Virus genome (UHGV): UHGV-1808406
DNA from: a virus
DNA length: 15,909 nucleotides
Reading direction: 5' to 3' (one strand)
Shown here: positions 1 through 15,909 of the stretch, piece by piece
Position numbering within the stretch: position 1 is the first letter of the stretch
How the letters are laid out: every line of letters begins with the position of its first letter
Program-made: the position numbers and the translations under genes
The notes under the pieces: model-generated
Told to the model about the DNA's origin: nothing
The model's database searches: none
Seen by the model: the letters and a program-made list of their open reading frames with translations, nothing else

Positions 1-96
1 GACGAAATACAGTCCATTCATTCATCATTTTTTTATTAACTAAAGATTTAATTACTGCATTGACATTATTAATTACTACTGACATATTTTCCTCAC

Positions 97-501
97 TCAA
101 TTTTCAATTTTACTAAATACACAGAATATGATGGAAAAGACTATATAAGCACCGCACACAGATTGAACTAATACCATTCCAAAGAACCAAATAATATTAT
201 CAAACAGTGTCTGTTTTACGTCGAAAGGACGTAAACTTACAGTAATATTATCACCTTTTTCTATTGAAGAATACATCTCTGGGGAAATATATTCACTAAA
301 TCTATAACCGTCTTTGAGTTCATATACGGCAATAAACGATAAACTAGACCCCTTTCCTTGAGTTCCTGTAAGGGTATTAACTACAGTAACATCATAATCT
401 TTATAATGCATATAATCATTAATAGCATAATAACCATATGCAACTACTACACATAAACAACATATCAATAAATTCAATCTTTTAATTATCAACTGTTTCA
501 T
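97..501 (-). CDS. Hypothetical membrane protein, 134 aa, hydrophobic segments at both N- and C-termini
   Basis: Minus-strand ORF with ATG at 501. N-terminal hydrophobic stretch LNLLICCLCVVVAYGYYAI and C-terminal IIWFFGMVLVQSVCGAYIVFSIIFCVF. No recognisable catalytic motif. Confidence 0.55.
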   Translation of the reverse strand: MKQLIIKRLNLLICCLCVVVAYGYYAINDYMHYKDYDVTVVNTLTGTQGKGSSLSFIAVYELKDGYRFSEYISPEMYSSIEKGDNITVSLRPFDVKQTLFDNIIWFFGMVLVQSVCGAYIVFSIIFCVFSKIEN

Positions 502-530
502 AATAATCTCAATTAAAAGGGCTTAGAACC

Positions 531-556
531 ATTATACCATCCTTGGTATAAAGCGG
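531..556 (-). promoter_or_regulatory. Candidate T4 middle (MotA-type) promoter: MotA-like box cCGCTTTA, 12-bp spacer, TATAAT -10
   Basis: Minus strand reads CCGCTTTA-taccaaggatgg-TATAAT, about 30 nt upstream of the ATG at 501. The box differs from the TGCTTtA consensus at one position. Confidence 0.3.
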
Positions 557-1084
557 TTATGCGAGTACCGTCTTTAACCGTTCTTCAAACTTCCGAAGAG
601 TATTTTGGCGTTCAGCTCTTTGCTTTTTGTAAGTTTCAATACGCTCTGAAATGAGAGTGTATCGTTCATTTACTGATTCTTTCATAAAATCAGGAATTTC
701 ACGAGAAGCTTTAATCTCATCAAATTTATCAATAACAGCTTGCTCTTCAGCAATTAAGTTATCATACATCAAAATATCTTTCTTGATGAACTCAATATCT
801 TCTTGAGTTACACGAGATAATTTAGATGCTTTATCCTTTTTGTACTGTTCGTTAGTATCACGAGACCAGTGTAATGTACGATTTTTATTCGTATTCTTGT
901 AAATTTCTACAATACCAATCTCATCAATAATAACGATCCAATTCCAACGGGATTTGTAAATTTGTCCTCCATTAACAGTGATTTCACCTCCGATTGAGAT
1001 GTCATTAAAGAACTTGCTTTGTGCTTCAGATTTAAATTTACCATCGTTGTAATTTACCAGGTTGAAAATATCTTTAGCGTTCAT
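557..1084 (-). CDS. Hypothetical early protein, about 175 aa (start revised to ATG at 1084)
   Basis: The ORF-track start at 1144 is a TTG lying inside the promoter module. The ATG at 1084 (MNAKDIFNLV...) has a GGAGGAA Shine-Dalgarno 6 nt upstream. The C-terminal half is charged and coiled-coil-like. Confidence 0.6.
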   Translation of the reverse strand: MNAKDIFNLVNYNDGKFKSEAQSKFFNDISIGGEITVNGGQIYKSRWNWIVIIDEIGIVEIYKNTNKNRTLHWSRDTNEQYKKDKASKLSRVTQEDIEFIKKDILMYDNLIAEEQAVIDKFDEIKASREIPDFMKESVNERYTLISERIETYKKQRAERQNTLRKFEERLKTVLA

Positions 1085-1112
1085 TTTGTGTTCCTCCGTA
1101 GTTGATAGTTGT

Positions 1113-1141
1113 ATAGTACCACAGAGGAACGGTCTTGTAAA
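1113..1141 (-). promoter_or_regulatory. T4-type early promoter (sigma70-like): -35 TTTACA, 17-bp spacer, -10 TACTAT
   Basis: Minus strand reads gttgTTTACAag-N15-ggTACTATacaactatcaac. It is one of seven copies of this module and sits about 30 nt upstream of the ATG at 1084. Confidence 0.65.
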
Positions 1142-1144
1142 CAA

Positions 1145-1447
1145 CTAAAAGAAACTTCTTTCACAATTTTTTCCACTGAACCAAGCACTCACTGCTTTCT
1201 TAGTCTCAGGAGCAGTGTTATCCATAAACCATTCAAAGGCAGCCTTTTTATGATTCTGGAGGGCTTCTCGGGCTTTAATCTGCTCACGGTCTATTAACAC
1301 TAACATATGAGCCTTTCTTGTCACCATGGGCTTCTTATGATTTTTTGAATACTCCCAATCATTTGTCCATCGCATCGTTGTTGCGAATTGAAGTACAGCT
1401 TCTTTAATCTTAGTTTCGTAAATTTCACGAGCCTTTGAGTATAACAT
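1145..1447 (-). CDS. Hypothetical protein, about 100 aa (start revised to ATG at 1447)
   Basis: ATG at 1447 (MLYSKAREIYE...) is preceded by a GGAGGTA Shine-Dalgarno. Its stop abuts the -35 of the downstream promoter. Confidence 0.5.
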   Translation of the reverse strand: MLYSKAREIYETKIKEAVLQFATTMRWTNDWEYSKNHKKPMVTRKAHMLVLIDREQIKAREALQNHKKAAFEWFMDNTAPETKKAVSAWFSGKNCERSFF

Positions 1448-1548
1448 CACTACCTCCATTTACCAGTTTAATTCTAGTCATCTTTTTAATGGCAGTCCAT
1501 ATAATCTATTTCTGAACTGCCTTTTTGTCTTAGAAGGCCTCTTATGAA

Positions 1549-2517
1549 TTATTTCAGAAGAGTAACCTCAGCGATTTCTTCCCAACCGTTTTTGTCGGTC
1601 ATAATAAAGTCAGCAAGATAAAGTGCAGTACGCAGTGAAACATTGCGTAAACGGTTAACATTGACTTTCATCCATGATAATGCTTTATAAGTTTCTTCAT
1701 CAGAAAGACCGCGCTTTTGCATCATGTCGGTTGAAAGAATAACATCTTCAACCCTGACCATAATTTCTTCATTAGTGTGAACACCCAAATCTAAATAAAC
1801 TGAGCGGGACACTAATGCTTGTAAATGTGGAGCAAGTTTAGTACCACGGTCTAATTCGCGGTCAATATCAACGTTTGTGATAAAAACAATCGTTCCTTTA
1901 AATTCAAACTCACGCTCAATGCCTTTTTCTTCTAAGTAAGAAGATGCAGTGCTCCAGCAGACTTTACGGGTCTCTCCAGTGTCCAGAGCAGCTTTCAGAA
2001 GATTAAGAATGTCCATATCAGAGAAAACATCCACATCATCAATCAAAAGGACAGAATTCTCTTCACGATTATTCCAGAGCTGTTCATAAAGACCGATACC
2101 AGAGATTTTACCATTAATGCTTTTATACTCAATGTATCCAATATCATTTGCTTTATTTAAAGCTTTATCTAAAGAATACGTTTTACCAATACCTGCCGCA
2201 CCAGAGATAATTAATGAACGAATATTTCCGTTAATAATACCATTCGTCATCATTCCCATAACATTAAATCTTTTATTAATGCGGGTTTTCATATCTTCAT
2301 ATGATTCTTTAACTTCTTCAACTTTTACACCATCATATGAAATGTCTGATTTGTAAACCCAAACACCGCGACGTTTACCGTCAATTTCAACAAAAACTTT
2401 ACCATCTCCTTGTGCATCTACTGGTGCATTATCAGGGAACCATTCACCTAAGAACTCAAAAGTTCCAGAGATTTCTTTACCGAAGTAGATACCCTTATTG
2501 ATAGTTACAGTTTTCAT
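1549..2517 (-). CDS. P-loop ATPase, AAA+-like, about 322 aa, with an N-terminal domain of unknown function of roughly 110 aa
   Basis: Walker A GAAGIGKT (in ISGAAGIGKTYSL), Walker B LLIDDVD, sensor-1-like FITNVD. Start revised to ATG at 2517 (MKTVTINKG...) with a GGAGAAT Shine-Dalgarno; the track's N-terminal 22 aa are a translation of the promoter module. Confidence 0.7.
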   Translation of the reverse strand: MKTVTINKGIYFGKEISGTFEFLGEWFPDNAPVDAQGDGKVFVEIDGKRRGVWVYKSDISYDGVKVEEVKESYEDMKTRINKRFNVMGMMTNGIINGNIRSLIISGAAGIGKTYSLDKALNKANDIGYIEYKSINGKISGIGLYEQLWNNREENSVLLIDDVDVFSDMDILNLLKAALDTGETRKVCWSTASSYLEEKGIEREFEFKGTIVFITNVDIDRELDRGTKLAPHLQALVSRSVYLDLGVHTNEEIMVRVEDVILSTDMMQKRGLSDEETYKALSWMKVNVNRLRNVSLRTALYLADFIMTDKNGWEEIAEVTLLK

Positions 2518-2551
2518 TTTATTCTCCAAATCCGTATCAGTTGATAGTTGT

Positions 2552-2580
2552 ATAGTACCATAAAGCTTTATGCTTGTAAA
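2552..2580 (-). promoter_or_regulatory. T4-type early promoter: -35 TTTACA, 17-bp spacer, -10 TACTAT
   Basis: Minus strand reads gttgTTTACAagcataaagctttatggTACTATacaactatcaac, immediately upstream of the ATPase gene and downstream of the terminator at 2605-2629. Confidence 0.65.
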
Positions 2581-2604
2581 CAACTTTGTGAAAAATTTTT
2601 GAAA

Positions 2605-2629
2605 TAAAAAAGGGAGCCCGAAGGCTCCC
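2605..2629 (-). terminator. Rho-independent terminator on the minus-strand transcript
   Basis: Perfect 7-bp GC-rich stem GGGAGCC/GGCTCCC with a CGAA (minus: UUCG) tetraloop, followed on the minus strand by a U-run (plus-strand taaaaaa). It lies 3 nt after the stop of the nucleotidyltransferase gene. Confidence 0.8.
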
Positions 2630-2631
2630 TA

Positions 2632-3645
2632 TCATTTATAATAACTTCGGTGGTTTTCAAGATAGACCTTCTCAAGGAAGTCATCCCAGAAACTCATGTC
2701 TACTTTTTGCTGCATACCGTTCTTAGAAGCTTCAGTAGATGCTGCTTCTACTTGATCGACCACATCTTCCAAAAACTCTTGAACCGTTTTAAATGGATGT
2801 TTACCCAACTTCACGTCGAGAATAAATGGAGCGTCTTGAAGTGGATAAATCAAGTCGCCAGTTTTGTAAATTTCCAATAGTTGAAGTCCACCACGACAAG
2901 CATGACTCAGAGCTTTCCAGTCAATACCTTCATTGGCTTCAGCCTTACGAGCACGTTCACCATATTCAGCATCTAATTTGTTCAGTGACTGCTTAAGCTC
3001 AATAAGAGAAAGCGTTGTCTGATATTTACGACCCAACACAGTGTAGAACGTTTGTGGGCCTGTTTTCTCATGATTATGGAACACCCATTCACAGAATTCG
3101 TTTTCTGGAAGACGATGCTTAATATCTTCAACTTTAGTGCGACGCTGCTTAATAGAACCATCTTCTTGGTAATCAACCCATTGCTCAGGGATTTGATTAA
3201 CTACTTTCAATACATCACGTAATGCAGCCAAACGAGAACCCTTGACACCGTATTTAGAAGCTTGCTTACGGACATATCCTAAATATGATTTCATGTTAGT
3301 CGTATAAAAACGAGAACGGTTGTCTTGAATAAACTTCCACACATCAGGCAAATCAGATTTAACCACTAGTTCAGGTGGAGTGTGAAGCATATCTAATGCT
3401 ACAGTTTCACCATCTGCTGCTAATTTAAAGAAATATTTAAGACTGTATAGTTCATGGTCAATATCATCTTTAGTGTTTTTAGATGATGTGTTGTTAGTGT
3501 TTTTACTCATGTGCTCTTTGACATTTCCGATAAGAATATCGCGAGCAGGAGGAACAAAGATTTCTTTAAAATCTACATCAGATTCTGGGGTAGAAGTTCC
3601 ATAAAGATGACTACCAAAATAGCTTTTCATTACTGTTTTCATCAT
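2632..3645 (-). CDS. Pol-beta-superfamily nucleotidyltransferase, 337 aa, substrate unknown
   Basis: N-terminal motif G11-S12-x10-D23-V-D25 (GSHLYGTSTPESDVDF) fits the hG[GS]x9-13Dh[DE] signature. A further acidic cluster DDIDHE at 60-65 is a candidate third carboxylate. The ATG overlaps the upstream stop as ATGA. Confidence 0.7.
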   Translation of the reverse strand: MMKTVMKSYFGSHLYGTSTPESDVDFKEIFVPPARDILIGNVKEHMSKNTNNTSSKNTKDDIDHELYSLKYFFKLAADGETVALDMLHTPPELVVKSDLPDVWKFIQDNRSRFYTTNMKSYLGYVRKQASKYGVKGSRLAALRDVLKVVNQIPEQWVDYQEDGSIKQRRTKVEDIKHRLPENEFCEWVFHNHEKTGPQTFYTVLGRKYQTTLSLIELKQSLNKLDAEYGERARKAEANEGIDWKALSHACRGGLQLLEIYKTGDLIYPLQDAPFILDVKLGKHPFKTVQEFLEDVVDQVEAASTEASKNGMQQKVDMSFWDDFLEKVYLENHRSYYK

Positions 3646-4115
3646 TCAGCCTTATATTCAATAACAGGACATACTTTAGCTTTACGAGCTTTTAAAAATT
3701 CAACGATAATCGATTTCTTGGGTTGAATAGGAGGTAAACCTTTATACGCCCTATCAATATTTTCTATGTGTAAAGCATAATCCTTTTTCCATTTATAATC
3801 TTTATATTTTTCATGCAAATGTGCAGGAATAACAAATGAACCAATAATAAGTAAAACAAGCAAAATGGCAAGTATAAATGCTGATGGAATAAGAGTCCAT
3901 AAACTACCAAAAATAAGCCATTTCTGTATGATTTCTGCGCAGATGATAGTTAGACCTGCGAGTATAGTACATCCGAAAAAAGAAACGAAAAATGTAGGGA
4001 TAACAATAGACCAAAAGTATGCACACAGTGTCTTAGGTCGTTTCCATTCGTCGTTAAACAGTTTGAATAATTTATAGTGCCAAGAGTTTTCATTAATAAC
4101 CATAATTATAATCAT
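3642..4115 (-). CDS. Small membrane protein, 157 aa, 2-3 predicted transmembrane helices
   Basis: Hydrophobic segments FWSIVIPTFFVSFFGCTILAGLTIICAEI and LWTLIPSAFILAILLVLLIIGSFVI. ATGA overlaps with both neighbouring genes indicate translational coupling. Confidence 0.6.
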   Translation of the reverse strand: MIIIMVINENSWHYKLFKLFNDEWKRPKTLCAYFWSIVIPTFFVSFFGCTILAGLTIICAEIIQKWLIFGSLWTLIPSAFILAILLVLLIIGSFVIPAHLHEKYKDYKWKKDYALHIENIDRAYKGLPPIQPKKSIIVEFLKARKAKVCPVIEYKAE

Positions 4116-4633
4116 CCTTTCATTGAAGGTGTAACGTATGTTAAATACTTAATCATAGCCTCAGCTTCTGATTTTGACAATGAAATTTCTTCACCGTTTT
4201 GGCGAATAGAAACAAAATCTGGATGACGGTCACCGCCAGCCTTTAAAACACACATGTAAGTATCAACTTCGCCTTCAATATTTGAAATGATTGAAGCAGT
4301 TCCACATGAATGTGGTTGTTGATAAACTAATACAGCTTTTCTTCCACCGTTTGACTGTTCATAAACTTTTAACACATCAAACAAATCACTTCTTTTATCA
4401 ATAGCTAAGATGTTGTTTTCATCTTCAATATTAAATCCTTCGGATACTTCATAAAGTGTCACCCATAAATCACCAATATCAATAACAGCGTTCACTTTTC
4501 CATGACTTTCAAGAGCATTACAAATTTTCTTAATTTCATCATAACTCATTTTAATAATATCATCTCCTTGAATAAGGAAGATGTCATTTTTAAATTCAAC
4601 ACGAATTAAACCACTTCCACTTGAAATAAACAT
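4112..4633 (-). CDS. Hypothetical protein, 173 aa, paralogous to the upstream gene
   Basis: Its C-terminus SIRQ...SKSEAEAMIKYLTYVTPSM aligns with TIRQ...TKDEAIALKTYLDSVIPTM of 4640-5197, and both contain GFNI. A GAGG Shine-Dalgarno overlaps the upstream stop. Confidence 0.6.
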   Translation of the reverse strand: MFISSGSGLIRVEFKNDIFLIQGDDIIKMSYDEIKKICNALESHGKVNAVIDIGDLWVTLYEVSEGFNIEDENNILAIDKRSDLFDVLKVYEQSNGGRKAVLVYQQPHSCGTASIISNIEGEVDTYMCVLKAGGDRHPDFVSIRQNGEEISLSKSEAEAMIKYLTYVTPSMKG

Positions 4634-4639
4634 ATTTCC

Positions 4640-5197
4640 TCACTTTGAAATCATAGTTGGAATGACAGAATCAAGATAAGTCTTTAGCGCAATAGCTTCG
4701 TCTTTGGTAAATGTGACAATATGTGATCGAAAATCGTCAATTTGGCGAATAGTTAAGACATCTCCATCTTCATAACATTTTGATACGTTTAAAACAGTTT
4801 CATCATTCTGACTGCAAGCGTTAGTAATAATAGCATTGCAATTTTTAAGCCATTTTAAACTATGTTTTCTTTCATTAGAATAATAAAAATATTTAATCTT
4901 ATCTATAAAACTATCCCAATGGATAACTGATAAACACATTGACTCACTTTTAATATTAAATCCTGGGCATGAAGAATAAAAATGAACTTTATTCTCATCA
5001 TTGATGCTTACAATTTTATCAGTATAAGAATTTTCAATTTGGGTTAAATGAATAATTTCGTTAGGCGTAAAATATAGCATATCGTCTTCTTGTGTCAAAC
5101 GATACATATTATTTACTTTTTCTATAGCCAATTCACCAAAAAGTGAACTAACTTCTAATACTAATCGTTTCATATTGATTCTCTTCGACTCACTCAC
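4640..5197 (-). CDS. Hypothetical protein, 185 aa, paralogous to 4112-4633
   Basis: Possible GTG start at 5197 with an AAGGAG Shine-Dalgarno 9 nt upstream, or ATG at 5173. Conserved C-terminal segment shared with the neighbouring gene. Confidence 0.55.
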   Translation of the reverse strand: MSESKRINMKRLVLEVSSLFGELAIEKVNNMYRLTQEDDMLYFTPNEIIHLTQIENSYTDKIVSINDENKVHFYSSCPGFNIKSESMCLSVIHWDSFIDKIKYFYYSNERKHSLKWLKNCNAIITNACSQNDETVLNVSKCYEDGDVLTIRQIDDFRSHIVTFTKDEAIALKTYLDSVIPTMISK

Positions 5198-5199
5198 AA

Positions 5200-5304
5200 T
5201 TACATACTCCTTTGAATAATATCAATAATGTTGTTCACCAGATTATAAGTAAACATTGGGTAATTATATTGAATCATCACATACACAACAAACAAAACTT
5301 TCAT
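5200..5304 (-). CDS. Possible micro-ORF, 34 aa hydrophobic leader peptide (MKVLFVVYVMIQYNYPMF...)
   Basis: An AAGGAGAAGAGA Shine-Dalgarno precedes the ATG at 5304. It is the first ORF after the promoter at 5333-5361, and its stop overlaps the Shine-Dalgarno of the next gene. Confidence 0.3.
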   Translation of the reverse strand: MKVLFVVYVMIQYNYPMFTYNLVNNIIDIIQRSM

Positions 5305-5332
5305 TCTCTTCTCCTTAACAGTTGACAAGATT

Positions 5333-5361
5333 ACTATAACATAACCTTGCCAACTTGTAAA
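5333..5361 (-). promoter_or_regulatory. T4-type early promoter: -35 TTTACA, 17-bp spacer, -10 TATAGT
   Basis: Minus strand reads tggTTTACAagttggcaaggttatgtTATAGTaatc. It heads the operon that runs from 5304 to the terminator at 2605-2629. Confidence 0.55.
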
Positions 5362-5364
5362 CCA

Positions 5365-5538
5365 TTAAATGGTGTTTTCAATAAAATTCTGAAGCTTTGT
5401 GTGAGCATCAACCATGATTTTCATTTCTTCCTTTGCGAAAGCTGTACCTCTTTCTCGAGCAGAATACTCATAGTCAGAAACTGCATTAGCATATTCTTCA
5501 ATTAGCTTCATTAAAAACATCTGCTTTTCAGTTTTCAT
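5365..5538 (-). CDS. Small ORF, 57 aa, absent from the 60-aa ORF track
   Basis: ATG at 5538 is preceded by an AGGTGGAA Shine-Dalgarno 3-4 nt after the upstream stop. Translation: MKTEKQMFLMKLIEEYANAVSDYEYSAREGTAFAKEEMKIMVDAHTKLQNFIENTI. Confidence 0.4.
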   Translation of the reverse strand: MKTEKQMFLMKLIEEYANAVSDYEYSARERGTAFAKEEMKIMVDAHTKLQNFIENTI

Positions 5539-5722
5539 TATTCCACCTAATCATTTCAAGATATTGAACTAACTTAGCTTTGGATTTGTCCAAATCCCTT
5601 TTAGCTGCTTCTATACCGTCGTATGAATATCCTTCACAATGCTCAACTGCTAATTGATATGAATCTATTTCAATATCATGCGCTAATTTAATGATTTTTT
5701 CAAACTGTTCGCGTGTTAGCAT
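5528..5722 (-). CDS. Small hypothetical early protein, 64 aa
   Basis: ORF tightly packed after the upstream stop (TAAgtATG). Confidence 0.5.
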   Translation of the reverse strand: MLTREQFEKIIKLAHDIEIDSYQLAVEHCEGYSYDGIEAAKRDLDKSKAKLVQYLEMIRWNNEN

Positions 5723-5724
5723 AC

Positions 5725-5907
5725 TTACACTCTCGTATTATGATCGATAATTTCATCAAGAAACATATCTAACGCTTCTACAGCATTATCAACTTTAGCT
5801 TCAAATTCTTCAATACCTGATAAGGCAAAGTTAATGCGTTCCTCATCTGCTTTACGAATTAAAGCTACCAATTCCTTAATTTTATCCGCTTGTTCGATAC
5901 TAATCAT
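5725..5907 (-). CDS. Small acidic hypothetical protein, about 60 aa (start revised to ATG at 5907)
   Basis: TAATG stop-start overlap with the upstream gene and a GGTGGA Shine-Dalgarno. Acidic composition. Confidence 0.5.
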   Translation of the reverse strand: MISIEQADKIKELVALIRKADEERINFALSGIEEFEAKVDNAVEALDMFLDEIIDHNTRV

Positions 5908-6095
5908 TATTCCACCACATATGAAAGAGAGAATATTGCACACGCCATGTGAGTTGCAACTTCATCACACATATTATAACGTTTCTTAAGAAGTTCTACA
6001 AGTTCTTCACTAGTAACTTCATCCATGTCGACGAAAAAATCACCATTAATGATGACGTAGATATTTCCTTCTTGATTAAGTGCTTCAATTTTCAT
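5907..6095 (-). CDS. Small acidic hypothetical protein, about 62 aa (start revised to ATG at 6095)
   Basis: AGGAGAACATC Shine-Dalgarno before the ATG at 6095. The track's N-terminal extension is a translation of the promoter module. Confidence 0.5.
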
Positions 6096-6123
6096 GATGT
6101 TCTCCTCTTTATCCGATAGTTGT

Positions 6124-6152
6124 ATAGTATCACAGTTCAAATGGAAAGTAAA
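6124..6152 (-). promoter_or_regulatory. T4-type early promoter: -35 GTTTAC, 17-bp spacer, -10 TACTAT
   Basis: Minus strand reads ccgGTTTACtttccatttgaactgtgaTACTATacaactatcgg, directly downstream of the terminator at 6164-6185. Confidence 0.65.
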
Positions 6153-6163
6153 CCGGTAAAATG

Positions 6164-6185
6164 AAAAAAGTCTCCCGAAGGAGAC
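6164..6185 (-). terminator. Rho-independent terminator on the minus-strand transcript
   Basis: 6-bp stem GTCTCC/GGAGAC with a CGAA (minus: UUCG) tetraloop, followed on the minus strand by UUUUUU. It sits just 3' of the stop of the 6191-6577 gene. Confidence 0.8.
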
Positions 6186-6190
6186 TAATG

Positions 6191-6577
6191 TTATTCGAGG
6201 GAAAGAAGATACTTACTCTGGTAAAACATTCCAGTAATATCATCTATCGTGCTTTGGATGGCTGGAGGCATTTCTTTATAAATGCTGTTAGATTGGTCTA
6301 GTATGCGATCAATCATTTTAATTGTGTCGGTAGGAAGTTTACTGGCATCTGGAATTGAAGGTGTGTATTTTCTACCAGAATACCCCAAATACTGCTCACC
6401 AAATTTATCAATCAAATTTGGCAACTCGGAAAAAATAAAATCGTATGCTTTGTGTCTAGCATAACTTTTAGTTTCAAAATGCGCAGAATGAAAATAAGCT
6501 TGTGCAGCCATTAATAAACCTAAGTATTCATCTGCCTTTGAAGGTTTTCCACTTTGTGAAAAGTCGCTGAATTTCAT
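6191..6577 (-). CDS. Hypothetical protein, 128 aa, at the position of T4 rI.1
   Basis: ATGA overlap with the rI stop; synteny with T4. No motif recognised. Confidence 0.6.
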
Positions 6578-6867
6578 TCAGTCTCCAATTTAATTTTCAT
6601 AATTCTAGCGTATGATTGTGCCATCTCCGCGCCTCGCTCTATACATTCAAAATCAGAAGAGCACGGGTCATTTTTATAGGTCGTTCTCATAAAACTATAG
6701 AATTGTTCAGACGATTCTACGCTTTTATTTTCAAAAAGCATATAAACGTGCCTAATACCAGATTCCATAAATTTATCAAAATGAGGATCGACATTCGCTT
6801 CAATCGATGGAGATAAAACAAATGACAATCCTAGCATGGCAAATAGTGCCGTTGCTTTTAAGGCCAT
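6574..6867 (-). CDS. rI: Lysis-inhibition regulator RI (antiholin), 97 aa
   Basis: Near-identical to the T4 RI sequence as I recall it, with the N-terminal signal-anchor-release-like hydrophobic segment ALFAMLGLSFVLSPSIEA. Flanked by tk as in T4. Confidence 0.85.
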   Translation of the reverse strand: MALKATALFAMLGLSFVLSPSIEANVDPHFDKFMESGIRHVYMLFENKSVESSEQFYSFMRTTYKNDPCSSDFECIERGAEMAQSYARIMKIKLETE

Positions 6868-6879
6868 AAAGGCCTCCTA

Positions 6880-7092
6880 TCATTTTTGTCCTGTATTTAC
6901 TTTATGCCGATGCACGGCCTTAACTTTATCAAGGTATTTTTCAAAATTTCGCAATCTAGTATAGTCTGCCGGAGATTGGTTGAGTGATACTTCTCGACGC
7001 AAAGCTGAAATGATATTTCCAACTTCCCTACGAATTTCATCTAATTGAAGCACAGTAAGATTGCGAAGTTGCTTTTCAGTTAATTGTAGCAT
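6880..7092 (-). CDS. Hypothetical protein, 70 aa, at the position of T4 rI.-1
   Basis: Sits between tk and rI as in T4; a TATAAATA late-promoter motif lies 25 nt upstream. Confidence 0.6.
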
Positions 7093-7117
7093 ATATACCC
7101 CTTTAGTTAGATAAACC

Positions 7118-7125
7118 TATTTATA
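7118..7125 (-). promoter_or_regulatory. Candidate T4 late promoter (TATAAATA) upstream of the rI.-1/rI genes
   Basis: Exact TATAAATA on the minus strand, 25 nt upstream of the ATG at 7092. Confidence 0.45.
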
Positions 7126-7134
7126 ACTTTTGCA

Positions 7135-7716
7135 CTAACCGAGCTTTTTAGTTAATTCATTCCAATGTTTTCTACACAAAGAAACATAAATTTCATCACC
7201 AATACAGATTTGATTACCTTCTTTAACTGGTGTTCCATCTTCCATTAATCGAGCTGTCATAATCGCTTTTTTACCACAATGACAAACTGCCTTTAGTTCA
7301 ATAAGTTTATCTGCAATCGCTAAAAGTTCTTTAGAACCTTCAAACAATTTTCCAGCGAAATCAGTCCTTAATCCATAAGCCATAACAGGAACATTATATG
7401 TATCAACAATTCGGCTTAATTGATGCACCTGTTCAGTTTTTAAAAACTGTGCTTCATCTACAAATACACAATGAATATCTTTTTGTGCTTCAGCCCATTT
7501 ATAGAACTCAAAAATATCCATATCATCCGTAATAATATTCGCTTCCTGTTTAATTCCAATGCGAGAAACGACTTCACAGACAGAATCGCGAGTATCAATA
7601 GCAGGCTTAAGAACTAATACACCCATTCCGCGTTCTTTATAATTATGCGCAGCAGTCAAAAGAGAAGCAGATTTTCCAGCATTCATTGCTGCGTAAGTAA
7701 AAATTAAACTCGCCAT
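7135..7716 (-). CDS. tk: Thymidine kinase, 193 aa
   Basis: P-loop AMNAGKSASLL, the VDEAQF motif, a C-terminal Cys cluster (CHCG...C) typical of type II thymidine kinases, and the T4 Tk length. Confidence 0.9.
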   Translation of the reverse strand: MASLIFTYAAMNAGKSASLLTAAHNYKERGMGVLVLKPAIDTRDSVCEVVSRIGIKQEANIITDDMDIFEFYKWAEAQKDIHCVFVDEAQFLKTEQVHQLSRIVDTYNVPVMAYGLRTDFAGKLFEGSKELLAIADKLIELKAVCHCGKKAIMTARLMEDGTPVKEGNQICIGDEIYVSLCRKHWNELTKKLG

Positions 7717-7725
7717 ATCACCTTC

Positions 7726-7911
7726 TTAAAGCGTATTCACATAAGCTATTAATTCGTTTTCTTTCTTATCAAACCGATCAGCAAATTCTTCTTGCTGTTC
7801 GGGAGATAGCGGGCCATATTCATCATAAAAGGTGTTTGCTTCTGTATGCTCATCTAGAAGTTCATGGATAAGCTCAAACAATTTATCTTTTTGTTCTTTA
7901 CTCAGACTCAT
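7726..7911 (-). CDS. Small, highly acidic hypothetical protein, 61 aa (tk.1 position)
   Basis: About 16 Asp/Glu against 6 Lys/Arg. Lies immediately upstream of tk. Confidence 0.55.
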   Translation of the reverse strand: MSLSKEQKDKLFELIHELLDEHTEANTFYDEYGPLSPEQQEEFADRFDKKENELIAYVNTL

Positions 7912-8081
7912 ATATTAATTTCCAGGAGTTTTAAAATAATTCGCTTTTGCTTAAATATTTCCATAGTTAAATGACCAGTATCTTTTTGACCGATTCCAAT
8001 GGCAAAACCTTTATTGACAGCGAGTTCAATTAAATTATCAAGCTCACGTAACACTTCATATTGTAACTCAAAACTATTCAT
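7908..8081 (-). CDS. Small ORF, 57 aa, absent from the ORF track
   Basis: ATGA overlaps at both ends (start 8081 against the upstream stop, stop 7908-7910 against the downstream ATG). Translation: MNSFELQYEVLRELDNLIELAVNKGFAIGIGQKDTGHLTMEIFKQKRIILKLLEINI. Confidence 0.45.
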   Translation of the reverse strand: MNSFELQYEVLRELDNLIELAVNKGFAIGIGQKDTGHLTMEIFKQKRIILKLLEINI

Positions 8082-8290
8082 TTTGGTTTACCTTCTTTAA
8101 CGAAATCAGGATAAGGATAAAATCCTGAATAAAATCCTTCACCTTTATGATTGATGCATCCTTTATTAGAACAATAGCACCAATAATCGAAATTACAAGC
8201 CATTTCATCGTTGCATAAAGCAAAAACAACCGGCCATTTACACTTTTCACAGTGGGCATTTTTAAGAATACTAGTTTGGCTCATAACCAT
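8078..8290 (-). CDS. Cys-rich small protein, about 70 aa, putative zinc-binding
   Basis: Contains HCEKCK (CxxC), CNDEMAC and WCYCSNKGC, giving seven Cys and two His in 70 residues. Confidence 0.55.
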   Translation of the reverse strand: MVMSQTSILKNAHCEKCKWPVVFALCNDEMACNFDYWCYCSNKGCINHKGEGFYSGFYPYPDFVKEGKPK

Positions 8291-8493
8291 GTCACCTTTA
8301 AGCAGTATTCTTCTACATGCTGTTTACGACCTTTCTTATCAATAAAGGTATATTCAACGAATGTTCCAATGTAGTCTTTATCTACATCATGTGGACTATT
8401 AATTGGACATTTAGTACGACAAATGCGTTCCCATTGACGAATAATTACTGCCTTATTCTTTGGGTCATATGGATGTGGATAATGTATATTCAT
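8281..8493 (-). CDS. Small hypothetical protein, about 70 aa (start revised to ATG at 8493)
   Basis: The track start is a TTG; the ATG at 8493 overlaps the macro-domain gene stop as ATGA. Confidence 0.5.
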   Translation of the reverse strand: MNIHYPHPYDPKNKAVIIRQWERICRTKCPINSPHDVDKDYIGTFVEYTFIDKKGRKQHVEEYCLKVTWL

Positions 8494-8957
8494 AATAATG
8501 GTTCCCAATCAACAATCACAATTTCTAATTTAGAAGAATATGTATCTAAAATATCTTCAATAATATCCCAGTTCCCTTTACCTATGCCTGCACCAATCCT
8601 AGGCATATAGATTGTAGGTTTAGTCAGTTTATTTTCACCAAACTCATTTAATTCTAACATACAATTCATTAAAGCGGAATACTCAAAATTTGGCCCTGGT
8701 TGAAATTGAGTATAAAGATTAAAGCAGTAAGCTTTATGAGTCCTAAAGTATTTTTCATAGACTGAGTAAGAACCGAGTTTAGTTACATCACCCCATTCAG
8801 TCTGTAATTTATCAGCTTCCAAAATTTTAGGGAAAGCTTTGGTTAATTGACCCGCTACGCCTGAACCCATAGTATGAAAACAATTGCATCCATGCGCAAT
8901 ATTTTTACCTTCAGCGAAAAGGGCGACAATATCGCCCTTGATATATTTTACAATCAT
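8490..8957 (-). CDS. Stand-alone macro-domain protein, 155 aa (ADP-ribose binding or hydrolysis)
   Basis: KGDIV...IAHGCNCFHTMGSGVAGQL matches the macro-domain GDI...NAAN...GGGV signature, and PRIGAGIGKGNW matches the second glycine-rich loop. ATGA overlap with the vs stop. Confidence 0.7.
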   Translation of the reverse strand: MIVKYIKGDIVALFAEGKNIAHGCNCFHTMGSGVAGQLTKAFPKILEADKLQTEWGDVTKLGSYSVYEKYFRTHKAYCFNLYTQFQPGPNFEYSALMNCMLELNEFGENKLTKPTIYMPRIGAGIGKGNWDIIEDILDTYSSKLEIVIVDWEPLL

Positions 8958-9301
8958 CTAGTACTCAATCCTCGATTATAAGAATCTACCAAACGGTCAA
9001 CCATTGAATGACAAGCGGCTTTATCTTTCTCCTCCGCAACTGAGCATTCTAAGGTATTCCACTTTTTAGCATATCGTTTTAACAATGTATCGTTTTTGTA
9101 TCTGCTTGATTTATCTCTTTCTCCGTCTTTATATGCATATATTAATTTCTGTGCAAATTCAGCTTGGCACGCTTTATTTTTCCCACAATAATCTGCCGCA
9201 GTGCGGTTTACATATTCTCTAATTTCAGTATATGATGTATCTGCTGATGCAGAAGCAGAAAATGAAATTAATCCTATACATAAAACCAAAATTTTAGTCA
9301 T
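8954..9301 (-). CDS. vs: Vs protein (modifier of valyl-tRNA synthetase), 115 aa, with an N-terminal signal-like segment
   Basis: Length and position (between tk.x and vs.1/regB) match T4 Vs. N-terminal hydrophobic leader ILVLCIGLISFSASASA. Confidence 0.8.
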   Translation of the reverse strand: MTKILVLCIGLISFSASASADTSYTEIREYVNRTAADYCGKNKACQAEFAQKLIYAYKDGERDKSSRYKNDTLLKRYAKKWNTLECSVAEEKDKAACHSMVDRLVDSYNRGLSTR

Positions 9302-9839
9302 TTACTATTTCCAAAAGTTTATTATTTTTAAGGTAATTAGCCTTTTCTAGGACTTCAGAAGCATATTTAGAACCAGCTTTAACATTCCATCCCGAATTAT
9401 AAGAGGATATTGCTTTTCTTATATCGCCCTTATGTATATTTAACCAATAAGAAAGTTCAATGTACGCCCAGGAAGCTGAATTGGATCGTTTATTCAACAT
9501 TCTTTTTATTTCAGCATCGGTCATATTATAACCAAGTTCCTTAACTCTCGCTCGCATAGTAGGCAAATAATTTTGGAACATTCCATAGGCGTGATGCTTT
9601 GGTTTAGATTTTAAATTAACTCCGCCAGAGCTTTCTTGCCATAAAATGGCTGCCATTATATGACCTAATCCACTCTTGTGGATGTTTTTGTGTGTTTTAT
9701 ATTTTCCATCCTTAGAAAATTGTTCCCCGAATTGATACGCGTAACGCATGTTATCGAGTTGGACATTACTGAAAGTATGCTCGGAGCTATGTGCCATCAT
9801 TGAAATGGCCAATAGACCAGCGAGTAGTGCTTTTCTCAT
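9294..9839 (-). CDS. vs.1: Vs.1-like secreted protein, 181 aa, with possible lytic transglycosylase-like core
   Basis: Signal peptide ALLAGLLAISMMAHS and a WQESSGG motif resembling the catalytic-Glu region of SLT/goose-type lysozymes. Position matches T4 vs.1. Confidence 0.7.
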   Translation of the reverse strand: MRKALLAGLLAISMMAHSSEHTFSNVQLDNMRYAYQFGEQFSKDGKYKTHKNIHKSGLGHIMAAILWQESSGGVNLKSKPKHHAYGMFQNYLPTMRARVKELGYNMTDAEIKRMLNKRSNSASWAYIELSYWLNIHKGDIRKAISSYNSGWNVKAGSKYASEVLEKANYLKNNKLLEIVND

Positions 9840-9846
9840 GCTTACC

Positions 9847-10308
9847 TCATTGAGTTTTAATTACTGCTTTAGAAGCCTTTCCTGGTAAACGACGACTGTT
9901 AATAATTGCCATCCTACATTGAAGTGACGGGTCTTTGAACTTCTCATTAGGTTTACAAACTGTAAATCCAAGCCAAAGATTTCCATCCGTGATTTCTAAA
10001 CGTCCAGGACGATATTCAACCCCATCAATAAAATCCTCGTCAATGTCAGGACGCGGAGGCATACTCAAGAATTCATTAACTTCTAAAACATGGTCTTTTA
10101 TTTTGTGGAATAATTCAAAAACATATGTCTCATCAATCTCCCGTTGAATTGCACGATCAAGAAGATGTTGAGAATATTTTAGATGAAACGATGAGACCCC
10201 TGCTGCTTTTGATGCCTCACGAATCTCATTGTTAATTTGACGAAACTCCGACTCAAAGTGACGACGGAGCTTATTTCGACGGATAAAAACTTCTGTGTTG
10301 ATAGTCAT
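9847..10308 (-). CDS. regB: RegB site-specific endoribonuclease (cleaves GGAG in early mRNAs), 153 aa
   Basis: Sequence and length match T4 RegB as I recall it, with the expected neighbours. Confidence 0.9.
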   Translation of the reverse strand: MTINTEVFIRRNKLRRHFESEFRQINNEIREASKAAGVSSFHLKYSQHLLDRAIQREIDETYVFELFHKIKDHVLEVNEFLSMPPRPDIDEDFIDGVEYRPGRLEITDGNLWLGFTVCKPNEKFKDPSLQCRMAIINSRRLPGKASKAVIKTQ

Positions 10309-10335
10309 GTTATTCTCCTCTTAACTGATAGAAAA

Positions 10336-10364
10336 ATTATACCACAGTCAAGAGGAAAAGTAAA
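10336..10364 (-). promoter_or_regulatory. T4-type early promoter: -35 GTTTAC, 17-bp spacer, -10 TATAAT
   Basis: Minus strand reads ctGTTTACttttcctcttgactgtggTATAATttttc, followed by a GAGGAGAA Shine-Dalgarno and the regB ATG. Confidence 0.7.
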
Positions 10365-10367
10365 CAG

Positions 10368-10646
10368 TCATTCTTTAAATCTAATCAATTTATTCATAGA
10401 CTTTGAAACTTCTGCACGAACCTCATGTAGATTTTTAAGCTGTTCAAGACGCTGCGTATAGTAAGCAATTTCATCTTCTTCGAGACAGTCCTGTGAATCT
10501 TCTTTAAGATAACGCGCATAGTCCTGGAAAGCGTTACGAATTACTTCCTGGAAATCATCAAGACTTTGAATTTTCTTAGGAGCAACAGATACACGACGAG
10601 GGGCAGTATAATACTCATAACCAAACCCTGCGCTTAATTGAGCCAT
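10368..10646 (-). CDS. Small hypothetical protein, about 92 aa (vs.3 position by synteny)
   Basis: Start revised to ATG at 10646 ([13 protein letters not shown]...) with a GAGG Shine-Dalgarno and a TAATG overlap with the upstream stop. Confidence 0.55.
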
Positions 10647-10912
10647 TAATATTTTTCCTCTGGTTGGAACACCGCGCGACAAGCCCACATACTAGCTTCT
10701 TTGAGTTTCGTTTTAGCAATAGTTAGCTGATCGAGGCTTTCAGCATAATTCTTTGCGAATTCGTAGTCTTCGCAATTATCTAGTGCTTCCCAGAATTCAT
10801 CGTATAAAGCGTCAAAGATAAGTCCTAAACGAACTTCAGCATCTTTGATAGCATTCACTTTACCGATTTTCTCTTCAGTATGCGGCTTATAACCTTTAAT
10901 GTCTTCAATCAT
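10646..10912 (-). CDS. Small acidic hypothetical protein, 88 aa (vs.4 position by synteny)
   Basis: Compact ORF in the vs block, acidic, no recognisable motif. T4 vs.4 is the reported anti-CBASS protein Acb2; homology here is not verified. Confidence 0.5.
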
Positions 10913-11126
10913 ATTCTACTTCCTCACCCGTTCCCAAATCATATTCAACTAAACGAATAGGTTCATGAATTCCATATCCCTGAACAGAAATTTCTGTCGT
11001 AGGATAAATTCCACTAATATCACCCATGTTCCACGCTTCATTAAATTGCTGTTCGCCTGAATTACTAAACCATTCGGCGAAAGCATTTAACACATCTTCA
11101 GAACCTTCAATAATTATCTTTGCCAT
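10905..11126 (-). CDS. Small, very acidic hypothetical protein, 73 aa
   Basis: About 15 Asp/Glu against 4 Lys/Arg; C-terminus GTGEEVEYD. Confidence 0.5.
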   Translation of the reverse strand: MAKIIIEGSEDVLNAFAEWFSNSGEQQFNEAWNMGDISGIYPTTEISVQGYGIHEPIRLVEYDLGTGEEVEYD

Positions 11127-11488
11127 TACAGACTCTCAGTAAAGGTACGAGCGATAACGTCGCGCTGCTGTTCCGGAGTCAGAGAGTTAAAGCGAACTGC
11201 ATAACCGGATACACGGATGGTCAGCTGCGGATATTTTTCCGGATGCTTAACTGCATCTTCCAGAGTTTCACGACGCAGAACGTTAACGTTCAGGTGTTGA
11301 CCACCTTCAATTTTAACTGTAGGCTGTGGTTCAATTTCAATTTCACGGGTGTGCAAACCGTAGAAAATTTCTGGGTCTACAAAAGAGTCCTCTTTAAAGG
11401 TTTTAGAAACAATAATTCGTGCTTGAATACCATCTTCAAAATAAATAGTACCTTTATGTGTGCCTTCAAGAATTTGATATGCTTTCAT
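11126..11488 (-). CDS. grcA: Autonomous glycyl-radical cofactor (GrcA/YfiD-like; T4 Y06I type), 120 aa
   Basis: C-terminal 60 aa ([60 protein letters not shown]) carry the RVSGYAV glycyl-radical motif and are essentially the E. coli GrcA C-terminus as I recall it. Confidence 0.85.
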
Positions 11489-11494
11489 ATAACC

Positions 11495-11824
11495 TCAATT
11501 AGAAAATAAATTTATCCAAGACTGTTCTTTAATTAAAAATGGCTCAGAATCATATGCCATTAAACTTTGCGTAATTAATCCTTTAAAAGGTCCATCAATA
11601 AATTCCATGGTAAAATATGGAATTTTATTCATTAGCCGTGCATTAGGAGCAGTGCACAAAACTCTGCATCCTTTGAATACGCCTTTTTGTAATTTGTATT
11701 GCTTAGGATAAAATTCACTTAAAATGTTATTTTTTGCCAAAATTTCAAAATGATTCACCAATTTATTTTTAATAGTTTTTGGCGAAAAATAAAGATATTC
11801 GAAAAGCTGAGTGTCTGTCATCAT
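11495..11824 (-). CDS. Hypothetical protein, 109 aa
   Basis: ATGA overlap with the upstream gene; no motif recognised. Confidence 0.5.
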   Translation of the reverse strand: MMTDTQLFEYLYFSPKTIKNKLVNHFEILAKNNILSEFYPKQYKLQKGVFKGCRVLCTAPNARLMNKIPYFTMEFIDGPFKGLITQSLMAYDSEPFLIKEQSWINLFSN

Positions 11825-12348
11825 TGCATTCCAATTACGAAAAACTGTGGACGAGTAATACCACCAATGCAGCAGTGTTGCACAGTTTCAATATGAATAT
11901 CGTAAATTTTATCCATATCAGGAGATTTAACAGGCTCATCGATTATATACAAAATTCGAGAAAGCGATAAACCTCTGAACTTGCTGCCTCTATTACCGAT
12001 AAAACTACGGACAGAATCAGTAAATAAGCGGAATCGAATATCATCGCTAGAATAACGAGAAAATTCTTTTTTAATGTGTCCCGCAGAAATTTTAGCGTAA
12101 GCTGAAGTATTAGAAAGAACAATAACTGTTCCACCGTCATACAGCCAATTAGCAGCAAAGTTAGTCACAGCAGTTGATTTACCAGATTGACGTCCACCAT
12201 CTAGTCGAAGTGTACAATATTCTTTAAATAAATGTGACGAATAAGGTACATAAAATCCACTATTACAAATTTCTTCTACTCTAGCATCAGAATGGTGTGT
12301 AAAAGCATTCATCAGGGATAGATAAGGACCAGTTAAAAATGTTCTCAT
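11821..12348 (-). CDS. Small P-loop NTPase-like protein, 175 aa
   Basis: Walker A-like GGRQSGKST and Walker B-like ILYIIDEP. Confidence 0.55.
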   Translation of the reverse strand: MRTFLTGPYLSLMNAFTHHSDARVEEICNSGFYVPYSSHLFKEYCTLRLDGGRQSGKSTAVTNFAANWLYDGGTVIVLSNTSAYAKISAGHIKKEFSRYSSDDIRFRLFTDSVRSFIGNRGSKFRGLSLSRILYIIDEPVKSPDMDKIYDIHIETVQHCCIGGITRPQFFVIGMQ

Positions 12349-12501
12349 TTTATTCTCTCTAAATTTGGGTCATTCCATGGCGCATGAATTGTCCATTTCT
12401 GTATTTCCCCATTACCGCACTTGGGCTCGACCTTATTACAGGTTGGCGGGAATCCCTCATAGAATCATGAGGTCCAGCTTGTTCCCATATTTCTTATTTG
12501 C

Positions 12502-12975
12502 TTATTTGAATGATTTGACGTACTGAATAGAGCCTTTGCTATTCACGAAAGCGATTTTACCATTTTTATTATACATGGTAGCAGTACGCTGATAGCCATA
12601 AGTTTGCTTACCAGATTGATAACCAACTAATGCAAAATTATCTTCACCCATTTTATTCTGTTTAGCGCGAATACGTTCATGACCATGCGCCATAAGAACC
12701 TTAGCATCACCAGTTGCAATGGATCTACGAGTTTTTTCATCTTCAACTGTATTAACAAAGTCGTCAAATGAATCAAATTTAGCATGGGATTTATTATACA
12801 GTTTTCCATCTACTGCATAATTGTATCCTTGTACATCCATCTCAACTTCTGTACCATCATCTAATACAGCAGTAATTTTCTGTCCTTTTTTAAATTTCAA
12901 AAGATCAGTAAAAGATTCAGCAATAATTTGAGAATTAATAGCTGCTTCAGTGATAAATTCTTGATATGTTTTCAT
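12502..12975 (-). CDS. Capsid-targeted internal protein (IP family) with unrecognised cargo domain, 157 aa
   Basis: N-terminal MKTYQEFITEA matches the T4 internal-protein capsid-targeting sequence (cleaved by the prohead protease after the Glu of (L/I)xE). Its 5' junction is identical to that of the other IP gene over 27 nt. K-rich body. Confidence 0.7.
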   Translation of the reverse strand: MKTYQEFITEAAINSQIIAESFTDLLKFKKGQKITAVLDDGTEVEMDVQGYNYAVDGKLYNKSHAKFDSFDDFVNTVEDEKTRRSIATGDAKVLMAHGHERIRAKQNKMGEDNFALVGYQSGKQTYGYQRTATMYNKNGKIAFVNSKGSIQYVKSFK

Positions 12976-12984
12976 GTGTTTCCT

Positions 12985-13401
12985 TTAAATGTAAATAGTT
13001 TTACCGTAGTATTTATACCAGTGTGGCTTCATTAAAATTTTTTCATCGAGTCGTTGTTGACTCAACTTAATAGCTGATTTGCATGGATTATAATCATTTT
13101 TCCATTCTGCTGGAATATCGCTGATGTCAGGAACTTCAGTATCTTTTATACTAAACCCGCGTTTTAAGCATTCCGTTATAATGTCTGATTGACGCTTTCG
13201 CAAAAATTCTAACTTATCGTAAAAGAACGTGACATGACCAGAACCTAAAATAAACTCGGAAGATATTTTAAAATCTTTAACCCATTTACCATTTGCCACA
13301 TGTTTACGAACTATACCAAAAACGCGTGGCAATTCACGGTATTCTGCGATTAAATGTTGATCAGCAAGTTCAGATACTAAAGTCAAATTAATACGAGTCA
13401 T
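12985..13401 (-). CDS. denV: Endonuclease V (pyrimidine-dimer DNA glycosylase/AP lyase), 138 aa
   Basis: Begins [28 protein letters not shown] as in T4 DenV and ends WYKYYGK; same length as T4 DenV. Confidence 0.92.
13010..13017 (-). promoter_or_regulatory. Candidate T4 late promoter (TATAAATA) inside the 3' end of denV
   Basis: Exact TATAAATA on the minus strand, 34 nt upstream of the ATG at 12975 of the internal-protein gene. Confidence 0.45.
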
Positions 13402-13427
13402 TTTTAATCTCCTGTAGTTGATAGGTT

Positions 13428-13456
13428 TATAATATCATGTCTACAGAAGATGTAAA
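13428..13456 (-). promoter_or_regulatory. T4-type early promoter upstream of denV: -35 TTTACA, -10 TATTAT/ATTATA
   Basis: Minus strand reads gttgTTTACAtcttctgtagacatgatATTATAaacc, followed by an AGGAG Shine-Dalgarno and the denV ATG. The exact -10 register is ambiguous (16-19 bp spacer). Confidence 0.55.
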
Positions 13457-13494
13457 CAACTTTTTATCTATAAGAGGTCTAAGTGTAGGCTTTA

Positions 13495-14070
13495 TTAATT
13501 ACCACGAGCTGCATTAGCAACGGCGTAAGCATACTGAACATTAGCGTCTTTAAACGTACCTTTAGAGGTATCTAGTTCTGCCTTAAAGCCGCCTTTAGTC
13601 ATAACATCGGCGAATTCTTTACGGAAAGCCATTGCATCAAGACCTTTCCATGTAGATTTGTGCTTGGAGAATTCAAGACCAGCATAGTTGACAGCCTTAG
13701 CTAATTTATTATCAATAACCCATTTACCAGCTTTAGGCACAAACACCGGGCCTTTCTGTTTAGAGAATAGTTTTAAATTCCAGCGACGAAGGTCACCGTC
13801 AGCTTTAACAAAAGCTGCGTCCAAGTTACTAGCAACAACATCTTGAATATGGCCAAATTTAAGCCCATCAACTTCAATATTTAAATCGGTACGCCAGCGA
13901 AGTCCTTCCCAAGCGAAAGATTTAAAGTCGGAAGCTTTTGTAGCTAAGTATCGTTCAATAGGAGCTGTTTTAGGGTCAAAGCCGTTTCCTCGGTAAGTCC
14001 ACTCATCTTTATTAATGCCTTTGGCCTTTTCCACAGAAGCTTCAGCGATAAATTCTTTATATGTTTTCAT
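13495..14070 (-). CDS. ipIII: Internal protein III-like capsid-targeted basic protein, 191 aa
   Basis: N-terminal capsid-targeting sequence MKTYKEFIAEA, basic K-rich composition, a size close to T4 IPIII and a position next to e. Confidence 0.7.
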   Translation of the reverse strand: MKTYKEFIAEASVEKAKGINKDEWTYRGNGFDPKTAPIERYLATKASDFKSFAWEGLRWRTDLNIEVDGLKFGHIQDVVASNLDAAFVKADGDLRRWNLKLFSKQKGPVFVPKAGKWVIDNKLAKAVNYAGLEFSKHKSTWKGLDAMAFRKEFADVMTKGGFKAELDTSKGTFKDANVQYAYAVANAARGN

Positions 14071-14107
14071 GTGTTTCCTTTAAATATTTTAATTAGTAAC
14101 TGTGAAT

Positions 14108-14136
14108 ATACTATCACAGTTCTAGAAGAAAGTAAA
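14108..14136 (-). promoter_or_regulatory. T4-type early promoter between e and the IPIII-like gene: -35 GTTTAC, 17-bp spacer, -10 TAGTAT
   Basis: Minus strand reads gttgTTTACtttcttctagaactgtgaTAGTATattcac. Confidence 0.6.
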
Positions 14137-14141
14137 CAACT

Positions 14142-14672
<531 letters not shown>

Positions 14673-15128
14673 TTAAAAGAAGTTGTTCATTATTCGGTAA
14701 AGTGAAGGACCCATCACATATTGCCACTGGGTACGAGGAATAAGAGCAAAAGCGTCCATCTCTGGAATCATAATACCGTCTTTATTTTCAAAATAAGACT
14801 CGCAATGGCAATTTCTAAACATCTCATGCTCTACTGGAATCGTATAATAAAATAACTGTAGGTCTTTATTACTAGAATATTTAAATACACCTAGGTCTTC
14901 TAGAAGATCTGGATTATAATTGCTAAAACCAGTCTCTTCTAAACATTCTCTTCGTGCTGCATCTAGTGCATTCAAATCAGAACTTTCTACACGCCCCTTT
15001 GGAATATCCCAGCGATGTGCCATCATTCCGGGCTTACGAGAACCGGTAACCCGACCCATAAATAAATCTTTATCTTCTGTCATAAAGATAATACCAGCTG
15101 ATAATGTTTTCATTTTAATTTCCTGCAT
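14673..15128 (-). CDS. nudE: Nudix hydrolase NudE (e.1), about 146-151 aa
   Basis: Nudix box GRVESSDLNALDAARRECLEETGF (GX5EX7REUXEEXGU). Lies immediately upstream of e as in T4. The likely start is the ATG at 15113, which overlaps the upstream stop as ATGA. Confidence 0.85.
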   Translation of the reverse strand: MQEIKMKTLSAGIIFMTEDKDLFMGRVTGSRKPGMMAHRWDIPKGRVESSDLNALDAARRECLEETGFSNYNPDLLEDLGVFKYSSNKDLQLFYYTIPVEHEMFRNCHCESYFENKDGIMIPEMDAFALIPRTQWQYVMGPSLYRIMNNFF

Positions 15129-15598
15129 TCAGTAATAAAGTTATTTAAATTTTGAGTATATTTCTTTTCATCAAAAATCTTTTGCTGTCTGCGTAACCGC
15201 CATGGCATTTCAATGAACACACACCATATTCCTGATATTACTGCTGTTATAAAAATATTGACAAGCAGAGTAAAAAGAGCCCAATCTCCTATTCTATCCA
15301 TTGGATTTTTTCCAAAGAAATAAAATACGAATGATGACACAGGAAGACTAATGATATACCATAGAAGCATATTCTTGCCTGTAAACCAATCAGCGTTCGT
15401 TAACTTAGCGCGACCGTTTTGAATACACACGAATTTATCATCTGTTGCAGTAAATGGCTTAGCTGCTTGATATCCCATTCTAAACTCCCTAATTAATCGT
15501 TTCTTTGTATCTTCAGAACAACCATTCCAGTCAACTCTATCAACTGGAATGCCATCATCCCCATCATCTAAATCATACCAGCGAGTTTTTAAAATCAT
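15110..15598 (-). CDS. Hypothetical membrane protein, 162 aa (e.2 position)
   Basis: Two hydrophobic segments (LLWYIISLPVSSFVFYFF and ALFTLLVNIFITAVISGIWCVFI). C-terminus ...FITECRKLK resembles that of the upstream gene. Confidence 0.55.
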   Translation of the reverse strand: MILKTRWYDLDDGDDGIPVDRVDWNGCSEDTKKRLIREFRMGYQAAKPFTATDDKFVCIQNGRAKLTNADWFTGKNMLLWYIISLPVSSFVFYFFGKNPMDRIGDWALFTLLVNIFITAVISGIWCVFIEMPWRLRRQQKIFDEKKYTQNLNNFITECRKLK

Positions 15599-15894
15599 TT
15601 AATTTTCCTGCAATCGCTCACAAACTCTTTCATTGATTCATTTTCAATATAAGACATGTAGCTATTATATTCTTTTAATTGTATTTTGTAATCCTTTTTT
15701 CTTTGCCAATTTATTTTAAAATTATCATAATGAAAATATAACATAATACCAAAGAATGAAAACAATGAAATAATTTTAGTATAACAAAGCTCACTCCAAA
15801 CTTCTATTATATCTACTGTACCACTGATTTTTAAAATAAAACAGTCAATTAATAGTCCAATAAGACTACCTGTAAGAGCTGCAGCCAACGCCAC
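15595..15894 (-). CDS. Hypothetical small membrane protein, 99 aa (e.3 position)
   Basis: Hydrophobic N-terminus MALAAALTGSLIGLLIDCFIL plus a second transmembrane segment; C-terminus ...FVSDCRKIK. Start is 15 nt from the window edge, so its upstream region is not visible. Confidence 0.5.
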   Translation of the reverse strand: MALAAALTGSLIGLLIDCFILKISGTVDIIEVWSELCYTKIISLFSFFGIMLYFHYDNFKINWQRKKDYKIQLKEYNSYMSYIENESMKEFVSDCRKIK

Positions 15895-15909
15895 AGCAAA
15901 AATTAAAAA

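Follow-up and report, generated by a model that had tools for sequence, protein, structure and literature searches.

On the evidence of sequence profiles, the last gene of a tightly packed early transcription unit in the window, the whole 15,909-nucleotide stretch of virus UHGV-1808406, encodes a protein that belongs, as a divergent member, to the RlaP family (PF10127). This nrdC.11 orthologue is the best-conserved gene of its block, and its family membership points to a probable role in RNA repair as counter-defence, not to a new signalling module. By analogy with characterised RlaP enzymes, we consider it fairly likely that the enzyme contributes to counter-defence through repair of tRNA, as an accessory to the T4 tRNA-repair system. 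The interval itself is the T-even early block mobD.2–mobD.1–mobD.1 paralog–membrane protein–nrdC.11, which has already been catalogued. The RNA-repair hypothesis is likewise already in the literature, so the window adds no new kind of system. All features of the original prediction were recovered on the minus strand at the positions it had given. The block and its surroundings are laid out as follows:

6124..6153, minus strand: upstream early promoter of the mobD.5-mobD.2a unit, supported by the promoter scan and of the GTTTAC-type family
2605-5362, minus strand: the block, five tightly joined genes between an early promoter and a terminator
5333..5362, minus strand: T4-type early promoter before mobD.2, with a GTTTACA -35, a 17-nt spacer and a TG-n-TATAGT extended -10
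5200..5304, minus strand: mobD.2 orthologue, a 34-aa micro-ORF with an AAGGAG Shine-Dalgarno sequence
4640..5197, minus strand: mobD.1 orthologue of the y05I family, with a product of 177 aa if translation starts at the ATG at 5173 and of 185 aa if it starts at the GTG at 5197
4112..4633, minus strand: second y05I-family paralog, 173 aa, missing from T4 save its first 19 nt
3642..4115, minus strand: 157-aa membrane protein, its start overlapping the paralog stop (ATGA)
2632..3645, minus strand: nrdC.11 orthologue, a 337-aa RlaP-family (PF10127) nucleotidyltransferase of Pol-beta type, with G11-S12, D23-x-D25 and D63
2605..2630, minus strand: intrinsic terminator with an 8-bp G+C-rich stem, a UUCG tetraloop and a T-run
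1549..2581, minus strand: nrdC.10 orthologue, an AAA-type ATPase with its ATG at 2517 and its own early promoter at 2581-2552

The block has the make-up of a T4 early transcription unit, with a GTTTAC-type -35, a 17-nt spacer, TG and a TAnnnT -10, and then an intrinsic terminator. In the promoter scan its TTTACA-17-TATAGT promoter gave 10 of 12 matches, with TG before the -10. Eight GTTTAC-N16-19-TAnnnT sites, this promoter included, are found on the minus strand of the window and one on the plus strand; seven of the eight lie 25–50 nt upstream of a minus-strand ORF start. A generic sigma-70 scan was not enriched over shuffled sequences (35 sites against 35.5 expected), and the support for the promoter therefore comes from its position, its family resemblance and its near-identity to the T4 counterpart. 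The terminator reads AGGGAGCC-TTCG-GGCTCCCT (2630-2611), followed by a T-run, and is nearly identical to the one after nrdC.11 in T4. It is kept in Tequatrovirus- and Mosigvirus-type loci, with compensatory changes in the stem and the same TTCG loop; terminator-like sites numbered nine against 3.2 expected. Neither T4 late promoters (TATAAATA) nor middle promoters with a MotA box turned up inside the block in strict searches.

The predicted early-type, tightly packed unit, whose last gene encodes a nucleotidyltransferase of Pol-beta fold with an intact active site, is thus present. It had been described as served by a single promoter; the block does have a promoter of its own, but it is not in the strict sense a unit of one promoter. 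The stretch from the promoter at 6153 to that of the block contains no terminator, which makes read-through from the former likely, and the sole minus-strand terminator of that interval, at 6186-6169, sits upstream of the 6153 promoter. The gene junctions are, in order, TAA-TT-GTG (the mobD.1 GTG at 5197 being 2 nt past the mobD.2 stop), a TGA inside the Shine-Dalgarno GAGG, ATGA and ATGA. A fixed stoichiometry of the products had been read from these junctions, and we reject that inference. Of 24 junctions in Sf21, an annotated relative, 17 are overlaps or gaps of at most 12 nt; tight junctions are the norm of the genome and are weak evidence for a stoichiometric complex.

The original prediction could match none of the five products to a T4 function it could name, but three of them are orthologues of annotated T4 genes, namely MobD.2 (91% identity), MobD.1 (83%) and NrdC.11 (NP_049709; 98.5%). 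The 337-aa enzyme is moreover 100% identical to a protein of Yersinia phage PST. The T4 unit mobD.2–mobD.1–mobD–nrdC.11 shares gene order, early promoter and terminator with the window, but carries the HNH homing-endonuclease gene mobD where the window has its second y05I paralog and its membrane gene; those 19 nt of the paralog remain in T4. The form without mobD is the ancestral, T2-type one. It is also the common arrangement, as the paralog and the membrane gene both occur in about 430 of roughly 500 Tequatrovirus records. The assignment of the block to the mobD/nrdC plasticity zone of T4 was correct. Viable T4 deletions span nrdC.11-mobD.3 (PMC9825161). Such dispensability of nrdC.11 in the laboratory is expected of an accessory counter-defence gene, and it makes the RNA-repair idea directly testable.

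The GS...DxD signature noted earlier in the 337-aa product corresponds to G11-S12 and D23-x-D25, and these four residues are, together with D63, invariant in 47 sequences that are 34–54% identical to the query. NrdC.11 matches PF10127 with 44.7 bits (E 1.7e-11, residues 7–135), the curated gathering cut-off of that family being 23 bits, and 47 of 47 diverse relatives match PF10127 and no other family. The place of the protein among the Pol-beta families, which the original prediction had left to be settled, is by sequence profiles that of RlaP only. An hhalign comparison of the NrdC.11 clade with canonical RlaP gave a probability of 92% (E 6.5e-7) over about 170 columns, ending at about residue 182. 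In the AF2 model (pLDDT 93.9) a predicted nucleotidyltransferase domain is followed by a C-terminal helical domain with a long terminal helix (317–336), and an extra clade-specific beta insert occupies about residues 153–210. This modelled layout, compared by description, agrees with that published for the PfRlaP crystal structure, whose last helix packs back against the nucleotidyltransferase domain (PMC12776372). NrdC.11 shares with the family the Pol-beta core and the GS and three catalytic Asp residues, and in its predicted model the two domains, whereas it is about 70 residues longer than canonical RlaP, carries the beta-rich insert and has a divergent C-terminal half. As the insert is specific to the clade, like most of the C-terminal half, its substrate could differ from that of RlaP. 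Among phages, canonical RlaP itself occurs in jumbo phages and is absent from the T4-like ones.

The biochemistry of the family has been described for the enzymes of P. fluorescens and P. aeruginosa (Carruthers, Fatma and Huang, bioRxiv 2025; PMC12776372). PfRlaP and PaRlaP add one or two NMP to RNA 3'-OH ends. They extend any RNA 3'-OH and discriminate little among NTPs; species the size of rRNA and full-length tRNA were labelled, while neither DNA nor E. coli proteins were (PMC12776372). On a nicked tRNA mimic they preferred the 3' end of the 5' half to the acceptor end, and RlaP improved the aminoacylation of repaired, nucleotide-short tRNA (PMC12776372). The same preprint lists T4 NrdC.11 as a member of the family, in SSN cluster 5 (PMC12776372). 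Phage RlaP is predicted to restore nucleotides excised by RloC (PMC7824862). A nucleotide-signalling role had been proposed at the outset; since the characterised RlaP enzymes extend RNA 3'-OH ends, RNA repair is the likelier function.

Repair of tRNA by T4 Pnkp and Rnl1 is the textbook case of a phage undoing the action of a host suicide nuclease, and RloC-type nucleases are thought to beat this repair by excising the wobble nucleotide. In NrdC.11, by analogy with Pseudomonas RlaP, D23, D25 and D63 would hold two metal ions, and the enzyme would extend broken RNA at its 3'-OH by one or two nucleotides without a template. We infer that the best candidate substrate would be a tRNA whose anticodon loop has been cut and then trimmed by a 'smart' RloC-type host anticodon nuclease. 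The phage Pnkp and Rnl1 could then heal and seal the ends to give full-length tRNA. NrdC.11 would in this way probably restore nucleotides lost from cleaved tRNA ahead of ligation, and so serve the tRNA-repair counter-defence of T4 as an accessory arm. If it does restore the missing nucleotide, it would represent a third layer of the tRNA-repair arms race in T-even phages.

Independent genomic support for RNA repair comes from the NrdC.11 clade itself, whose bacterial members are found in operons for RNA repair and often directly adjoin a canonical RlaP in tandem. Full-length NrdC.11-like proteins, 32–53% identical, are encoded at 78 bacterial or archaeal loci, 17 of which have a canonical RlaP gene immediately downstream on the same strand. 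Further RNA-repair neighbours at these 78 loci are Pnkp (7), Hen1 (3), RtcB (4) and Ro60 (4). Taken together, a gene for canonical RlaP, Pnkp, Hen1, RtcB or Ro60 stands beside the NrdC.11-like gene at 26 of the 78 loci, while 52 have no recognisable RNA-repair neighbour within four genes. The counter-defence role suggested originally is plausible. In T-even phages, in contrast to bacteria, nrdC.11 stands alone with no adjoining ligase, and no RNA-repair gene was found in the window. Distant phage loci (at most 50% identity) have no ligase or kinase genes near the enzyme and carry NAD-salvage, DNA methylase and replication genes instead, so that the phage context itself lends no support to RNA repair. 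Record counts of Rnl1 and NrdC.11 per host genus are nearly equal, which may merely reflect both genes being widespread in T4-like phages.

With no ligase encoded nearby in the phage, NrdC.11 might act on RNA 3' ends otherwise, by repairing or completing the CCA end of phage or host tRNA or by tailing host RNA during takeover. The readiness of RlaP to extend any 3'-OH would suit such a role, and other large phages possess dedicated CCA-adding enzymes for end restoration (PMC7824862). We nevertheless regard it as unlikely, given the preference of the characterised RlaP enzymes for the 3' end at the nick over the acceptor end and given that Pnkp/Hen1, RtcB and Ro60, the bacterial neighbours of the clade, belong to break repair and not to CCA maintenance. 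A second speculation is that NrdC.11 nucleotidylates a protein or small molecule, as an MNT/HEPN-, KNTase-, DrrA- or GlnE-like adenylyltransferase that inactivates, for example, a host toxin or factor. A minimal nucleotidyltransferase with a HEPN-like helical domain is indeed the KNTase architecture. However, the scores of the fold matches are low and express no more than the core common to the superfamily: Foldseek against the PDB returned weak superfamily-level matches (E 4e-3 or worse), and searches against all PDB chains with the single sequence and with a profile gave no relevant match. Together with profiles that lead to PF10127 only, genomic contexts of RNA repair and the failure of Pseudomonas RlaP to label E. 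coli proteins or DNA, this makes protein or small-molecule nucleotidylation quite improbable. A CD-NTase/CBASS identity was also considered, and was rejected on profile and fold evidence, neither of which is cGAS/DncV-like.

The gene preceding nrdC.11 encodes a protein with long hydrophobic stretches at about residues 30–64 and 66–100, two (possibly four) transmembrane helices by hydropathy and a C-terminal tail of about 55 aa that is basic; it matches phrog_944 'membrane protein' (E 2e-49). The original prediction pointed to modules of a nucleotidyltransferase and a membrane partner as typical of nucleotide signalling. On such a reading the five genes would be one functional module, in which the enzyme makes a signal, a nucleotide or an oligonucleotide, and the co-transcribed membrane protein is its target or its partner, much as in Hailong or CBASS; the module would serve superinfection exclusion or be a decoy against Hailong-type guards. 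Such a coupling of a nucleotidyltransferase to a membrane effector is found in Hailong (PMC13434031). Its nucleotidyltransferase HalB (PDB 9dbh/9dbj) produces oligodeoxyadenylate and gates HalA, a membrane channel. Hailong and the window both have a membrane-protein gene adjoining the nucleotidyltransferase gene; in the window the two overlap by ATGA, and they adjoin in Tequatrovirus- and Mosigvirus-type loci.

The comparative evidence nevertheless makes a single module very unlikely. T4 swapped the membrane gene for mobD, yet its NrdC.11 is still 98.5% identical, and the natural deletion variant L008 has lost all four upstream genes while keeping the enzyme at 97% identity. One to three unrelated ORFs separate the membrane gene from nrdC.11 in other genera. 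NrdC.11 is carried by 1518 phage records against 894 for the membrane gene, and about 600 of the nucleotidyltransferase-bearing records have no detectable homologue of the latter. Next to the bacterial homologues lie genes of RNA repair and not membrane genes. Neither NCBIfam nor PADLOC gave a match for any of the six proteins. HalB, with 217 aa, is 17% identical to NrdC.11 with no sequence-profile link, and is without the insert and the large helical domain of NrdC.11. The membrane gene of the window is small and can be lost without loss of the enzyme, and nrdC.11 is, unlike Hailong, a phage gene and not a host defence gene; the block does not contain a HalB-type nucleotidyltransferase beside, and functionally tied to, a HalA channel.

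The absence of the membrane gene from T4, L008, distant phages and bacterial homologues alike indicates that it is not an obligate partner, and an obligate-partner reading was rejected on this comparative evidence. The phage record counts show nrdC.11 to be conserved; its linkage to the second paralog and the membrane gene breaks down in T4, and that to all four upstream genes in L008. Both y05I paralogs and the membrane protein are separable, accessory neighbours of nrdC.11. The conserved pair is instead the membrane gene and a y05I C-terminal-domain gene, since in 37 of 49 loci an ORF of the latter kind directly precedes the former, an observation that is new here.

The two middle proteins are paralogous, as predicted (29% identity over 176 aa, E 6e-9). 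Both match Pfam T4_y05I_N and T4_y05I_C, the second paralog, which is found in 462 phage records, with 120 bits to PF24449 and 80 bits to PF24448. The family is tiny, with 39 clusters among 5.8 billion proteins, and restricted to T4-like phages. Models predict three beta-beta-beta-beta-alpha repeats of a PUR/Whirly-like fold, the third repeat with moderate confidence (pLDDT 62–78). The closest known fold for both paralogs is that of Pur-alpha/Whirly/MRP1-MRP2/PC4, with three repeats as in Pur-alpha, although the likeness is at fold level only, with 6–9% identity. This suggests single-strand nucleic-acid binding, and the modelled paralogs are probably single-strand binders that dimerise via the third repeat. 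The putative Pur-alpha/Whirly-like fold is a new detail for the MobD.1/y05I family, which is uncharacterised; no functional work on mobD.1, y05I or nrdC.10 was found in the literature.

NrdC.11 could also be imagined as a HalB-like template-independent polymerase, and not a simple RNA-end repair enzyme, that works at the membrane with the PUR-fold y05I proteins and the small membrane protein and there produces or handles an oligonucleotide of one strand. We hold this to be a very distant prospect. If true, the enzyme could replenish the oligo-dA that silences Hailong-type guards or gate the phage's own membrane protein, which would make the block a phage module for counter-defence or exclusion of a new kind.

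The micro-ORF product matches phrog_3515 (E 4e-22), and copies of mobD.2 in other genera are 53–62% identical. On the other side of the block, the nrdC.10 orthologue has weak AAA_14/AAA_22 matches in Pfam and belongs to phrog_1250; synteny places nrdC.10 after nrdC.11 in most Tevenvirinae loci.

The locus is a T-even gene block that has already been annotated. The window belongs to a Tequatrovirus, its 3-kb region being matched in 761 phage records, the best of them approximately 97% identical. The mobD.2, mobD.1 and nrdC.11 genes are 91%, 83% and 98.5% identical, respectively, to those of the T4 reference annotation, and nrdC.10, the AAA-type gene that comes next downstream, is 99% identical to its T4 counterpart. 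Between 2600 and 5400 coding is entirely on the minus strand, and the following features were found.

5361-5333, minus strand: early promoter TTTACA-17-TATAGT with TG upstream, from a promoter scan
5200-5304, minus strand: mobD.2 orthologue, 34 aa, with an AAGGAG ribosome-binding site
5173 (ATG), minus strand: start of the mobD.1 orthologue, 177 aa, or 185 aa from a GTG located 2 nt past the preceding stop
4112-4633, minus strand: second y05I paralog, 173 aa
3642-4115, minus strand: membrane protein, 157 aa
2632-3645, minus strand: nrdC.11 orthologue, 337 aa
2630-2611, minus strand: terminator, a G+C-rich hairpin (8 bp, TTCG loop) followed by a T-run
1142, 2581, 5362, 6153, 10365, 13457, 14137 and 15386, minus strand: early-promoter family, closely alike (…GTTTAC…TGTGGTACTATACAACTATC…)

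The early promoter and the terminator originally predicted to bracket five reading frames were both confirmed. Although a generic promoter scan gave no enrichment over shuffled sequences (35 found, 35.5 expected), the 5362 promoter is a member of a distinctive family of sites. The minus strand of the window holds eight GTTTAC-N16-19-TAnnnT sites including this one, seven of which precede a minus-strand ORF start by 25-50 nt, and the plus strand holds a single, intragenic site. The terminator is retained behind nrdC.11 in related phages with a constant loop and compensatory changes in the stem (AGGGAGCC/GGCTCCCT, AAAGGCC/GGCCTTT, AAGGAACC/GGTTCCTT and AAGGACCC/GGGTCCTT). No terminator was found between the upstream early promoter at 6153 and the 5362 site, and read-through from the former into the block is therefore likely. 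Another terminator (6186-6169) is located directly upstream of the 6153 promoter. The nrdC.10 gene (1549-2581) has its own early promoter and encodes an AAA-type ATPase with weak AAA_14/nSTAND-like matches; in most Tevenvirinae loci it lies within roughly 0.1-3.3 kb behind nrdC.11, an order not seen in bacteria or in phages further removed.

The junctions between the genes are as previously described, with one stop codon within the Shine-Dalgarno sequence of the next gene and two ATGA overlaps. The fixed stoichiometry that had been deduced from them does not follow, because neighbouring genes in this genome generally overlap or almost abut; 17 out of the 24 junctions in Sf21, an annotated relative, are overlaps or spacings of at most 12 nt.

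The block does end in a Pol-beta-type nucleotidyltransferase. The 337-aa protein contains YFGSHLYGTSTPESDVDF (G11-S12 and D23-x-D25), is labelled nucleotidyltransferase in PHROGs, and scores 44.7 bits against Pfam PF10127 (‘RlaP, RNA repair pathway DNA polymerase beta family’; curated threshold 23), with the match confined to the N-terminal 135 residues. A search among 1.84 billion representative proteins gave 825 clusters at E < 1e-30, nearly all full length, and the query was aligned with 46 of them at 34-54% identity. Residues G11, S12, G16, S22, D23, D25, D63, K244, H248 and R251 are invariant among the 47 sequences, and PF10127 is the sole family matched by all of them. By profile the protein is a member of RlaP, and the G-S motif and the three aspartates D23, D25 and D63 are all in place. 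The AlphaFold model (pLDDT 93.9) consists of the nucleotidyltransferase domain, a beta-rich insert at approximately residues 153-210 and a C-terminal helical domain with a long final helix; no solved structure was detectable by sequence search.

The enzyme family, its predicted role and its biochemistry are already published. Two Pseudomonas RlaP enzymes described in a December 2025 preprint extend an RNA 3'-OH by one or two NMP (or dNMP), are inactive on DNA and protein and prefer Mn2+; on a nicked tRNA mimic they favour the 5' half, at its 3' end, and they partly rescue aminoacylation of repaired tRNA missing one anticodon-loop nucleotide (PMC12776372). The authors place T4 NrdC.11 in the family, within SSN cluster 5, and propose that RlaP is the antidote to RloC and other ‘smart’ ribotoxins, by which the tRNA is cut and a nucleotide then excised (PMC12776372). 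For phage RlaP enzymes working with RNA ligases, this role had already been predicted in a comparative study (PMC7824862). A counter-defence role, as suggested in the original prediction, is plausible.

Since the Pfam match is limited to the N-terminal 135 residues, the genomic neighbourhood was analysed for full-length NrdC.11-like proteins. When each prokaryotic species was represented by a single genome, a scan revealed 80 loci with 32-53% identity along the entire protein, many of them on megabase-sized chromosomal contigs. Four genes on each side of the enzyme were clustered in 78 of these loci, and the cluster representatives were searched against Pfam. At least one of canonical RlaP, Pnkp, Hen1, RtcB and Ro60 was found in 26 of the 78: a canonical full-length RlaP (274 bits) as the next gene downstream, in the same orientation, in 17, Pnkp with kinase, phosphatase and ligase domains in seven, Hen1 in three, RtcB in four and Ro60 (TROVE plus vWA) in four. 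The NrdC.11-clade profile matched the neighbouring canonical RlaP at 92% probability with only 170 columns aligned. NrdC.11 thus represents a divergent RlaP subfamily, often paired with canonical RlaP in bacteria. This two-RlaP arrangement may reflect divided labour or a complex between the enzymes. Some tandem pairs are located within Pnkp/Hen1 or RtcB/Ro60 operons.

In T4-like phages NrdC.11 is the only RlaP type, and the 80 phage records with canonical RlaP all lie outside that group, for example in phiKZ-like jumbo phages. Records of Rnl1 and NrdC.11 are nearly equal in number within each host genus (Escherichia 637/609, Klebsiella 287/286, Shigella 83/83, Aeromonas 77/75 and Acinetobacter 69/69), which is compatible with co-distribution without proving it. 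Distant T4-like loci with an enzyme at most 50% identical (L045, L047, L056, L059, L060 and others) have NAD-salvage genes within 3 kb (NAMPT/NAPRTase, 4 ORFs; NMNAT-Nudix, 2-3).

Membership in RlaP, an active site that is intact and the location of bacterial homologues beside RNA-repair genes argue for addition to RNA ends. NrdC.11 would add one or two untemplated nucleotides to trimmed tRNA ends before repair by Pnkp and Rnl1, and we consider this, with moderate confidence, the most likely mechanism. The chemistry of the T4 repair enzymes fits RlaP-type addition, with Pnkp yielding a 3'-OH and Rnl1 acting as a 5'-phosphate ligase.

The original prediction instead suggested that the enzyme and the membrane protein could form a module of the nucleotide-signalling or nucleotidylation type. 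In the 157-aa protein, basic residues lie on both sides of two long hydrophobic stretches (approximately residues 30-64 and 66-100), suggesting that its helices cross the membrane two or four times and leave both termini in the cytoplasm. In T4 the enzyme persists without the paralog and the membrane gene, which have been lost. On the viral contig L008 (5820-7014), mobD.3 abuts nrdC.11, whose product is 97% identical, and mobD.2a, mobD.2, mobD.1, the paralog, the membrane gene and a 5362-type promoter are all missing. The phage locus L012 (4776-6001) retains the membrane gene, with a mobD homologue (79% identical to that of T4) between it and nrdC.11, and in Karamvirus, Winklervirus and Gelderlandvirus the two genes have one to three other ORFs between them. 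In phages with an enzyme at most 50% identical, neither the membrane gene nor nrdC.10 has a detectable homologue. Viable T4 deletions span nrdC.11 to mobD.3 (PMC9825161). The five genes are not one machine, at least not obligately. A novel signalling module of enzyme and membrane partner is not supported; the early block, the Pol-beta-type enzyme and the plasticity zone of the original interpretation stand.

In T4, the HNH homing-endonuclease gene mobD sits between mobD.1 and nrdC.11 (PMC2988022; T4 annotation), whereas the 173-aa and 157-aa genes occupy this position in the window phage. Just after the mobD.1 stop, T4 has the Shine-Dalgarno sequence and first 19 nt of the paralog (ATGTTTATTTCAAGTGGAA; L002 13195-13300 against window 4600-4660), and then diverges into mobD. 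The mobD cassette has therefore taken the place of the paralog and the membrane gene in T4. The arrangement with both genes is the common one: the enzyme is present in 1518 phage records (500 at ≥90% identity), the paralog in 462 (434 at ≥80%) and the membrane gene in 894 (423 at ≥80%).

The two middle proteins are paralogous, as proposed; MobD.1 and the 173-aa protein are 29% identical (E 6e-9), and both match the N- and C-terminal domains of the Pfam ‘y05I-like putative transcription factor’. This family comprises 39 clusters among 5.8 billion proteins, from T4-like phages only. The ORF ending at the start of the membrane gene has a y05I C-terminal domain in 37 of the 49 phage loci with that gene, either in a full-length protein of 173-186 aa or as a stand-alone 65-87 aa, which indicates that the conserved coupled pair is y05I_C and the membrane protein, not the membrane protein and the enzyme, whose genes are less consistently adjacent. 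The MobD.1 model has three beta-beta-beta-beta-alpha repeats (pLDDT 77 overall, 85-92 in repeats 1-2), and the folds that it is predicted to resemble, of Pur-alpha/Whirly type, are all binders of single-stranded DNA or RNA. Pur-alpha likewise has three repeats and dimerises via the third. The third repeat is also the best conserved part between MobD.1 and the paralog, from which homo- or heterodimerisation may reasonably be inferred. A protein from metagenomic clusters (P0291) is a natural chimera, with the N-terminal two-thirds from MobD.1 and the C-terminal third from the second paralog, pointing to recombination between the tandem paralogs. Public annotations of relatives are often misleading: many records name NrdC.11 ‘thioredoxin’ or ‘HNH homing endonuclease’, and MobD.1 appears as ‘molybdopterin-guanine dinucleotide biosynthesis protein MobD’.

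Follow-up and report, generated by a model that had tools for sequence, protein, structure and literature searches.

Results

A tandem pair of MobD.1/y05I paralogs in an early-type operon

Two adjacent genes of the UHGV virus genome UHGV-1808406, which code for proteins of 185 aa and 173 aa (hereafter B and A), represent an old tandem duplication within the MobD.1/y05I family of phage T4. Judged from sequence comparisons, their paralogy spans the full length of both proteins, the C-terminal ~40 residues being simply the best conserved part. The reading that we favor, to which we assign a probability of roughly 0.45, is that each protein combines a constant assembly module, its third repeat, with a variable N-terminal binding domain, and that the pair would provide two specificities.

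The window, that is, the whole stretch of 15,909 nucleotides analyzed here, carries every long ORF on the minus strand. Taking the T4 annotation as the reference, it corresponds to the nrdC.7–tk–regB region of a Tequatrovirus-type genome; positions 2600-5400 are 97% identical to Escherichia phage D5505 and match 753 phage records, nearly all of them from Tequatrovirus and its relatives. From its sequence, the early-type promoter-like site listed in Table 1 is the likely start of a transcription unit that comprises mobD.2, B, A, a gene for a small membrane protein, and nrdC.11, and that is closed by a terminator-like hairpin at the place where D5505 and phage e11/2 also have an annotated terminator. 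The genes are tightly spaced. The stop codon of mobD.2 (Pfam Phage_T4_Y05J in related loci, including locus L024) lies 2 nt from the start of B, whose GTG codon is found 9 nt downstream of AAGGAG; the TGA codon of B overlaps the Shine–Dalgarno sequence of A across a spacer of 6 nt; the stop codon of A overlaps the start of the membrane-protein gene (ATGA); and the membrane-protein stop and the nrdC.11 start overlap by 4 nt. We also observed that B and A share a reading frame and are separated only by TGA-GGA-AAT (4634-4642), a 6-nt spacing that is conserved in the related loci L002, L003, and L006-L008 as well; read-through of this TGA, if it occurs, would produce a fused six-repeat protein.

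Just past the operon terminator, NrdC.10 (1549-2583), a P-loop/AAA-type NTPase with weak matches to AAA_14, AAA_22, and nSTAND3, appears to be transcribed from an early-type promoter of its own. The TTG-start extensions of three minus-strand ORFs (~2541-2583, ~1085-1144, and ~6100-6140) all translate to '...GTIQLS...'. The source of this motif is a repeated promoter-like DNA element (GTTTACA, 17-nt spacer, TGGTACTATACAACTATC), read at the DNA level for the copy upstream of nrdC.10, and the true starts of the three genes are ATG codons further downstream.

Table 1. Features of the mobD.2–nrdC.11 transcription unit, with positions in the window
Feature	Position	Strand	Basis or remark
Early-type promoter-like site (T4)	5333..5362	-	GTTTACA, 17 nt spacer, TG-n-TATAGT; consensus scan and sequence; upstream of mobD.2
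mobD.2 homolog, 34 aa, hydrophobic	5200..5304	-	Sequence; T4 and D5505 annotation
Paralog B, 185 aa, ortholog of T4 MobD.1 (y05I)	4640..5197	-	
B, predicted repeats 1 and 2 (PUR-like N-domain), residues ~10-108	4874-5170	-	
B, C-module (predicted repeat 3), residues ~111-185	4643-4867	-	
Swappable N-terminal cassette of B, codons 1-141	4776..5198	-	blastn against phage e11/2 (L003)
Paralog A, 173 aa, ATG start	4112..4633	-	No T4 counterpart
A, N-domain, residues 1-97	4343-4633	-	
A, C-module, residues 98-173	4115-4342	-	
Small membrane protein, 157 aa	3642..4115	-	phrog_944, phrog_22816; hydropathy; cross-genus alignment; synteny
NrdC.11, RlaP-family (PF10127) Pol-beta nucleotidyltransferase	2632..3645	-	Pfam RlaP E 1.7e-11, phrog_388; T4 annotation
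Intrinsic-terminator-like hairpin	2611..2630	-	8-bp stem with 6 GC pairs, then T run

The paralogy extends over the whole length of both proteins

The initial annotation had described two tandem ORFs sharing a C-terminal block and an internal GFNI motif, with diverged N-terminal regions. Both ORFs were found with the quoted motifs: IRQ is present in the two proteins, TKDEAIALKTYLDSVIPTM pairs with SKSEAEAMIKYLTYVTPSM, and PGFNIKSE pairs with EGFNIEDE. The similarity is significant, since a full-length BLASTP comparison of B with A gave 29% identity over 176 columns (E 5e-10) and both proteins score above the Pfam gathering thresholds. The shared C-terminal block was recovered when the C-terminal halves were compared alone (35% identity over 37 aa, E 2.8e-5). 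As for the N-terminal regions, their identity is indeed lower (~24% for the N-domain, 37% for the last 40 residues), but they are still homologous, the N-terminal halves alone aligning with 26.5% identity over 98 aa (E 6.6e-7), with statistical support no weaker than for the C-terminal block; the proposed divergence thus stands as a lower identity and not as a loss of relationship. Against related phages, dN/dS values were 0.12-0.28 for B and A, which indicates purifying selection and, therefore, that both paralogs are real, functional genes.

Both proteins belong to a family that is already catalogued as two Pfam families and whose members are deposited as 'hypothetical protein' in hundreds of genomes. 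PF24449 (T4_y05I_N) was matched with 120 bits by A and 128.8 bits by B (gathering score 24.9; E-values 7e-35 and 1e-37), PF24448 (T4_y05I_C) with 79.6 and 75.9 bits (gathering score 27; E-values 2e-22 and 3e-21), and phrog_1502 was matched end to end by both. B is the ortholog of T4 MobD.1, with 83% identity and a location likewise between mobD.2 and nrdC.11, whereas A is a paralog of MobD.1 with 25% identity, sharing with it the two Pfam domains and the predicted fold. In T4, mobD, which codes for an HNH homing endonuclease, separates the single copy from nrdC.11; in contrast, the window has at the place of mobD the 173-aa gene and the 157-aa membrane-protein gene, both of which are missing from T4. 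About 430 GenBank phage records contain paralog A at an identity of at least 88%, which makes two copies the usual state in Tequatrovirus. A literature search by names and Pfam accessions found no functional study of MobD.1/y05I, and NCBIfam and PADLOC gave no meaningful match for the two paralogs, the membrane protein, NrdC.11, or NrdC.10. Several GenBank labels in this region are wrong: MobD.1 and mobD.4 homologs are named 'molybdopterin-guanine dinucleotide biosynthesis protein MobD', NrdC.10 and NrdC.11 'thioredoxin', and the y05I homolog of phage ESCO47 'thymidine kinase'.

The conserved C-module as a third repeat

AF2 models give each paralog three predicted PUR/Whirly-type repeats (beta-beta-beta-beta-alpha), with repeats 1 and 2 packing together into one closed PUR-like domain. 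The model of A, built from an 18-sequence alignment, showed an N-domain of beta4-alpha-beta4-alpha topology (pLDDT ~90) and a less confident C-domain; that of B, for which a deeper alignment including stand-alone C-modules was used, reached a pLDDT of 87, with 80-94 in the C-domain. Because the two proteins are members of the same two-domain family, are predicted to have the same fold, and lie next to each other in one operon, the earlier proposal of a tandem duplication followed by divergence is supported.

The idea that the conserved C-module is a third repeat, related in sequence to repeat 1, is supported by profile comparison. When repeat 1 (residues 1-45 of A) was aligned with the C-module using hhalign, the probability was 92% and the score 32.8, with both profiles in register (strand-strand(Q)-strand-helix). 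In 300 column-shuffled controls, the scores averaged about 8 (sd 1.7) and did not exceed 14.7, which places the observed score ~14 sd above them; a reversed control reached 7.7. Furthermore, in a Mosigvirus homolog the N-domain HMM also matches the C-module region and vice versa. With hhalign, repeat 2 showed no sequence similarity to either of the other two repeats. The last element of the C-module is a long helix that is highly conserved, (T/S)K.EA.AL..YL..V.P(T/S)M.

The best structural matches of the models were Pur-alpha, MRP1/2, Whirly, and PC4, all of which bind ssDNA or RNA, and a BFVD structure search returned family members only. No PUR model was present among the Pfam matches of the paralogs at E<=0.1, no PDB sequence was matched at E<=10 in single-sequence or profile searches, and neither a match to Whirly models nor the KGKAAL motif was found in either paralog; the relation to these proteins is thus one of predicted fold. 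With Pur-alpha (Drosophila 3k44, repeat III 5fgo/8chw; Borrelia 3n8b) the y05I proteins have no detectable sequence relationship; the paralogs are acidic whereas Pur-alpha is basic, and their repeat 3 is modeled with an extra strand. Similarly, Whirly/PBF-2 and the trypanosome MRP1/MRP2 proteins showed no sequence match, and the C-terminal helix-loop-helix through which Whirly forms tetramers was not predicted in the paralogs. Whirly and MRP proteins carry a charge opposite to that of the acidic y05I paralogs. SsgA/SsgB-like proteins and the DUF4176 type VII secretion chaperones use a Whirly-like fold for protein binding; however, they have no sequence relationship to the paralogs, come from another organismal context, and lack a third repeat. 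A literature search for Whirly proteins in phages gave nothing relevant.

Both paralogs are acidic, one with a pI of 4.7 and a net charge of -10 and the other with a pI of 5.6 and a net charge of -5. Distant members reach -19 to -22, so that the family ranges from -5 to -22, and its conserved residues are mostly acidic or hydrophobic.

Copy number, chimeras, and cassette exchange

Only 30 proteins were retrieved when 1.84 billion representatives were searched exhaustively by HMM. A few were full length, and many were stand-alone C-modules of 67-87 aa that keep the terminal helix motif. A 1572-aa match (P0070) was discarded as a repeat-rich, unrelated protein. T4 has the 185-aa type only, and the L024 lineage has the 173-aa type as its sole copy (P0010). 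In the L021-L023 lineage (6 contigs), the sole copy is an in-frame chimera (P0011) whose N-terminal part is of the MobD.1 type and whose C-terminal part is of the 173-aa type. Dhakavirus and Mosigvirus have one copy, and in other genera only the stand-alone C-module was found. In single-copy lineages (L021 2733-2999, L024 1282-1536), the y05I-family gene has an 84-88-aa 'Phage_tudor' (PF24144) gene directly upstream, which the window does not have. In Klebsiella phage 15882-6-3 (L025 2099-2504), the membrane-protein gene is immediately preceded by two adjacent single-repeat ORFs, of 63 aa and 74 aa; the former gives weak matches to both the repeat-1 and the C-module HMMs, and the latter is an unambiguous C-module (E 2e-16).

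A comparison with phage e11/2 (L003) revealed a DNA identity to the window of 95-97% on both flanks and none over the segment of B given in Table 1. At the corresponding place (L003 2825-3416), e11/2 has a MobD.1 allele that is ~48.6% identical at the protein level, together with an extra ORF of 61 aa. This pattern indicates that the N-terminal part of B is an exchangeable cassette. Of the two breakpoints, one coincides with the gap that separates the mobD.2 stop from the MobD.1 start, and the other is inside repeat 3. The last ~45 codons of MobD.1 are near-identical between these divergent alleles, and extreme purifying selection was rejected as the explanation; the abrupt return of DNA identity (94.6%) at window position 4775 points to an intragenic recombination breakpoint instead. 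The locus has therefore been frequently remodeled by duplication, chimera formation, cassette exchange, and homing-endonuclease insertion. The site of mobD itself differs among phages: in T4 (L001 14430-15209) it takes the place of A and the membrane-protein gene, in a Dhakavirus-like contig (L012 4487-5290) it lies between the membrane-protein gene and nrdC.11, and the window lacks it.

A conserved gene order with a small membrane protein and NrdC.11

To describe the neighborhood, we classified the ORFs of each locus with the N-domain and C-module HMMs and their neighbors with phmmer, and sampled further loci with the membrane protein as the query, which constitutes an independent route. The loci came from Tequatro-, Dhaka-, Mosig-, Teguna-, Jiaoda-, and Gelderlandvirus (6-7 named T4-like genera) and from IMG/VR and metagenomic sequences. 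In all 23 loci bearing the membrane-protein gene, a gene with a C-module, either within a three-repeat protein or as a stand-alone protein, was found directly upstream; NrdC.11 came next downstream, in some loci separated by a few inserted ORFs. All membrane-protein-bearing loci examined thus share one invariant gene order: C-module, membrane protein, RlaP.

The membrane protein has at least two hydrophobic segments, and it may start at either of two ATG codons, 4115 or 4103, the latter giving 153 aa. In the cross-genus alignment its ends are conserved, with NSWH...LC.YFW at the N-terminus and IKA+K.K.CP.IE at the C-terminus, while the hydrophobic core varies. The C-terminal tail is basic (+6, pI 9.7). 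The soluble ends contain invariant His and Cys positions (NSWH, LC.YFW, K.CP.IE), and the two termini together may form a small metal-binding or interaction unit.

NrdC.11 of T4 is listed among the RlaP enzymes, a family that extends damaged RNA by 1-2 nucleotides at the 3' end (PMC12776372; see also PMC7824862). The descriptions of RlaP RNA repair modules do not include the y05I proteins (PMC12776372, PMC7824862). In those modules RlaP adjoins an RNA ligase (RtcB, or Rnl with Pnkp), whereas searches of ORFs, Pfam, and PHROG matches revealed no RNA ligase gene in the mobD.2-B-A-membrane-nrdC.11 operon. The ligase genes of T4 are located elsewhere in its genome.

Discussion

The existence of single-copy lineages, the in-frame chimera, and the swapped N-terminal cassette favor a scheme in which a constant C-module is combined with variable binders. 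According to this proposal, the third repeat would be the constant assembly element of the family and would pair with another such repeat to form homo- or heterodimers, by analogy with the unpaired repeat III of Pur-alpha; such optional dimerization is plausible. A further possibility is that the C-module docks on the small membrane protein, at the conserved and basic cytoplasmic ends of the latter. Ligand binding would fall to the acidic N-terminal PUR-like domain, the variable and exchangeable part, so that the two paralogs could present two binding specificities on one common assembly module, and we infer that they may engage variable host targets. Expressed early together with NrdC.11, which would repair RNA ends, they would form a dispensable accessory set that probably acts in the conflict between phage and host. 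The suggestion that such duplications reflect either a heterodimer or two specificities of one scaffold thus fits in its second part, while an obligate heterodimer is unlikely given that single-copy relatives exist.

An alternative, which we regard as unlikely, is that the paralogs are acidic protein-binding decoys or inhibitors serving anti-defense or host takeover. The N-domain would then bind a host protein, or mimic nucleic acid for it, with different host variants as the targets of the two paralogs and the divergent alleles, and with the C-module as no more than a stabilizing core. The acidity of both proteins agrees with this idea, as do the early-type promoter upstream, the exchange of the N-terminal cassette between phages otherwise 95-97% identical, the repeated remodeling of the locus, and a fold that is common to protein-binding and immunity proteins. 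The region is also hyperplastic and dispensable; T4 survives deletion of the segment nrdC.11-mobD.3 (PMC9825161). Nevertheless, no known anti-defense or defense family was matched in PADLOC or NCBIfam, and the dN/dS values within allele classes (0.12-0.34) correspond to purifying and not to diversifying selection.

It is also doubtful that the paralogs are Pur-alpha/Whirly-like binders of single-stranded nucleic acids that present damaged tRNA/RNA or ssDNA to NrdC.11. This explanation would account for the fact that the best structural matches are all ssDNA/RNA-binding proteins, for the operon shared with NrdC.11 in all genera examined, and for the extension of damaged RNA 3' ends by 1-2 nucleotides that RlaP enzymes carry out (PMC12776372). 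However, a net charge between -5 and -22 throughout the family is evidence against it, and nucleic-acid binding is doubtful in such acidic proteins despite their fold and the Pfam label 'putative transcription factor'.

Another proposal, to which we give little credence, is a combinatorial PUR-repeat system in which single- and three-repeat proteins would form homo- and heterodimers through the C-module on the small membrane protein and the exchangeable acidic N-domains would capture different host factors or RNAs. Such a system might link the sensing or neutralization of a host defense at the membrane to RNA-end repair by NrdC.11; if true, no functional PUR-like repeat protein would have been described before in a bacterial virus. 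Least probable of all is an obligate B/A heterodimer, with neither copy functioning without the other: the two genes adjoin and appear translationally coupled (Shine–Dalgarno sequence overlapping the stop, 6-nt spacer), they occur together in about 430 Tequatrovirus records, and each protein is modeled with an unpaired third repeat, but T4 has B only, L024 has A only, the six contigs of L021-L023 have a single B/A chimera, Dhakavirus and Mosigvirus have one copy, and other genera have the stand-alone C-module only.

The MobD.1/y05I proteins belong to the 'dark matter' of T4: early, dispensable in the laboratory, and conserved across genera of the Straboviridae. The repeat analysis and the synteny rule provide useful leads and not a new type of system. 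The predicted three-repeat fold, the portable C-module, and the linkage with the membrane protein and RlaP lead to concrete hypotheses for this locus, namely dimerization, membrane docking, and a link to RNA repair or counter-defense. If the function is neither counter-defense nor RNA repair, B and A would be an ordinary pair of paralogous accessory genes; if it is counter-defense or the targeting of RNA repair, they would represent a new protein class in the biology of phage-host conflict.

Follow-up and report, generated by a model that had tools for sequence, protein, structure and literature searches.

Gene content of the tk-vs region

The window, that is the whole stretch of 15,909 nucleotides from the virus genome UHGV-1808406 which was analysed here, carries a dense gene array on its minus strand. 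The order tk, tk.1, tk.2, tk.3, (DUF7202 gene), tk.4, vs, vs.1 and regB is T4-like, and denV, e and nudE follow farther along from regB (Table 1). The tk.4 gene encodes a single-domain protein of 155 amino acids and lies, as the first-pass annotation had stated for its stand-alone macrodomain protein, within the tk-vs interval. It is the T2/RB18-type orthologue of T4 tk.4 (adfM). Both proteins have the same length and 153 of their 155 residues are identical (99%); this phage has T112 for I and D135 for G, and neither of the two columns is conserved.

Table 1. Coordinates of the genes, overlaps and codons discussed in the text.
Feature	Position	Strand	Evidence
tk	7135..7716		PF00265, 1.7e-60
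tk.3	8078..8290		comparison with T4
DUF7202 / phrog_2008 gene (70 aa), between tk.4 and tk.3	8281..8493	-	profile matches
ATGA overlap, tk.4 stop / start of 70-aa ORF	8490..8493	-	read from sequence
tk.4 / adfM, macrodomain of the ALC1/TARG1-like class	8490..8957	-	profile and structure matches, identity to T4
P119-RIGAGIGKG-128 codons, second Gly-rich (diphosphate-binding) loop	8574..8603	-	near-invariant residues and TARG1 alignment
Y82-T83-Q84 codons, position of the catalytic Lys	8706..8714	-	agreement of three alignments
Asp49 codon, invariant, specific to the Tk.4 family	8811..8813	-	D in 258/259 homologues
Asn25 codon (HGCNC), conserved macrodomain Asn, distal-ribose contact	8883..8885	-	N in 258/259 homologues
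ATGA overlap, vs stop / tk.4 ATG	8954..8957	-	read from sequence
vs (valyl-tRNA synthetase modifier), upstream neighbour	8954..9301	-	phrog_1256, 1.7e-39; T4 synteny
nudE orthologue (NUDIX; nudE position by T4 synteny)	14673..15128	-	PF00293, 1.8e-13

A megablast search with positions 8200..9400 matched 679 records, mostly T-even phages of Escherichia and Shigella, and the best matches were FL08, ESh31, RB18 and T2 (98.5-98.9% identity). In records of this type the gene is labelled tk.4, 'macro domain protein', 'Poa1p-like' or 'phosphatase', and the T4 record NC_000866 notes 'contains A1pp phosphatase motif'. The labels in related phage records are thus inconsistent and often wrong, 'hypothetical' and 'putative thymidine kinase' being further examples. 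The latter, used for T2 tk.4 in a 2026 preprint, is an error. In infected cells the Tk.4 protein of T2 has been observed, and a 2026 preprint reports RIL-seq pairing of the T2 tk.4 mRNA with the host sRNA ArcZ. The gene had been treated as unexplored, which is not the case: T4 records annotate it, and a genetic function has been published.

The tk.4 gene is translationally coupled on both sides, to vs upstream and to the DUF7202 gene downstream. Its stop codon TGA (8492..8490) overlaps the ATG (8493..8491) of the 70-aa ORF, and the DUF7202 profile begins exactly at the Met of this ATGA overlap, in agreement with the coupling to a small downstream ORF which had been noticed before. T4 has no DUF7202 gene, and its tk.4 is directly followed by tk.3. 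The RB14 record has RB32ORF111c annotated at the matching stretch, while T2, RB18 and RB32 each have one unnamed hypothetical protein there. Cys and His occur several times in the DUF7202 translation, among them C30, C34, H40 and C69 (numbering of the 75-aa frame started at TTG).

Scanning of positions 7000..11000 for promoters and terminators gave 14 sites, compared to 15.3 expected from shuffled sequence. Because the sites are no more common than in shuffled sequence, we make no claim about transcription. The best sigma-70-like site of this region (10336..10364, minus strand) is located just upstream of regB and consists of TTTACT, a 17-nt spacer and a TG-extended TATAAT (10/12 matches); this promoter-like site could be the source of an early regB-vs.1-vs-tk.4 transcript. 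The vs.1 product (9294..9839, minus strand, 181 aa) carries at its N-terminus a hydrophobic stretch that resembles a signal sequence, and it weakly matches the SLT lytic transglycosylase profile (1.4e-5, over the Pfam cut-off). A signal-like sequence is also found at the start of vs, and both proteins may be periplasmic.

A NUDIX gene at the nudE position is indeed present in the window, as the first-pass annotation had pointed out. A functional link to tk.4 was considered and rejected, since nothing connects the two genes except proximity and the ADP-ribose-type chemistry which both products handle: a distance of 5.7 kb with over a dozen genes, many of them unrelated, separates them (among these are regB, vs.x genes, denV, the lysozyme gene e and two genes for internal proteins), and no such link appears in the literature searched.

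Other parts of the window differ from T4 as well. Downstream of nrdC.11 the place of the T4 homing endonuclease gene mobD (4430..5209 of locus L001) is taken by two other ORFs at 3642..4633 (minus strand), coding for 157 aa (phrog_944 'membrane protein') and 173 aa (phrog_1502); this swap looks like a typical spot of T-even plasticity. The internal virion protein genes at 12502..12975 and 13495..14070 (both minus strand) differ from T4 too. One codes for a 157-aa DUF7412 / phrog_3155 'internal virion protein' and adjoins denV, the other codes for a 191-aa phrog_5341 internal virion protein at the IpIII position by T4 synteny. T4 instead has ipII (100 aa), situated between denV and ipIII and so flanking denV on its opposite side. 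Since internal proteins are known to serve as anti-restriction cargo, the variable 157-aa DUF7412 protein is possibly worth attention.

Fold and macrodomain class of Tk.4

Both macrodomain hallmarks which had been read from the sequence are present in Tk.4, with every quoted motif found: G8-D9-I10, H22-G23-C24-N25-C26, G31-S32-G33-V34-A35-G36 and P119-RIGAGIGKG-128. The Pfam Macro profile (PF01661) matches residues 22-136, corresponding to profile positions 2-117 of 118, with E=2.1e-6 and 28.1 bits, above the gathering cut-off of 22. Among solved macrodomains the single sequence matches BT1257 (5e-10), Poa1p (2e-6) and TARG1 (7e-4). A profile of 56 sequences gives BT1257 (4e-18), TARG1 (5e-15), Poa1p (1e-13), M. 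tuberculosis DarG (1e-13) and SCO6735 (1.4e-13).

A single-sequence AlphaFold run was unusable (pLDDT 41) and was replaced by a run with the alignment of 56 sequences, which yielded an AF2 model with pLDDT 94.9 and pTM 0.90. The best fold matches of this model are all macrodomains, the top Foldseek matches being TARG1 (9e-10) and Poa1p (3e-9). Tk.4 is therefore, by its predicted structure, a stand-alone macrodomain with the three-layer alpha/beta macro fold that the first-pass annotation had led us to expect. The conservation of N25 and of both Gly-rich loops supports a predicted binding of ADP-ribose.

Active-site residues

Three alignments (a profile alignment against TARG1 and BT1257, MAFFT and hmmalign) agree in placing Y82-T83-Q84 of Tk.4 opposite I-T-K84 of TARG1 and P-T-K80 of DarG. 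The catalytic motif of DarG is TK-G-G (K80 in T. aquaticus DarG) (PMC8120803); Tk.4 has no such Lys, and Gln84 is found in its place. In the profile and MAFFT alignments G126 of Tk.4 is opposite D125 of TARG1 (GCGLDRLQW), so that Q84 and G126 occupy the columns of the TARG1 Lys84/Asp125 dyad. Q84 aligns instead with the Gln of the NMIGQ motif in BT1257 and in SCO6735 (Q85).

The conservation of these positions was counted by hmmalign over 259 homologues, which include representatives of 50%-identity clusters from a library of 1.8 billion proteins. Q84 and Y82 are present in 259/259 sequences, and N25, G23 and D49 in 258/259 each. P119, I121, G122 and G124 are near-invariant in the family. In the D49 column DarG, SCO6735 and BT1257 have Tyr. 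The signature of the Tk.4 type can be written as HGCNC ... invariant Asp49 ... N-x-Y-T-Q ... P-x-IGxGxxGG-x-W, with a short mobile loop, and the closest members of this type which we examined are encoded on T-even-like phage genomes.

For SCO6735 the role of the Gln has been established, as both Q85A and Q85E abolish activity (PMC9411070). This enzyme cleaves the thymidine-ADP-ribose made by DarT more rapidly than either DarG or TARG1, leaves guanine-ADP-ribose untouched, and rescues E. coli as well as S. coelicolor from DarT (PMC9411070). Its mobile loop, which contains Lys89 and Lys93, is about 5 residues longer than in DarG and TARG1; a further Lys34 is present, and K34E nearly eliminates activity on DNA (PMC9411070).

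Distribution of the family and its cellular relatives

By tblastn at least 2,780 out of 50,697 phage records contain a member of the Tk.4 family. The phage names among the matches are mostly those of Escherichia, Klebsiella, Salmonella, Pseudomonas, Vibrio, Acinetobacter and Aeromonas phages, and individual matches include T-even-like phages and a Felixounavirus. A search with the Tk.4 profile returned 18,214 clusters at E<=1e-3 and 1,168 at E<=1e-30. Cellular relatives with 33-43% identity include proteins from Rhodobacteraceae, Desulfobacter, Calothrix and Hymenobacter.

Across 80 cellular loci with 4 kb flanks no conserved neighbour beyond lineage-specific synteny could be identified. A single-sequence phmmer search with P. 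aeruginosa DarT2, which has limited sensitivity, found no DarT2-like gene in the window or within 4 kb of the 80 cellular homologues. As neighbours do not recur and DarT2 matches are absent at these loci, an origin of the family from a two-gene toxin-antitoxin module is not supported. The cellular relatives are orphans, like SCO6735. Two homologues from supposed bacterial MAGs (P0073 and P0117; 1927..2397 of contig L002 and 5001..5480 of contig L003) are in fact encoded on fragments of T4-like phages, together with Rnl1, PNKP, a helicase (AAA_30/PIF1/UvrD_C_2), a T4 spanin and dCMP deaminase. These contigs are binned as 'Bacilli bacterium' and 'Culicoidibacterales' MAGs, and the binning is probably contaminated. 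Being phage contigs, they are uninformative on cellular context.

Tk.4 and resistance to DarTG2

The tk.4 gene and its anti-DarTG2 role are already known. In the HIDEN-SEQ preprint of November 2025 a T4 transposon library was studied on DarTG2-expressing E. coli; tk.4 was the single significant T4 gene needed on this host, and a clean tk.4 deletion rendered T4 DarTG2-sensitive (bioRxiv 10.1101/2025.11.20.689424). Its authors renamed T4 tk.4 adfM (anti-DarT factor Macrodomain), describe Tk.4 as structurally similar to M. tuberculosis DarG and propose that AdfM enzymatically removes ADP-ribose from DNA (bioRxiv 10.1101/2025.11.20.689424). Biochemical assays, catalytic-mutant or complementation data for Tk.4 were found neither in this preprint nor in other searchable literature. 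The first-pass annotation had named the reversal of DarT-like ADP-ribosylation as its first option, and this reading is supported because of the T4 deletion and transposon data together with the 99% identity to T4 Tk.4. From the same identity we infer that tk.4 of this phage is required on DarTG2 hosts as it is in T4. The further options, degradation of ADPR-derived immune signals and processing of products of the phage's own ADP-ribosyltransferases, gained no support.

We therefore regard it as likely that Tk.4 is an anti-DarTG2 macrodomain which hydrolyses dT-ADPr on phage ssDNA by means of an active site of the SCO6735/BT1257 kind. Tk.4 would be expressed early, as part of the gene string regB-vs-tk.4, and act as an orphan 'antitoxin' against bacterial DarTG2. 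During infection DarT2 would ADP-ribosylate thymidines in single-stranded phage DNA and replication would be blocked. The ADP-ribose would most likely be held between the two Gly-rich loops of Tk.4, and hydrolysis of the thymidine-ribose bond at a site formed by Gln84, Asn25 and the Gly loop would restore replicable DNA. Gln84, which replaces the Lys of DarG and TARG1, presumably orients the distal ribose so that an activated water can attack it. Hydrolysis of dT-ADPr by Tk.4 itself is suggested by analogy: SCO6735 provides a direct precedent, being an ALC1-like macrodomain that undoes DarT2 damage without the lysine, and this makes the mechanism credible for Tk.4. Against the model it can be said that Tk.4 lacks the two features tied to the DNA activity of SCO6735 (Lys34 and the long mobile loop), that the evidence on T4 tk.4 comes from a preprint, and that the copy in the window is two residues off T4.

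It is conceivable, though we consider it unlikely, that the Tk.4 type is a separate ALC1-like subclade with a chemistry unlike DarG and SCO6735 and maybe broader or other substrates, so that DarTG2 resistance would be one of several roles. If this were true, Asp49 might for instance serve as general base, and the substrates might include ADP-ribose linked to other bases of DNA or RNA.

SCO6735 inhibits DarT through binding even when its catalytic activity is lost, so that protection without hydrolysis is conceivable too. Tk.4 could accordingly bind and block DarT2 or shield modified DNA in a stoichiometric manner. Inhibition of DarT in vitro has been observed for catalytically dead SCO6735 (Q85A), DarG and TARG1, being strongest for SCO6735 (PMC9411070), other phage anti-DarT factors such as ICP1 AdfB act by binding, and the missing catalytic Lys of DarG would fit a non-enzymatic role. 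However, N25, Q84 and both Gly loops are invariant or nearly so across the 259 homologues, which come from very different phages and bacteria, and conservation of this kind at the ligand site is more readily explained by an enzyme directed at its ligand than by a surface that co-evolves with a single toxin. The 155-aa Tk.4 also has no counterpart of the C-terminal domain with which DarG binds DarT. Pure binding is in our opinion improbable.

Slightly less probable still is an action mainly on small ADP-ribose derivatives, with Tk.4 being an Appr1p phosphatase (Poa1p-like) or a degrader of ADPR signals, for which its similarity to Poa1p, the older annotation and a general consideration (PMC9503650) could be put forward. 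But the only phenotype found for T4 tk.4 is sensitivity to DarTG2, which is a DNA-modifying system, and Gln84 corresponds to the residue that SCO6735 needs to cleave dT-ADPr, whereas the sequence alignment with Poa1p places Ser opposite it. T4 is not known to have a Tpt1/KptA-type pathway that would produce Appr1p.

Very improbable is, finally, that Tk.4 erases or tunes ADP-ribosylation (or RNAylation) by the phage's own Alt, ModA and ModB: these three ARTs of T-even phages (PMC8120803) could form a writer-eraser pair with a macrodomain, and SCO6735 and TARG1 act on protein Glu/Asp-ADPr too (PMC9411070), but the sites of ModA (Arg265 of RNA polymerase alpha) and Alt (Arg84 of MazF) are arginines (PMC8120803), the documented substrates of ALC1-like macrodomains are Glu/Asp esters and thymidine and do not include the Arg linkage, tk.4 adjoins no ART gene in the window, and the gene is dispensable on plain K-12, where it is not reported as essential and the clean deletion is viable. 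A role against the mRNA ADP-ribosyltransferase CmdT was set aside, because CmdTAC is reported to defend robustly against T-even phages (PMC11618068), which carry tk.4.

Comparison with known systems

The closest counterpart of the gene studied here is T4 Tk.4/AdfM, the same gene in a sister phage and in the same place between vs and the tk.x genes; unlike T4, this phage has the additional 70-aa DUF7202 gene coupled to the 3' end of tk.4.

The DarG macrodomain (T. aquaticus, 5M31/5M3E; M. tuberculosis, 5M3I) is more distant. Identity is only 19-23%, Lys80 is replaced by Gln, and Tk.4 has neither the C-terminal DarT-binding domain nor a linked darT. Tk.4 covers positions 2-145 of 329 in the PADLOC model of DarG and 2-147 of 338 in the NCBIfam model, and its score of 30.1 bits against the latter is far below the cut-off of 250.

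Human TARG1/OARD1 and yeast Poa1p belong to the same class as Tk.4. Poa1p is an Appr1p phosphatase in the metabolism of a by-product of eukaryotic tRNA splicing. TARG1 also removes DarT-made dT-ADPr (PMC9411070), but neither residue of its K84/D125 dyad is kept in Tk.4.

With SCO6735 from Streptomyces coelicolor and BT1257 from Bacteroides thetaiotaomicron, Tk.4 shares membership of the Gln-type subclass of ALC1-like macrodomains. Nevertheless it is only about 25-29% identical to them, and the mobile loop that follows its Gln has 5-6 residues fewer, as in DarG and TARG1. Compared to SCO6735 it has Ser32 for the DNA-positioning Lys34, Gly23 for Val25 and Asp49 for Tyr. Lysine-independent hydrolysis of dT-ADPr has so far been documented for SCO6735 only.

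PhiKZ gp104, which has been named AdfM as well in a separate 2026 paper in Cell Rep (PMC13309987), is likewise a stand-alone phage macrodomain that beats DarTG2 and has the conserved Asn and Gly loops. It strips DarT2-made ADP-ribose from DNA in vitro, which is weakened by N23A, and rescues DarT2 toxicity (PMC13309987). BLASTP, with a match over 23 residues only (E 0.004), pairs this N23 with Asn25 of Tk.4, MAFFT agrees, and the two residues would thus be equivalent. Unlike Tk.4, gp104 belongs to the DarG-like subfamily, with Lys in FPTKDNW and a match of 9e-25 to M. tuberculosis DarG. The name AdfM therefore covers two macrodomain subfamilies with different active sites, the Lys-type PhiKZ gp104 being backed by biochemistry and the Gln-type T4 Tk.4 by genetics only. 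Judged by their sequences, Tk.4 and PhiKZ gp104 are functional analogues from different macrodomain subfamilies.

Follow-up and report, generated by a model that had tools for sequence, protein, structure and literature searches.

A host-identical grcA tract of recent origin in the vs.6 glycyl-radical cofactor gene of a Tequatrovirus genome

The window analyzed here is a 15,909-nt stretch of the virus genome UHGV-1808406, 96% identical as a whole to Tequatrovirus ECML-134. An ORF with an ATG start on its minus strand (11126..11488) encodes a 120-amino acid GrcA-like glycyl-radical cofactor and is the Tequatrovirus vs.6 gene (T4 Y06I), an already characterized GrcA-like spare part for PFL. Over its full length, the gene is 97.8% identical at the nucleotide level to its counterparts in T4_ev151 and RB32, the latter record naming it vs.6, and the protein differs from that of T4_ev151 at a single residue (Thr47 in the window, Ala47 in T4_ev151). 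It lies between a vs.7-like ORF upstream (11495..11824) and the vs.5 ORF downstream (10905..11126), upstream of regB (9847–10308), and the gene order vs.7–vs.6–vs.5...regB is conserved, as in IME339; high identity and this placement together identify the ORF as the T4 vs.6 ortholog. A GAGG ribosome-binding site read from the letters (11493..11496, minus strand) overlaps the end of the vs.7-like ORF, and the TAA stop codon of vs.6 overlaps the ATG of vs.5 (TAATG, 11124–11128). No promoter or terminator signal above shuffled expectation was found near vs.6, which is consistent with its probable expression from a polycistronic early or middle transcript.

The protein carries the traits of the GrcA/YfiD class (TIGR04365, IPR011140), namely a length of ∼120–130 amino acids, a PFL-type Gly_radical end, and the glycine of the RVSGYAV motif, here residues 92–98. 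Pfam Gly_radical (PF01228) was matched at 2.6e-18 (66.9 bits against a cutoff of 22.2), and the top PDB matches were GrcA (6OWR, 8.4e-42) and PFL (4.9e-26), with vs.6 aligned to GrcA 28–127 and PFL 697–759. In these alignments, Gly95 is equivalent to GrcA Gly102 and PFL Gly734, and its GGT codon (11204..11206, minus strand) is the predicted glycyl-radical site. The best NCBIfam match, TIGR04365 GrcA, scored 153.4 bits, below the equivalog cutoff of 170 (E. coli GrcA, 234) because the N terminus has diverged. With E. coli GrcA (YfiD, 6OWR), vs.6 has in common the C-terminal 59 residues, the arrangement of an N-terminal region followed by a radical domain, and the RVSGYAV glycine, whereas its N-terminal half is 7 residues shorter and about 29% identical. 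It probably works like GrcA yet belongs to a separate phage subfamily, PHROG 1209, which it matches over its full length and whose label still reads "unknown function" despite one characterized member. The gene itself is not new: its biochemical characterization dates from 2001, and many phage records label it GrcA.

At the protein level, vs.6 is 73% identical to E. coli GrcA over 100 amino acids, and its residues 62–120 are 100% identical to GrcA 69–127, in agreement with the original prediction, made from the letters of the window, that the C-terminal ∼60 residues are near-identical to those of the host protein. This identity extends to the DNA. The longest exact run between vs.6 and grcA is 175 nt (175/175; gene nt 179–353, 11136..11310, minus strand), is shared with a grcA allele common in E. 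coli, and encodes the structured glycyl-radical domain (Glu62–Glu118, GrcA 69–125). Gene nt 179–363 (11126–11310) match grcA at 98.4–98.9% in all 5,426 of 5,426 complete E. coli genomes, and gene nt 1–178 gave no BLAST nucleotide match in any of the 5,426. Of 30 evenly spaced E. coli genomes, 13 match a 171-nt core (11138–11308) at 100%, and 5,156 of the 5,426 match it at 99% or more; the window copy is identical at 171/171 positions to the SK1144-type allele. At the megablast level, this is the sole E. coli-like DNA across the 15.9-kb window. Nucleotide identity of the tract to tdcE and pflB is just 76–80% in the rows listed, and the donor is therefore grcA rather than pflB or tdcE. T4 Y06I is the same gene with the same neighbors and the same host-identical tract, and its differences from the window allele are allelic.

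The composition of the tract is likewise that of the host. Its GC content is 0.497 against 0.345 in the 5′ 57 codons of vs.6, and its GC3 is 0.42 against 0.20–0.21 in the 5′ half. The 2,710 other 57-codon stretches in the 34 ORFs of the window served as the reference; none of them matched this GC content (maximum 0.450), and the fit of the tract to window codon usage (−1.231) lay below the lowest value elsewhere (−1.149; mean −0.889, S.D. 0.098, 2,710 stretches), making the tract the strongest outlier of the window for both measures. All six Leu codons are CTG (window usage 5%), and all three Pro codons are CCG (7%). The scan of GC and codon usage proposed with the original prediction thus returned the tract as the most extreme of these stretches; the GC-rich, host-style patch was real, although its far end lies at about 11310 and not at 11330, the patch having been placed at ∼11126–11330. 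Neither uniform divergence along the gene, nor an unbroken composition, nor a low protein identity to GrcA, which had been named beforehand as the outcome contrary to a host origin, was observed. Judged from its letters, the tract is host-derived and very recent, given the 175-nt exact identity and the host codon usage, and the suggestion that the radical domain came from the host was well founded.

Alignment to grcA at the nucleotide level, put forward at the outset as the way to find the boundary, revealed a sharp break at gene nt 178/179. In an informative-site test of about 110 candidate breakpoints, the 5′ one fell between gene nt 177/178 and 180/186 (Fisher p = 2e-9 to 1e-22). The junction itself (AAA ATT|GAA) is the same in 10/10 E. 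coli T-even phages compared. At the 3′ junction (11126..11135, minus strand), the sole differences from the host over nt 179–363 are two synonymous sites before the stop codon (11135 G and 11132 T, followed by CTG TAA), where the phage reads GAG AGT and the host GAA AGC. GAG was present in 10/10 E. coli T-even phages and AGT in nine of the ten (one has AGC), with GAA AGC in 5/5 host sequences compared. The GAGAG at this junction might serve as a Shine–Dalgarno sequence. The junctions, including the phage-specific GAG AGT, are common to both T-even genera, a pattern that one event with later phage-to-phage spread would also produce.

The age of the tract was approached by comparison with Mosigvirus, the genus to which RB69 presumably belongs. 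Between the window and Mosigvirus, the flanks are 25–30% diverged and the 5′ half of vs.6 is 11% diverged (pS 0.33–0.36), whereas only 0–2 of the 171 core sites differ (pS 0–0.07; P = 3e-8 to 9e-6); in control phage pairs, pS was equal in both gene halves. By these substitution counts, the tract is younger than the split between Tequatrovirus and Mosigvirus. In all, 643 phage genomes matched the E. coli tract at 95% identity or more, and just two fell at 90–95%, and the tract was already present in the 1980s T4 sequence X04567 ("ORF 63.1"). The tract of T4_ev151 differs at two sites from the SK1144-type allele and lies nearest, by one step, to another E. coli allele, of O157 type; the allele-sharing evidence is one site. 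The tracts of phiC120 and IMG/VR Teq3 had no exact E. coli allele match, and most phage tract variants are private, absent from E. coli. The proposal that each phage tract allele matches a distinct E. coli allele found weak support, with one step for T4 and no exact match for phiC120 or IMG/VR Teq3, and was not retained.

A second, separate replacement was demonstrated in the Jiaodaviruses, whose tract is 94.6–97.6% identical to the grcA of the one Klebsiella pneumoniae strain used for comparison, with a 101-nt exact run. GC3 is 0.61–0.65 in this tract against 0.23 in the 5′ half; the 5′ junction is the same as in the E. coli T-evens, and the 3′ junction is different. The sister phages L121, Nispero, and RCIP0032 are the real cases, and Roth21, at 90.6%, was rejected as a recent K. 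pneumoniae conversion. Roth21 and Nispero differ at ∼14 sites in the tract and at four in the 5′ half, and this higher variability of the Jiaodavirus tract suggests more than one donor. At least two independent host-to-phage events, one in the E. coli T-evens and one in Jiaodavirus, are thereby essentially established.

GrcA-like genes with the same 120–122-amino acid architecture and motif are also found in Jiaodavirus, Slopekvirus, Pseudotevenvirus, the T5-like T5.056, and the Aeromonas Biquartavirus, those of the T4-like phages lying at the genomic position of vs.6 as well. Jiaodavirus carries the K. pneumoniae-type tract; Slopekvirus, Pseudotevenvirus, T5.056, and Biquartavirus carry no recent host tract, nor do a Karamvirus-like phage, the L101–L104 group, or the Aeromonas and T5-like phages more widely. 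Three of these groups (L101–L104, Slopekvirus, and Pseudotevenvirus) are T4-like phages of E. coli or Klebsiella, and no phage exceeded 90% in the search for a Salmonella-matched tract; conversion is therefore no general trait of this gene. Against 84 host grcA sequences, many homologs reached just 74–86% identity, and universal tracking of the host by phage homologs was rejected. In Citrobacter phage Maroon, 25 synonymous differences leave the sequence of the 59 residues unchanged, which counts against a benefit of nucleotide identity as such.

The explanation that we consider probable is that vs.6 is an old phage grcA homolog, acting as a PFL spare part, of which 175 nt were overwritten by host grcA through homologous recombination. 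A more far-reaching reading is that the radical-domain half is a hotspot of repeated, host-species-matched conversion into virulent T-evens, with grcA as the master copy of a form of concerted evolution; this we hold tentatively, at slightly less than even confidence. Set against repeated conversion is a history in which one recent host-to-phage conversion in a single E. coli T-even phage was passed on by recombination among co-infecting phages of Tequatrovirus and Mosigvirus, with a separate single event in Klebsiella phages. The uniformity of the junctions (the 5′ junction in 10/10 E. coli T-evens, the 3′ junction GA|G AGT in 9/10) and the private nature of most phage tract variants speak for such a history, and T-even phages are known mosaics. 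However, the DNA adjoining the tract is 11–30% diverged between the genera, so that spread must have moved the tract alone, the T4 tract is closest to another E. coli allele than that of the window, and the Jiaodavirus tract is more variable than its 5′ half (∼14 versus 4 differences for Roth21 and Nispero). RB69 is moreover reported to be unable to recombine with T4 (PMC6024577), which argues against simple phage-to-phage spread. A single conversion with later spread is accordingly unlikely, although it keeps some credibility.

As for function, oxygen-cleaved PFL is reconstituted by YfiD and by T4 Y06I (PMC8683613, which cites Wagner et al. 2001 for Y06I), and Gly734 of PFL is the radical and cleavage site (PMC8683613). 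Residues 58–120 of vs.6 align ungapped and end to end with PFL 697–759 (E = 4.9e-26), and the C-terminal glycyl-radical domain of PflB and TdcE is what such a part stands in for. By analogy with the T4 protein, from which it differs at one residue, the window allele would serve as such a part, and the expectation of a GrcA/Y06I-type replacement for oxygen-cleaved PFL accords with the rescue published for T4 Y06I (PMC8683613). The original prediction had also raised a role for the anaerobic ribonucleotide reductase NrdD of the phage, which could be served besides PFL or in its place. NrdD is likewise an oxygen-cleaved glycyl-radical enzyme, and in a close relative it is encoded at a distance of ∼17.7 kb; a part in nucleotide metabolism was guessed at in early comparative work (PMC1524935), and spare parts for other glycyl-radical enzymes have been speculated upon (PMC8683613). 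This role was not supported when vs.6 was compared with the NrdD of a close Tequatrovirus relative, for which the best BLASTP match (E = 9.8, no detectable similarity) lay away from the NrdD radical site. The NrdD C terminus reads ...RRTCGYLGNPNERGF..., and its motif, RRTCGYLG, stands in a different context from that of vs.6. A spare part must replace the strand, loop, and helix of its target, and the domain of vs.6, an end-to-end match to PFL 697–759, is the same as in the PFL-type spare part of the host; service to NrdD is thus highly unlikely.

The 5′ part of the gene (gene nt 1–178, 11311..11488, minus strand; residues 1–60) is AT-rich and differs from host grcA at one to three positions per codon, but encodes a diverged homolog of the GrcA N terminus. 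Compared alone, the N-terminal halves of vs.6 and host GrcA were aligned by hhalign with 94% probability (E = 1.2e-7) over 48 collinear columns, falling to E = 0.0088 without the last 12 residues, against E = 0.2 for a reversed control; BLASTP and phmmer carry the alignment back to residue 22. Full-length homologs of 120–122 amino acids occur in many T4-like and T5-like phages, with 3′ halves just 74–86% identical to any host grcA (84 sequences; K. aerogenes grcA, L177, was left out of the ungapped comparison owing to a frameshift in the record), and intermediate phage N termini bridge the host and T4 types. In GrcA, the disordered residues 1–60 help to bind and activate cPFL, and residues 61–127 form the structured domain (PMC8683613). 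Collinear N-terminal homology and the existence of tract-free, full-length homologs indicate that an existing phage homolog was partly overwritten, with no joining of unrelated pieces. The proposal of a host domain fused to a phage-type N-terminal region was therefore not supported. Illegitimate recombination of a host radical domain with an unrelated phage N terminus into a new chimeric gene would account for the sharp break in composition and identity at nt 178/179 and for an N-terminal half devoid of nucleotide similarity to grcA; however, with the two N-terminal halves collinearly homologous, the 120–122-amino acid architecture shared by phages lacking the host-like tract, and the intermediate N termini linking the two types, such a fusion is scarcely credible.

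The absence of any transfer (convergent codon optimization, purifying selection at the nucleotide level, or a host-read assembly artifact) or a transfer from phage to host has next to no probability, nothing specific favoring it beyond the high conservation of the encoded domain as protein, since a 175/175 match is beyond convergence, pS being 0.5–0.7 for phages that encode those residues, the tract occurs in 643 independent phage records including X04567, its composition is host-like and not phage-like, and the host gene is vertically inherited with the phage as recipient, grcA diverging evenly along its length between E. coli and Salmonella (pS 0.50 in the 5′ part, 0.58 in the tract) in a ung–grcA–eamB context that is the same in the two E. 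coli genomes examined.

Under the favored explanation of an overwritten phage homolog, the host PFL-activating enzyme would install the glycyl radical on Gly95, and the structured C-terminal domain would dock into host PFL cleaved at Gly734 by oxygen and restore its activity, presumably sustaining the fermentative energy metabolism of the host during infection under fluctuating oxygen. The tract would have arisen as a gene-conversion patch, the infecting phage DNA recombining with homologous sequence in the chromosome of E. coli so that the radical-domain part was overwritten. Protein constraint would leave nucleotide similarity sufficient for recombination solely in that part, which would explain why the tract is limited to it. 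Once host-identical, the tract would make later conversions easier, and host grcA might act as a master copy that repeatedly erases phage mutations; such re-conversion may be ongoing in the E. coli T-evens, and may bring some selective benefit. Cloned homologous DNA is routinely used for marker rescue in T4 (Völker and Showe 1980, as cited in PMC8108384), and a hotspot, if true, would be a natural, ongoing counterpart of this technique.

A known parallel is found in the psbA and psbD genes of cyanophages, in which %G+C is patchy and there is statistical support for segments recombined with the copies of the host (PMC1484495; Zeidner 2005, Sullivan 2006). Like these mosaics, vs.6 has a GC-rich, host-like patch with sharp, supported breakpoints and is closer there to the host than to phage relatives. 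Unlike them, it resides in a strictly virulent coliphage, with one tract inside one structural domain, the patch matches extant host alleles exactly and is host-species-matched in two phage genera, and no evidence of flow from phage to host was seen. No description of the nucleotide chimerism of vs.6 was found in the searchable literature, a scope outside which the 2003 review of the T4 genome (PMC150520) and Wagner 2001 lie, so that prior notice is possible. A virulent phage that destroys host DNA thus still carries 175 bases verbatim from the host chromosome, in a structured domain that must fit both host PFL and its activating enzyme. The tract is usable as a natural marker of recombination between host chromosome and lytic phage and could be a host-species signature in T-even genomes; it also calls for care with contamination filters and with tools that predict hosts from nucleotide matches.

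The 15.9-kb window shares 96% identity with Tequatrovirus ECML-134 and contains the nrdC–tk–vs–regB–gene 5 region of T4, with regB at 9847–10308 and all 34 non-overlapping ORFs on the minus strand. The vs.6 ORF (11126–11488, minus strand, 120 aa) shows 97.8% nucleotide identity to both T4_ev151 and RB32 (annotated as vs.6 in the RB32 record), and a single residue separates its product from the T4_ev151 protein. This ORF encodes the Y06I protein; the old T4 entry X04567 names the gene 'ORF 63.1 (AA 1-120)'. Both gene and biochemical role are already known: the pyruvate formate-lyase (PFL)-activating enzyme installs a radical on T4 Y06I, as it does on YfiD (GrcA), and the two proteins restore PFL that oxygen has cleaved (Wagner et al. 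2001, as cited in PMC8683613), which bears out the original prediction of a PFL spare part. The NCBI curated GrcA model scores vs.6 at 153.4 bits; the N terminus keeps it below the equivalog cutoff of 170. Its own phage family, PHROG 1209, is still labeled 'unknown function' despite this characterized member, and annotation of the gene varies among phage records ('hypothetical protein', 'pyruvate formate-lyase', 'acetyltransferase-related', 'tail sheath monomer', 'HNH homing endonuclease').

The last 59 residues of vs.6 are identical to E. coli GrcA 69–127, as anticipated. By BLASTN, gene nt 179–363 matched 5,426/5,426 complete E. coli genomes at 98.4–98.9% identity, always under grcA, and nt 1–178 had no match in the same genomes. 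The longest exact phage–host run is 175 nt (window 11136–11310); of 30 evenly spaced E. coli genomes, 13 match its 171-nt core (11138–11308) at 100%, and 5,156/5,426 reach at least 99% identity over it. Phage and host differ only at two synonymous sites directly before the vs.6 stop codon. An informative-site test, run with three different phage relatives, located the 5′ breakpoint after nt 177/178 and before nt 180/186 (p = 2e-9 to 1e-22), with phage-type sites to its right only at nt 354 and 357; alignment to E. coli grcA likewise broke sharply at nt ∼178/179. Among 2,710 57-codon stretches in the window, none is as extreme as the tract in GC (0.497; maximum elsewhere 0.450) or in misfit to window codon usage, with 6/6 Leu codons CTG (5% elsewhere in the window) and 3/3 Pro codons CCG (7% elsewhere). 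The observation of a GC-rich, host-like 3′ portion is confirmed, with its boundary at ∼11310 rather than ∼11330. No E. coli-like DNA was found at megablast level in the rest of the window; the highest GC3 stretches outside vs.6 (up to 0.456) lie in a minus-strand ORF at 1145–1459, which has no E. coli nucleotide match at that level.

For the direction of transfer, grcA was compared among hosts. Divergence between enterobacterial genera is even along the gene, the synonymous divergence (pS) of the 5′ part and the tract being 0.50 and 0.58 for E. coli versus Salmonella, and 0.51 and 0.48 for E. coli versus Klebsiella. As grcA also has ung and eamB as its neighbors in the two E. coli genomes retrieved, the host gene is vertically inherited; given also the host composition of the tract, the phage is the recipient. 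Between the window and Mosigvirus, the flanking 1.5 kb are 25–30% diverged and the gene 5′ half 11% (20/180), whereas the tract has 0–2 differences in 171 sites; the corresponding pS is 0.33–0.36 in the 5′ half and 0–0.07 in the tract (P = 3e-8 to 9e-6). In control phage pairs without host-like tracts, pS was equal in the two halves (0.64 versus 0.60 and 0.80 versus 0.74), so the tract is much younger than the Tequatrovirus/Mosigvirus split. Identity to the E. coli tract was bimodal across the phage collection, with 374 records at ≥99%, 269 at 95–99%, only 2 at 90–95%, and 107 at 80–90%; T2 and T4 are among those at ≥95%.

The tract may represent a homologous-recombination patch between phage and host grcA. 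Its start coincides with the onset of phage–host nucleotide similarity, at the highly constrained codons of a 10-residue stretch, and its end falls inside the last conserved codons; such limits would be expected because both endpoints need similar sequence, of which there is none upstream. T4 recombines readily with homologous DNA in the host cell, and marker rescue from cloned fragments is classical (Völker & Showe 1980, as cited in PMC8108384). Given a perfectly identical stretch of 175 nt, repeated rescue from the chromosomal gene would continually erase phage mutations, which would explain why the genera hardly diverge in the tract and why most tract variants are private among the E. coli T-evens compared. 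Alternatively, one host-to-phage event may have been followed by phage-to-phage spread, and the junctions are indeed identical in both E. coli T-even genera, the phage-specific GAG AGT included. However, the flanks immediately beside the tract are strongly diverged between genera, RB69 is reported to be incapable of recombining with T4 (PMC6024577), and the T4 tract is one step nearer to another E. coli allele; the ten phage alleles compared fit either model. At the 3′ junction, GAG is present in 10/10 and AGT in 9/10 E. coli T-evens, versus GAA AGC in 5/5 host sequences compared; the codons lie 6–11 nt upstream of the vs.5 ATG, where the vs.6 stop and vs.5 start overlap as TAATG (window 11124–11135), and give GAGAG ∼6 nt upstream. 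They may form a vs.5 ribosome-binding site that fixes the 3′ end of the tract.

An unexpected second case was found in Jiaodavirus, a genus of Klebsiella T-evens, where the tract is 94.6–97.6% identical to K. pneumoniae grcA (Nispero, RCIP0032, KP182, and IMG/VR contig L121; loci L178:221–583, L179:221–583, L180:221–583, and L121:1680–1850). It includes a 101-nt exact run and has a GC3 of 0.61–0.65 versus 0.23 in the 5′ half; the 5′ junction lies at the EGGQ codons, as in T4, and the 3′ junction ∼20 nt further upstream. The phage collection held 106 records 95–99% identical to the K. pneumoniae tract, to which E. coli T-evens are 86–89% identical; no match above 90% to the Salmonella tract was found there. 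Co-divergence is ruled out, as the E. coli and K. pneumoniae host tracts differ by 12% and phage-to-own-host distances are 0–3%. Host sequence has thus replaced this one segment of the phage gene at least twice independently. Within Jiaodavirus, the tract varies more than the 5′ half: Klebsiella phage Roth21 (L083:481–651) differs from Nispero at ∼14 tract sites versus 4 in the 5′ half, a pattern that replacement from different donors would give. Its tract, which matches both K. pneumoniae and a Klebsiella MAG at only ∼91% and is intermediate in GC3 (0.49), may reflect an unsampled donor species, an older conversion, or a mosaic. In L121, the vs.6 homolog lacks 1 nt in its 5′ half (L121:1480–1680; alignment column 166); this breaks the frame and reflects either a sequencing error or a pseudogene. 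K. pneumoniae grcA was taken from PLSDB, where chromosomes or chromosome fragments carry a plasmid label (e.g. CP125156.1, 5.37 Mb, and LR134122.1); the K. aerogenes NCTC10006 gene (L177:100–423) is annotated at only 324 nt, with an apparent assembly frameshift. The vs.6 pattern resembles cyanophage psbA/psbD, with host–phage intragenic recombination and patchy %G+C (PMC1484495). No description of nucleotide-level chimerism or host-matched recurrence in vs.6 was found in the searchable literature, and earlier notice is possible; recurrent host-matched conversion is a modestly interesting evolutionary observation that is possibly unreported.

The proposed origin of vs.6, a host radical domain fused to a phage-type N-terminal region, holds only in part: the tract comes from the host, but it replaced part of an existing gene and was not joined to an unrelated one. 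The vs.6–GrcA alignment reaches back to residue 22 (BLASTP, phmmer), and profile–profile comparison of the N-terminal halves only gave 94% probability and E = 1.2e-7 over 48 collinear columns (reversed control, E = 0.2), falling to E = 0.0088 without 12 junction-adjacent residues. This collinear homology rules out an unrelated N-terminal partner, and IMG/VR phage variants (e.g. L113–L118) are visibly intermediate between the two N-terminal types. Many T4-like and T5-like phages carry full-length 120–122-aa homologs with phage-like GC3, whose 3′ halves are only 74–86% identical to any of 84 host grcA. The simplest history is an old phage grcA homolog with its 3′ half overwritten later. The 122-aa GrcA-like gene of T5-like phages (L090, L136–L162) has tracts only 72–78% identical to any host grcA, with no sign of recent conversion; in T5 itself (T5.056, L090:220–588) it adjoins tRNA genes and is annotated 'acetyltransferase-related'. 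L123 (IMGVR_UViG_2706794630_000006, 19 kb, 'viral') encodes a host-type GrcA, with 91% identity to Yersinia artesiana in the tract; this is probably a piece of bacterial DNA or a prophage-adjacent fragment and not a phage gene. L163–L173 are full-length or truncated PFL/TdcE-like genes.

The tract encodes residues 62–118 (GrcA 69–125), inside the structured domain (GrcA 61–127) that has the fold of PFL 693–759 and carries the radical glycine; GrcA residues 1–60 are disordered and aid cleaved-PFL binding and activation (PMC8683613). vs.6 aligned ungapped to PFL 697–759 (E = 4.9e-26). A suggested role with the anaerobic ribonucleotide reductase NrdD found no sequence support, the domain being PFL-type rather than NrdD-type: a BLASTP comparison with NrdD from a close relative gave only E = 9.8, and the radical motif of NrdD, RRTCGYLG, has unrelated surroundings. 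Host genera differ at the tract residues equivalent to vs.6 78 and 81: E. coli and its T-evens have LEDAVKH, and LLDAVEH is found in K. pneumoniae, Salmonella, and several further enterobacterial genera. Among host GrcA sequences (L001–L082, L176), 40 have LEDAVKH (Escherichia, one Citrobacter, others), 12 LLDAVEH (Salmonella, Klebsiella, others), and 12 LMDAVEH (mostly Enterobacter). Klebsiella phages carry LLDAVEH, including Slopekviruses without a recent nucleotide match, as does the E. coli Slopekvirus phT4A. Since phage copies hold host-genus residues, conversion may in addition improve the match to the local PFL.

What the first reader, a model, noticed from the sequence alone, without database searches (positions are those of the whole stretch)
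12502..14070. Two internal-protein cassettes with an identical 5' junction flanking denV, one with novel cargo
Both genes begin with the capsid-targeting sequence MKTY(K/Q)EFI(A/T)EA and share an identical 27-nt stretch across the Shine-Dalgarno and start (atatgttttcatgtgtttcctttaaat). The bodies are unrelated: a 191-aa basic IPIII-like protein, and a 157-aa protein I cannot assign. Internal proteins are injected with the DNA, and T4 IPI inhibits the GmrSD restriction enzyme, so the unassigned protein is a prime candidate for an injected anti-restriction or anti-defence effector. The conserved junction is consistent with cassette shuffling by recombination. The order e, IP, denV, IP also differs from the T4 order as I recall it (e, ipIII, ipII, denV).
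Basis: partly seen in the sequence, partly recalled or inferred. Interest (0 to 1): 0.65.

Follow-up and report, generated by a model that had tools for sequence, protein, structure and literature searches.

The report
Known T-even internal-protein genes ipIII and ip4
The two genes are the already described T-even phage head "internal proteins" IpIII and Ip4, which flank the DNA-repair gene denV in a locus long known to be shuffled, so the sequence observation is correct but the "novel cargo" is a 1994-named protein identical to the one in classical phage T2.

Summary
Two minus-strand genes (13495-14070 and 12502-12975) start with the T4 capsid-targeting sequence. They share a 47-nt junction at 96% identity, 27 nt of it exact, where shuffles give none. 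The bodies are unrelated.

The 191-aa protein is IpIII, 92% identical to T4 IpIII. The 157-aa protein is not novel. It is Ip4/IpIV: Pfam DUF7412 (E 6e-96) and PHROG 3155 "internal virion protein". It is 100% identical to a phage T2 protein and 99% to UniProt Q38388 "Ip4 [phage K3]". It occurs in 471 phage records.

The shared junction precedes the other CTS-bearing genes at this locus in close T4 relatives, including T4 ipIII and ipII. Shuffling at the IP loci was reported in 1994 and later tied to promoter/stem-loop (PeSL) elements. Breakpoints here fall at the IP junction or at early promoters.

The order e|ipIII|denV|ip4|vs.8 is in no INPHARED record but recurs in two metagenome contigs, so it is a new permutation of known parts.

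Ip4's function is unknown. T4 Ip1, Ip2 and Ip3 each block a distinct GmrSD type IV restriction enzyme, but ip4-10 gave no reproducible hit on a GmrSD panel (Silas 2025). An injected anti-defence role is plausible and untested. Interest is low.

The parts
14142..14636 (-). e (soluble lysozyme), the upstream boundary gene of the internal-protein locus
   Evidence: Pfam Phage_lysozyme E 1.5e-13. 95-98% amino-acid identity to e of T4, Shfl2 and BW-1.
14086..14141 (-). e-to-ipIII spacer with an early-promoter-like element (GTTTAC ... TAGTAT). The same element lies directly in front of denV in phages that lack ipIII (BW-1 type).
   Evidence: Alignment of regions upstream of denV. BW-1 homology runs 14700-14095 and resumes at 13404. 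Repeat family D4, GTAAACAACTTT.
14039..14085 (-). [quoted passage not shown]
   Evidence: 47-nt direct repeat at 96% identity. Exact 27-mer. The same junction precedes ipIII, ipII and ip4 in T4, VIPECOOM01, Shfl2 and PST.
13495..14070 (-). ipIII, internal head protein III (191 aa), with CTS MKTYKEFIAE|A
   Evidence: 92% identity to T4 IpIII over 192 columns. PHROG 5341 'internal virion protein' E 4.9e-116. The identical protein in metagenome contigs is tagged PF26861 Phage_T4_IpIII.
13402..13494 (-). ipIII-to-denV spacer with the denV early promoter (TTTACA, 16-nt spacer, TATTAT at 13456-13429). It joins the ipIII 3' flank to the denV promoter with no ipII in between.
   Evidence: Promoter scan. 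Alignment with T4, WG01, JS98 and Entb45. This junction is found in 15 records, those inspected being Dhakavirus (JS98, WG01) or Kanagawavirus (Entb_45), at 84-93% identity.
12985..13401 (-). denV, endonuclease V (pyrimidine-dimer DNA glycosylase), 138 aa. Its last two codons and stop codon lie inside the ip4 junction repeat.
   Evidence: Pfam Pyr_excise E 2.1e-13. 99% amino-acid identity to BW-1 denV and 77% to T4 denV. Sequence of the 3' end.
13010..13017 (-). TATAAATA, an exact match to the T4 late-promoter consensus (from my own knowledge of T4 late promoters). It lies inside the denV coding sequence, 35 nt upstream of the ip4 start, and is a candidate late promoter for ip4.
   Evidence: Pattern search: 4 matches in the window, all on the minus strand, two of them just upstream of e. 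The motif is not conserved in every denV-ip4 genome. Function is inferred.
12944..12990 (-). IP 5' junction, copy 2: Shine-Dalgarno, ATG, and the CTS codons of ip4, overlapping the denV stop codon
12502..12975 (-). ip4 (ipIV), internal head protein 4, 157 aa, with CTS MKTYQEFITE|A and a second conserved I-A-E|S site at residue 20
   Evidence: Pfam DUF7412 E 5.7e-96, full length. PHROG 3155. 100% identical to the phage T2 protein. Q38388 'Ip4 [phage K3]' at 99%. E10 and E20 are invariant in 14 homologues.
12349..12501 (-). ip4-to-vs.8 spacer. It is homologous to the sequence that follows denV in phages without ip4, so it marks the right-hand boundary of the ip4 insertion (about 11 nt after the ip4 stop).
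   Evidence: T4 and VIPECOOM01 homology resumes at 12490/12491. No significant fold (z -0.24). No Rfam family.
11821..12348 (-). vs.8, the downstream boundary gene of the locus (P-loop protein of unknown function)
   Evidence: PHROG 1488 E 2.7e-78. 85-95% amino-acid identity to vs.8 of Tequatrovirus relatives.

Best explanation
The region is the e-to-vs.8 internal-protein (IP) locus of a Tequatrovirus (T4/T2-like phage). It carries two known IP genes, ipIII and ip4, on either side of denV.

Shown here:
- Each gene starts with the 10-residue capsid-targeting sequence (CTS). The residues that experiments in T4 tie to targeting (Y4, F7) and to cleavage (I8, E10) are all kept.
- The shared 5' junction (Shine-Dalgarno, ATG, CTS codons) is a family-wide feature of IP genes, not something special to this pair.

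Inferred from T4 biology:
- Both proteins are built into the prohead scaffolding core through the CTS.
- The prohead protease gp21 trims them after Glu10. For Ip4, a second cut after the invariant Glu20 is possible.
- They stay in the DNA-filled head in many copies and are injected with the DNA.

Function:
- IpIII most likely does what T4 Ip3 does, which is to block a two-gene GmrS/GmrSD type IV restriction system.
- Ip4 has no known target. My best guess, at about 50%, is that it is a stoichiometric inhibitor of a host defence that attacks incoming glucosyl-hmC DNA. That would be a type IV enzyme not yet sampled, or another early-acting system.

Gene order: it arose by homologous recombination at two kinds of short conserved patches, the IP 5' junction and the early-promoter (PeSL-type) elements. 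The window is one permutation of a known modular set.
For: Identity:
- IpIII is 92% identical to T4 IpIII.
- Ip4 matches DUF7412 at E 5.7e-96 and PHROG 3155.
- Ip4 is 100% identical to the T2 protein and 99% to K3 Ip4, Q38388.
- It is found in 471 phage records, 291 of them at 99% or higher.

CTS:
- Y4, F7, I8 and E10 are present in both proteins.
- Their roles are described in PMC9026906.
- E10 and E20 are invariant across 14 Ip4 homologues, each with I, L or M two residues before.

Junction: the same ...tatttaaaggaaaca(c/t)ATGAAAAC.TAT precedes ipIII, ipII and ip4 in T4, VIPECOOM01, Shfl2 and PST, and ip4 in BW-1 and ime09.

Modularity, seen as different orders in different phages:
- T4: e|ipIII|ipII|denV.
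- Shfl2 and PST: e|ipIII|ip4.
- BW-1: e|denV|ip4.
- ime09: e|93-aa IP|denV|ip4.
- T2: e|ip4.
- JS98, WG01 and Entb45: CTS-bearing genes on both sides of denV.

Breakpoints lie at the IP junction (13003/12990) or at the promoter -35 GTTTAC.

The window's exact order recurs in two independent metagenome contigs.

Anti-defence precedent:
- Ip1, Ip2 and Ip3 each inhibit one GmrSD variant (PMC12373910).
- The field already regards IPs as a diverse set of defence proteins that share only the CTS (PMC3012670).
Against: - Nothing here shows that Ip4 is in virions, is processed, or is injected. That rests on the CTS and on the analogy with T4.
- For the anti-defence role, Silas et al. tested ip4-10 against the newly found active GmrSD systems of their synthesised panel. 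They found no reproducible inhibition (Supplementary Fig. 9).
- T2 carries this exact Ip4 and is still restricted by GmrSD-ECOR21 and GmrSD-ECOR17.
- Ip4 is almost invariant within Tequatrovirus (at least 99% identity in 291 records). That is not the rapid sequence divergence expected of an arms-race protein, although presence/absence variation is strong.
- The mature protein is basic (pI about 9.2), so a DNA-binding or packing role is also possible.
Confidence: 0.85

Rival explanations
1. Ip4 is a packaged head protein whose main role is structural. As a basic protein it would neutralise DNA charge or help core or head assembly, as reported for IpIII mutants, and it would have no anti-defence activity.
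For: - The mature protein is basic: pI 9.1-9.3, with 22 Lys+Arg against 17-18 Asp+Glu.
- IPIII mutants slow head assembly and lower burst size, and lysines of IPs contact DNA phosphates (PMC9026906; PMC3012670).
- No GmrSD target was found for ip4-10.
- The sequence is nearly invariant in 291 records.
Against: - The gene is dispensable at the population level. T4 and many other Tequatrovirus phages lack it.
- All three T4 IPs that have been tested turned out to be specific nuclease inhibitors.
- Presence/absence swapping in a hyperplastic locus fits an accessory host-range function better than a structural one.
Confidence: 0.2
2. Ip4 is an injected inhibitor of a defence outside the GmrSD family, for example another modification-dependent nuclease or an early abortive-infection sensor.
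For: - The result on the GmrSD panel was negative.
- The family is narrow and orphan, with no fold relative.
- Ip4 homologues at 60-80% identity occur in T4-like phages of Klebsiella, Salmonella, Serratia and Raoultella. The target may therefore be widespread in Enterobacterales.
Against: - There is no direct evidence.
- The only precedents (Ip1, Ip2, Ip3) all target GmrSD-type enzymes. The authors of that work expect the rest of the locus to do the same.
- That paper calls GmrSD diversity vast, and only 15 groups were synthesised.
Confidence: 0.2
3. The shared 27/47-nt stretch is a chance match or an assembly artefact, and the 157-aa ORF is not a real gene.
For: None beyond the short length of the repeat.
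Against: - No match appeared in 200 shuffles.
- The same junction and ORF are found in hundreds of independently sequenced phages.
- The ORF matches a Pfam family over its full length.
- The identical arrangement is present in two metagenome assemblies.
Confidence: 0.01

Closest known systems
Ip4 / IpIV of T-even phages (UniProt Q38388, phage K3; phage T2 BBF63289; Pfam DUF7412; PHROG 3155)
   Same: It is the same protein: 100% identical to the T2 protein and 99% to K3 Ip4, with a full-length DUF7412 match. It sits in the same locus next to vs.8, with the same CTS and the same 5' junction.
   Different: Nothing differs in the protein. Only the neighbours differ: here ipIII and denV both precede it. 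That order was not seen in the 50,697-record phage collection, but it is present in two metagenome contigs.
T4 IpIII (Ip3), internal head protein III, inhibitor of the GmrS1/GmrSD2 system of E. coli ECOR17
   Same: 92% identity over the full length. Same position directly downstream of e, same CTS and same junction.
   Different: Residue 5 of the CTS is Lys instead of Gln, and there is a one-residue deletion. Whether this allele inhibits the same GmrSD variant is untested.
T4 IPI* (Ip1), inhibitor of GmrSD from E. coli CT596, and T4 IpII (Ip2), inhibitor of GmrSD/BrxU from ECOR21
   Same: Same delivery logic: N-terminal CTS, gp21 processing, and co-injection with DNA. The genes lie in the same kind of hyperplastic IP locus.
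PeSL (promoter-early stem-loop) mediated modular shuffling in T4-type phages (Arbiol et al. 2010, PMC2839356; Comeau et al. 2014, PMC4122927; first noted at the IP loci by Repoila et al. 1994)
   Same: Insertion and deletion breakpoints relative to BW-1 and T4 fall at early-promoter -35 elements (GTTTAC). The papers explicitly name the IP loci as an early example.
   Different: A second kind of homology patch is used here: the IP Shine-Dalgarno/ATG/CTS junction itself, about 47-60 nt at 92-95% identity. In this allele lineage it extends into the last codons of denV.

Membership tests
T-even internal head proteins (CTS-bearing IPs) | N-terminal capsid-targeting sequence MKTYQEFIxE, with Y4 and F7 (targeting) and I8 and E10 (gp21 processing) | tested here: met
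   Both ORFs have MKTY(K/Q)EFI(A/T)E|A. The roles of these residues come from PMC9026906.
T-even internal head proteins (CTS-bearing IPs) | Gene lies in one of the two variable IP loci (e-denV-vs.8, or near ipI) and has the conserved 5' junction | tested here: met
   Both genes lie between e and vs.8. The junction is shared with T4 ipIII and ipII.
T-even internal head proteins (CTS-bearing IPs) | Protein is present in the mature head, processed by gp21, and injected with the DNA | not testable with these tools
   This needs virion mass spectrometry and N-terminal mapping. No paper reporting it for Ip4 was found.
Ip4 / DUF7412 (PF24183) | Full-length match above the Pfam gathering score | tested here: met
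   319.4 bits against a cut-off of 27, covering residues 1-157 of a 158-position model. All 14 database homologues carry PF24183.
IpIII (T4 gene ipIII; PHROG 5341; PF26861) | Full-length sequence similarity to T4 IpIII | tested here: met
   92% identity over 192 columns. PHROG 5341 E 4.9e-116. The local Pfam copy gave no hit, but the precomputed tag on the identical protein is PF26861.
GmrSD (type IV restriction) inhibitors, as shown for T4 Ip1, Ip2 and Ip3 | Sequence or fold similarity of Ip4 to a proven inhibitor (IPI*, Ip2, Ip3) | tested here: not met
   Similarity to IpIII is limited to residues 1-13. No PDB relative by sequence or by fold. The proven inhibitors are not similar to each other either, so this feature has little diagnostic power.
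GmrSD (type IV restriction) inhibitors, as shown for T4 Ip1, Ip2 and Ip3 | Demonstrated rescue of a sensitive phage from a GmrSD enzyme | not testable with these tools
   The published panel test of ip4-10 found no reproducible interaction. For the window's IpIII allele, activity is inferred from the 92% identity to T4 Ip3.
PeSL-mediated shuffling modules | Rearrangement breakpoints coincide with early-promoter (TTTACW-N17-TAYWAT) elements, with or without a stem-loop | tested here: met
   BW-1 and T4 breakpoints lie at the GTTTAC of the e-downstream and denV promoters. The denV promoter was found by the scan. A stem-loop is clear in the T4 ipIII-ipII spacer but weak in the window's spacers.

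The most novel reading that the evidence does not exclude
Ip4 is carried unchanged by phage T2 and about 300 other Tequatrovirus genomes, and it never occurs together with ipII. It may neutralise a host defence outside the GmrSD variants tested so far. That could be an unsampled type IV clade or a different early-acting system. Either would extend the injected-inhibitor repertoire of T-even phages and would explain why ip4 and ipII behave as alternatives. A minor addition: the window's order e|ipIII|denV|ip4 may be the full arrangement from which the T2, Shfl2 and BW-1 orders derive by single deletions at the junction or promoter patches.
Probability: 0.3. Interest if true: 0.5.

Novelty: already known. 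Interest (0 to 1): 0.15.

Why it matters
It matters little as a discovery. Both proteins, the targeting sequence, the conserved junction and the shuffling of this locus are already in the literature and in the family databases.

The practical value is corrective. The "unassigned" protein is Ip4, and it is identical in phage T2, so any experiment on it can be done in a classical, tractable phage.

The open question is what Ip4 targets. That question is real, but the field already recognises it, and one published GmrSD panel test was negative.

Two by-products may help people who study IP-locus evolution:
- ipII and ip4 are mutually exclusive across about 500 genomes.
- The ip4 junction has absorbed the denV stop codon, and a consensus late-promoter motif sits inside denV.

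Tried and rejected
- **Structured RNA or remnant gene in the 153-nt ip4-vs.8 spacer (12349-12501).** The RNA fold z-score is -0.24 and the whole window has no Rfam hit. The spacer is simply the normal denV-to-vs.8 region of relatives.
- **Remote homologues.** A profile search of 1.84 billion representatives found only 4 clusters below 1e-10, one being the Serratia phage SP1 homologue and three starting MNF(E/K)(Q/D)FLNES or similar, which I read as a variant targeting sequence. This gave no functional lead.
- **Source genome or more copies of the ipIII-denV joint.** An exact 28-mer search in IMG/VR gave 0 hits. Searching IMG/VR with Ip4 gave only 3 loci.
- **Literature on Ip4.** Full-text searches for Ip4 with 'internal head protein' or 'T4-like' gave 0 papers. 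Repoila 1994 (PMC395341) is not held, so its content is cited only through later papers.
- **Does TATAAATA inside denV track the presence of ip4?** Only partly: ime09 has ip4 but TACAAGTA. I treat it as a lead, not a finding.
- **Is the 157-aa protein a misplaced T4 IPII?** Rejected. It has a different length and sequence, and ipII and ip4 do not co-occur.
Full report
**What is in the sequence**

All genes in this part of the window lie on the minus strand. In transcription order they are:
- e lysozyme (14142-14636);
- a 191-aa ORF (13495-14070);
- denV (12985-13401);
- a 157-aa ORF (12502-12975);
- vs.8 (11821-12348).

The two ORFs of the finding begin MKTYKEFIAEA and MKTYQEFITEA. A 47-nt direct repeat covers the Shine-Dalgarno sequence, the ATG and the first 10 to 11 codons of each gene (12944-12990 and 14039-14085, 96% identity). 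It never occurred in 200 dinucleotide-preserving shuffles, even with three mismatches allowed. Beyond residue 13 the two proteins are unrelated.

**Where the window comes from**

The 15.9-kb window matches 435 phage records over at least 80% of its length. The best matches are about 96% identical, and those listed are Escherichia coliphages such as ECML-134. The close relatives whose records I opened (Shfl2, PST, ime09, BW-1, T4, T2) are all classified in Tequatrovirus. I therefore take the window to be a T4/T2-like coliphage segment.

**Identity of the two proteins**

The 191-aa protein is IpIII:
- 92% identity to T4 IpIII over the full length;
- PHROG 5341 'internal virion protein', E 4.9e-116.

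The 157-aa protein is not unassignable. The evidence:
- It matches Pfam DUF7412 end to end (E 5.7e-96) and PHROG 3155 'internal virion protein' (E 6e-102).
- It is annotated Ip4 or ipIV in ime09, PST, PP01 and JK1, and wV7 lists a 'putative Ip4 internal head protein'.
- Its only structural match among viral proteins is UniProt Q38388, 'Ip4 [Enterobacteria phage K3]', at 99% identity.
- It is 100% identical to a protein of classical phage T2, which is mis-annotated there as a 'valyl tRNA synthetase modifier'.

tblastn finds it in 471 phage records. In 291 of them identity is at least 99%. In 160 it is 60-80%, and those sampled are T4-like phages of Klebsiella, Salmonella and Raoultella. Outside T4-like phages the family hardly exists. 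There are 14 clusters at 90% identity. Only four representatives fall below 1e-10 among 1.84 billion proteins, and three of them start with what looks like a variant targeting sequence, MNF(E/K)(Q/D)FLNES or similar.

**The junction is a family feature**

The motif ...tatttaaaggaaaca(c/t)ATGAAAAC.TAT precedes ipIII and ipII in T4 and VIPECOOM01. It precedes ipIII and ip4 in Shfl2 and PST, and ip4 in BW-1 and ime09. More diverged versions precede CTS-bearing genes in JS98, WG01 and Entb_45.

The residues that T4 experiments link to head targeting (4 and 7) and to cleavage by the prohead protease (8 and 10) are kept in both window proteins (PMC9026906). In 14 Ip4 homologues both Glu10 and Glu20 are invariant, each with I, L or M two residues before. 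IP propeptides are reported to be 10-19 residues long, so a second cut after Glu20 is a reasonable inference. The mature protein would be about 15.5-16.5 kDa with pI about 9.2.

**The locus is modular and the window is one permutation**

Gene orders seen in the records inspected:

| Phage(s) | Order |
|---|---|
| T4, VIPECOOM01 | e, ipIII, ipII, denV, vs.8 |
| Shfl2, PST (ECML-134 also lacks denV) | e, ipIII, ip4, vs.8 |
| BW-1 | e, denV, ip4, vs.8 |
| ime09 | e, 93-aa IP, denV, ip4 |
| T2 | e, ip4 |
| VEc74 | e, 105-aa ORF, 166-aa ORF, ip4 |
| JS98, WG01, Entb45 | CTS-bearing genes on both sides of denV |

- The denV-to-ip4 joint of the window is present in 165 records.
- The ipIII-to-denV joint is found in 15 records at 84-93% identity. 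Those I inspected are Dhakavirus (JS98, WG01) or Kanagawavirus (Entb_45).
- No record in the 50,697-record collection covers 80% of 12300-14300.
- The exact order e, IpIII, denV, DUF7412, vs.8, with an identical IpIII, is present in two independent metagenome contigs.

The order is therefore a real and recurrent new combination of known parts.

**How the rearrangements happened**

Pairwise comparisons place every breakpoint at one of two kinds of short conserved patch.
- Against BW-1, homology runs to 14095 and resumes at 13404. BW-1 lacks a block that begins after the e-downstream early promoter and ends just before the denV start. Its denV is driven by the e-downstream promoter.
- Against T4, the window's ipIII-denV spacer equals the T4 ipIII 3' flank fused, at the -35 GTTTAC, to the T4 denV promoter. 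This is as expected for a promoter-to-promoter deletion of ipII.
- Against Shfl2 and VIPECOOM01, homology breaks just after ipIII (13488) and resumes at 13003, inside the IP junction.
- Against T4 and VIPECOOM01, the ip4 cassette (about 13003-12491) sits exactly at the denV stop codon. In this denV allele lineage the last codons (…I-Y-I-stop, att tac att taa) are part of the junction sequence.

This matches the PeSL model of Arbiol et al. 2010 and Comeau et al. 2014. Both papers credit Repoila et al. 1994 with the first description of such sequences at the IP loci, and with the idea that shuffling the IP palette changes host range.

**Function**

- T4 Ip1 inhibits GmrSD of strain CT596.
- Silas et al. 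2025 showed that Ip2 inhibits the GmrSD/BrxU of ECOR21 and Ip3 the two-gene GmrS1/GmrSD2 of ECOR17, with no cross-protection.
- The window's IpIII, at 92% identity, most likely shares the Ip3 activity. This is an inference.
- The same paper tested ip4-10 against the five newly found active GmrSD systems of its synthesised panel and found no reproducible inhibition (Supplementary Fig. 9).
- T2 carries this exact Ip4 and is restricted by the ECOR21 and ECOR17 enzymes.
- My structure prediction (pLDDT 76.7) gave no informative relative in PDB or BFVD.

Packaging, processing and injection are inferred from the targeting sequence and from T4 precedent. An anti-defence role is plausible, at about 50%, and is the field's own expectation. 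The target is unknown. A structural or DNA-binding role for this basic protein cannot be excluded.

**Verdict**

It is wrong that the cargo is novel or unassignable. Everything essential has been described since 1994 and is captured by Pfam and PHROG families. The exact gene order is a minor new permutation. Novelty: already known. Interest: low.

Noticed in passing
window 13010-13017 (minus strand), inside denV: There is an exact TATAAATA, the T4 late-promoter consensus, in the denV codons W-Y-K-Y-Y, 35 nt upstream of the ip4 start. BW-1 and an IMG/VR contig (both denV-ip4) also have it. ime09 (denV-ip4) has TACAAGTA, VIPECOOM01 has TATAAGTA and T4 has TACAAATA; the last two have no ip4. The other minus-strand matches are at 14650-14657 and 14663-14670, just upstream of e, and at 7118-7125.
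   Followed up: partly
phage collection; relates to window 12502-12975: ipII and ip4 never occur in the same phage record. A chimeric ipII-body plus ip4-body query hit 499 records in 499 places, and none covered both halves. They sit on opposite sides of denV yet behave as alternatives. This may only reflect tight linkage.
   Followed up: partly
window 12349-12501: The 153-nt ip4-vs.8 spacer is homologous to the region after denV in T4, including the 5' part of T4's annotated 219-aa vs.8 ORF. The T4 vs.8 start may therefore be over-extended. Its 3' 90 nt are about 75% similar to the ipIII-ipII/ip4 spacer of VIPECOOM01 and Shfl2. There is no fold signal and no Rfam hit.
   Followed up: partly
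window 11821-12348 (vs.8): Vs.8 has a Walker-A-like GGRQSGKST. It shows weak similarity to the terminase large-subunit ATPase (PHROG_2 E 2.9e-6; Pfam Terminase_6N E 0.021) and to AAA domains. Some records label it 'endoribonuclease'.
   Followed up: no
L013 (phage T2, AP018813) 6430-6903; also SH7, KX828711: Ip4 is mis-annotated in public records. It is 'valyl tRNA synthetase modifier' in T2, 'internal head protein II' in SH7, and 'hypothetical protein' in many others.
   Followed up: yes
L013 (phage T2) 5941-7485: The T2 record has e followed directly by ip4, with no denV at this locus. Only a short 57-aa ORF is annotated where vs.8 would lie.
   Followed up: no
L012 (IMGVR_UViG_2974754850_000001) 3409-3887; proteins P0014 and P0020: Some Ip4 copies look broken. 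One locus has a 35-aa CTS-bearing ORF followed by an out-of-frame Ip4 body. A Klebsiella phage protein has a divergent, longer C-terminal tail. A 39-aa truncated version also exists.
   Followed up: no
window 12502-12512: The ip4 stop region reads caaataag-caaataag, a short tandem duplication, just before homology to the denV-downstream sequence of ip4-less phages resumes. It could be chance or a recombination scar.
   Followed up: no
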